A DNA stretch of 63,910 nucleotides, counting the filler, from Cercozoa sp. M6MM (lineage: Eukaryota > Protista > Endomyxa: Ascetosporea): NCBI GenBank assembly GCA_040357565.1. It is 6 parts of 6 records of this genome, joined end to end, with 100 filler letters (N's around TTAATTAATTAA, not from the genome) between each part and the next. Parts side by side here need not be neighbours in the genome. Positions count along the whole stretch, not along the records: positions 1 to 24,417 come from JBDODJ010000158.1; 5 more parts are not named here. One strand, written 5' to 3'. The translations under genes were made by a program, and so were the position numbers. This document shows, in pieces, positions 1-63,910 of the stretch (positions within the stretch are counted from its first letter, which is position 1; each line of letters starts with the position of its first letter). The notes beneath the pieces were generated by a model that was not told where the DNA came from, did not search any database, and saw only the letters and a list, made by a program, of their open reading frames with translations.

Positions 1-46
<46 letters not shown>

Positions 47-47
47 A

Positions 48-1337
48 ACACACTGATCCATCTGGTCCGGCGCAACGTCGAACTCGGCGAGGATGTTTTT
101 GACTTCGTTGCAGTGTTTCTCGACCTACAGCAAGCCGAGTCACTACAGAGGAGAAACGCTGGTAAAACGGACAAACCTCCGCGCGGACGAAGGCTTCATC
201 CTCCATGCGATCGTCCACTGTTCTTAGAGGCGGCAGTCGTCTGTAGCCACCATACAGTGGCTGCAGTACAGCAAGGGTCACAGACTAATGGGATGAGGGG
301 GGGGGGGGGAAAAAAAAGCAAAGATGTACCGGGGGCAGCTGTGCTCGCTTCTCGGCGTTGCGTAGTCGCACTGCAGCACGAAAGCTGTCGCGCAGCATTC
401 CCACAATACGTCGCTGGAAGGTGTCGACTGAGCAGAGCAAAAATATACAAGGACAATATAATACATAGTGATAAAAATGACAAGGGACACACTGGAGTAC
501 TTGTCGAGTTCAAGCGCACGTCTCAGCAGAGTGTAGGCATCTGCAACACAGTGACACACGTGTGCACATGCTAAAACACGGTTCGGTACCGTCAAAGGCA
601 TGCGCACGCAGACACAGGAGAAACTCCTGACACAACTGACGAGCCGCACGAGTTTCTGGAGTGTCCTAGGGGGGGGGGTAACACAAAGATCAAAGAAAGA
701 CATGTGGTGAGAAACGCACCACGAAACCGTATTTGGACCGAGCTGCATTCTTGTCCTCCTTTTTCGACACGCGGTATTTGTCCCAGAAACCTGCGGAAGG
801 TGTAGAGACTGGGGTAGGGGGGGGGGGTGAAACTCTACCAGCGAGTGACAGGATGTGTGACACGACCAGACGTGCCTCGTTCGTTTCTTCTGCCGTCAGG
901 TGACGCATAGCTACAGGACAAGGGGTAGGGGTCCGGGGGGGGGGTAAGAAGATAACACACATCGATCAACGATCTTCTCGCGCAGTCGGATCGCCAGCGC
1001 TCTCTTCTTCAGCGCTGCCTTCTTGTCCGAAGGCAAGCCGCCGTCCTCGTACTTCAGCTTCTGCAGCAGACGCTCGAAGCGCGCGTGACTACACCAGATG
1101 CCTTCTTTATTATTCCTCCCCCATAATTACAAGTCAGTCTTACTTGCCAGTCTTGCGTGCTGCCTCGTGGTTCGACAGGCCTGCGTCACTGTTGACACGG
1201 GCATCAAGCTCCGTGTGCCGACGGTGTTGCCGCTGGTGGTGCCACTGAACTCCCTGCGACGACGATACCAGCATCAACCGTCTCAGATGCGCGCATCGCG
1301 CACGACCGAGCAAATGTCGTGCCACACGTGTGTGCAT
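48..1337 (-). CDS. Hypothetical multi-exon protein, 3' end runs off the window
   Basis: GT-AG-bounded exons join into HARFERLLQKLKYEDGGLPSDKKAALKKRALAIRLREKIVDR / MRHLTAEETNEARLVVSHILSLA / GFWDKYRVSKKEDK... No family recognised; the start codon is uncertain. Confidence 0.5.
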
Positions 1338-1640
1338 GTTTGTGCTAACACTAAATTTAGTGTACGTACAGTGCTGCGTGGTCTATCCGCGAGCGATTTC
1401 ACACTTTGTCAGGTCCGTCCTATTTCAGTCCATTGTGCATTTTCTTAAAGTATAAAACAAAAGTTAAACTGCTCAGGCACAGCAAGGGCGTTAGCGCACT
1501 GCAGGGGTGTCACTATTAACTATCCTGATCAGTCTAGTCGTAAACTTTTAGGCTTTGTCACCGGCACCAAACTATCGGTGGGTCTCTCTTATCGCTTTCG
1601 ATTGAAGGTGTGCCATCATTGTGTGATTGCTTCTGTGTAG

Positions 1641-2842
1641 ATGTGGGATCAAGGCGGTGTCTACTACTCGGCTGATCCATCGGTTCCCGCTGAGGAGCAG
1701 CCTGTACTTGAGCTTGACACCATCGTTTGAGTATGCTCTCTATGTTTGTTGCTGCTTGTTTACAGCAAGCTGGTGAACGCATGTCGGACGATATCGTTGT
1801 GTTGCAGGTACCGTTTGTCAACTTCAATGACAGTCCGCATTCGATTGAAGTCACAAATTCCTGTTTTCCTGCGATTCAGCCCGAGGATGTCAAGGTGCGC
1901 TTTTTCAACTTCCTGCGCGACTTCCGCGACAGCAATCAGGTCCAACCATGAACTGCTCTGTTGGCATACTTTAAGGGTGCGCTTTGACTTGTGGTATAAT
2001 GTGCACAGATGCTGTACTACCGTCAGCGACTGATCACGAATTACGACTCGAAATGCGACTGGCTGGAGGTGTGTTTGAAGTCGTGTTTTTTTGTTTGTGC
2101 TTTGTTTTGCTGCCTTTCAGGCTGTGTGCATGAGTGCAGGTGGAGTTCGGCGATTTGCACAAGTTCGACGAGGACCTCGCGGAGCAGCTGCTGGATCGTC
2201 CGGCTGACACACTGCCGCTCATGTGAGTCTTCTTTAGCTCGTTTTAGTTCTATTATTTTGTTGCTTTGAATTTCATCTGCGTGAAAACAGGGAAATGGGC
2301 GCGCGTGAGACACTGGCTTCCTCCCAGGTACACTTTTAGTGTCTGACTGACCCGACAGCCTTGTTTGTGTCCACGCGGAGTGCTGTAGACTCCGAAACCG
2401 GCGATTGAAGACGTGCGACCGGTGCAGATTCAGTTCGTTGGAGTCGAACAGCGCGTCGAACTGCGTCAACTGTACCAGATTCTGCTTTTTTTCTTTCTTC
2501 TGTTTTTGGTGGGTTTCTTCAGTTTCGTTTTCTTTCTCGTCTGTCTTAGGTCGGCTCAGCACGTTGCACGTCTGGTATCTCTTGCACTTACATCAAAGCC
2601 TTTGTGTGTAGATGTTTCCTTTGTGTGTTTGAAGGTGCGAGTGTCGGGTGTGCTCGTGTCGGCCAGCAAGACCACAGCCAAGGCACAGCGACTCGCGATT
2701 CGGTGCACTTCATGCGGCCACGTGCGCAAGCTGCAGTGCTCCGCCGGCTTTGGCAGTACCCTGGTGTGCTAGTTTCACGTTTGAACTGAAAAGAAAAGCT
2801 GTGTGTGTGTCTGTGTGTCTGTGTGTCTGTGTCTTGTCTATG

Positions 2843-2893
<51 letters not shown>

Positions 2894-2903
2894 NNNNNNN
2901 NNN

Positions 2904-2954
<51 letters not shown>

Positions 2955-5900
2955 GTGAATGAATATGTGTGTGTGTATGTGTGTGTGTGTGTGTCCTTGT
3001 GAATGCAGTTGCCACGTCGGTGCGATGCGCAAGCCGGCGGTGCAGGTGTGTTTGTATTCATTTGCGACCGCTCTTCCTTCGTGTTATTTCGTTTCTTGTG
3101 TGTGTGACAGGCGAAGGCGCCGATGCACCGACGCAGTGTCCGCTCGACCCGTTCCAGGTATGAAATGCAAACTGTCAAACGCCCGCGCGGATGAATGCGT
3201 TTACTTGGCAATGACAGGTCGTTCCGGACGCCAGCGAGTTTGTCGACATTCAGGTAGTTGCGTTTTAAATTTAACTCTTGCACATCAAAGCAACTAACTG
3301 ACGAAACGAGAACAGCGACTCAAGCTGCAAGAACGTCCAGAAGACGTTGCAACTGGCGAAATGGTACCTTTCATCCGGTTTTGATGGGAAGAATGGCTAC
3401 ACGCATGGGTGTATCGACCATGTAGCCGCGCAAACTGACACTGTACGTCGATCGTGCTCTCGTCGGACGTTGCAAGCCTGGCGCACGTGTCGATATCGTC
3501 GGTGTCTACGATGTCTTTGGTGCTTCTCGACAGGCTGGCCGTCAGATGACACAGGTACTTTCGCTGCTGGGAAGTTGGACTTGATTGCGCTTTAATCTGG
3601 ATTGTTCAGAGCAAGGGTGGTGCCGTTGCACGCGTTCCTTACGTACTGCAGTTTCTTTCTCCCTTTACTCATATGTACGAATGCCTGTGTGCTTGTTCTC
3701 TCAGGTGCGTGTGGTTGGTCTGCGTCACATTGGTACAGCTTCTGCTTTACACGAGGAAAGCGAGAGATTATGCTGACTTAACAGAGGCGGGTCAAAATGC
3801 CAACCGCGCGGAGTTTGAGGACGAGTTTGATGTACTTGATTTTCTTTGTTTTGAACGCTCAAAAACAAACCCAAATGTGTACAGGACGAAATGGAAGCAC
3901 GTCACATTCGCCGTGCATTGCCTGGTGAGCTAAAAAACACCGATGATTTTGTATTTTGAAACTCCGTGGAGAAAATGAAAACTGGGCAGGTCAGCTGTCA
4001 TCGACGGAAATCGAAGCTTTCCGTGCGCTGGCGCAGCAGCGGTAGTTTTGTGCCAACTTAGAGTCTGTTCTGTGAGTTTAGTGTGTGTGTGTGTGTGTGT
4101 GTTTTAGCGATGTCGCCGAACGAATTGCCAAAAGGTGCAAAACTCTTCTTTGTCGTTTTTGTGGATTTTCATTTGTCCTCGTTTGTGGCACAGTGTTGCG
4201 CCGCGCATTTTCGGACACGATGACATCAAGTTGGCTGTTGCATGTCTACTGTTTGGCGGCACTGAGAAGAAGATGCCCACTGTACCCTGTTCAGAACATC
4301 TATGAACAGATTCATCAGTTTTGTTCTTTGACGTATTGCGATGTAGGGACGGTTGCGTGGCGACGTCAACGTTCTGTTGCTCGGTGGGCAATCTAAACTC
4401 GCATAGTTTCTCTCTTTCAGCTGTTTCTCTAATGTGTGTGTGCAGGTGACCCGTCGGTCGCAAAGTCACAGTTTTTGAAGTTCGCGGCGAAAGTTGCTCC
4501 GATCGCAGTTTACACTTCCGGCAAGGGCAGGTGCGTTTCCCCTTTTCGTTCAATATTTAGACCCGCAGGTTTTATACTTCCGCGCGGTTTCTCAGTTCGG
4601 CCGCCGGTCTGACGGCTTCTGTGTTGCGTGACCCAGTGACACGCGAGTTCTCGTTGGAGGCAGGTGCCATGGTGTTGGCCGATGGGTACACTCGCTTGTG
4701 CGTATCCTTCTCTCTCTTTCTATATATATATGTATATATGTATAGATATGTATATATATATATAAATATATATAATCTTTTACTTTCATTCTGGTGTCGC
4801 AATACACAGAGGCATTGTATGCATTGACGAATTTGACAAGATGGACGAGCGCGACCGTGTTGCCATCCACGAGGTGCGGCCAGAGTGCTCGTGTGTTTGC
4901 ACATGGTATGACTGTGTGGTGTGCAGGCCATGGAGCAGCAGACGATCTCGATCGCCAAAGCCGGTATCACGACGGTGCTGAACTCGCGAGCAGCCGTGCT
5001 GGCGGCGGCCAACCCAGTCTACGGTCGCTACGACGGCAGCAAAACCAGTGCCGAAAACATTGACTTTGCCTCATCGATCTTGTCGCGATTCGACCTCATC
5101 TTTGTGGTAGGCACACCCTTTCTGACCCCTTAGGTACACATACAACATCCTCGAACGTAGGTGCGCGACCGTGTGGACCGTGAGGCCGATCGACGTCTGG
5201 CCAAGCATCTCATCTCGCTGCATCAGGGCGGCACTGCCGTCGAGGCTGCCGAGGCACGTCCGGACATGCCTGTGGTACGCCTGCCTCGTACCTCTGTGGC
5301 ACGACTGTCCTGTACCTCTTCTCGAGTGTGCAGAACGAAGTGATCGCGAACGAGGAGATGCCGCTGCCGATGGACATTCTGTCCAAGTACATCAAGTACT
5401 GCAAGGAGCACTGCCACCCGCGACTAGACGACGACGCGCACGAGCTGCTGCTCAACTCGTACACTCTCCCTGGGGAACCTATATTGACTGTCTATCTGTC
5501 GTCTTGTAGGTACGTCAAGTTCCGTACCGAGTCCGCGCGAAAGTCAAAGAACGGCGATCGCTCGGCCATTCCGATCACTGTAACTTGCACCCCCTCCCCT
5601 CCACCCTCGGGTACATCAGAGAGGTGCTTGCAGGTTCGTCAGTTGGAAGCCATTGTGCGTCTCAGCGAGGCACTCGCCAAGATGGAACTGTGCCCTGCTC
5701 TATCCTCCTTGTGTATGATATTCGTCTTAACCTCTTGCCCTGACAGGTCACCGCATGCGACGCGTCGTCACGTGCAGGAAGCCGTGCGACTCTTCCGCGG
5801 CGCCACCATGAATGCTGTCGTATCACTCCTTCTGCTGCCTTCCCCTTCTAACTGAGACACAGGGATGCTACCCGTGTATGCTACCCGTGTATGCTTGTGC

Positions 5901-6306
5901 GTGCAGCAAGCAACGGACGGTGACGACAACCTGCGAGCCATTCTGTACAGCTTTGAGTTTTGCTGTCGTATGCCTAGTCATTGTGAAACTTACTGCGTGT
6001 GCGGCAGTGTGACCGACGAGATGAAGCAACAAGTCGAGAAGGCCATGCGCGTGTTCGAGAAGGTCGTGCCTTTCGGCAGTGTTCACACGCAGAGCGAGAT
6101 CGTCAAGCAACTCCAAACGCACAGTGTCTCAACGGCTGCTGCCCGTACAAATCACACTCACTCGAGCTACATCGAGAATGAACCGTTTTGGGATTCCACA
6201 CATGTGCTTTCTGTATTGAGCAGACGCCGCCATCCGGCAGCTCGTGCAGGACCAGTCACTCGTCGACACGCGCGGCAAGTTCAAGCGGCCTCACCAGACC
6301 GTTTAG
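1641..6306 (+). CDS. MCM5: DNA replication licensing factor MCM5 (about 30 introns)
   Basis: Spliced product contains [10 protein letters not shown], a CTSC zinc finger, [74 protein letters not shown], the SRFD arginine finger and [22 protein letters not shown] at 6304-6306. Confidence 0.93.
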
Positions 6307-6407
6307 TAGCTGCAGCTCACGCTCACGTCAAAACAGACTCACTGAACTAATTTTAATTCGCTCCGCGCACGGTACGAGGTTAACCCGCGTGCCGGTGCGC
6401 TACTTAG

Positions 6408-6572
6408 GTCTGCTGCACCAAGAACAGCAACCGCAGTATTTGCGCCAGCAGCAGCCGCATCCAGCAGCACCAATACTCGCAACAGCAACAACAACCGCAG
6501 TACCACCGGCACTACTCGCAACAGCAGCAGCCGTACCAGCCGCTCCCAACCCAAGTGTACCGTTGGCTTGAA
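6408..6572 (+). pseudogene. Orphan Q/P/Y-rich exon relic resembling the last exon of the gene at 7109-8313
   Basis: Acceptor context cttag|gtctgctg matches cttag|acctgctg at 8156. Reads LLHQEQQPQYLRQQQPH, then the Q-rich sequence continues in the +1 frame (QQHQYSQQQQQPQY). There is no room for upstream exons after the MCM5 stop. Confidence 0.4.
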
Positions 6573-7108
6573 TGCCGAATGGTGGGTCAATCGGAAGCCA
6601 CTTTCGGAGTCAAGATCTACGAGTTTAGATCTATGAGACACAAATCTAGACTAACACAGATCTACTGCAACTTGTTCTGGAACTTCCTGAAGACTAATCG
6701 AGATCGACTGCAACTCGTCTGAGAGACAGGGAACGTCAGTCACGGCCACCGACATTTTCCAGCCGAATGATCGGGAGAAATGCGCCATTGTTTCAAAGCA
6801 GACCTCATACTGGACAGCAAATCACGAACTATAGTTGCGTGTAGAGGTGTGGAGCTTGTCAATTTTACTGGTCCTCGTGGCGCGGGCTGCTGCGCAGTAA
6901 CATTATCCTCTTTTCTGTTTTTGAGATCACGGCATGCGCTAGAACTCGTTTCTGGGTAGGGGTGCGCGCGATGACCCATCCTGCGAGCGTATTGGGAAGA
7001 CCGAGATGCCGGATTTGGAACCTATGAGTACCATTTTTTCAGTTTGGTTTGAAGGAATCACCGTCTGCATTTAGTTAATCCACTTGCTATCTCTTGATAT
7101 CGAGCAGC

Positions 7109-8313
7109 TGGAAGGAAGATTTCTTCACGCCACGGCAGACGCCATCTGTGTCGCCTGGAAAGATGTATCTCCCAAAAATAACCACGAAAGTGAAAATCAC
7201 GAGCTATCTGTTCCGTTGAAACGACAACTGAAAATTGTATCTTTACTTTAGGACAGAGACGGACTACTTCTTTAGTCAGGGTCCCGCCTGCACCGTGAAT
7301 AAGTGGCGTGATTCGTCTTCGTGAGTTTCTTGTCGACGTTGTAAAAAAAAAACGTGTCAGCGAGGTGTGTGTCTGTGACTCTGTGTGCAGTCAGATGGCA
7401 CTTGTCCTGTACCCACACCATGAAGCGTCGTCCGGCACTCTAACCGTCGATGGCACTTCTGGTACTGCAGTTATCACTTTATATTTACCTCTGTGACGGT
7501 GCCCCACCCCCCTCTTTGTTGCCAATAGTATGTATGGGTGTGCCGCAGTGGAATTCTCGGATGGCAAGTGCATCCATTTCCGTGACTACACTACTACACG
7601 CGATCCGCGGCCAATGTAAACTCCTGCCTGTGTACCTCACTACTCGATCCATTACCGTTGCCCACTCGTGTTACGGTTCACCTTACTGTACCTGGGGTAG
7701 TCGCATCAAATGCTCATCGTCTTCTCCTGGTTCGCTGGACTCAATGAACCTGAGGTTTTTCTTTTACACTGTCATTTTATCGATATTTGCAGAGTCGTGT
7801 CGCTTCTCGATGCACCGCTACTGCACGACAAACGGGTCGACGGGCATGTCGACTCGCACTCTGGTATCCGTGCCCCTGCTACTCACGGTTGTCTCGCGAC
7901 ATGCCTCTTGCTACCTGGATAGGCGATTATCGGGGCCTGTGTGCTCGTGCTGGTGTGCGTAATTGCTTGTTGTTGCAGTAAGTTTCATTTATTGTTCATC
8001 TCTGCCTGTCTTTAAAAGTACTCCTTTTTTAGTCCGCAAGCGAAAGCAAAAGCAGACTCAAGAACAGCAAGAATTTGGCACCAGCGAGTATGCAGGTAGC
8101 CTGCTTCGCAAATCTCCTTTCGACTTTACTTCATAATACCCCTGTGTGCTCTTAGACCTGCTGCCGCATCAGCAATACCCGCAGCAGCAGCAACAAGAGG
8201 TGTACTCACAGCAGCAGCAACAAGAGGTGTACTCGCAGCAGCAATACCCGCAGCAGCAGCAATACCCGCAGCAGCAGCTACACCCGCAGCAGCAGCTACA
8301 CCCGCTGCAGTAA
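7109..8313 (+). CDS. Putative single-pass membrane protein with a Cys cluster and Q/P/Y-rich cytoplasmic tail (5' end uncertain)
   Basis: The last exons splice to ...STRTL-AIIGACVLVLVCVIACCCI-RKRKQKQTQEQQEFGTSEYADLLPHQQYPQQQQQEVYSQQQQ...LHPLQ*. One upstream junction (about 7790) needs a GAG acceptor. Confidence 0.55.
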
Positions 8314-9683
8314 TATTAATACCCGCAGCAGCAGCGGCAGTGCCAACTTGAACCGGCGGCGCCAACGTACGCCAACAGCATGAACTACTGTATCCGCGCG
8401 AAAGCAACCCTATCACAACATCAAGAGATCAAGAGGAGTGGGAATTCCGTTTTTGACGTGCGCGTGAGTTCGCATGCTGGGTCACTGAGAGTTTCAGCCC
8501 CAGACCGCGTGGAACGCCTGTGTTGAGTATAAACCCGGGGAAGCCTTCAGCAAGCGTTTGCAGCTGAACCCAAAAGAAGGGCTCTCTTTTTCCCTCTCTC
8601 GACCAGTTAGTTGTCTTCGCTTCGACTGTATGTTATGTACAGTAAATTCTACCTCGGCCTGTCCTCTGCCTTTCCAGAAGTCCTTCTTTTCTGAGCCTCC
8701 GCTCCAAGAGCTTACTGTTTTTGTCGCGCGGCAAGCTAAGCGAAGTACCCGACCCTTGTTTTACCAAGGCCAGGCTTGTTCCTACCTGCGCTGAGAGAGC
8801 TACGGTATGGAAAGCAGCAACTATGGTATTGAAGACGACTAAATAAAGGAAGTAAACTTCAGTTAGAAAGACGTCGATGCGCAGGATTAGAAGACATACC
8901 CTTGTCGAAAAGGTCGACAAAAGCTCGAAAGCTTGTTGAAGGCAATTGAAAACAGCCCAAACACGAATTTACAGTCAAAGTCAGGGCTGCGCAAGGCTCG
9001 ATAATGCAAGGTAGAAGCCTCGGGATGTATTGCAGGAGATACCTAGCAAAACAAATCCTTCACTAACCGTAAGTTTAGATTTGATCGTCCGCGCTCGGCT
9101 GACGAGTAGTCAGATGGGCAACTTGACTGATAGAGAAACGCTATGCCGTTCTCTACCATCGTTGCAGACTGACTCAGATTATGCAGTCGGTCTCCGATCA
9201 TGGAAGCAAAAGAGAAAGAAGAGTTACGAGTTTGTGGCTCTACGGTACTACTGCCTATAGAGCTGTGACTGGACCTGTCTGAAAGCCTGTCCTGTAGATT
9301 GAGCCTGCCAGTTGGCAAAGAGAAAACCTCATCTACTTAGCATCAGCTGGTCAGTTGCTCTGCAGTTTGTACTGATATCCACCTCTACAAGTAAGAATTG
9401 GCTGCTGTAGAGAGGGTTTTTTTCGATCTTCTCACGATTTTCCCCTGTGACGGAAGATTCCGTCTACAACTCCGTCTAGTTTGGCGTAAGAACCCAGTTG
9501 GGGTAATTCTTCACTTCGCTTCTACAAACTGAATCAATTGATTCCCTCACTTCGTCTAATTGACGACACACTTCTTTTTTTAATTCACTGACAACCGTCA
9601 GTAACACCTCACTGACCGGATGGAGAATATCGCTTAAGCGGTGCACGCATAATAATAAACGCAAGTCAACACGGACGGGGTCC

Positions 9684-11142
9684 CTACGCGTCCTGCTTGG
9701 CGAGAGCGTCGCGCAGCGCAGCGGCGGCCTTGAGGCGCACGGCGTGGATGTGAATGAAGCCCTCGGCATCGACGGGATTGTAGCCACCGGCCTCGTCCAT
9801 CGAGGCGAGACTCTCGTTGTACAGCGAGCGCTGCGAGGCGCGGCCCTTGATGATGACGTTGCCCTTGTAGAGCTGGAGGGTCACCTGGCCGAACACGGCC
9901 TTGGCGGCATTGTCCATCACGCTCTGCAGCAGCTCGAACTCGGGCGAGTACCAGAAGCCATTGTACAGCGTGTTGGCGTACTGCTCGCGCAGCGAGTCAC
10001 GCACGCGCTGCACACCTGCGCAGACACCAGACGGTGTGTACTGTATCACCAGACAGGCAGTGGAGTCGGTCGCACATACCACGGTCCAGCACGAGGGTCT
10101 CGAGGTCCATGCGCGCCATGTGGAGAATCGTGCCACCCGGAGTCTCGTAGACGCCGCGCGACTTGATGCCCACGAAGCGGTTCTCGACCAGATCGACGCG
10201 ACCGACGGCGTGCTTGCCGGCCACAACGTTGAGGTACTTGAACAGCGCCAGAGGCTCCTCCACGACCTCGTGTGTGTCGAGGTTCGTCACCTTGACCGGG
10301 TCGCCCTCGGCGAACTCAATCACGATCGTCTCGGGCGTGTCAGGCGCCTCCATCGGCGACACTGTCATCTTGAAATCGATCTCGTCGGCCGAGTGGTTCG
10401 GGTCCTCCAGCACGCCACTCTCGTAGCTGATGTGCAGCAGGTTCTCGTCCATCGAGTAGCTCTTCTTGGGCGTCTGGTCCACCTCGATGCCCTGCTCGGC
10501 CGCGTACGCCAGCAGGTGCTGACGACCCGGGAAACGCTCTGCCCCACACAGACACAGATACAGGGACACTGCCAGGCACACATGGACGCACGACAGAAGC
10601 TCCAAGTACCAAAGAAACGCGGGATACGCCACGGCGCAATCACCGACAGCGACGGGTCCAGATAGGCCGCGTGCAACTCGAAACGGCACTGATCGTTGCC
10701 CTTGCCCGTGGCGCCATGCGCCAGGTACTTGCAGTCCTCCTGGTGCGCAATCTCCACGAGCGCCTTGGTCAGGATCGGACGCGCGATCGACGTGCCCAGA
10801 AGGTAGCGCGACTCGTAGATCGCGTTCGCACGGAAGGCCGGGAAGATAAAGTCCGTCACGAACTCCTTCTGCAGATCGACCACATGGCACGCCTTGGCAC
10901 CAATCGAGAGCGCCTTAGCCTTTAGGCGCTCAACGTCGCTGCAGCCGACAAATCAAATCAAATCAAATCAAACAAAACCAGTCCGAGCGCAAGCCAGAAA
11001 GTACAAGAAAATACCCCGTAGGCTGACCAACGTCGCCGAGGAAGCACACGACCTCAAAGCCCTCCTCAATGAGCCACTTGAGGATGCACGAAGTGTCGAG
11101 GCCACCCGAGTAAGCAAGAACAACGCGCTTGTTTTCGGTCAT
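9684..11142 (-). CDS. ASS1: Argininosuccinate synthase
   Basis: Motifs [79 protein letters not shown] and LYKGNV; three introns. Confidence 0.97.
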
Positions 11143-11640
11143 TTTTGTTTTCTTGTTTTGTCTAGATTCGATTCAATCGATGCTGCGCCAGATGAAGTCA
11201 CTCAGGTAGTCTACGCACACAGCGTTCGCATAACACGCACAACAAACAGACAAGGGTGACCGGCCATTTTTATGAACAGCCTTGTGGTCAGGACACGACC
11301 GAAAACGGTCAGCCAGACAAAACTGCGGCTGCACTCACAGCAGCCGGCGCACTCTGTAGGGTGGTGTACCGTGTTCAACGCGTCCAACCCACATACACTA
11401 GGGACGGAAACAATGTGTGATGGAGAGGCCGGCGGCTTTTTTTAATTTTTTCCTGCGCACGAGCACGCTCTCGTAGCCACTCTGATCCGACGGGGTAGCT
11501 GCACCTGCTCAAAACAAAAATGTGAGTGCGACCGGGTGTGCGTTGCATTGGGCCAGTAGAGCTTGAGTGGAAAAGAAAAAAAATAAAATTAACAAAGCGA
11601 TCGGATAGATCTGCTGTCAGGGCCAGTTAGATGACGTCTG

Positions 11641-13827
11641 TCAGGGCTCTTCAGAGAAAGGAACGAGTCGTGGCGGCGTGTACTCGTTGTTGATACTGTT
11701 GATACTGTTGACGCCGTTGGTGGCGCTGTCGTTGCTGTTGTTACAATTGGCGCCACTGGTGTTACTACCATTGGTGTTGTTGTTGTTGTTGTTGGCGTTC
11801 ATGTCGATGATGTCGCCAGTGTACGGATCGTCGACTTCGACAGCGATCTGTGCCGGGTCCACCAGTCGCTTGCGGATGTGCATGGCCTGCGTCGGGTGCA
11901 GCTGCAGGTGCTCCAGTGCCGCCTTGCGCCGATCGATACCGAGGACCTACCGGGGGGTATCAGGGGTGTGAGAAGGTATGGGGGGCATGAGACAGACTAC
12001 CTTGAGCAAGAAGATCGACAGGATGGGCACGAAGAGCATCGAGTACCACGTGACACAGTAGGCGATCGACGAGTTCGAGCTGCCGTGTATCAGAATCGCC
12101 AGCACGAACAGCAGTGGGAAGTGCGGCCAGCCCCTGTGTCACAAGGAGGGTCACACACACACACATGCTCACACACACATGCCCTGCAAGCAGAGGGCAC
12201 CTAGCCAGACCCGAGGCAGACAGCGACGCCCACACCGGGTGCATGAACGACATCAGCGAGCGGAACACGAGAACTACAGCCACAACATCATATGCCAAGC
12301 TGTACCCCTACAGTGCCCCCACTTAAGTACCCCTATATAGATCTACCTGCATACTGCGACGACGTGTCTTTCGACATGCCGAGATACTGCTGGTTCTCCA
12401 GGATCGAGAAGGCCAGGCCCTGTGTAAACTCACACGGAATAGACCAAGGGGGGGTACATAGATACAACACACCGAGACAAAGGTGCCAATCACAAGGCCG
12501 AGTTTACTGCCTTGGTACTCCTTGCTGCAAGCCAAGTCACGTGTTTGGATGTGCCCTCAAGTATCCCTCGCCAGTAAACAACACTACCTCAGCAGGATGG
12601 AGTTGCCGATCAGCAGTTTGAGGTACTCCTCGCACAGACCGGCACCAAACACCATGACGATCCACATGCGCCACTTCTGGTCCATCTGTAGGGGGGGGGG
12701 GGGGGGTAAGAGGGAACATCAAGGGTGTGGGAAGTAAAGCTACAGGCTGACAGCCGTCGTCGTCATCGGACTCGAAGCCTTTGAGCACGTACTCCTGCAG
12801 GTGGAAGGTGAGTGCGCCCAGCGTGATCACCTGCAGCCAGTAGCGCGCACGCCACAGCAGCACGAATGATCGATCATCGCGATCAAAGTGATCGATCTCC
12901 ATTGGCACCAATCCTACACCGTCACCGTTACTACCTGCCCCATACTACCTGCCTACTACCTGGGAGACATACCTAGTGCCTTGAGCCACCTGTACTGCGG
13001 CCGCGTGTCTCGCTTCCACAGTAGCACACTGAGCACTGTCCGGGGGGATAAGGTAGAGGTTAAACAGGGGGGGGGGGGGGAAAACACAGGGCTACCAACG
13101 TAGAGTGCCACCAGCAAAGACATGATAACGATCGGCTGCTTGAGATTGATCAGCAGCGAGGCAAAGGTGAGCCACATCACCAGCAGCGCAAAGGCCTAGC
13201 AAATCGACATACCCTAAGCCTAACCTATCAAGTCATAGACACGGTACCATGTAGAGGAAGACATGGGCCACTTTGGCCATGGTAACAATACATGCTAGCG
13301 AACGACTTCGCAGGTACCACACCTGTGAATTGGAGAAGGAGGGTACACAACTAACATGTGGGGGTATGACAAGTGTGTACCAGGAAAGGAACCACAGGAA
13401 CCCAAGCCTATACAGAGACAGTACGAACAGCAAGGCACAGAACAGTACCTTCAATTCACACTACCAGAAAGGCGGCAGGAACGTTCTTCACTGCAATGCC
13501 AACAATGATGGACTGCACCAGCACCACGACAATGGCCAGAATGATCGGACGGTTCTCCGGGTCAGTCGCGTCGCATTGCACTGTCCATCCGGGCGGACAG
13601 GGGAACGATTAACTGAGTACACAAGAGCCCCTCTTAATCAAGCTACCGCACTGTCGTCGCCAGTCCATGCGTAGCTGAGCGGCATCATCGCTGTGCGAGG
13701 ACACGACGAGAGGTCGCGACTCCTGCACAATCGGCGTAAAGCCGCGCTGCACGTTCACCTCAGGAGCCACATCCACAACCGTGTCCAGCTCCATCTCGGA
13801 GCGCCCGCCTTCGCGCTGCAGGGACAT
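11641..13827 (-). CDS. PrsW-family (glutamic-type) intramembrane protease
   Basis: Multi-pass membrane protein with the four family motifs in order: GAGLCEEYLK, GLAFSILENQQY, FMHPVWAS, LIHGSSN. Asn-rich C-terminal tail. Confidence 0.8.
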
Positions 13828-14221
13828 TAACATTTTGAAGTTACAGCCATCCGAGACGAGTTTGATCAGAATCGAGAAACGCGAGAATAAAACTGCTGTG
13901 AGGATACGTTCTGGTGCTCGTTTCGCCGCTCTGAGAGCGTCTGTGAGTGCTATCTTAGATCTACGCTCGATCACAAGCACTTCCGTGCACGGAAAAGCCT
14001 GTTTTGTTCGCGTTTTTCGTGCCGGCTCAAAGGCTGGCTACACGGACAAGCGGACGAACAATGGACCGCATTTGGCCGATTTGCGCCGATGGGTCAGCAA
14101 CGTACACCATCAGCATCTACAGACGTAGTTGACGTGCAGCGCAGTTTCGCAGCTTTAGCAGAGGCGCGTCTTGTTCACAGCGCGTCCTTCTGCCGTCTTT
14201 CACAACAGACCAGCCAGCAAA

Positions 14222-14874
14222 ATGTCGAGCGCCACAGTGACCGTTACTGACAAGGATTCACCGGAGTATGGCTCGCACACGCCGATCCAGAACCTCACGT
14301 ATGTTGTCTGGCTTTTGTGCACGCTCTGGATCGTCACACAGTTTTTTTTTGCATTGGGTCGCGATCACTTTTTGATCTGTACGTGTTGTATGTATGTCTG
14401 CTGCAGGTTCTCTGCCGAGGGCACGGTGGAGATTGTTCCGGATCCGTCTCCTCGCTGGTACGCATGTCGACTAGTGTTCCCTGCTTCGTTTAAATTCGCA
14501 ATCATCACAGGATGAAGATCGGCAAGGTCGTGCTCGCCTTCTTGATCCTGTATGGTGTGTACGCTGGTTTCTACGGTGCTCTTCTGTCGGCGACACTCGC
14601 CGGTACGATGCCTCTATGCTTCCTTGCATGTGCGAGTAAAGTTACATGCTCCCACAGGCGAGGAGACCACCCTGTGGGTGTTCTTCGGCATCTTTGTTGC
14701 CGCTCTTGTCATCCTGACGGCCCTTGTCTTCAAGACGCAGCGCCAGATTGCTGCTGAGGTAGAATTGTTTTTTCTTAATCTTGAGGGTCATTTGCCTGAT
14801 TGCAAATTAAAATGTGACTGTCGCAGGAGGAGGACGAGGAATACATGGAGGACCTTGACGAGAAGCAGGGTTAA
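14222..14874 (+). CDS. Small two-TM hypothetical protein with acidic C-terminus
   Basis: Five exons give MSSATVTV...SPRWMKIGKVVLAFLILYGVYAGFYGALLSATLAGEETTLWVFFGIFVAALVILTALVFKTQRQIAAEEEDEEYMEDLDEKQG*. Confidence 0.7.
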
Positions 14875-15210
14875 CAACGTCCATCGCTCACCCTTCAATT
14901 CCCGCACTTCCGCTTTTCCACGCGAAGCAATTGTGTAAGAGAGGACTCGAATTGTCGGAGTGGTCTAGATTGATTTGTGTCGTGTATTTTCGAGCTGAGC
15001 ACGTCAGTGCTTCGTGCTCCACACTCGTGCCTAACTTTCAGTCAATATTATGCCCAACTAGCAGTTGGTTAGATTTCCAGAAAGTGGATTATTTGGGTGT
15101 CCGTGTCGTCAGTGGCATGTAACTTTGCCATTTAAGCTTGTAGCACACTCGCTGTCTTAAGCTACGTGCGCTAGCCGACAAGCCTGGTATGTCACTAGCG
15201 ATATGGCTGG

Positions 15211-15225
15211 CCCATGATGCGAAGT
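15211..15225 (+). promoter_or_regulatory. Putative upstream promoter element of snoRNA copy 1 (CCCATGATGCGAAGT)
   Basis: 14/15 identical to 17296-17310 on the - strand, and lies 63 nt from box C in both copies while neighbouring sequence has diverged. Confidence 0.55.
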
Positions 15226-15258
15226 ACAATTTCGCTCTGCGCTAAACAACAAACGCGA

Positions 15259-15377
15259 GGCGGTGTCAGGTGCTTGGTCGAACAGCAAGGATGAAAAACG
15301 TTTATCCCTAGTTGAGTCCTACGGGGCAACTCCAATTACATGAGAACACAGACTAGAGTCTCTGAGCCACCTTTTTT
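15259..15377 (+). ncRNA. Box C/D snoRNA, SNORD52/snR78-like LSU rRNA Um guide (copy 1, with 5' leader)
   Basis: C-like box AGGATGA at 15288-15294. Guide ACAGACTAGAGTC (15348-15360) is complementary to the conserved LSU rRNA sequence GACUCUAGUCUG. Box D CTGA at 15362-15365, then a T6 run. The 5' end is inferred. Confidence 0.75.
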
Positions 15378-15474
15378 GTTTCTTCGGGCTCTCTTGGCCC
15401 TCGGCTTGCCCTTGACTTTTGCCCAACGAGCAAGTTAGACTTTAACTAACAACTAGGCATGGCAAGCGGAGGTT

Positions 15475-15883
15475 TTAGTCGGTATTGTTTTGGAGCGAAA
15501 CGGTGATCTCTTCGAGTCTGGCAACACGTTCTTTGTCCAGACTGCAGCTGTCCGAGTCGCTGCTCAGGCTATCTTTGGCGCCTTCTTCCGACGCTGAGAG
15601 CGACAGTTCCGACCGTGACAGGATAATCATGCGGTCACGCTCTTGCCTGCCGACTGCCCTCTCTGCCGTTGCTTGTCTCTTGGCAGATCTGTCTCTGCAC
15701 AGACACAGGGGCATGTGCATGTGCCCAGTATGCGGTATGTGACTGATAGAGATAGGGAGAGAGAGAGAGAGAGAGAGTACACTCTTGCACGCTCTGCGGC
15801 GAACTCTCGCACCTGGTCTCGAAAGCCCGAGTTGGGCCACACCTGGCAGAGTGCACGCGACACTTGCATAACACACACACACA

Positions 15884-15937
<54 letters not shown>

Positions 15938-15947
15938 NNNNNNNNNN

Positions 15948-15996
<49 letters not shown>

Positions 15997-16154
15997 CCAG
16001 GGTGCTAGGAGTACAATCTCACGACGCCGGCGCAAGAAGGACAACGCCTCGTCGTAGCTCTGCAGGAAGGGCAAGTCGTCGAAGCGACGCGGCGTGCGGC
16101 GACACAGCAGCCACGCCAGCACGACCGAAGCACTGCGCGAGATGCCCTGCCAGT

Positions 16155-16197
<43 letters not shown>

Positions 16198-16886
16198 GAT
16201 ATATAATATATATATTAGTATATTATATACACATATACAGACTGCACCTGCTCGCAATGCACGAGGATCCTCGCGTTCTCGTTCTCCAGCGCGTCATCCA
16301 TGAACCTCACTGCGCACAGAGCAGACACTTAGGACCTACCAGGCAGGAGAGGAAACAGGGCAAGCACACCCGCTCGCGGCAGGTGCGACCGGATGTCGAC
16401 GCGCGCAAAGTCGTCGATCGGAATGTTCAGAAAGGAGAGAGTCCTGTCCGACGGAAACAGCGGCGGCCTGTGCGACACAGTTCGAAACTGCTGAAACAGG
16501 CCACAGTGTTTTGCAAGAAGGGTAGTACATGCGAGTGACGTTGACGACGTGCGTGATCTGCAGTCGGCGCAGGTGTGGCCGGTACGCCGCCGATCGCACA
16601 CCACTCAGGTACAGCGTGTCCTCCACCTGCATACACAAACAGCTTTCCCTTTTGTGCAGATGGTATACTGTTTGTTACAACTGTATCTGGAACAGGCGGC
16701 GCAATGCCTTCGTTTGCGTTGCGTACCGTCGCATCTCGCACCCTAATCTACAGTACAGTGAGCGCACATACACTGTGGCACATGTGGGAGTATTTTTGAG
16801 AAATGGAGTACCCACATCGGCTCATAGTGCATGTCGATCTCGCTGACTTCATCCCCATGCAAGCAAGATGTCAGCCTCGCGCCCAT
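15475..16886 (-). CDS. Dual-specificity protein phosphatase
   Basis: LYLSG, ITHVVNVT, IPIDD, catalytic ILVHCEQGISRSASVVLAWL and VWPNSGFRDQ motifs. N-terminus MGARLTSCL. Confidence 0.9.
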
Positions 16887-17146
16887 GGCAACACTAGGCG
16901 TGGAAATACACTAAAACGCGCTTAGTTTTAGCGTGGTGTGATCATGCCTACATGCAGCTGCATGTAGCTGCGTTTAGTACACAAGACGGTTTTTGGTCGG
17001 GCGGAGCCACATTTACACTGTTCGGAGCCGACTGTAGGAAGGCATACTTCGTCGACAACCGTATTTACCCCCCGCTGAGGTCAGTAGCTTGGCCCGGTGA
17101 CCATTTGCCCACGGTCTTGCGACAAAAAAGAACAAAAATGAAGGAA

Positions 17147-17262
17147 CAAAATGGCTCAGAGACTCTAGTCTGTGTTCTCATGTATTTGGAGTTGCCCCGT
17201 AGGACTCAATTAGGGATAAACGTTTTTCATCTTCGCGGTTCGACCAAGGAACGCACACCGCC
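17147..17262 (-). ncRNA. Box C/D snoRNA, SNORD52/snR78-like (copy 2, inverted relative to copy 1)
   Basis: Reverse complement is near-identical to copy 1 from the C box to the D box, with the same guide, box D at 17156-17159 and a T4 run after it. Confidence 0.75.
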
Positions 17263-17295
17263 TGGCGCTTCTTGTCTCGCCCGAGTTGAATTTTC

Positions 17296-17310
17296 ACTTC
17301 GCGTCATGGG
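17296..17310 (-). promoter_or_regulatory. Putative upstream promoter element of snoRNA copy 2 (CCCATGACGCGAAGT)
   Basis: Same sequence and spacing as 15211-15225. Confidence 0.55.
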
Positions 17311-17404
17311 TAGTCAATTTCGAAAGTAGGACATTGTTTCTCCGACCCAACCTCTTTTACAACTGTACTTTAATTGAGCCACCACAGGCAGTCTGTAGGA
17401 CTCT

Positions 17405-18464
17405 TCAGGTTTGTTCGCGCACAAACACATTCTTCTGCGAGAGCAAGCGAATGTCCGTCGACAGCATGTCAAGTTCGCGCTCAAGAGCTTCCTTCAGCCG
17501 CTTTCTGGGCTCATCCATCGTGACCTGATGCGTCAACAATTGGTACTTGGCGTTAACGTCGTTCCATTTCTGCTGCAGGTCTGCTCAGATCGCTCACTGT
17601 GAACCAAAGGCAACAACGAGAAAGTGAAGTTATCGATACTGTACCATTGAGGATATCAAGTCGTTCTTCTTCAGGAAGCTGCGTGACTCGCAGGTCGTTG
17701 TGTTCTTCTTCTTCTTGTCGCAACTGCGCCATCTTTGCGACGGCTTCATACTCATGTTGCACTTGCTGTTCACAGAGTCGAGTTCGGACGGAACATTCGA
17801 TGCTTCACCCCTGGAGAAACGGAGGGTTGCTATACCTTTTTCACCTCGTCGAGGTACGCTGGAACACGAGCGAACTCCTCGTGTTTCAGCAGTTCGTCTG
17901 GAGGCGGGCTCTTTGGGCGGTTTGGCTCCTTCAAGATGTTTGCAATTGCTGCATTTAATCCAATAACATTATGCACAGAACAGGTTTGTCTCGAAGTGTG
18001 CATAAGGTTTAGAAGGGGTTGGGATTACCGTTCGCCTTGATGAAGTTCTTCTCGGTGGTCAGTCCATAGACAGGGGTTTCACTTGGCTTAGGGAGCGGCG
18101 GCTTTTTGTATTGCCGCTTCGACTTTTGAGGTGAGACATCTCGTCCACTAGACGCCAGTGTGCCGCTCTTTTTCTTGAGAAACTTCTTTGGCGACACCGA
18201 GCGCTTGACGACAGCTCCCATCGTAGCATGTGCTCGTGTCTTTTTCGATGGCTCCCCTCGAACACCGCCTGCGTTTTTCACACCCACGGAGGCAAAACTT
18301 GAAGCACCGAAAGTCGAACCTGTCGGAGGGACGTAACCGGCCTTGCTGAGGTAGCTCGGTTTCTGCCATGGGCGGCGTCGCGAAGGCCTTTTTCGGCTCG
18401 CGCACTCGGCCTCGGATTGCTCCAGAAGTGCATAAATGCTTTCCTGGCACTGAAGTGCTGCCAT
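17405..18464 (-). CDS. ENKUR: Enkurin (axonemal protein)
   Basis: ESIYALL near the N-terminus, TEKNFIKAN, FARVPAYL, LPEEERLDILNDLQQKWNDVNAKYQLL and KEALERELDMLSTDIRLL. Confidence 0.85.
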
Positions 18465-19181
18465 AGTTGCTAGGAATGCCTCACAGCACACTAAACCTAT
18501 TGGTTCAAAGTCGATCTGTGTTCACTCTGACTGACTCGGAAACTGCGTGTTTGGAGAAACGCAGGTGTCGGCAGTTCCAGTCAGTTCCCGATCCACTGAA
18601 GCTGAACGAACGAGTACTGTATCTCTCGCACGCACAGTACACCGCTATGGGTGAACAGGAACTCATTGAAACAAGGGGTCAAATTTATCACCTGTCGAGT
18701 CATGCCAGTGGGTTCGCTCAGGAATCAGGAATCTACGGACACACACGTGGCTATGTTCAGTCTCCGAAGAACATTGAAGCTTGGCGACACGAAACCATCA
18801 GACATGCGTCTTGGGGGGCTAGGTCGTTCACTACTCCCTTGGCGTGTAACTTACATTAGCAGGAAACTCTCCATCAGTCTTAATAGGCTTCCAACGATTT
18901 TCGTACACATACAGCACTGTACATCGCGTATGTGCTTAAGACGGGGCTATTACTGTCAACCCTGTAAACTTAAAACCTTTATTTAAGTTTACGTTCAGAT
19001 AATATAATTGACGCGAATGCAATGTCCCTTCCCAACCAGCAAGTCGAGTGGCATGCACGTATGCAACTGGGCAGTTTTTGTGCAATGTCACTGCGCGATA
19101 AATTAGCTGTTTTTGGCTTGTCCTCCAGAGCTCTCAGATGACATGACGGGTTCTCCTCCTAACGACAAACACAGTGCCAAT

Positions 19182-19406
19182 TCAGGTACATGTTGAGACT
19201 GCCAGTTTGCGCAAAGTACCGGTCGGAGCAGTTTGCTGCAAGTGCGAGAGCGTTAGTTCGGGTACAGAACTCGTGTTCTGCATGGGCGGCATCAGACTCA
19301 GAAAGGATGCGTCGTTCAGCGAGGACAAGTGTCCACCCAGCAGCGACGGCAACGACGCACCTGTGAACGAAAACAAACAGGGCGGCATCACACACACAAA
19401 CACACA

Positions 19407-19457
<51 letters not shown>

Positions 19458-20279
19458 CAGGCACCACTGGCACTCCGGAGCAAGCCTGATGAGTCAACTT
19501 ACTCTCCATGTCCATCATCGTGTTTTCGTCCAGCAAAGCGACATCGATGGCTGCCGCTGCGAGTGCTTGCGACAGGTCCATGGCTGCTGCAAAGGAAGCA
19601 ACCAACCCCCCGTTGTTTTATTATTCTTTAGCTTGAGGAAGCAACAAAACAGAGGGCAAAAGTACGGTCAGCTTGCGATCTGCGTCCGCGCGTACCTGAG
19701 TTTGAAACACTCCAGTTTTTGATTGGAATGTTGAAAGGACAGAGAGCAAGCACCCTTGTTCTGAGCTCGTTGTTCACGTCTAGCCTCGACTTCTCTTCGC
19801 GACTGCTGACAAGCAAACACTCTCTCTTCACTCGCATGTCATTGTTATTGACAGGTTGACTGCAGAGAGAACTCACGCTGACTTTGGCATCAGTAGCTGC
19901 CGAGACGTCATAGTACTTCTTGAGCATCGGGTGCTTGGTCTTCTGCATGTGGCGCCATTTGTCCTGTGTGTGTACATGTCAGGAAGAGTCATCTCTATGT
20001 GTCCAACTGCAGTTGTGAAAGTATGATACCTTGAGATTCACGTTGGTTCGACAAGTGTCCTCAGGGAAGAAGTGCATCAGAATCTTCTTCCACTGACCGG
20101 CGCCGAACTTGTTCACTCCTGCAGGCCAGAGGTATATATACATCCATACATTTATATATCATAGATACCGATAGATGGATCTAAATATCATGCACAAACA
20201 TGCAAGAGATACCTCGGATGAGAGCAACGACCTCTTCGTTTGTCCACGGAGGTCCCTAAGACACAATCATTGTATGTGC

Positions 20280-20333
<54 letters not shown>

Positions 20334-22145
20334 CTCTGTTGCTATGGGGACAAACTGAAGCTACCGCGGTCTTGCGACGCTTGCTTTTGCGTCGCGGGAA
20401 CACGTGCTCGCCACTCTGCAAGGTTCCAAAGGATGAAAGCAGAACACTGACACAATAGAAGGACAGAAGAATGCTACTTGCGTCTGTTCCGCCGACAAGG
20501 AGCGCCGATTGATCGCCATTTCGTTCTCACCCGGCCTGCCAGATAGCAGCAAATTCACACATACAAACACACAGGCATTGGACATACCAGCGCTGCTGGT
20601 AGATGTTGGTGTACTCCTCCCAGACATCCTCATGCGAAAGCAGGAGTTGTGCAAAGTGATCGCGCAAGTGGTACCACCTGTGTGTGAGACCAATAAGTGA
20701 TACCAGTAAGTGACACCAATTATACATGTGCTCAACGAAAACAAGACAGCCTCAGGAAACAGTACCGACGTTCGGCAGCGATCTGAGGCTGCTGGAACTG
20801 CGAAAAGTCGAAACTGCGCCAGAAGAGATCGAATTTCGGAGCCACCTACATTGTGTTTGGGTCAGCTGTAGAAAAACCGGGCACAACAAGCGAAAGTACC
20901 AACGAAGAACGCATGCAGGCCAGCACAAACTCGGCGAATTGTGCGTCCTCTTGTTCCACCCACTCACCCTAAAAAGCTCACGTTTCAATCAGTCGGCATC
21001 AGTTTAAACACACAGATAGAAAGTCTACCGGCACGGCAGGCACAACCATGGCACCCGAGAGTGCCGCAGCAGCAGGTTCCTGCACGGCACTCCACGAGGC
21101 AGCAATGCGGAACGGCGGCAGCGCAATCAACTGAAACTCAAAAGTGTACTTGTGCACAAGAGTTTTGATTGATTTTACCTGCTTGGCATCGACGCAAGCT
21201 TCGGCCCAGTCAAGTGCATGCAGCGGTTGCTGGAACAACTGTACACAACAATGGGATACTGAGTCCATCTACTTTACTTCTTTGAGGGAGTACAGAGCAG
21301 TAACACTACCTCTGGCGTCTGAACCGACAGAGCCGCCAACTCGGCTTGACTCACCTGTGTTTAAATAGTTAAAAATAGTAACATTAAACTTTGAGCAAGT
21401 ACCAGGATGACATCAGCGATCTGATCGTTTTTGTCGTTGTCGTTGCCGCCACTCTTGCAGCTTTCGTCCGCAATAGTCGAGGCAGTCGACGGTGCGTTCG
21501 AAAGCACGTCTGACTGTTGGCACTCTGTACACATCATTCTCAATTTCAGTCAGTTTAAGTCACTCGAAGTGAGAAGGAGAAGACTGTACCTTTCTCCTCT
21601 CCAATTAGAGCAGCCCCATGCCTCGCCACCAGTTGCGAAATCGCACGTTGCTTCGCCGTTTCACTGTCCCAAATACCAACACAACTTTGATTCATATCAA
21701 ATATACTGGAAAAGAAACACACCGCACATAGACGGCAAGTCGCAGAGGACGTCCGTCAGCGCACGTGAACAGTTTCTTCAGGTCCCTCTTGTCCAGCTCA
21801 CTGCCCTGCAACGCCTGCTGCACGAGTCGCTCGCCTCGTTCGAAAGCTACAGAAAATATACAACTTGAATGAAGAGAGCCGACACTGGAAGAACGAAAAC
21901 TCGGAAAACAACCTTCGCGCTTGACAGCTAGGTCGGGCACCTCGGTGCTCGCCATGGACTCGTCGCACTCGCTCATTGGCATCAGCACATGGCCGCCAGC
22001 CACACTGCCAACTGGCATATTGAGCGACGACGCTTGAATAACATGCTGCATGTCTTGCATCTCCGGCAGAAAGAAGTTTACTGTGCAGCAGTCGTCACAC
22101 ATTCACTCAATGTCCAAATCGACGGTGCAAAGTACCTCCACTCAT
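19182..22145 (-). CDS. Telobox-type single-Myb protein (telomeric repeat-binding factor-like)
   Basis: Exons at about 19940-20255 join to PWTNEEVVALIRGVNKFGAGQWKKILMHFFPEDTCRTNVNLKDKWRHMQK. Gene ends are approximate and the region could contain two genes. Confidence 0.75.
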
Positions 22146-22729
22146 GATTGGCGATGTGATTTCGAATTGAGACACTTAGAGTTCACCGAGTCACGATCTC
22201 GCGAAATATGATGAGTTTTGGCGAAGAAATGCGAAAAAAGTGCTTATAAACAGCGAAGGCGTCAAGGGGAAGCGTCAAATTCACTTGCTTCGCCCGAACT
22301 GACAAGCTAGTGAGAAAATAACTCAGTTGCCCAGACGTCCGCGGGGAAGTTGGTTTGCGCGTGTCAAGAGGTCTGGAGGTGTCGCAAAGACCCAACTCAC
22401 GCGTAAATATGCCACGTTTAAGCTTGCAAAACGATTGTATTTCGCAGACATGCCTGACCGCTTTTTTTGATCGATTGCCGAAAATACAAAAAAACATCGG
22501 TTGTGTGTTTTCTCGTTTTCGGCTGCATTAAAATGCAAAAAATCAAGATGGGCGACAGATCACTGAGAGGTGCTCCAAAGTCTGTCCCTTTTTAGAGCAC
22601 AGAGCAGCGAGCGCTTGTTTATTGAGCGCCGGTGACAGATGAATTGTTTTTCTTTAAGTACAGCATACCACTGAGCATTATTTGCGCATCCAAGCTAGTC
22701 AGGCCGTGATCAGGTTCAATTAGATCCTG

Positions 22730-24019
22730 ATGATGCACCTTCTTTTGGTGCTGGCCCTACTGGTAGCCAGTTTTGTCTCGGCATCAGACCTGCAGGAGCG
22801 CCGAAGTGTCTTGGACGAGCTCGAGGATGCCAACGGAGTTCTAGCGCTGTCGGACGACGATTTCGATCGCCTTGTAATCGAGGAGGTTGGTCGGATGATA
22901 AATTTGAAGACAAAACTGAACTGTGAAATAAACTGAGGCATGGCAGGACACGTTCTTGGTGGAGTTCTACGCGCCTTGGTACCTGTTTCGAGTCTGTATA
23001 GGCGTGTGAAAGATAATTTCTGTAGGTGCGGCCACTGCAAGTCGTTTGCTCCGACCTATGACAAGTTGGGTACAGTTTTTTTGTTCCTATTTGTCTAGCA
23101 CATATTTGTCTAGCACACCAATGAAGCTGTGTTGACCTTCGAGTGCAAACGAGCAGGTCAGTACTTCCAGCAAGTCGACGATGTGCGCGTCGCCAAAGTC
23201 GATGCCACGTAGTGCATTTTATTTTCGCAATTTAACGAGGGAGAATTGAGTTGAGGGAGTGTTTCAGAAGATAGAGGAGGGGTGAGAGGGGGGTGAGAGG
23301 GAGTGAGAGATGGGGGTAAGGGAGGGTAAAGATGGTAAACACAGACAGAACAAGGCGCTGGCGCAGCGATTCGAAATCCGCGGCTACCCGACGCTGCTGC
23401 TGCTGAAGGACGGCGCTGTCGTTCCCTTCCGCGGGGACAGGTAGCACAGTACCCGACTAATGAAGGGGGACTAATTAAGGGGACTAATTGGGGGGACTAA
23501 TTAAGGGAGAGGGGGAACAATAGATTAAGTGTGCGGCCACAGGTCCTTCCAGTCGGTCGTTGACTTTGTGCGGGATGTCGAAGCGACGAGTCTGGCGCAC
23601 GTTGACGACGTCTCGGCGCTCATGAAGGTGTTTGCCCCCCCCCCCTGCTTACCCCCCTGCTTAGCCCCTTACCCCCTGTTTACTCCCTTCTTACCCCCAG
23701 TTTACTCCCTTCTGACCCCCTGTTTACCCCTATTAACATTGAGCAGGAAGGCACACTGAAGGCGACATTTGTGTTATTTACGAAGAAGGAGGACAAGGTG
23801 CCGCGACAGGTGTGTTTATATGTTTACCTCCCTGTTGTGTCCTTACCCCCCCCCCCCCGAAGGTGCTGGCGCAGGCACGCGAGTTGCAGCAGGTGGCGGA
23901 CTTTCTGTGGACGGACAGTGAGCGCGTGCTGCAGCAGATGGGCTGCTCCGAGACTCTGTCGGAACACTCGCTGGTGGCGCTGCACTCGGCGCACTGCGCA
24001 CACGCACAGTCGCACATTG
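22730..24019 (+). CDS. Protein disulfide isomerase/thioredoxin-family protein, 3' truncated by contig end
   Basis: Signal peptide, FLVEFYAPWCGHCK, VAKVDAT and FEIRGYPTL. Confidence 0.92.
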
Positions 24020-24417
24020 GTTTTACCCCCCCCTCTGTTTATCCCCCTCTGTTTACCCTCCTTCTTTGCTCTTTGTTTACACCCCTGTTTACTCCACTGT
24101 CTACTCCTATGTTTTCTTTCATATTTACTCCTATATTTACCTCCTATTTTACCTCCTATATTTACCTCCTATATTTACCTCCTATATTTACCTCCTATNN
24201 NNNNNNNNCCTCCTATATTTACCTCCTATATTTACCTCCTATATTTACCTCCTATTTACTCCCATTTTTATCCTATTTACCCCCTATTTGCCCCCTATTT
24301 GCCCCCTATTTGTTCCGTATTTTCTCCCCTATTTACCCCCTATTTACTCCCTATTTACCCCCCTATTTACCCCTCCTTTACCTCCTGTTTACCTGACTAT
24401 TTACCTCCTTACCCCCC
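24020..24417 (+). repeat. Intronic C/T-rich minisatellite (unit about CCTCCTATATTTA)
   Basis: Tandem 13-mers with degenerate flanks, visible directly. Confidence 0.85.
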
Positions 24418-24517
24418 NNNNNNNNNNNNNNNNNNNNNNNNNNNNNNNNNNNNNNNNNNNNTTAATTAATTAANNNNNNNNNNNNNNNNNNNNNNNNNNN
24501 NNNNNNNNNNNNNNNNN
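24418..24517. other. Artificial contig linker N44-TTAATTAATTAA-N44 (also at 48485-48584, 50554-50653, 54052-54151, 60222-60321)
   Basis: Identical 100-nt structure with stops in all six frames; genes are truncated at these joins. Confidence 0.97.
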
Positions 24518-25166
24518 CACGAAGATCTGTCAATAACGCAGGCAAGAGATCGGACGTGACGTCGAAGAACTACCAAACACACCACGGAATGAAACAGCAA
24601 AACACAGAGAAACGCGAAACACAGAAAAAAACGCACGTGTGTACGGGTACCCAAGGCGGTGTTCGTACACACGCGAGCCCTGCACCTGCCTCAAGCAACA
24701 GCGACTGTCGGGCTTACTTACGTGCTCGTCGCCGATGATCGCGGGGTGCACTCACTACTTGACACCCAAAAGTTGTCGCCAGTTTCCCAGAAACCAAATT
24801 TGTTTTAGCTAGTTTTCGATCTAATGAGTGTGTGCAGGACGATCAACGCTACTATTTAAGTGTTTTGGGTGGACAGATCCCCGAATAGCGCAACTCAGCG
24901 AAACAGGTTTGTGCCGCAGATGAGGTGTTCCTGGGTTTTTGGCAGTGCGTCGTCGCCAGCTGCAATGTGACTCGTTGTACAGTAATAATATACCAGTGAT
25001 ACTGTATGCTTTGAGATGCTGTTGCTGGAATCGGCGCTCCAAGTCACTTTTTTTTTAAATAAATATTTTAATCAAGCGGCTGGGCGATCTTCAGAAACTC
25101 GGATCTTTCAAAATCACGCAGAGCAAACAGTCCGTGGGTGTCGCATTAAAGTGCTAGCGGAAGGAC

Positions 25167-26911
25167 ATGAGTTTTCTCAAGCTTTTGTCTCGCGGAGCGA
25201 CTTTTGATCGCAAGCGCTTCGGCAGAGAGATGGCGATGTTCTCTGACGCCGAAAAGCTGCGGCAGAACAAACGACGACGCAAAGGAGTCCTTGAAGACGA
25301 CGCTGAAGGTCAGTCATTGCAAAAGACTTCAAAAAAGCGACGAGAGAAGGTCAAGGTAGAGGAGAAGCCGGAAACAGAGAGCGATGCCGCCGTGTCTGAT
25401 GAAGAAAGCAGCGAAAGTGAGTCGGGCGAGGAGCAAAGTGAAGTCCGCTTGTTCTCGAGCGGCGAGACGCTTCGTGATGTCGCCGACGTTTCCAAGCAGC
25501 GCAGGAAAAAGAAGCAGAAACACCGTCTCGAGACTGCCGTCGTACGCGAGTTCGATGCTTCGCAGGCGCTGCGACGCCGCCACGCCATTCATGTCGATGA
25601 TAAGGTGTATTCAAACAAACTTTAGGATTGGATGGTACATGTGTTTTTGTAGCGAGCGGCGCCAAAGCCAATGCAATCGTTCGACGAGATGCTTGAGATG
25701 CTCAAAGATGCTTGTGATGAAGAGCGACAGGTAGCATTGTGTGCGCTTTTCCATTGCTCGTATAACATTTCTTGACAACAGGCCTGGCGCACGATCGTAC
25801 GTAACCTGCGCGAGATGGGCGTCGAAACGCCGAGTGCCGTACAGATGCAGGCCGTGCCGAGTGCTGTGGTGGCGCAAGACGAGGTGCTCGTGTGTGCCCC
25901 GACGGGCAGTGGCAAAACGCTCGCTTTCTTGCTGCCGATTATGCTGCGTCTGCGAAAGCCTTGTGACGACGGCATCCGAGCCATTGTTGTGGCACCGACG
26001 GCCGAGCTCGCCGCGCAGATCGACGTGCAGCTGCAGCGACTGCTGCGCGACGTGCCACGCCAGTTCCGCCTGCGTCACCTGCTCCTGCAGGCCGGAAACG
26101 CGGACCGGTACATTTACTCTGCATCCTCGTATTTCCTACTATGTATCTTACCATTTACATTGTGATGTTTCCAGGAACACATTGATGACGGCGAAGCGTG
26201 ACCTGCTAGTGACGACGCCACTGCGGCTGGCGCGTCTGTTGCGACCTGACCTGCACGGCAAGCAGTCAAAGTCAAAAAAGAACGACAACGAGCCGGTCGA
26301 TGCGGCTGCACAAATTGCGACGGAGGGGCCACAGCTGCCGTCTCTGACGGCCGAGAAGGATAAGATGACCTACAAACAGCGCAAGCAGCTGCGCATTGCC
26401 CAGCGAAAGCAAAAGAAACTCGAAAAGCTCTCGCAAGCGCCTCTTGTGCTTCCTTCTGTCGAGGTAGTTTTTCTGTGTCTTCAATCAGTGCTTGTACATA
26501 CGTTTGTGTCTGTAGATGGTGGTGCTAGACGAAGCTGATCAACTGCTCGACTTGGGCATGTTGCAACAGGTGCTGCTGCATGTTCCGTTCCCTATTTCGG
26601 TTGTATGTGCCTCTATGCTTGGTAGGTCGACACGATTTTTGCCGCTTGCACTAGCAAGCAAGTACAGCGGATGCTCTTTTCGGCCACGTTGTACAACAGC
26701 GTTGAAGACCTCGCTAAGACACTGCTGCGACAGGTAGCGACGCACATCCTATGTCTATCGACTATGTACATGTGTGTTTAATGGTACAGCCCGCGCGTAT
26801 CGTTGTGGGTGATGCACGCGGGCAGGCTTGCGCCAACGTGCAGCAGCACCTGCACTACTGCGGCCGAGAGGCGCAAAAGACTTCCGAGCTCATTGGTGTG
26901 TCGCTGCTTGG

Positions 26912-26959
<48 letters not shown>

Positions 26960-27718
26960 TGTGGGTGTGTGGGTGTGTGTACAAGTATCCTGTGTGCCTG
27001 GCAGGCATGTTGCGTGAGAGTGGCAAGTTTAAGCCGCCGGCCATCGTGTTCGTGCAGCAGAAGCGACGCGCGCGACGTCTGTTCCGCGAGCTTCAGCCGA
27101 CGGGTCTCCGTGTCGACTTCATCAGCGGCGAGCGCACTCCTGAGGAGGTGCCGGCCTCTGTCCGTTGTCTGATTTGTGCTTCAGTTGTGATTTGTGTCAT
27201 CAGAGAGAGGAGGCACTACTCAAGTTCCGCGAGGGTGAAACCTGGTTGCTTGTGGCCACGTCGCTAATGGCTCGTGGCATGGACTTCAAACACGTCAATC
27301 AGGTACCTACTGTTCGATGTTCAGTCAGATTGCCCCACAGTATCTTTGTCCTCAGGTGTTCAACCTCGACATGCCGCCTAGCACGGCTGATTACGTTCAT
27401 CGAGTCGGTCGAGCCGGACGTGCTGGTCGCGAAGGCGAGGTATTTTGTCATATACGAACTATTGCCTTGTCCTATGCTAGATATTCGGTGATGCAGGCCA
27501 TCACGTTCTTCACGGACGCCGACCGTCAGGCCGGTGTCGTGCGACCCGTCGTAAACCTCATGCGACGTTGCGGCCAGGGTGCACATGTGCCTGCATGGAT
27601 GCAGCACGCAGACCAGGTACAGCTGCCCGGACTCAGCAAACGCCAGAAGAAACAGCTGAAACGCACTGGAAAAGTTGCACGCAAGAAGCGCACCAAGGGT
27701 GGCGCTTCCAAGAAATAG
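25167..27718 (+). CDS. DDX52: DEAD-box RNA helicase DDX52/ROK1
   Basis: N-terminal [14 protein letters not shown] motif [59 protein letters not shown] and [15 protein letters not shown]. Confidence 0.9.
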
Positions 27719-27974
27719 TTAAACGAGTTGTATCTCAGGTCAGCGCTTTTCAGTACATTTTATGGGTTTCGAGCAGCCCATGGGTTTTGGGAGCGGCGAG
27801 CACGGAATTTCGTTTCAAAACAACCAGAGATGATAATCCTGATCCGGACGATGATCAGTATTCTGTACTGTACTGTCTGTATACAGTACAGTACCAGGTC
27901 CCGTCCCGGCTCAGCTGTAGACATCTGACACATGTCACGTTCACATAGAGATAACCAGTCCGATCGTGTGTGCC

Positions 27975-29388
27975 ATGAGCATCGTACGCAGTTGCGAGGT
28001 TAATTTCGTCTGGCGCGTTGCAGCGTGTACGAAACAATTTGACGTTTGTGTGTTCTTGTAGCTCGATGTCGACGCGCTCCTGGATGCCTTCCAGGTAGTA
28101 TTACTGTATGTCTATTGATTGGTTCTGTTGCGTATACGCGAATGTTTGCGCAGGAGCGCTTTAAGCTGGATGACGACATGCTCGACGAGCTGGAGGAGGA
28201 ACTTGAGGAAATTGTTGATTTTGGTATATTCCTTGTGTACTTACACGTGCGTATTGAAGTGTGCTGCGGCTTTAGATTGAGGACACGTCAATGTTTGTAT
28301 GTTGTGCATTTGTACGTTGTTTTACAGGCGGCAGTGTCGAACGGCGCTGGGAAGAGGTTGCGCAACTCGAAAGGCAGTACGAGGTACGGTGGACACACAC
28401 ACACACACGCGCGCGCGCGCGCGCGCACACAAACACCGTCTGTATTCGGTGTTTTGTGTGCCTTTGCCAGAAAATGGACTACCACCGCACAGGTCGCATT
28501 GGCAGCGGTGCTTTCGGCGAAGTGTTTCGCGGAGTGCACCGCAGCACTGGCGAGGTGTGTTCGTTTGTCGCGTGTGAGGAGGAAATGTGTTCCCGATGAG
28601 TGTACAAGCACGAGTTGTGCAGGTGGTGGCCATCAAGGTGATCGATTTGGAGAACAGCAAGGAGGAGCTCGGCGCCATCACGCGCGAGATCCAAGCACTG
28701 TCGCAGGTACCATATACATATGGTAGATACAGCGAATTATTCGGTCGGGACCGATGTGTTCTTAGGGCCAGCTGTGCCCGCAACTAGTGAACTACCGTGG
28801 TAGCGAAATGGTTGGCACCAAGCTCTGGATCATCATGGGTACCCTGTTCCCACCTGTACGTGTATGCACGCGGCATGGTATATATGAATAGAGTACGTGG
28901 ACGGTGGCTCATTGCATGACCTGATGCGACGTTTTCGAACGCTGCGCGAAGAGGAAATCGCCGTCGTTGTCAGGGGTACTGCCACTTCATTTTGTCTTGC
29001 ATGCCGTTGGTCTCATCCACGCTCTCCCAATAGAGATCCTGCTGGGACTGCGCTACTTACTGCGTGAGGGCCGCATTCACCGCGACATCAAGGCGGCCAA
29101 TGTTCTCTTGGGTACGCAGATCATCTTTTCATAAACTAATTCTTAGAACTTTTCATCCCCTGGTAGGAGCTGACGGCAGCACTGTGAAACTTGCCGATTT
29201 TGGCGCGTCGGGACAGCTTACTGACACGATGACCAAGTGCGACACTTTCGTTGGCTCGCCGTACTGGATGGTGAGTGAGTGTTCTTAGTCCAGCGGACCT
29301 GCATGTCGGATTTGCGTGCTTCTCAGGCCCCGGAAGTGATGGAACAGAATAAATACGACAGCAAGGCCGATGTTTGGTCACTGGTACC

Positions 29389-29438
<50 letters not shown>

Positions 29439-29859
29439 CCGCCGCGCCTGCATGCAATGCACCGCGCCGATGGCAGTATCACCGAGGATCCTGCCGAGCA
29501 CACGTTCAACGACAACAGGTGACTTGTGCTTGTCTAGTCCGCCTATGTACATGCACGTGCTTTTCTGCCCAGGCCTTTCTCTGACACGTTTCGCGACTTT
29601 GTGGCCTCGTGTCTCACTCGTCAGGTGCGTTTCTCCTGGCTATTCTGTGTGTCTGTGTCTGTGTCTGTGTGGGTGGGTGGGTGGGTGTGTGTGTGCGCGC
29701 GTGTGTGTCACTTTGATCGCTGAGTTGCGTGTCGGCATGTAGCCAGAAGATCGTCCGAGCATTGACGAACTGCTCGAACACCCGTTCGTTCGCGGTGCCG
29801 GTGAGCTCGCCTCAGTCATGACGCAGTTCTCGGCCAAGATACGCGAGTTGCAAGCATGA
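27975..29859 (+). CDS. STE20/GCK-type Ser/Thr kinase; the subdomain IX-X exon is absent from this locus
   Basis: IGSGAFGEV, VAIKVIDLE, HRDIKAANVLL, VKLADFG, TFVGSPYWMAPEV, YDSKADVWSL, then jumps to PPRL...FRDFVASCL. The start is uncertain. Confidence 0.9.
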
Positions 29860-30267
29860 TGCTCGGGCCCGGTGATGTCCTCTCACGATCGTACCAAGTT
29901 TAATTCATCTGATGATCGGATAGTCCGCCGAAGTTGTGTGACTGCCGTCCATTCCGTCTTCAGTTGGCATGCTAATAAAGTATTACCGCAGTCCAAACAA
30001 GACAGTGCCCTTTCTGCCGCCAGAACACATCGAGACTGTCACAGCACGGTTGCTTCGCAGCGAAGCTCCCGAGTTCGGTGACCTGCTGGCCGAGCTTCGC
30101 GTCGAGGTCGCGCCCATACGATACTTGGCTGTTTAGTTTCCCTACCTTGCCTTGTTCTGTAAAGGGGGTAGGGTAAAAGGCACAGTGTAAACTGTAAACG
30201 TTTAGGATCAATACGCTTTTAGTTGCGCTACAGGTAGACCTTATGTAACAGACAGAAGCCGATGGGT

Positions 30268-30801
30268 TTACTCCTGCTGCGTGAGCTCGGTGATGATGTC
30301 CGAGTCGCCCTGGTCGATGATCGAGAGCGTCGAGATGCGGAAGTACTTACCGCAGGCCGTGCCGAGGTCGATGTTGTTGCCCGAGTAGTAGTGGACAGCA
30401 ACCTTGGCGAGCATAGCGTAGTACTCGATCTCCGACTTGCGAAGGGCCGGGCAGTTGTTCGACAGAATGACGACCTTGGCCTTGCCGTTGCGGATGGCCT
30501 TCAGCGTCTGCTTGTAGCCGAGGAGGACCTCACCCGACTTCATGACGAGGGCCAGGCGCGAGTTGATCGTCTCGGCCGACTTGCGCTACGCGGAAACGCC
30601 AACAATGAGTAAACAGTCTGGGTAAGCCCAAAACAACGGCATGATTCCGCTAGCGCGTATGCCTGGCTGAAACGTGCTGTTCGCACGCACGCACAGCACA
30701 GTACAACACGGCACACGCACGGATGCGCGCCGAAAACCACAGCGGGTCAGCCAAAATTAGCAGTAGGGATAGAGGTGACTTACTTGCTTCTTAGAAACCA
30801 T
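30268..30801 (-). CDS. RPL30: 60S ribosomal protein L30 (eL30)
   Basis: MVSKKQ|[18 protein letters not shown]...LGYKQTLK...[16 protein letters not shown]...[10 protein letters not shown]...GDSDII; one intron of about 198 nt. Confidence 0.98.
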
Positions 30802-31025
30802 CGTAGGGCGTTCTCCACAAGCACAATCACCTGTAACAAAGAGTTGTTGTGTGGGTATGAATTTTTGTATTTTGGGTTGTTCCGGGCGCTCCGATCGCTG
30901 TCCGAGCACAACAAAAAATAATTGTTGCTCCTTCAACCGTGCCGGTGAAGCGCATTAGCGGGTGCAGTGTTGGTAGTGTTTTAAATATTAGGCGATCGAA
31001 CGATCAGCTCTAGCGACACGCTGTG

Positions 31026-31983
31026 ATGGCGAGCATCCTCCGGGTGTATTTTGAAGATGACTCCTGGACCTCCCTCCGCGTACCTCATCGGTACAGTGTG
31101 CCCTTCCCTGCCTTGAGTTATGCAAAAATGTTTGTGTTCATACGGTTTCCTTAAATTTAGACAAGTGACAGCAGGATATGTCGTTGACCACTTAGGTAGG
31201 ATCCGGCATTGCGTTCGGGTATGGGGTAGGGGTAGGTATGTTGTTTGTTTATGCAGGTGCACGACGTGGTAGCAGTCGTGTTGGCCTCTTGTCTAGGTCA
31301 ATGTCGCAGCCTGGAACCATTGGCAGCAGCGGCAACAGCGACAGTGCTCTCGTCGATGTCGGTTCGTCTCCCCTCTGCCTTCCTGTCCCTCCTGTATATT
31401 GATGTATGTGTGCTTCCGGCACAGAGGAAGGAGACATCACAGGCGCCTTGTTTCTCGTGTCGCGCGACAGCGAGACGCAGTTCGCGGAGCGACAACTCGA
31501 GCGGCACGAACTGCCTGCTGAAGGTGCGATACCCTTTGCCAACTTTACCCCCCCCCCCCCCTTCTTGTTTACTCCTGTACCCTCTGCTCCTTCGCCCTTT
31601 ACTCCCTCCCGTTCACTCAGTGATGCGAGTGGTGTCGCTGGCTAATCCGGAGCTGCGAAATCTGCGACTCGAGTTCCGTGCCAGCGAGGAGCACGAGGTG
31701 CTTCCTTTACCCTCCCACCTCCTTTATCCTCGTGGGGGGGCCCCCCCCGAGCAGATCCCTGACTTCACGGGAGCCGACAGCGACGACGGAGCACACGACG
31801 ACTTTGTTCACGTCAGTGTCGACGATGATCCCGCCGACACCGTTAACAACACCGATCACAGCGGCGACGGTGCCGCCGATCGACAGCACTCGCGTCTCCG
31901 CGAGTCGCTCGATGTGGCCGAGTCGGCGCCACCCTCGCTGCCTGATGCGCGTGCTGGTGCCTTTCTGCTTTACCCCCCCCCCC

Positions 31984-32032
<49 letters not shown>

Positions 32033-33627
32033 ACTTGAATGTTGCCACACAGAGCGAACGCAAGCGAAGAAAAAGAAACGAAAGGTGCGCAAACGACGTG
32101 CCGACTTGGACTCGCTGTACTCTTAACGTTATAGTCCGATAACCCCTGATATCTTTTCTTGTTGACGAGCAGTCCATCGGCTCAGCGTGCCGTCTTGGTG
32201 GACCCTTTGGTGGAGCGATGTGGATACCTGCACAAACTGGGCAGTCGGCACAAGGTGAGCTCGCTTTTGACTAGTCCAATCCCCCTTACCCCCGCGCACG
32301 CACACAGGCCTGGCGCGAACGCTGGTTCATTTTGACGGCAGATCGACTATACTACTTCAAGAGTCACGAGCACGCCGCCTGGCCCTCAGCCTCGTCGTCC
32401 TCGCGGTTGCGCCGACGGCGGCGGAAGACGGTTTTTGCATTGCCTCGTTCGGTCTGCTTGTTCATGCGTATGTGTCTCATGTTCTGTAGACCGAATCGGA
32501 GTCGACGCAGCGGCGTGGCTTTGACGCGTCGAAAGCACTTGGCATAGTGCCGCTGGAGGACGGCTTTGTGCGTGCGAGCGACGTGTACACCTACGCGCGT
32601 CTTGGCATTCGTAGTGGTGGGTTTGTTCTTGTCTGTGGGGTCTGGGATAGCAAAGGAAGGGGGTAATCTGGTATGTACAGGCGGACGCAATGCCTTCTTG
32701 TTCGAGCTGCGTCTGCCGACACGCGTGTACTACCTGCGCACACGGTGCGTACAGGACATGCGCCATTGGATCGCGCTGCTGTCGAGGCCGTGCGTGGAGA
32801 ACTCGCGCTTGGTACGAGTCTAATCACTAAGGTCGGGGATGGGCTGATTGGTGTGTGTGTGTGTGTGTGTGTCTGTGTGTGTCTGTGTGTCTGTGTGTGT
32901 AGGATTCGTTGGCATGTGAGGCGTCGCTTTCGGCCTGTGAGGAGACTGACCAGGTGTCTGTGTGTCTTTGTATACGGGTTTGTATCTGTATTTACGGGGG
33001 TCTGGGCGAATTAGGATCTGCAACGTGTGGAGAAACTCTCCTCACTGAGCGGTGTTTTGTGCGACGTGTCGGCACTGCGGCACTTGCTGCTCTTCCTGCG
33101 ACGGCAGCATCGGCATGATGGTGCACTCTTGTCGTCCTCTGTTAGCCCCTTTCGCACACACAACTTACCCCCCCCCCCCCCCGAGTAGAGTTGCTGTTCG
33201 TGCTGCGTGCCACTCGGTACCGCGATCGGTGTTTATCTTCGGTACTTCAGCTTACCTCCTCCCCCACCCCGTGCTCATTACCTTCAACGTGTGACAGCTT
33301 GATGTGGAGGACGACATGTGCGTACCTGAGCGGGGAACGCGACAGCATGCGGCGTGGCTGAAAGAGGTACTTTTAACCCCCCCCCCCCCGTGTACTCACG
33401 TATATATGCGNNNNNNNNNNNNNNNNNNNNNNNNNNNNNNNNNNNNNNNNNNNNNNNNNNNNNNNNNNNNNNNNNNNNNNNNNNNNNNNNNNNNNNNNNN
33501 NNNNNNNNNNCACGTATATATGCGCCCTCTGTAGGCTAGTGACATCTACCACTTGCACCTTGCACCGGTACGCTCTATACGTGTCTGGAGGGACAAGAAC
33601 GTGTGTGTGTGTGTGTGTATATATGTG

Positions 33628-33669
<42 letters not shown>

Positions 33670-33837
33670 GGTGCAGGATGCCAAGGAGGAGATAGCCGTG
33701 GCGCGCCAGGTGAGACGTGTCGTGTCAACGGCGCTGCAGGAGGGCCGCGTGTGCGCCGCCTTGTTCGACCACTGCGTGGCACTCAAACTTGAATTCTTTC
33801 GACTCTCTGTCATGCAGGAGTTCGTTCAGGTATTGCG

Positions 33838-33882
<45 letters not shown>

Positions 33883-33892
33883 NNNNNNNNNN

Positions 33893-33938
<46 letters not shown>

Positions 33939-34700
33939 GCTCTCTATACGTCAGAGCGACCTGTACCATCGGGTGCTGCTGTCGCTGCCGTTGTCGGACG
34001 ATGTACTACCCTATCTATCCCCTGCTCTTCTTGTTTATTCGCCCTCCCGTTGTGTGCTTGGCAGGTGCTACCGCAGGTGCCATACGTGCCAGCGCATTTG
34101 TCGCCCAATGTCATGAGCACCGGCCGGAGGCGGCACAAGACGCCGACACTCAACTCACCCCTCTCTGTGGGTACACTTTTGTGCCTACACTTCTCATTTT
34201 GGTGTCACAGTGTAGCCCCTCCTCTGTGTGTAGCGGAAGATATGCCACCTGTTACGCTGCACGACCATGTGCCTGCATCGGCGCCGCGTGGACTACCTAG
34301 GTACCCCCCCCCCCTCCCGTTCCCTAAGTGTTCCCACCATGCGACTTTTACAGGTGCCTGTCCATCGACACGGACGACGAGGAGAGTCGTCCCGTGCCTG
34401 CTGTCAGGGAGAATTCGGTCCGACAACGACTTCTTCTCACACCTCGGAAAACGCGCTTTCAAAAAGAAGGTTCCTTCGCTTTCTCAGTCGGCTTATAGTT
34501 TACTTTCGAGTTTGTTGAGACACGCAGTACAAAACCCGACGCCATTGTTGCAGGCGTGCACCTCGCAGGTGTCCATCCCTGCGCTGGACTCCGATTACGC
34601 ACTCTACGACCGCAATCGCGAGAAGTACACCGTGACTGGGGGCAGCGACGGCTCGGGCTTCGCTCAGCTCTCGCGGTCGGCTCGTGTTGTCAACGGTTAA
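31026..34700 (+). CDS. RA-like + PH + RGS-like domain signalling protein
   Basis: RA-like: MASILRVYFEDDSWTSLRV...ALFLV...ERQLERHELP. PH: GYLHKLGSRHKAWRERWFILTADRLYYFKS...LGIVPL...FELRLPTRVYYLR...WIALL. RGS-like: SLSGVLCD...LLLFLRRQHRHDELLF...ASDIYHLHL...AKEEIAV...LFDHC...MQEFVQ. Confidence 0.72.
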
Positions 34701-34935
34701 CGTTAATTAGTTCTGTGTACATAGCTACACTACACTAGCTCTACTAGCTAGGTGATTGGTAATACGGTAGCAACCAAATCACTGCACCTGGACTGAACGG
34801 AAGCGAAGGAAGGCTCCGTCCAGACGAGATCCGCATACTCAATCAACCAAATCGAACAGTGCTTACCGTAAGATACCACAACCCATGCCCGTTTTAGATG
34901 TCGACAAAATTAGATGCAACTCAACCTTGATATGG

Positions 34936-36200
34936 TCACTGTCGTCTCCGAATACGACCGAAACGTCGTCGTGCCGTGCGGGAACTGGCAGAGCTTTTGC
35001 CCTTTGACGACGAGGACCGTTTCGACGCTGTGGTTGAGGGCGACCGTGACTTGGATGACCTTGGTGCAGACGAATGCGACCGAGACCTTGACTTTGACCG
35101 CGAACGAGATGGTGACCGAGTGACACGTGACATTGAACGCTTCGATTCCAGCAAAGCCTCACGTCGTTGCTTTTCCTGGCGTCGACCAACGAAACACACG
35201 GCACAAAACAGGCAGAGCACCAAGGCAGTCAAAACGGCCATTATGATGTAGTATGCCAACGGTCTGTCAAAAAACGCGCTCTAACTCCGCCAGAGAAAGA
35301 AGGTCAGCATGTGAAGTGGAAACAGCTTTACATCTTGTGGCAACGCATGAAGGCAGTGTCGGTGTTCCAAGTGCGATCGGGTTGGCAGAAAACAGTGTCA
35401 GTTCCTCCGACAAGGTGATCCTGAAAGTGGCCGTTGCGGCAGCGCAAGCGACAGCTCCCATTTGGCAGCACATTTGCACATGTCCGCGCAGCAGTCTCTG
35501 TTCAGCTTACCCAGAGTCAGATGTGCCACACAGTCTTGTGTATGAATACAGTGCGTACTTTCAGAGTTTTCCTCGGCAGTCATGGTGTCGATGTTGGCGC
35601 GCTGTTGCATCCACTCGCGGGCTGCTGTGGACACCGTGCTGGTCGGAATGACTCCAGTTCCCCCAATACGCACCTCTGCCAACTTGGTGTGCGGGATTTG
35701 CAGAGGACGACACTCTGCGCATTGAGTCGACTTGATAGAGGACGTTGCACACTAAAGACGCAGCAAGAAAACGTTAAAACTGTTATCCTATAATTTGGAA
35801 GGCTGTGCTGTTTCGATAGGTTCACTTTGGTACATTTCTTTGCGCCTCGGTAATCGATACACAAGGCGACACCAGCGTCGCATTGGCTTGACCTGCCACA
35901 CTTTCTCCGCTCCGGCACCAAGCGCAGCCGTTAAGTGTACAAACATGGCACTGTGCAGGCACACGGTGGATTGAAAGAACAAAGATTGGATCGGGAATCT
36001 GGCATCAACTTTGGAGCTTTAGTTAGGAGAGGTAAGAGCACGTTGGTGTTGCGACTGCAGACACCGGGTGCAGGTGCCGCTGTCGTGACTGTCATCTTGA
36101 AAGTCTTAAAGCAGATGAAAGTGCACGGAACTAAAGATCATCAGTTTTACCGAGGTGTGAAAGTCCGAGCCCCCGGACAGGTATTTGCAATCTAAACGTG
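34936..36200 (-). CDS. Type I membrane protein with PSI-like and sushi/CCP-like Cys-rich ectodomain and Ser/Arg-rich basic tail (5' end uncertain)
   Basis: Spliced CSRNTNCHVCTLNGCAWC; CANVLPNGSCRLRCRNGH...VFCQPDRTWN...C; TM segment YIIMAVLTALVLCLFCAVCFV; tail RSPSRSRSKSRSRS. Confidence 0.6.
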
Positions 36201-36940
36201 ATTTCCGGAGTTTCGTTTATGTAAATTTGAGTACTGTACAGTGCTATATATATATATATACCCGCATCTAAATTTAAATTATACGGTACCATCGGCCAGT
36301 AGCGTGGCGTGCGTATTCCCTACTTGGTGTGCAATTATCACTACGTTAACTGTGAACAAAATGGAACTCAATGTTTCAATGCCACAATAAGAACTGAATA
36401 AATTAAGTTTGTATTAGTCAACTGAAGGATTTAAAAGAAGTAAATTAAGTCCAACGAAGAGAAGAGAGCGACGCAGACGCTCAAGAGTCGTTAAGGAAAA
36501 ACGGGTAATCGCAGTAAACTGAGAAAACCCCTCGTCTCTGCACGCGGTCACGTAACAGGCGTCAAAGGGTGCCATACCTATCAAGCAAGTCGACAGTACG
36601 TTAAGCCCGGACGTTCCTCACTACGGTCAGTAGCGTTCGTCCAGCCTCTGCCGAACCAGGTTGTGCTTCTCCAGATAACGTTTAGGTTCTCTACACGCAG
36701 TGCCGAATGGCCAGTCCTAGAAACTTAAAACCAGGCTCAGCAAACCTGGTTTTATTTTCGTTTTGCGTTCATACCCGATTGCATAAATTAGCCGAACGGA
36801 ATTACTCTGCTCCGAAAGCACTCGCCTTGCGCGAATTACTCAGCCCACGGCCGAAAATTTTTCTCGAGTGTGTGTGCTAACTTAGAGTGTTTAAACATAC
36901 GCGCTCCGTCCGTCCTTAGCGCAGTAAAATACGACACGAA

Positions 36941-37532
36941 CTACTCAGAGGAGTTGTCACCTCGCAGCAGTGCCCCAAAGCGACGCATAGCTTCGTCCAT
37001 GTCCTCGTCGCTAAACAAACATGTATAGAAACATCCCCTCGCAGAACGCTATTATACGATACCTGCAGGTGGAGAAACTGGCACGCACGTAGCCTGTTGA
37101 GAAAAGAATCACATGTAACAACATGGACACACACTAAAGACATGCCTGTTGGGTGGTCGGCAGGATCGAAGCACTGTCCCGGTAACAAAAGGACCTTCTT
37201 GGCCACAGCGTCTTGGTTGATCAGTGCCTGGACAGGATGTGCGTATGTCAGAGCGTCTTAACTCATACAACAAACAATTATATTACGGCAGAATCGCTGT
37301 GCTGCAACAAGCGCATCCACACAAACATGCCTGCCGTGGGACGATCGAACTCGACCATAAGGTCACCCTTGTCGTTTCGCAGCTGAAAGGTAGAAGCGTG
37401 TCACGAGATAACAGGAGAGTACACATTGAAACAAAGAGGCTACATGTGTATCGATACAACGCATCATGCGGTCGCATCGCTGCTGGTAGAACTGTTTTAC
37501 TTGGCGCACATGCTCATCAAAGCCGTCGACAC

Positions 37533-37590
<58 letters not shown>

Positions 37591-37741
37591 CACGTACACC
37601 AAAAAGACAGGCGCGAAGGGCGCGGTCTACCTCCTGCGACGGGATAAGCGAGATCACGCGCACGGGCAGTACGTCGTGGTAGGGAGGCTTGCCCAGCGCC
37701 AGTTCCATCGCTGTGATACCCTGCAAAACAAAAATACACAC

Positions 37742-37806
<65 letters not shown>

Positions 37807-39550
37807 ACACACACGCACACATCACACACAATATAAAGAGTAAATGAAAGTACGAGGAAGGAGTTACCCCAATGCTCGAGGAGCGATGCAGCAGCAGCTT
37901 GCGCCACGCCACACGAGTGCAGACTATACTCAATGGTACCTTAAGGAGAGAGACAGACCAAGTGTGAAAACAGAAAAAACAATACGAAGTGGCCTGCGAC
38001 AAGAGGTCGATCTGGTGCACCAATGCAGACGGGCCAGTCACCCAGCCGAGTCGCAATCCACTCGACAGCAGCTGCGCTCACATACACACACCCGACTATT
38101 AGTCTTTGTAGTCTCTTCTTTTGTGACTCACCTTGGAGACCGAGTCAAGTCGCAGCACGCGTCCGTCCACGTCGAACGAGAGGTACGACGTCGGTGGTTC
38201 ATCTGTCGCGAGCAAGCATATTTGAGCGTGCAGGAGTGAAAGAAAGCAAACTGTACCAGCGTAGGCGAGGAAGTAATACGGATCGTCTTCAACAATCAGC
38301 CTAATCACAACGCATAAACTACAAGAGGGGGAGGGGCAACTGCGGGTGTGGCAACGTACAAGTCGAACTCCCGCGCGATCTCATAAATCTCGCGCTTGCG
38401 TTCAGTCTGCAAACCATAGCATATAATAACGTACGAAGAAGAGGTAAAAACTAGTAAGTACGCTAGTGGAGCGTCCAGAAGGATTCTGACCCGTCGGAAT
38501 CGTGTACAGCAGCCGTGGCATCGACTACAGAAACATAACAAGATAACACAAGGCCAAAGACATGCCGAGGTTTCTTACTCCGCCTTGCTGCTTACGTCGT
38601 GTCAGCACGTTTCGCAAGTCGTCTGGAATGAGACCCTGTGCATCTGTTGGACACACAATGACATGAAAATACACGCCATGAAACGTGTAGTACCAGTCTC
38701 AACCGACAGCAACTCGTGCTGGCGCGGACGCAGAAAGGCCTACGTATTTAAGGCTTGAATAAAACAAGGGTCAGAGGGGAAGGGGACGGGGCAGAGGACC
38801 AGTGCGCCCGAATAGGTGGGTGACTCGACAACGACGGCATCGCCAGGGTCCGAGAACTCCTCAAATACGCGCCACAGGGCGTCTTGCGATCCCTGAGTGC
38901 AAGTAAAGTTAACGTACTATGAAAAAGAAAGTAAAGTGCGCCAAGAAAGCACTACCGTGGTGACAGAGATGGCCACATCGTCGCTCGAGATACCGTGGAA
39001 GCGTTCCTGGAGTGTGTGAAGCAAGCGCAGCAGACGAGGCAAGCCCTGTCCAAGAACATGAGAACTCAAGCTAGGGAAATGAATAAAACGTGAAGGGGGT
39101 ATAACGACAAGGCTGGGTGTACAGGAGTCGGCGAGTACTGGAGAGCTTCAGCCAAGTCAGCACCCTCAAGCGACAGCTGTGTTCCGTCCTTCAAGCGGAA
39201 GGACATTTCCTCGAAGGGAAACAGCTCCGGATTCGGCCTGTCAGTCAAAAGACAGTCTCGAATACTGAACATTTGGCAGGTGCAGAGGTGTCAGAGTAAA
39301 CATACAATCCGCCCCCAAGCGAAATCATGCCAGGAATTTTCAACAGAGGCATCCTGTCATGCCAGGATATATAGTTGTAATCGTCCGACACTGAAAACAT
39401 GCAGAAGCAACGAAGGTCATTACAGAGCACGAATGGGGCTAGGTTGCCGCAACTTGGCCACCTGCAGAACCAACATCACTGCACGAATGACGACAAAAAA
39501 AAAACTAATCACTGCACCTTAGAGAGCTTGGGCTGGAACTTTTTCGACAT
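36941..39550 (-). CDS. PLP-dependent class I aminotransferase (AADAT/KAT-II/Aro8-like)
   Basis: GMISLGGGLPNP, ALQYSPTPG, VTTGSQDAL, VESPTYSGAL, PTGQNPSG, LIVEDDPYYFL, GRVLRLDSVSK, LRLGW and VLLLPGQCF. Confidence 0.92.
37631..37720 (-). CDS. Displaced 90-nt kinase exon GITAMELALGKPPYHDVLPVRVISLIPSQE
   Basis: Bounded by CAG and GT, phase 0/0, and fits exactly into the gap at 29384-29438 of the STE20 kinase. Confidence 0.88.
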
Positions 39551-39687
39551 CTGACAAAACGTTATTATCGCAGACACACAAGAAAATTGACGATCAACTC
39601 GTTGCTGGCGAAAAGGTGGGCTTTTATTATTTTCCCAGCAGCGTTTCTGGCATTTCTGGCAGAAGCAGCACGAATTTAGTGTCGTGA

Positions 39688-42087
<2,400 letters not shown>

Positions 42088-42412
42088 ACGAACGGCGGCA
42101 AGAACATCAAATATTACCATCGCATGGCCTAACTAGTAAGACGGACGAATTGACGGTATAGTACGCGTACGATCCGGATCCATGTCACTGCACTGCACGA
42201 ATGGCGACAACGTTAACGTACGGCAACTGTGTCACTTGCCAGCTCCAGAAGGCAGCTTCCTCACACGATCTGACGCGACGGTATCTACGCTACTTAGGAT
42301 AACGAACGAACGACGGAAGCAGTGAGACCTCGCCTACGACGAGCGCTCAGCTCATGATAAACGCTAAATCTTCAGTTACGTTAACGTTCAACCGGGTGCG
42401 ATTTCACGTCAG

Positions 42413-43902
42413 TTAGTAAAAGATGCTGAGCACGCGGTGGTGCGGCGGCAGCGACGTGCGCTGAGCTTCTCCTCGCTCCCTGCAAATAACTCGTAATACC
42501 CTTCAGTTTTTGCACACTTAACGTGTCACAGAAACCCAAACTACCAGAGAGCCCAATCGATCTGAACCGGCGTGACGCCGAGCAGCTTTGCCAAAAGTTC
42601 GACGGCGTGGATGGTAGCAGCACGCAGTTCACACTCGAAGGTGCCGCCGTGGGGGAGCTCTTGTTGCTGCGCGATAGCCTGTCGTAGTTCCTCACTGCGC
42701 AAGACCATGCCGCCCGTGTGCAAGAGCAGCTGCGGAATTCGGTAATCCGGGAAGCAGGTAAGACGCTCAATGTTCCGCAAGGCACCCAAACCCTGGCCTA
42801 CACGCACGTGGACCCCATATCTTACGCACACTTGTCCCATCTCCATAGATCCTTCTACCGCCAAAGGCGCCCCAGACATCACCAACAAAAATCTGCGCGC
42901 GCTTGTAAAAAAAGACCTGGTGGCCCTGGTAGATGGCGTGGTCTGCACGAACAAGTGTCATCAATTAGGCTGGAACAATAAGGCGAGGCAGGGTACCACG
43001 GAAAGCCGGGAAGAAGGACGTCACCAAATCCACCAAACGGACAGCACAGCCTGCACCACTCTCTGTCCAACTAAACCGAGATAGCACCATACTTCTTTAC
43101 CATCAGCACGCTCGATGAGGTTTTTGGCAAGGCCGTTGAAGTGTGCGCTCAACACAGAACCGACCTGTCAATTTAAGGCATAGTCGAACCTACAAGTCTC
43201 GTTCCGTAATTTATACCTCACGGAGAAGACGTGCCCGCTCGCTGGCCAGCGGTACTTGCGACGGCTCGAACGGCGTGCCCGTGGTCAGCCACTGTCGCAC
43301 CTGCTGCTCTGTCACCTTGGCGAGGTTTTCGGCGGCAAACGCGCTGCCTGCATACAATTTGAGATGGCTTTGTTTGAGGTATTCTTGATATTTGACAGTA
43401 CGGTCCGCGCGGAAGACAGCAGTGAGCGAAGAGGCCAAGTGCTCGTACTCGTAACCCTCAAGCGGCCAGAAGCAAAAGTTCAGCGCATCCAGCACGAGTA
43501 CATACTGTGCCGTATCGGTCTCGTTTTCGGGGTCCACAAAATGGTCTAAGCACATCCATACACGTATGAGTATATAAACACATATAAATGTACGTATTTA
43601 TCATTTTCGAGGTACAATCTTGAGCCCAATTCAGCGTCTCCGGAGCAAGTTGGTGGAGCCAACGTTGCTAAGTGAAAGGGGTGAGCGTGTGCAAGTTTAC
43701 ACAATACGAGGTGTACGACCTACCCACTCATCGGAATTCTCTTCAACATCCTTACGCAAGGCAGCCTCGTCCACGATTACGGACTGCGCAGGATATGTCG
43801 GGCAATTAATACAGGCGCAAAGGCATTGGGCAAAGAAATCACCTTGCTCAGCGACGAGACCAGGGCGCAGCTTCTGCGCACTTCTCCGCACGGATCTACC
43901 AT
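42413..43902 (-). CDS. QNG1: Queuosine salvage protein (DUF2419/C9orf64)
   Basis: VLDALNFCFWP, FYKRAQIFVGDVW, LTCFPDYRIPQLL, ECELRAATIHAVE, IDWALW and the terminal PHHRVLSIFY*. Confidence 0.93.
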
Positions 43903-44337
43903 CTAAGTAGCACTATCACGATAGCACACGTTCGCACGTCTATCAGAGCAGATTCCTGCGTATCATGTCCATCGATAACTACTGTATTGCATCCAGATGA
44001 TAATTCTCGATCCCTGTGCCGTCTGAATGTTGAGTACTGCAGCTCACAAGAATATTGAAACAATTACAAGCGTGCTCCTTGAAAAATGCGGTGCTGCAGA
44101 ACTTGTACAGTTTTAATCATCTTTCTCTCAGACCCACGGATTTTACTGTACAAGCAAGCAGTAAGCAGCAGTGGTGTGTGCGTGTAAAGTATTTACAGCA
44201 ATTAGGAGGCAAGACTCGTGAGAAAGGGCGTCACAGCTCATATCGTAAATTTACAGCAAGACAAATGACTTTCTTTGTGCCTCTCCTGTGTTTCTTCTGG
44301 ACGATGAGACCACGCTATGTGCAGGCAGCGAGCAAGG

Positions 44338-47300
44338 ATGGTGCTGCTCGAGGTGTTGCGTCGGAGGGCGCGCACGCTGAGCGATGCCATCCGCGACAGT
44401 GACGAGGAGGTGCGCATGCGCGCGACGCAACAGCTGCGGCATCTGCTGGATCGCGCTGGTGCCGAGCTGGGCGGTGATGCCTACGCCTCGCTGGTGGACA
44501 CGCTGCTGACAGCGGCACTGGAGATGATCCAGACGCCTCCCAAGGACCGTGCAGTGGCCTGGCGTTTGGGTGCACTCGGCGTCATGGACGCGCTGTGCGA
44601 CGACAAGGCACGTGCGCCGCAGCAGTCCGACGTCGACTCGATCGTGGGCCGTGTGCAGAGCTACCTGCTGCTGCTGTTTGATCAAGGCGACCGACAGGTG
44701 ATTCCCCAGGCAGCGCGTGTCGTTGGTCGGTTCGCCGTATCGCAGCTTGCGTCTGGAGTGCTCACGGCGGTGATCGAGCGTCAGGTGCAGGTCGCTACGG
44801 GCTGGCTTCAGTGTTCTGGTACGGTCCCTGTGTTACCGGGACTCTACGACATGAAGGTATACCACGACGGCACATGTATTGTTTGCTGTGCACACAGGCA
44901 GCAGCTGGCAGGACGTGCAGCGACGGCACGCAGGAGTGCTGGTGCTGAAGGAGCTGGCCGAGTGCGTGCCGACACAGTTCAATGTGCAGCTGGAGCGTTT
45001 CTTGAACTACATCCTGACGGCATGCTGCGACGCCGACGATGCGATTCGACGCGACGCCGTGCTTGCGCTTCGACACGGTCTGACGCTGGTGGCACGTCGT
45101 GCCGATGCGAGCTTCCGTGCCACAGCCTACGAGCGACTGTACAACGACGCCAAGCGGCGCATGGACGCGCGGCATGCGCGCTATGAGGCACTGCATGGCG
45201 CCTTGTTGATCCTGGGCGAGCTGCTGAGAGGCAGCGGCGATGGCTTCATGTCAGCGCGTTACAAGGACACAATGGATCTGGTGCTGCGCTTCCGGAGACA
45301 TTCGGACCAGCGCGTCAAGCTCGCCGTCATCGAGCTCGTTCCGCAACTCGCTGCCTTCTCTCCGTCGTAGTTCTTCCCATGCTTACCCCCTCCCACTCCA
45401 TTTGTTACGCCCTGTGTGTGTATGTGCTGTGAGCAGTGTCTTTGTCAAGTCGTGGCTGCATCCATGCGGCGACTTTTTGAGCGAGCACGTGCAGCGCGAC
45501 GTTAAGCTCGGCCGCTCGAGCAAGGAGCGCGACAAGGTGGCCGACGCACTGGGCCTGCAAACGGCGGCCTTCTTGTCCATGGGTCGACTGGCACTTGCTG
45601 TCAACACACACATGGAGCAGTGGCTCGTGCCTACGGTACCCTGCCTCCTTGTGTGTACCTTCTGTCCTGTGTGTACCTTTCACCCATGCATGTACAGGTC
45701 AGGTACTGCCGCAACCGACTGCTGCATGTGTCGCAGCTGTTGCAGCTGATCGGCACGAGCAGCAGCAGCTCGGTCGTGCCGTCGCTGTCGCGATCCAAGT
45801 CGGTCACGAGTGTACCGCTTGTCTGTCCCTGTGTGCCTCCCTGTCTCGCCTCCCTGTCTGTCTACAAGTGTGTTGTTCCACCTCATCTGACAGGTACAGT
45901 CGGAGGCACTGCTGGCGCAAGAACTGGCAGCACCGGCTTTGCGCTGCCTGTCGATGCTGGCCGAGGCACTGGGACCGCGCATGCAGGGACCCGTGGTCGG
46001 CGTGGTGGACCTACTGTTCGCCGACGGGCAGGGCGCGCTGCTGCTCTTCAACGAGACCTTTGTGCAGACACTGCAGCGTCTGGTGCGCTTCATCCCGGAG
46101 CTGCTGGGTCTCATCCAGGACCGTCTGCTGCGCGTCGTGACGGACATTCTTCTGGGCGTGCATGCGCCCTACGCGCTGCTGCAGGAGGCCGAGCGAGCGG
46201 CGGCGCAGTCGGGCAAGTCGACGCCGTCGGCCATGGCGCTTCTCGTGGCCGCTAGCAGCGGCAGCGAACGCGCGCAGAAACAACAACTCACGCTGGCCTA
46301 CGATGCCTACCTGCGTCACCAATCCGTGTATGGCAGCGAACTCAGTACCTTTGCCATCGGCACACCTGCCACCGGCTCGACGCGCGGCTCTGGCTCCGTA
46401 TCGGCCAGGTACCTCTCTCTCTCTTCCGTTTTGTGGTACGTCTAGAGTTGTATCCCTCCTCCCTACTGCAGGGACAGCTTGATGAGCACGGCGTTGGATG
46501 CACACGCGGTGCAGCAGCGTGCCGCATTAGCACTGCGTACACTGGGTAACTTTAACTTCGCGCCGCACGATCTGCTGCCGCTGGTGCGCGAGACAGTGAC
46601 GTGTTTCCTGGACGCTGCGTCGCCTGTGCTGCGTGCTGAGGCAGCCAAGTGCTGCGCCAAGATTGTGCTGCAAGTATGTCCCATGCCTTGTACATACGTT
46701 CCATACCGCTATGCTCCATGACTTATAACTGTGCTCCGTGCCCACTGCAGGTGTATGGCGACTCGGATGCAGCAGACGCGCCGTGTGCGGCCGATGCAGT
46801 GCGCAGTCTGAGCGACGAGCGGCGCTCGCTGGAGCTGGCGACGCGCGAGCGACACCGTGCCGCGCTAGTGGCGCAGATCCTTGAGCGCCTGCTCAGCGTG
46901 GCGGCCGCTGACCTGGACGCGTCGATTCGAGGTGCCGTGCTGCACACGCTGGAGCCGATGCTGCAGACGAAGGATGCGCGTCTGCGCCAGGTGCTCGCGC
47001 AGCCCTGGGCACTGCAGAAACTCTTGACTGCTCTCAACGACGAGTCCGAGAGTGTACCTTCTTCTTTGTGGGATTGCTTTTGGCCCCTATGGGTGTACGA
47101 GTGCATGCGATAGAATCGAGCAACAGCAACGACACTGGTGGGCAAACTTAGTGCAAGCAATGCGGCGGCAGTGCTGCCTGCACTGCGCAAGCTGCTGCTG
47201 CAGTTACTGGCCGAGTTGCACTACTCGGTGGACAGCGCGAGTCGGCGCAGCAGTGCCGAGCAGCTGCGCTGTCTGGTGGCAGCTGCGCCCGAACTGGTGC

Positions 47301-48428
47301 AGCCCTACGTGGCTTCGATCCTCAAGGTGCTGCTGCCGCGTGTCGACGACCAGGACGCCGATGTAGCCACGGCCGTACTGGCCGCACTAGGTGAACTGGC
47401 GCACGTCGGTGGCACCGATATGGCACGCTGTACCGACGAGTTGCTGGCACTGCTGGTGGGCCTGCTGCGCGACCAGCAGCGACTCGCGCGCGGCGACGAC
47501 GCCGCCTCACCGCACGAACGCGCGCGCGGCAACAGCGACGCCGCCGCTGGTGCCGCCGGTGCTGCCACCGGTGCCGACACGGCCGCTGACGATGCTCGCC
47601 GCGAGGCCCGGCGGCACGTGCGGCCTGACGTGGTACTGCGTGTCATGTCGGCCCTCGTGGAAAGTTCGGGTCGCGTGGTGGCGCCCTACCTGCGGCACGA
47701 GCGACTGCTGGATGTGCTGCTGCACTACGTCAGTCCGACTCATGGCTGGCATGTGCGCAAGGAGGCCATCCGATGTATCGGCGTGTTGGGCGCACTGGAC
47801 CCGTTCCAGTACCGGCAGGTACCTTGTGCGTCTGTACCTTCCCTTCTGTTCTTATTGCTACTTGTTGGCAGATCCGACAGGGACGCCTGGCGCGTCACTC
47901 AGAGGAGGCCTTCCCGGACTACAGTGCCACAGGAGGCGGCGACGACGGCGATGGCGACGACGAGGACAGCAAGCAGAACGGTCGTGTCACCGACCTGGCT
48001 TTGCTGCAGCGGCAGTTCCGCCTGCGCACCGATACCAAGGACGGCGTACGCTTCTTACCCCATCTGACCTTTATCCCATCTTACCCCCCCCCCCCGCCCG
48101 TATAGGCCCCTAACCCCTACCCTCACCTTACACCTAACCCTACCCCACCTTACCCTTAACCCCTACCCCACCCTATCTCTAACCTCTACCCTTACCCCAC
48201 CCTTTCGTGCAGAGCAAGAGCAGCAACGCGGATGCTTTCTACGAACGCTTCGTGCTGCACGCGCTGCTGAACATGCTGAACGACTCTTCACTGCTGCGGC
48301 TGCACCACCAATGCGTCGCCGCGGTGGACTCAATCTTTGCCACGCTGCGCGATCGGTGTGCCGACTTCCTGGACACGTCAGTGCCGACGCTGCTGCGCGT
48401 GCTGCGACACACTCGCTCGGACACTTCG
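44338..48428 (+). CDS. TOR: Target of rapamycin kinase, N-terminal HEAT region (3' truncated by contig end)
   Basis: RRHAGVLVLKELA..PTQF, HGALLILGELL, ALRTLGNFNF, LTALNDE, VGKLSASNAAAVLPALRKLLLQLLAEL, SSGRVVAPY and RKEAIRCIGVLGALDP. Confidence 0.9.
48107..48202 (+). repeat. Degenerate telomere-like (CCCTAA/CCCTAC/CCTTAC) tract in a TOR intron
   Basis: Reads cccctaacccctaccctcaccttacacctaaccctacccc... Confidence 0.5.
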
Positions 48429-48450
48429 GTGAGTCGCACGGACTGTGTGT

Positions 48451-48484
<34 letters not shown>

Positions 48485-48943
48485 NNNNNNNNNNNNNNNN
48501 NNNNNNNNNNNNNNNNNNNNNNNNNNNNTTAATTAATTAANNNNNNNNNNNNNNNNNNNNNNNNNNNNNNNNNNNNNNNNNNNNGGGGGGGGTAGGGAGT
48601 AAAAACGCACTCGCGCAGAAAGTCGTCGCAGAGATTGATGTTGCTCATTTCGAGTCGTCGCTGTGATCACAAAACATCGACATGGTCACATTGATCGATC
48701 ACAAGTGACCACATAGTCAGAACGATCGATCGTACATGATCATTGATCGATCATGATCGATCAGGTGGTCACTATACAAAATAAAATCGCACCAAACGCA
48801 GGATGTTGTAGTCCTCCGACAGCAGTCGCAGAATGTCGCGCAGCACGCGGCGTCTGTTTTTCATTTTTGTTGCATCTTTTGTTGTTTTTCTTGTTCTTGC
48901 TTTTTCGGTTATTTTCCCAGCCCCACAAATACAGAAAAAGCAG

Positions 48944-49065
48944 CTACCGGCGGTGCGGAGCGACGCGATCGAACACGCGACGATTGTTCATGTTGAACAC
49001 TGTACGGGAGGTTAAAAGGGGGGGTAAAAAGTGAGGAAGGGTTAAAAGGGGCTCAAAGGGACCCG

Positions 49066-49102
<37 letters not shown>

Positions 49103-50517
49103 AGCGGGCAAAACCAGGACCGTCGAACAGCTCAGCGTCCTCACGCGAGTTTTCGTCGGCGCGCTGCGCATGCACACGTCGCTCCTGCGGCCGCAGCATG
49201 TCCAGCACCACCTCCACTGTCCAAACACGCATTCCGTTCAAATGGACCGCACAAACCGACGGTACAAATCCGCAAACCGCACCATATCCAATGCACAAAA
49301 CACAAACAAAAAAAAAAAAAGATGCAGACACCGCCATGCGACAGACGCTCCTCCAACACGTCTGTCATCACCTCACCAGCATCCTCGCGTCGCTCCTGTC
49401 AGCACAATCACACACAAATCCAGATACAGCAAAAAAAAAAAACTGGCTACAAACTGCCAGTTGGGCAAAACTGCAAAACTGGACTGGGCTGTACCTTGTC
49501 CAGTCGCGAGCGATCGACATCGGCACGGCGTGCAGCACGTAGGCCTGTCCATCAGGTGCCCATTTGAGGTCAGTTCGGCTTGCAGTTGAGCAAAACAAAA
49601 AAGTAAAAGCTACGGGACTCTTGTCGCCGTGAGGACTCAGACGTGATGGCAGCCTTGGCATAGGCCTTGGCACGTGCACGGATACCTTCGTCAGCTTTGC
49701 CGCGAAGACGCATGGCCTGAGTGTTGATTTTACTGACCCACTTAATTAATCAAAGCATTGCACGCGTGATACCTTTTTCTGCTCGCGTCGCACGTGCTTG
49801 TCCTCTTGTTTCTTGGGGATTAACTGAAACACACAGTGTACACATGCAGTTCTAGCCCTGAGTATCGACGCTACCTGGACAGCGTGTTCTTCGACCTCGC
49901 GAACGATGCCGTCGCTCGGCGGAGCGGTCTGATCGCTGGAGTGATCGTTGGAGTGATCGTTTGAGTGATCGTTTGAGTGATCGACACCGTCAGTCGAGTG
50001 ATCCGAGTCAGCGGCATCATCGCTGTCACCGTCCTCGCTGTCGCTGTCGCTGAGTGGCGCCAGGTCGCTGTCCGACAGCGACTCCACCTCACTCGTGTCG
50101 ACGCTGCCCACGGGGGGGGGGGGGGAAAAGGGGGTTAAGGGGGGTAAATGGGGGGGAAGGGGGGAGGGGTTGAGGGGGTAAAAACCACGGTANNNNNNNN
50201 NNNNNNNNNNNNNNNNNNNNNNNNNNNNNNNNNNNNNNNNNNNNNNNNNNNNNNNNNNNNNNNNNNNNNNNNNNNNNNNNNNNNNNNNNNNNAAAGGGGA
50301 GAGGGGTGAAGGGGGTAAACACACAGGAACTCGTCGCTGTCGTCGCTGAGCACTTCTTCCGGAGTCTCCTGTCGGCTCACATCGGGCTCAATGTGCTCAA
50401 TGGGCTCATTAAGCTCATTGGGCTCAACTGGCTCCTGGCTCACATTGGGCTCAGTGCTCTCCTGACTCCTGACTGCCTGCTCCGGCACACCTGCCTCGGC
50501 GCTGATGGGCGTCACGT
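48944..50517 (-). CDS. Hypothetical protein with acidic low-complexity region, 5' truncated
   Basis: Exons EPNELNEPIEHIEPD / SDSDSEDGDSDD / DLKWAPDGQAYVLH / VEVVLDMLRPQERR separated by C-rich introns on the - strand. Confidence 0.5.
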
Positions 50518-50709
50518 ACATTATGCTACGGGGGGGGGGGGTAAGGGGGTAAGNNNNNNNNNNNNNNNNNNNNNNNNNNNNNNNNNNNNNNNNNNNNTTA
50601 ATTAATTAANNNNNNNNNNNNNNNNNNNNNNNNNNNNNNNNNNNNNNNNNNNNGGGGGGGGGGGGTAAGGGGGCACAAGCTAAGGGCAAATGAGCGCCTG
50701 TAGGACACA

Positions 50710-51702
50710 CTACCATCGGGTTGAGCTTGCCGCCAATGAGCTGCACAAAGTCGTCGTCGCCGATAATGATCCAGCAGTCGGCATTGCCAGCGGCCTAACC
50801 ATACCGCATACACCATATAGAATACACGTTTATATTATATATATATATATATATATACATATATACAACATAAATGTACAGAAGCATATAGATACAAGCA
50901 CAAGGCACCTCCTTCACGGTGCCCTTGGGACCCGTCTTGAGGTCGACGATGAACTTCTTCTTGGCGTCGCCCTTGGTGATCTCAAAGCCGAACACGGCGC
51001 CCACCTGCTCGCACACACCAGCCAGCGCCTCGCTCTGCAGCGCGCCGCCCATCTGCTGGAACACGGCGTCCGCGCGGAGAGTCACGCCGGCACCACCGGC
51101 CTTCTCACGCGGCTTCAGAGCCGTCGCGAGCGGCTTGCCCTGTCGCGGGGGGGGGGGGGGGGGGGGGGGGGTGTGCGAGCAGGTGGGCGCCGTGTTCGGC
51201 TTTGAGATNNNNNNNNNNNNNNNNNNNNNNNNNNNNNNNNNNNNNNNNNNNNNNNNNNNNNNNNNNNNNNNNNNNNNNNNNNNNNNNNNNNNNNNNNNNN
51301 NNNNNNNNGGGGAGGGGGGTAAAGGGGAAGAGATGCCAAGACGGCGCATACCTTGCGCGGCGGCATCTGCGCGAACTGCGCCTTCTTGAACACTGTGACG
51401 ACGGCGGCACCGCCGAGGCCGAGGTTGTGCTGCAGAGCGACGTCCGCATTCGGCACCTGTCATATGTGCATGTATGCCATACATAATATACGGAATATAC
51501 AAGCATAGATATATAGATATGATATATAGATATGATATATATAGATATGGGTCCGCCCACACGCAAGCAGCATACCTGACGCTCGCCACACTCGCCACGC
51601 AGCTGCCAGCACAGCTCCGAGCACTGCGCCAGACCGGTGGCACCCAGCGGGTGGCCCTGTATACACATTCGCATCAAATGCAAGCACACACATCGACCGC
51701 AT

Positions 51703-51748
<46 letters not shown>

Positions 51749-53302
51749 CAGACACACACAGACACACACAGACGAGGGCGCACCTTGGAGATGAGGCCGC
51801 CCGAGGGGTTCACGACGACGCGGCCGCCGTACGTGTTGTCGCCGCTGTCGATGAAGGCGGCGGCGCCGCCCTCCGGACACAGACTGTGCAGGGATACGGA
51901 AAGGGTGGGTGGGATACCAGTCGGGCATACTGTAGACCCAGGCAAGAAGGGTGAATCGGCCTACCCGATGGCTTCGTAGGTGACAAGCTCATTGGCCGAG
52001 AAGCAGTCGTGCAGCTCGACCACCTTGACCTGACCGATCGAGACGCCGGCCTGCGCCAGCGCCTCCGTGGCCGCCTTGCGCGACATGTCGTAGCCAACGA
52101 GACGCATGTCACTGCCCTGCAGCGACGACTCCATGTCCGTGGCCTGTCCATCACGCTCACATATATCTATATGTGAATATAAATACATATATATATATAC
52201 ATATATTAGATACACAAGTGGACAGAAAGGTCTACCATGGCCTGACCGGCAATCTCGACGGCCGTGGCCTGCAGGCCGTTGCGCACGACAAAGTCCTCCG
52301 AGCACACGATAGCCGCACCGGCGCCGTCCGACGTCGGGCAGCACTGAAGCTTCGTCAGCGGACCGAACACCTTGCGCGCATTCATGACCTGTGCGCACAT
52401 GCACACACACACGAATATCTATGTACCTACCTCACAAACAGTGCACAGGTGTCTTTACCTGCTCGAGTGTGTAGACGTCGCGGAACTGCGAGTACGGGTT
52501 GAGACGCGAGTGGCGGTGGTTCTTCTCGCCGATCTTGGCAAAGTGCACAGGCTTGGTGCCGTACTTCTCCATGTGCTCGACACCCTACCACACGCAGGAT
52601 ATGGGGATAACAAAAACACTCACATCACCAACAGGCAGAGCTACAGCGTTGCCGAACAGCTGCGGCAGCGGCGGCGACTTGGCCGCAAAGCCGCGCTTCT
52701 TCATCATGGCCGACCTGCATCATCCAGTCATACACACATGCAGGAAAGGCGTTTGTTGGTCTGTGTATAAGAGAAGGCACATGTGCTTATCGAGCGGGTT
52801 CGTGCGGTCCTGGAACTTGGAGCCAAGCGAGCCGCGCTCCATCTTCTCAAAGCCGAACGCGAGCGCGCAGTCGACGATGCCACCCTACCAGCATATGTAT
52901 ACATATATACATATATATATATATATATCGCCACACACATTCTGGCCCAGTACCTCAATGAGCTGCTTGGCCAGCATGAGCGCCGTGGAGCCGGTGCTGC
53001 AGTTGTTGTTGACGTTGACGAGCGGGATACCCGACATGCCGACTGTGTAGAGCGCGCGCTGGCCGCACGTCGAGTCGCCGTAGCAGTAGCCGGCCGTGGC
53101 GTACTGCACCTGGTCGTACGACACGCCCGAGTCGGCCAGAGCGTTCTCGATCGCCTCCTTGGCCATCTCCGGGTAGTCATCGCCAGTGCCCGGCTTGACG
53201 AAACGCGTCATGCCTATGGTATCCCCCCCAGATAGACCAAAGTACACAGGGACAAAGCATAATGATACCGACACCGACAACGTAGACCTTGCGACCCGGC
53301 AT
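50710..53302 (-). CDS. SCP2: Sterol carrier protein X (thiolase + SCP2 domain), 3' truncated
   Basis: [88 protein letters not shown], then the SCP2 domain (FIVDLK...DDDFVQL..GKLNP). Confidence 0.96.
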
Positions 53303-54000
53303 TGGTTTTTGAATTCTCGCTTGCTCTGCAGATAGAGTTATGTCAAAGTCTGATGGAGCTCCCAAGAAAGTACAAGCACATGAAACACAAAATCAAAAAA
53401 GACGCGTCATGCGACGATGCAAAGCATGCCATCGCGACTCACGTCGACGTGCAAAAAACAGACTAAACCCAGCTTCTACGGCTAATGTACCACTAACACA
53501 ACAAGCTGCACTTCAAGAATAAGCCTTAGGGGTGTTCTGCATTTCTCCGTGAGGGTGGCTACAATTTGAGCCTACAGCACGATTCGTCTTGGCAAAATAA
53601 TTTCACTAAACACAAAGTAGAGCAACGCGAGTGCGAATCGGTAGTTTTGGCTGCTTCTATCGGGTTTAAACGGTTTCTACCCGGTTCTAGCCGGTTACGA
53701 CCGGGCTGGATCTGGTTTTTCGGTCGCGAACGGAGTAGTGCTTTTGTAAATTTACTGTAGCCGATGTGATTTGCGCACGTCGGCTCCATCCGGCTAATCC
53801 CAGGCATGCCTAGTACAGTACTCTAGGCAACCAGCGAGCGTATTCGCAAGCCACACAGGCAGGGTGCGAGCGGCTCAGGCGCGCTGACCTGCTTCCTTGC
53901 GCCGGATTCAGATGCACTAGATGCAAATGCAACATATGCAGCAGATGCAGCGACAGCAACTGCAGCAGATGCAAAACCGGCAAAGTGAGCGGATATCCGA

Positions 54001-54051
<51 letters not shown>

Positions 54052-54169
54052 NNNNNNNNNNNNNNNNNNNNNNNNNNNNNNNNNNNNNNNNNNNNTTAAT
54101 TAATTAANNNNNNNNNNNNNNNNNNNNNNNNNNNNNNNNNNNNNNNNNNNNGGGGGATAAGGGGGGGGG

Positions 54170-54515
54170 GTAAAGCACCCGCAGCGCGTGCAGCAGCCAC
54201 CGCAGCAGCACGTGTCGCCGGTGCCACGTGACAGCATTGACACGTGTCCACCTCTGCACCGTCTCAGTGACACCATCAGTGGCATCATCACTGACGGTAT
54301 CACTGACGGTATCAGTGACACCGTCACTGACGGTTCCGTCGCGACACAACTGGCGCCACATCAGCGCACTCGACAGTTCCGCCGTCTGCGCGTACTCCTC
54401 CTCCGCCGACTCGCTNNNNNNNNNNNNNNNNNNNNNNNNNNNNNNNNNNNNNNNNNNNNNNNNNNNNNNNNNNNNNNNNNNNNNNNNNNNNNNNNNNNNN
54501 NNNNNNNNNNNNNNN

Positions 54516-54559
<44 letters not shown>

Positions 54560-55342
54560 AAAACGCCAAATTACGCCGGTCGGCGCGCAGACGCGAAATG
54601 CGCCGCCACAAGCGATTTTGCGCTTTTTTTGCGTTTCGCAGTTCCGCCAAATCGTGGCTACAAAACAAGGTGGACAGAGACAGGTACAAATGGACCGTCC
54701 CTAATAGCCACACACACACGCGCAGACTTAAGGAAACTACACGTACATCAGCAAGACGGACGTCCACGCGAAACGCGAATTCTTCGGCAGTTTCGACGTC
54801 GCCACGTTCTGCACAAAACCGGGGGGCGGGCGCCACGGGGGTAAGGAGTGGGCTAGAGGGTAAAGGGGTCAAGCACAAGCAATCGAGACAGCGTGCGCTC
54901 TTGTTTTCTGTTTAAAAAAATACAAGTATTGTATTTTCCGAATTGGAAAAATACAAAAAATACAAAAAATCCGTCGGCAACAAACTTTCAGCGTTCTGTC
55001 GCCAACTAAGAGAGCAAGGAGGTAGGGGTAAGGGGTAAAGAAGGGGAGGGGGGTAAAATAGGGTACACTGACATCTGCTCCAGTGCGTCGCCGAGTGTCT
55101 GAAGTGCCACCTGCCAAAACAATCAAGGGGGAGGTAAGAGGAGGGCAGGGTGGGGGGGGGGGGTAAACTACGATGCGCATGCGTTTCACGGCAGTGCGGC
55201 GTTTCTTGTCAAGGGCACCGTCCGCAACGGTTACGTCGAAACTGCCGCTCAGGACCTGCTCCAATGGTAGGGGTAAGGGGTAAGGGGGGTAAGGGAGGGG
55301 GCAAACCTGCTGCGTGACACGCAGCACAATCGACAGCATCAT
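54170..55342 (-). CDS. Hypothetical multi-exon protein (fragmentary)
   Basis: Short GT-AG exons separated by C-rich introns; no family recognised. Confidence 0.35.
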
Positions 55343-55589
55343 CGGCGCAATCGGTGTCTACACTCAGTTTTTGATCACTTTTGATCACTTTTGATCACTT
55401 TGATCGATCACTGATCGATCAGAAAAAAAGTACCAGAAGTGACTGCGCACGCGCGAACAAAACTCGCACAAATTCGCGCAATTTTTTCGGCTCACCGCGG
55501 TCCTCCTTTTCCTGCGCGTTTGATTTCGCATTCGTTGTTCATAATTTCGCGTCCGCGCGGAAGCCAAGGAAAAACAAAAAGTGTTTGCA

Positions 55590-56138
55590 CGTACCAGCGA
55601 GGTAGGAAGGCACACGGCCGAGACAAAGTGCGTGACAGCTTTGGTCTGCAGTTGTTGTACGCGCGGAAGGAGCGACAGCACGGCGGCGATCGGCGGGCGT
55701 CCGCGCGGACGGTCGAGCAGGTGTGTCAGCGCGGCCTGCAGCACGTGCAGCACGGTGTCGACGGTGTCAGTGACGGCGTCGTGGGTCACCTCCTTGAGCA
55801 GGTAGCTGCGCCAGGCATCGGCTGCGCGGTCGTCTGCACACACGGTTCAAATTGATCCCAGTGGTCCCAGTTGATCCCAGTGGTCCCAACTGATCCCAGT
55901 GGTCCCAATTGATCTCAGAGTCAGTGCAAGAGGTACCGTCTAAGTCGGGCAGTTCGAGATCGGCACGTGCGACGGCGGCGGCCACGTGCGTGTCGGCGAA
56001 GACGGCCGTGAGCAAGGCTCGCGCCGGCAGGTGCAGCGACTGCGACAACGACGCTCGGCGCAGTGTCTCCATGCACTACCCACCCACACAATACAGGTAC
56101 TCTGTACAGGTACTGTACAGGTACTGTACAGGTAGGAC

Positions 56139-56171
<33 letters not shown>

Positions 56172-56500
56172 ACACACACACACAGTACCACTTCAGTCAG
56201 CGGCGCCAACGCTGTCTCTGCGTCCAGTACTACAGGGGCATAGGCAAACTCAAACGACTCTGGGAAAACAAAACTACCGCTCGTGCAGGAAGCGAGCGAC
56301 GACAGCGACGCAGCCAACGCTGCGTTGGTTTCCGCCTGTTCCGCTCGGCCTCTGCTCGAAGCAAAACTCAACTCAAAGCAACTCAACTCAAAGCAAAGCA
56401 ACTCAACTCAAAGCAAGCCTACTGATCAGCATTCGCGAGGACGCAGGAACGCATCTGCGCCAGAACGAACACGGCCACGGACGCGACATTGCCACGCATT
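55590..56500 (-). CDS. Hypothetical helical protein
   Basis: Exons METLRRASLSQSLHLPARALL... and DDRAADAWRSYLLKEVTHD..., with repeat-filled introns. Confidence 0.4.
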
Positions 56501-57109
56501 GACGGACGCACTTCTTGCTGCAAAACACACATCGGCGCGGGTGTCGAAAAATACGAGAACATTCAGGGAGAAATAAAATCTACCTCGGGAGCTGCGCAGA
56601 AGGACGAAAGAGCGACGGCGAAATTTGCTGCTGCGGCAACACTTTCCGCTTGCTTTTGCGCGTCCAACTGAACCGAAAAATTGGACGGTATAAACGGACG
56701 GTACAAACGGACCAAGTGGGGACAGGACAGATGTACCTTTGTAGCCAGTTTTAAGGACTCAGTGCACACGGTGACAAAGTCGGCACATGCCTTCTCGCCG
56801 AGACTGTGCGCCACGCGCCGCCGCAGCACAGCAGTTGCGCACGTCGCCAGCTTCCGCGCATCGCCGTCGAACCACGCCTAAGCAAGGCAACTCACATCCG
56901 CGCGGAAGACAGGAGAATAACGGAATATGAAAATCCATCCGCGCGGAAGCAAAAACTAAGTCGCACGGAAGTGGCGAATATGAAAAATCGCATCCGCGCG
57001 GAAGAAAAAAAAAACGAAAAAAAAAACTGTCTGTACGGTGTACCTGCGAAAGGAAGGACTCTTGATTGTCGAATTTTTGGCGTAGTGACGCACACAGCTC
57101 GGAGAAACG

Positions 57110-57905
57110 CTACGCACAAAACAAGTGAACAACTTTGTTCAGTTTGCAAGAATGAAAGCAGAAGCTGCGTACCGATCGAACAAGGTCGTCCGAGTCGTGT
57201 GCACCGACAAGAACGGCGTCAACGTCGACTGTGTCGTTCAAGTTGCGATCGTTTTCGTTTTCGTCAATCATGTGGTCACCGAGATCAACGACATCGGCTT
57301 TCGCGGGCACGTAATCCTCTTGCAGCAGCACACGGCGCTTCTTCCTTTAAAACAGGAAGAGGATCAAACATGCAAGTTTGAACACAGCTGTTGCATACTT
57401 TTTCGGTTCAACGCTAGCTTGTTTCGCTTCTTCTTCGATGTGTTCTTGTACTTTGCGCTCTCGTTTCTGCGAGAGTTCATGTTGTCCCATGACTTCAATT
57501 TACAGGAGGTTTCACAGAAAAAAAAGCAATCTACCAATGAAGCAGCGCGAAGACGAGCGGAGCGTTCGAGTTGCGTTTGTCCGACCCAATGAACGGCAGC
57601 ACTCACACCGTCATCAGCAGCAACGCTGCTTTCGATGGTTTCGTAGCTTTCAGAATTCACTGTGAATGACGGTTGGACCAGACGACATTCGACCAGTGCC
57701 TGTGAAAAGCAAACCTCAGACTGTAAACTCCAGAGAACTCCAGAGGACCAAAAAGCCCAGCATTACCTCTGCAAAATTTTGCAATGCACCCGGCGACAGT
57801 GATGACTCATCTGCGCGGACAGACACCGGAGGGAGACTCACCCGGTCGGAGAACTGCACGCTCTCCGCGCGGAGTGGCAGCGGTGCCTCACGTGCCACCA
57901 CGATC
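57110..57905 (-). CDS. Hypothetical protein
   Basis: Open acidic exons such as LLQEDYVPAKADVVDLGDHMIDENENDR; the model is uncertain. Confidence 0.3.
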
Positions 57906-58286
57906 GCCTGAAAGTATGTCAAATACAAAAGGCATAAAGGTGAAGTGAATTACCGCCTCCAAGACACAAATGTGAAGTGAGATACCGCCTTCCGCGCGGA
58001 AAGACGCTGTGATCGCCGTGGACCTGAACAACGATATTTTTTGGTAAATTTGGCGCGACCGAATCGCACGATGCCAACAACATACCAGTCATCAAATGCT
58101 AAGGTCCTGTCTCTGCACAAACTAAGGAGCACAATAACGCTCCAAATCTGCTCTCGTTAATCGGCCGTCCATTCGTACCAATATTGGACAAAGCAAGCGA
58201 TCTCGTCCTGGACCGCGAGCTCAAAAAGCAGCAACATCGAGCATCGTCGCATCCAAACGTGTTTGGTGAAACATACTAGCGCCAAA

Positions 58287-60171
58287 ATGGACGAGGAGTA
58301 CGGTATTTTGGAATTTTGCTTGTGGCTGTTTGTTTTTTTATTTTGCTATCTGCGATGTATAAACAGATGTCATCATCATGGGCACTGGCCTGAAGGAGTG
58401 TATTCTTTCGGGTCTGCTGTGCGTGGCTGGCAAGAAGGTTTTGCAGGTGAGAGATCTTTCCTGTTGAGGGGATTGCCATGAGTCGAAAATGAGTTGCTCT
58501 TACGCAGGTTGACCGCAACGACTACTACGGCAGCGAGTCTGCGTCGCTCGACCTGGTAGCTTTGTTGAAACTGTACTTACAAGCATAAGCAGCATACTTT
58601 GCTTGGTGCAGGAGAAGCTCTTCGCTCAGCACTCGGATGAAAAGCCGGACTTTGAGGTTCTTGGGTACGCTTCTGCTGTACTGAATCCTAAAGCTGTGCT
58701 GTGTACCCAAGTTTCCAATGCAGTCGCAACAAGGATTACAACGTCGACCTGACGCCCAAGTTTCTTATGGCGTGCGGTGACCTCATCAAGGTGCTGCTGC
58801 ACACCAAGGTGACGCACTACCTGCAGTTCAAGTCGGTTGCTGGTAAAGCTCTACTTGACTTGACTTGACTCGACTTGACTCAACTCATCTCAACGCAGGT
58901 TCCTTCGTGTACAAGGACGGCCGCGTGCACAAGGTTCCGGCCACGCCGTCCGAGGCACTCAACAGCAAGCTGATGGGCATCTTCCAGAAGCGTCGCTTCA
59001 AGAACTTCCTCCAGTTCGCCGAGAAGGTCGACAAGAACGACCGCAACACCTGGTGCCGATCGAAGCGTTTCTCTCCCTTCATGTTTGTTTTCAAAATGAC
59101 TTGACTTGGCCGCAGGGCTGGTCACGACCTGACGCAGGTGACGATGCGCCAGCTGTTCGCTCACTACAAGTGCGACGACAACACTGTAGCACCCCCGTCT
59201 CAACTTGACTTGACTTGACTTGACTCGAGTCAACTCAACTGAGCTCGCCTTTGTTGGGCAGGTTGCTTTCACGGGCCACGCCATCGCACTGCACCTGGAT
59301 GACAGCTACCTGGACGACCCGGCGCAGACGCTGCCGACGATCGCGGCGCTGCAGATGTACGCCTACTCGGTGGCTCGTTATGGCAAGTCGCCCTACATCT
59401 ACCCGGTCTGGGGCCTCGCCATGCTGCCTGAGTCCTTCAGTCGTCTGGCCGCCATCCACGGCGGCACCTTCATGCTCCGCACACCCGTGGATGAGGTGCT
59501 CTACGAGAACGGCAAGGCCGTCGGCATCAAGTCCGAGGGCAAGACCGCCCGTGCCACGCAGGTCTCACCCTTACCCCCTCCACTCTTTTTACCCCCCCCC
59601 CCACTCTTTACCCCTCCCCCCCCCTAAGAACGCCCCCCCCCCCGCAGGTGCTCGGTGACCCCACGTACTTTAAGGGCACCGACAAGATCAAGGCGTCGGG
59701 CCAGGTGGCTCGCTGGCTCTTCCTGCTGGACCGGTGCGTTTCTCCCTTGTGTCCGCGCGGACGAGTTTGATCAATCCATTGTGGCAGACCGATCGAGGGC
59801 ACTGACGGTGTCGACTCGTGCCAGGTGATCATTCCGGCGCGTCAGACCGGCCGCAACAGCGACATTTACGTCTCTGTTGTCTCTGGCAGCCACGAGGTTT
59901 CTCTTGCTGTTTAGTGTGTGTGTGATGTGAGGTCTCTCCATTTAATCAGGTGTGTCCGCGCGGCCGCTTCCTGGCCATGATCTCGGCCAAGGTCGAGACG
60001 GCCAACCCCAAGCAGGAGCTCTCCGTGGCCGCGCGTCTGCTGCCGCCGGCCATCAAGGACTTCTTCTGGGTGTGCGAGCAGCTCGAGCCCACCAACGTCG
60101 ACGTCGAAGACAACGTCTTCATCACCAAGAGCTACGACGCCTCGTCGCACTTCCAGAGCGCCACTGAGGAG
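58287..60171 (+). CDS. GDI: Rab GDP dissociation inhibitor (3' truncated)
   Basis: [86 protein letters not shown] and SYDASSHF. Confidence 0.97.
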
Positions 60172-60330
60172 GTGTGTCCTTCCCTCTCTGCGTTTGCATA
60201 TGTGTGTGTGTGTGTGTGTGTNNNNNNNNNNNNNNNNNNNNNNNNNNNNNNNNNNNNNNNNNNNNTTAATTAATTAANNNNNNNNNNNNNNNNNNNNNNN
60301 NNNNNNNNNNNNNNNNNNNNNTACCCCCCT

Positions 60331-60401
<71 letters not shown>

Positions 60402-61027
60402 AACAATTTCTTTTGGCTCAGGCGAAATTCGCGTTCGGTCGCGCGGATCCCGAGATTGTGGCCTGGAACAACGAGGCCGATTCACCCAGTTTGGACCCTG
60501 CCGTGCTGAATCAGATCCCGCTGCGTCGCTATGGGGGACGATACGTTCAGGACGCAATTCGAGGTGAATTCAAAGCCTTTTTTGTCTTCTTCTAGCATAA
60601 AATGCAAAAAATGAACAGCCTCTCAAGCGAAACTGAACACGGCCGAGTGGCTGCTTGATCCGAGCTGTATGATCGTTGTCTGCGGCTCTGCGGCTGCCGA
60701 GCAGTCTGTGGTACCAATCTTTTACTATATTACCGTCTTTGTATGATGTCAGGTATGCGCTTTTTTGGTTAGAGAAACGCCTTGTTACAAGTCGTTGGTT
60801 CGGAAGTGCTGAGTCGCATGCGACAAGAGTGCCGCTACCTTTTTGAAGCCTGGAACTGAGTTTCATCACGAGAAGGACAATTGTACAGCTCTCGTGCTGT
60901 ACATCGTTGAATTTAGTCGTTACGGTCGTCCCCAAACTATTTTACATTACAGTTACACGTCAGCAAAAAAGTGAACGAAAAACAAAACTACCAGTTTCCG
61001 CAGTCGTAATTTGCTATTCATTGTTTC

Positions 61028-61725
61028 ATGTCGGTTTTGTCTAAGATGGAACGTGAGGATTTCTCGCAGCAACGACACTCGGCGTGCAACTTACTCTGCT
61101 CACTCCCACCGTATGATTTTGCAGTTTACGGTTACAACATGAATGTGTCTTTACGTCTGTTTGTGGATTGTAGAACGTGCTAGGACCGCTAGACTCGATG
61201 ATGCCAGTGCAGTACCAGTTCAACGAACTGCTTATGACGCACTTCCAAAACTCGCAAGGTCAGGTCGTGTTTGCGGCGGCAGTGAACCCTCGCGAATACC
61301 AAGGCTCGGTGCGTTCACCCATGCCAACTGCATCACCTGTCAGTTTTATCACTTGTGCTGTTTCCTCAGTGGGCCTTTGGTGTGTCAGAACCGGCGCCAA
61401 CCGTCTATGGTACCTGTCAAAAATCCACACCAATCGGGATGAAACTAAAAGAATGTCTGTGTGCATGTGTGACGCAGGATCGACACAAGGCGATCTGACC
61501 GCGTTCCGCACGGAAACCGACTCGCTGCCATGCTGCACGATCGACGTGCAAACGAACTTGATCTACACGTGTGTCCTAGGAGTCAAAAACGACTCGCAAG
61601 TCAGTAAGTACTCCAGTCCAAGCACCCTTTCATTTTATACTACGCATGCACTGAAACAGCGATCGCCAATGTGACGTCGAACGATGTTGCTCTGTCGACG
61701 ATTTACGGTGGCTTGGTACCCCACC

Positions 61726-61791
<66 letters not shown>

Positions 61792-63646
61792 CACTGCTTA
61801 CGCTTGTGTTTGGCCGGCAGGAGGCACGCAACTTCTCCGTGCTTCCGGATGCTCGCGGTTGGGCCTTCCACTTCAACCAGGCGTTCGTTCCGGACCCGTT
61901 GTTCACTGTAAGTGTCTCTGTATGTTCAAAAGGAAGGGAAACATGAAGTGTGTGTTGTGTTGCAACAGGACTGCAGCTCGATGATTCAAGTCCTCGAGTA
62001 CCGAAATGTAAGATAGATTACCTGTCGGGGATGCTATAGCAGTATACTAATTTGTGTGTGTGAATCTCTGTGTGTATGTATGTGTATGCGTGTGTGTGTA
62101 TAAGTGTGTGTGTGTGTATGTGTGTGTGTGTGTGTGTGTGCAGTTTTTTTTCGATCTGTCGGAATGTCGGTGTTCCTACGGCTACAACTTGGACGGACAA
62201 GTCTGGTCACATGGCACCAATGGCAGTAAGTTTTAACTCACTTTCTGCTCATGGTTTCTTTGGTCAGTTTCTGTGTTGGAATAATCGCCCTTTTGGTCTC
62301 CTTGGGCAGCATGGTTGAACGTAACGGGTCAGTCACTTGACGCCAACGTCCTCGTTGTAGAGATTCCGCGATCCGCTCTGCCGAATGCCTTCTACCTGAC
62401 GCACCCTCGGGGTACTTTAGTTCTCCTGCAGACGTGTGTCTTGTGTTATGTTTTATTGGCAACAGTGGTGTTTCAACCCGGCCATCAAAGCACGTACTTT
62501 AGCAAACTTCACTTTGAAGAAGTCGACACTGACGGTAGAGGATGATGCATTTATACATCTATATGTACATATCTCTGTATATCATTTATATATAGTTAGA
62601 TGGGTTTATGATTTTAAATGTCTGGCGTAGCCTTGCGAGTCTTCAAGCAGGCCACGTACGACTTTGACATTAACGTCAGCATTCTGCGACCCAACTGTAT
62701 CGACGAGTTCATCGCCACTGTCTACGACTTTAAACAGTACAGTCTACACCTCCATGGAAACAACAGGCACACAGGGCCGTGTTATACTTGTGGTGTTGTG
62801 CAGCACGTACGGAGAGCCGCTGGAGGAAAGAAACTTCACCGTAGAGTGCGCCAACATCGGGAACGACAGCAACACGGCGGCCTTTACGCAGTGGCTACAA
62901 GAGGGCATTAACAGCAACCAGACCGAACTGCGCCGCTCACTGGACACGCTGCCGCCGTCGATCAGTTGGAGAAGAGGCAGTTGCAAGTTGCGTTTCTCGG
63001 CAGTCAACTGGATCCAGAGAGATGTAAGGAAGCTTCGATGCATGCGCATGTATCGATGCGCATGTGGACGTGTGCATGTGTGCAGTGGCGAGAGTACGAA
63101 CAGGTGGCAGGCAACGCACGGATTGATCTGCCGAGCCTGATCTACTTGGAGTACGAGTCGACACTGCATGGCCTTGAATTACACATTCCGTCGCAGCACC
63201 GACGTCGGCACGACCTTGTGTTGGGTGCCACTGCCCTGGAACGACACTGCGGCGAGCCGGAACTGTTGCCGGCCCCTGCCGACAAGTACTCCGTCATGTA
63301 CACGCTGCCAAACCACCTTGGGGTAGCCTTCGCTCGCATATATACTGACTCCACTTTACTGCAGTCTTGTGATGTCTGTACAGTCGTCATTTTTCTGGGA
63401 GGGAGCACAAGCCGTGATTCCTCGGGGCCTCCTGCCCAAGTTGGAGGGACCTTTGTCGGTGCGTGTCGAGGCACGGGGTCCAGGGGCCATCTACTCGACC
63501 TCCGTCAGCGTCGAGATCCTTCTAGACCCGGTTTGTTCGCACCTCTGTCTGCTGGCAGGCAGGTACACTTGCGGTCTGTTTGCTCAGATCGTTGCGGTCG
63601 TTGCCGGCGGCGAATTGCGTGTCCTTCCGGTACGTACTAGATCACC

Positions 63647-63685
<39 letters not shown>

Positions 63686-63790
63686 CTCTATGCATTTTAT
63701 GTAAATGTACCTCAGGTTTATCTATACAATGTATAGAACCCGCACGTCGAGTTGGAAGCCGACTTTGCCGAGTACTCGTACGATCCCAAT
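61028..63790 (+). CDS. Hypothetical multi-exon protein, 3' end runs off the window
   Basis: A run of GT-AG exons (e.g. THFQNSQGQVVFAAAVNPREYQGS, TYDFDINVSILRPNCIDEF); no family recognised. Confidence 0.45.
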
Positions 63791-63837
63791 GGTGCCACCA
63801 ACAATGCGTTTCCACAGAGACGCTGTGTATGTGTTTG

Positions 63838-63910
<73 letters not shown>

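What the first reader, a model, noticed from the sequence alone, without database searches (positions are those of the whole stretch)
15211..17310. Twin stand-alone C/D snoRNA genes with an apparent hybrid Pol III promoter, facing each other across a phosphatase gene
Seen in sequence: an inverted repeat of about 165 nt (15211-15377 versus 17147-17310) that is conserved in blocks. The blocks are an upstream CCCATGAYGCGAAGT 63 nt from box C in both copies; TGGTCGAACMG (15275-15285 and 17236-17246), matching the Pol III A-box TRGYNNANNNG; a C-like box; a c(UACG)g hairpin; the guide ACAGACTAGAGTC plus box D; and a T-run. Established: this guide pairs with LSU rRNA GACUCUAG, and the D+5 rule selects the U methylated by human SNORD52 and yeast snR78, which are intronic or polycistronic Pol II products. 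Yeast SNR52 is the rare Pol III snoRNA with promoter boxes in a leader. Inference: monocistronic Pol III snoRNAs using an upstream element plus a leader A-box. The second conserved guide (CGTTTATCCCTA) has no target I can assign confidently.
Basis: partly seen in the sequence, partly recalled or inferred. Interest (0 to 1): 0.75.

Follow-up and report, generated by a model that had tools for sequence, protein, structure and literature searches.

The report
Twin double-guide snoRNAs with snRNA-type promoter
Two copies of a small guide-RNA gene face each other across a phosphatase gene in a protist genome; each is predicted to mark two conserved neighbouring sites in the large ribosomal RNA and is likely transcribed on its own from an snRNA-type promoter, a layout already described in ciliates and social amoebae.

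Summary
The repeat is real: 202 nt, 78% identical, with a 77/79-identical box C/D snoRNA core. The D guide is the SNORD52/snR78 guide (LSU Um2421 site). The two sites lie at opposite ends of one rRNA helix; yeast, human, Arabidopsis, Dictyostelium and Neurospora use separate RNAs for them. The upstream CCCATGA element resembles the SNAPc-bound USE, and the same 7-mer sits 60-65 nt before U6 in 5 of 10 distinct protist or fungal promoters. That spacing puts the start site inside the proposed A-box, so the block is more likely the start region. The A-box consensus occurs 0.86 times per kb per strand, no B-box was found, and block conservation between two copies is barely above background. USE plus T-run snoRNA genes are known from Tetrahymena. 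Expression, polymerase and the organism's own rRNA are untested. The scan reported tRNA-like Pol III leaders on other DNA, nothing on this DNA.

The parts
15211..15225 (+). Copy A upstream element (USE/PSE-like, CCCATGA core), predicted SNAPc site
   Evidence: 14 of 15 identical to copy B; same 7-mer 60-65 nt before U6 in 5 of 10 distinct promoters; USE cores listed in PMC8287931 Table 1
15258..15266 (+). Copy A second shared block AGGCGGTGT, role unassigned
   Evidence: 9 of 9 identical to copy B
15274..15285 (+).
   Evidence: 11 of 12 identical; spacing compared with U6 genes; inference
15284..15369 (+). Copy A box C/D snoRNA body (ends approximate): box C 15288-15294, D' guide 15299-15310, D' TTGA 15312-15315, UACG hairpin 15316-15327, C' 15337-15343, D guide 15349-15360, D CTGA 15362-15365
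   Evidence: weak Rfam SNORD52 match E 0.28; Neurospora CD23 and CD5 guides
15372..15377 (+). Copy A T6 run, candidate terminator
   Evidence: background rate
15475..16886 (-). Intron-rich dual-specificity phosphatase gene between the copies (bystander)
   Evidence: Pfam DSPc E 9e-5 on one exon; reading frames
17124..17151 (-). Copy B T4, T5 and T6 runs, candidate terminator
17152..17237 (-). Copy B box C/D snoRNA body (ends approximate): box C 17233-17227, D' guide 17222-17211, D' 17209-17206, C' 17184-17178, D guide 17172-17161, D 17159-17156
   Evidence: weak Rfam SNORD52 match E 0.15
17236..17247 (-). Copy B block TTGGTCGAACCG (proposed A-box, more likely start region)
17255..17263 (-). 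Copy B second shared block AGGCGGTGT
17296..17310 (-). Copy B upstream element (USE/PSE-like)

Best explanation
These are two paralogous box C/D snoRNA genes, each predicted to guide 2'-O-methylation of two conserved large-subunit rRNA nucleotides (the yeast Um2421 and Gm2815 sites) and each likely transcribed on its own from a SNAPc-type upstream element, probably by RNA polymerase III, starting at the TT|GG block about 12 nt before box C and ending at the T-run. Shown by the sequence: two copies, all four boxes, two guides, the internal hairpin, the upstream blocks, the T-runs. Following from known families: the D+5 rule and the identity of both target sites. Inferred: the element is bound by SNAPc; the start is near G15276 (G17245 in copy B); the polymerase is III; the TTGGTCGAAC block is the start region and 5' end of a short precursor rather than a TFIIIC-bound A-box; one snoRNP can hold both rRNA segments, which flank one helix at the peptidyl-transferase domain; the pair arose by an inverted duplication of one complete transcription unit.
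For: snoRNA: core 77 of 79 identical against 53% in spacers; 19 letters of guide plus box identical to the Rfam SNORD52 consensus; 12-bp anchored D duplex in 6 of 6 eukaryotic LSU loci scanned (these loci were selected for that match); D' guide in the same register as Neurospora CD23, the snR38 homologue for 26S-Gm2773; both complements lie 391-412 nt apart in the 7 of 9 loci that are LSU rRNA, against 394 in yeast numbering (the search fixed this spacing range). Rfam structure: the D' target G pairs at one end of a helix whose 5' strand ends just before the D target. Promoter: USE cores CCCRTAA, ACCCAYAW, AACCCRTAA, GNCCCAYW in protists including a rhizarian (PMC8287931); 17 of 21 metagenome loci are U6 genes, about 10 distinct promoters, with CCCATGA at -60 to -65 in 5, at -74 with CCCATAA at -64 in 1, at -77 to -89 in 4, none at -38 to -59 although the pattern allowed it; the ciliate-like and Blastocystis-like ones (my labels, from the look of the promoters) start at YTGG as the window block would. 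T4 or longer begins 4-6 nt after box D in both copies at non-matching positions; a random 12-nt window holds T4 in 3-4% of cases. Precedent: Tetrahymena stand-alone snoRNAs with USE 53-125 bp upstream and T-tracts; Dictyostelium DUSE about 60 nt before the start, with a second box 60 nt downstream in some genes.
Against: Only two copies from one genome; upstream block conservation is not clearly above background after shuffling. No TATA box, whereas the U6 promoters with the closest spacing mostly have one at -28/-29, and TATA-less type 3 promoters in green algae are described as Pol II targets. T-tracts can also end Pol II transcription (PMC11610936, start of abstract only). Four of the 10 U6 promoters have the 7-mer much further upstream and some of the 10 may be chance. 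None of the U6 loci shares the extension YGCGAAGT, and none is known to be rhizarian. The D' duplex is short: 9 bp in 3 of 7 LSU loci, 8 bp in the other 4, then a mismatch, against 11 bp for Neurospora CD23. The block AGGCGGTGT is unexplained. The organism's own rRNA, snRNA promoters and small RNAs were not seen.
Confidence: 0.5

Rival explanations
1. Hybrid Pol III promoter: an upstream USE plus an A-box in a 20-30 nt leader (start near 15255-15266), with no B-box; the leader is trimmed during snoRNP assembly as in yeast SNR52.
For: The block fits TRGYNNANNNG and the stricter TRGYNNARYNG (0.21 per kb per strand) in both copies; AGGCGGTGT lies 9-17 nt before it, where C. elegans UM2 transcripts start (9-13 nt before box A); human PSE is described as about 50 nt upstream; A-box-only transcription of a yeast snoRNA gene works in vitro (as cited in PMC2527325).
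Against: No B-box consensus (recalled motif) within the regions scanned around either copy; both boxes were needed in vivo in yeast and C. elegans; the hybrid promoters listed in PMC8362101 combine upstream elements with internal A- and B-boxes; the CCC core would lie at -44 to -55, where none of the 10 U6 promoters has it; block conservation is marginal.
Confidence: 0.2
2. The same upstream element drives RNA polymerase II: a capped monocistronic snoRNA starts near 15284-15286, about one helical turn further from the element, and both downstream blocks are core-promoter sequence.
For: USE elements serve both polymerases, and TATA-less ones in green algae go to Pol II; DUSE precedes Pol II and Pol III genes; C. 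elegans PSE/UM1 precedes 11 snoRNAs and drives Pol II; the start would coincide with the usual mature end 3-5 nt before box C; Pol II can stop at T-tracts (abstract start only).
Against: T-runs directly after box D in both copies and no T4 run inside the predicted transcript fit Pol III better; the TT|GG at +65 matches the U6 geometry.
Confidence: 0.17
3. The snoRNAs have no promoter of their own: each is cut out of the 3' extension of the protein gene just upstream, and the shared upstream sequence is the decaying remnant of the duplication.
For: Both copies lie on the same strand as, and just behind, a protein gene: 337 nt after the stop at 14872-14874 and 95 nt after the stop at 17407-17405; spacers are still 53% identical, so the upstream region is homologous anyway; shuffles do not single out the blocks.
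Against: Homology starts about 17 nt before the CCC core and ends in the T-rich tail, the span of a transcription unit; the best-kept upstream block has the core and the spacing of a known promoter element; the two upstream genes are unrelated.
Confidence: 0.1
4. The repeat is a pair of transposon ends or an assembly artefact.
For: It is an inverted repeat around 1.7 kb of DNA that holds a short assembly gap.
Against: The enclosed DNA is a spliced phosphatase gene; the repeat holds two rRNA guides; in run X1 the 5 records laid at 80% likeness all belong to the two copies and the listed differences are those of copy B (X1 may be the source of the window, contigs drop rare variants and depth is no copy number).
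Confidence: 0.02

Closest known systems
SNORD52 / snR78 / AtsnoR37 / Dictyostelium CD22 / Neurospora CD5 (LSU Um2421 guides)
   Same: Same target and D+5 nucleotide; 19 letters of guide plus box identical to the Rfam SNORD52 consensus; Neurospora CD5 also has a UUGA D' box followed by a UCCUACGGG hairpin.
   Different: The guide sits at box D here, at D' in snR78 and CD5 and directly after box C in the SNORD52 model; score below Rfam's threshold; partner guide is different (CD5 pairs it with the snR72 site).
snR38 / SNORD1 (snR38A-C) / AtsnoR38Y / Dictyostelium CD6 / Neurospora CD23 (LSU Gm2815 guides)
   Same: D' guide in identical register, UUAUCCCUA-N-box; same predicted G.
   Different: Shorter perfect duplex (8-9 bp, then a mismatch and 2 more pairs); carried on one RNA with the Um2421 guide, whereas the five species tabulated use separate RNAs.
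Tetrahymena intergenic monocistronic snoRNAs with USE (AAACCCATAA) and T-tracts (PMC3273799)
   Same: CCC-core element upstream (53-125 bp before mature C/D ends; here about 73), T-run downstream, Pol III suggested but untested there too.
   Different: Longer GC-rich element and two further shared blocks; different lineage.
Dictyostelium Class I RNA promoters, DUSE plus TGTG box (PMC7919456)
   Same: CCC-core element with a second conserved box about 60 nt downstream and before the mature RNA, T-run terminator; the authors leave open whether that box is a promoter element or the start of a precursor.
   Different: Class I RNAs are not snoRNAs; box sequence differs.
Yeast SNR52 and C. elegans UM2 snoRNA genes (A/B-box Pol III promoter in a leader)
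   Same: Stand-alone snoRNA, A-box-like sequence before the mature RNA, T-run.
   Different: They have a B-box and no USE; no B-box consensus was found here.

Membership tests
Box C/D methylation-guide snoRNA | Box C (RUGAUGA) and box D (CUGA) able to form a kink-turn | tested here: met
   Box D is canonical; box C is a variant (AGGAUGA / AAGAUGA) that keeps GAUGA; a 2-bp GC/GC stem flanks the motif in both copies (read)
Box C/D methylation-guide snoRNA | Internal D' and C' boxes | tested here: met
   D' UUGA, UACG hairpin, C' UACAUGA in both copies; the same D'-hairpin string occurs in Neurospora CD5
Box C/D methylation-guide snoRNA | Antisense element to rRNA before D or D', target at position 5 | tested here: met
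   12 bp (D) and 8-9 bp (D') against LSU rRNA of other eukaryotes; both positions are known methylation sites
Box C/D methylation-guide snoRNA | Complement present in the organism's own rRNA; RNA expressed and sites methylated | not testable with these tools
Rfam SNORD52 (RF00276) | Score at or above the gathering threshold of 45 bits | tested here: not met
   21.9 and 20.8 bits; works like it, not filed as a member
snR38/SNORD1 family | Rfam match over the whole RNA | tested here: not met
   No such family among the 12 matches to E 10; only the guide matches
Type 3 / snRNA-type (SNAPc) promoter | USE/PSE with CCC core about 60-65 nt before the start | tested here: inconclusive
   Core and spacing fit if the start is G15276; start not mapped
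Type 3 / snRNA-type (SNAPc) promoter | Same element before the organism's U1-U6, 7SL, MRP genes | not testable with these tools
   No genome; only the two copies in the window match with fewer than 3 mismatches
Type 3 Pol III promoter | TATA box near -30 | tested here: not met
   None in either copy; some U6 promoters also lack one
Type 2 or hybrid Pol III promoter (SNR52, UM2) | A-box inside the transcribed leader | tested here: inconclusive
   Consensus matched in both copies but common by chance; position relative to the start unknown
Type 2 or hybrid Pol III promoter (SNR52, UM2) | B-box downstream of the A-box | tested here: not met
   No match to the recalled B-box consensus on the snoRNA strand in 15150-15700 or 16800-17400
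Pol III gene | T4 or longer right after the RNA and none inside it | tested here: met
   necessary, not sufficient
DNA transposon ends | Many copies, transposase, target-site duplication | tested here: not met
   Two copies only among the records laid from X1; enclosed gene is a phosphatase; target-site duplications were not searched for separately

The most novel reading that the evidence does not exclude
This rhizarian lineage transcribes guide snoRNAs with Pol III from a promoter made of a SNAPc-bound upstream element plus a leader A-box and no B-box or TATA box, a promoter type not among the described hybrids, and it has joined the Um2421 and Gm2815 guides in one RNA that clamps both ends of one peptidyl-transferase helix during ribosome assembly.
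Probability: 0.15. Interest if true: 0.65.

Novelty: new member of a known kind. Interest (0 to 1): 0.33.

Why it matters
Rhizarian non-coding RNA genes are nearly undescribed in the papers these searches reached. The pair gives a candidate 15-nt promoter element that can be used to pull out this organism's snRNA, snoRNA, 7SL, MRP and telomerase RNA genes, the strategy of PMC8287931. It adds a rhizarian case to the ciliate and amoebozoan pattern of stand-alone, USE-led snoRNA genes, which bears on whether that was the ancestral way to express guide snoRNAs. The double guide links two widely conserved methylations that flank one rRNA helix, a simple test case for simultaneous use of both guides. 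If the A-box reading held, it would be a new Pol III promoter type, but the evidence leans the other way.

Tried and rejected
No whole genome is held, so the genome scan for the element could not be run. Rfam at gathering threshold found 0 families in the window; at E up to 1 the 10 matches over the whole window are below threshold and, by their places, mostly in microsatellites (not examined one by one); ARAGORN found 0 tRNA genes, so no intact tRNA leader. Sequencing runs: no RNA holder listed. Run X2 (RNA is a guess) has a 173-nt contig on 14859-15019 and no cover of the snoRNA; X3 and X4 gave only short low-complexity pieces; none of this bears on expression. The organism's own LSU rRNA was not read, so both duplexes rest on other eukaryotes. 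A pattern for the double-guide layout found 0 loci in metagenome contigs; target-pair and U6 patterns found 0 in viral contigs; the element-plus-A-box pattern found 1 viral locus, L010, with no snoRNA features by eye, taken as chance. Of the 9 loci (L003, L009) are not rRNA and were dropped; of the 21 loci, 4 are not U6 and were dropped, and L021 was judged by eye as a near-copy of L013. An unanchored energy scan of the D' guide put the Gm2815 site first in only 3 of the 7 LSU loci, and a scan that demands pairing from position 2 finds it in 3 of 6, so the assignment rests on the Neurospora match, not on energy. Folding of the RNA with or without leader is not better than shuffles (z from -1.3 to +0.9); a leader-to-3'-end stem forms in copy A only. 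The reverse strand of the TGGTCGAAC block misses the recalled B-box consensus by its last letter; an inverted B-box was considered and left as unlikely. A third guide-like hit at 4967-4981 lies in MCM coding sequence and was rejected. A first homologue search with an argininosuccinate synthase exon gave no lineage. PMC11892584 (passages) and PMC3116282 (passages) added nothing on this guide pair. The supplement of PMC8287931, which lists USE motifs by species and may cover more rhizarians, could not be read.
Full report
Observation. The inverted repeat is there: arms 15194-15395 and 17126-17327, 202 nt, 78% complementary, 1730 nt apart, in one ungapped register. Similarity falls to background outside it (9 of 44 upstream, 4 of 25 downstream). 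Inside, 15290-15368 is 77 of 79 identical, while the spacers upstream average 53%. The DNA between the arms is a spliced dual-specificity phosphatase gene on the minus strand, about 16886 to 15475. In run X1, which may be the source of the window, the 5 records laid on 14500-15750 at 80% likeness all belong to the two copies. A TOR exon elsewhere in the window is identical to a protein labelled cercozoan, so the organism is taken to be a rhizarian.

The RNA. Both copies have box C variants (15288-15294; 17233-17227), a D' box TTGA, a UACG-capped hairpin, a C' box, and a canonical box D. Rfam finds nothing at gathering threshold and a weak SNORD52 match at both copies (21.9 and 20.8 bits, threshold 45), with 19 letters of guide plus box identical to the consensus. 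Seven of 9 loci fetched by a pattern for both guide complements are eukaryotic LSU rRNA; the D guide forms 12 Watson-Crick pairs in each of the 6 scanned with the anchored rule, and position 5 falls on the U that PMC8817022 tabulates as yeast Um2421/snR78, human Um3904/U52 and Arabidopsis Um2411/snoR37 (passages read). The loci were selected for this match, so the count shows that the site exists, not how common it is.

The second guide. Neurospora CD23, listed as the snR38 homologue guiding 26S-Gm2773 from its D' box (PMC2780460: passages; supplement rows; supplementary file 4 whole), carries UUAUCCCUA, one nucleotide, then the box: the same register as the window's guide. The predicted target is therefore the yeast Gm2815 / human Gm4362 site. 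Against it: the duplex is 9 bp in 3 of 7 LSU loci and 8 bp in 4, followed by a mismatch and two more pairs, and an unanchored energy scan ranks the site first in only 3 of 7. In the Rfam LSU structure the target G forms the terminal pair of a helix whose 5' strand ends directly before the D target (helices 74 and 75 in the numbering I recall). One snoRNP could thus hold both ends of that helix. Yeast, human, Arabidopsis and Dictyostelium and Neurospora use separate RNAs for the two sites; guide swaps of this kind are common in fungi, including for the snR78 guide (PMC5824354, passages). Paper searches for the pair listed none that, in the parts I read, reports one RNA for both sites; I did not open most of the listed papers.

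The upstream element. CCCATGAYGCGAAGT occurs only at the two copies in the window. Its core resembles the USE of SNAPc-type promoters: CCCRTAA, ACCCAYAW, AACCCRTAA, RTCCCWTA and, in the rhizarian Plasmodiophora, GNCCCAYW (PMC8287931, passages; supplement not readable). With no genome to scan, I asked where the same 7-mer lies before U6 genes in metagenomes. One search gave 21 loci; 16 of the 20 scanned are U6, and L021 is a near-copy of L013. In the window the first C lies 65 nt before G15276, in CTT|GGTCGAAC, and several of these U6 genes start in the same YTGG context. That places the likely start inside the proposed A-box, where an A-box cannot act. Limits: the U6 contigs are of unknown lineage, none shares the longer extension, some may be chance, and most with the matching spacing have a TATA box that the window lacks.

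The A-box. The match to TRGYNNANNNG is exact in both copies, but the consensus occurs 110 times in the window (0.86 per kb per strand; the stricter form 0.21), and no B-box consensus (recalled motif) lies near either copy. Two copies cannot separate selection from recent common descent: position-corrected shuffles give P 0.17 and 0.04 for the two longest runs and 0.21 and 0.41 for overall clustering. In C. elegans UM2 and yeast both boxes are needed in vivo, though an A-box alone works in vitro, and UM2 transcripts start 9-13 nt before box A (PMC2527325, passages). That geometry would put the start in the AGGCGGTGT block and the element at about -55 to -37, near the 'approximately 50 nt' given for the human PSE (PMC8362101, passages). 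So the hybrid reading stays open at about 0.2.

Polymerase. T6 begins 6 nt after box D in copy A; T4, T5 and T6 follow in copy B at other positions; there is no T4 inside the predicted transcript, and a random 12-nt window holds T4 in 3-4% of cases. This favours Pol III but does not prove it: TATA-less USE promoters go to Pol II in green algae and Pol II can end at T-tracts (PMC11610936, listing and start of abstract only). Both copies also sit just behind a same-strand protein gene, so processing from read-through is a minor rival.

Comparison and novelty. Tetrahymena has a USE before 22 of 27 intergenic snoRNAs, 53-125 bp from the mature C/D ends, with T-tracts after the monocistronic ones and Pol III suggested (PMC3273799, passages). 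Dictyostelium Class I RNA genes have DUSE with a second box about 60 nt downstream whose role as promoter element or precursor start is open (PMC7919456, passages); this is the closest architecture. Searches for rhizarian snoRNAs or such promoters listed no paper on them among the results shown (20 of 394, 20 of 85). Earlier notes of this scan hold tRNA-like Pol III leaders before snoRNAs in other genomes and nothing on this DNA. Verdict: a real, well-formed pair of double-guide C/D snoRNA genes with a probable snRNA-type promoter; a new member of a known kind, with a guide pairing not seen in the five species checked. Interest 0.33; the hybrid-promoter case would deserve 0.65 at probability 0.15.

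Noticed in passing
window 14874-15211 and 17310-17405: Each snoRNA copy lies on the same strand as, and shortly behind, the stop codon of a protein gene (a small membrane-protein-like gene; an enkurin-like gene, Pfam E 0.034 on one exon). Copy B ends about 260 nt before the phosphatase start codon on the same strand. Inverted copies on both sides of one gene would fit a staggered-break inversion (inference).
   Followed up: partly
window 15258-15266 and 17263-17255: A third shared upstream block, AGGCGGTGT, 9 of 9 identical, with no assigned role.
   Followed up: partly
window 15337-15365: The C'-guide-D half aligns to the C-guide-D' half of the SNORD52 model, and the first half has the layout of snR38; the RNA could be a fusion of the 5' halves of two single-guide snoRNAs (inference).
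   Followed up: no
L020 1-2777: A metagenome contig links the 5' end of SSU rRNA, U6, two tRNAs and 5S rRNA within 2.8 kb; its U6 and those of L014/L022/L029 have a CCCATGA at -86/-87 and no TATA box.
   Followed up: no
L014 about 645-656: ACTACCCATGA before this U6 gene is identical to the 11 letters at the start of copy B's upstream element; lineage of the contig unknown.
   Followed up: no
L015, L017, L018, L028, L031: U6 promoters with two tandem USE-like cores, CCCATGA at -74 and CCCATAA at -64, exactly one helical turn apart.
   Followed up: no
L001, L002, L004-L008: Seven prokaryote genome bins in genome contigs carry eukaryotic LSU rRNA contigs; L008 has a group I intron.
   Followed up: no
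window 47114-48064: A TOR kinase HEAT-repeat exon is 100% identical over 74% of its length to P0121, labelled by its source as a cercozoan (Rhizaria) protein; the next hit is 40% identical.
   Followed up: partly
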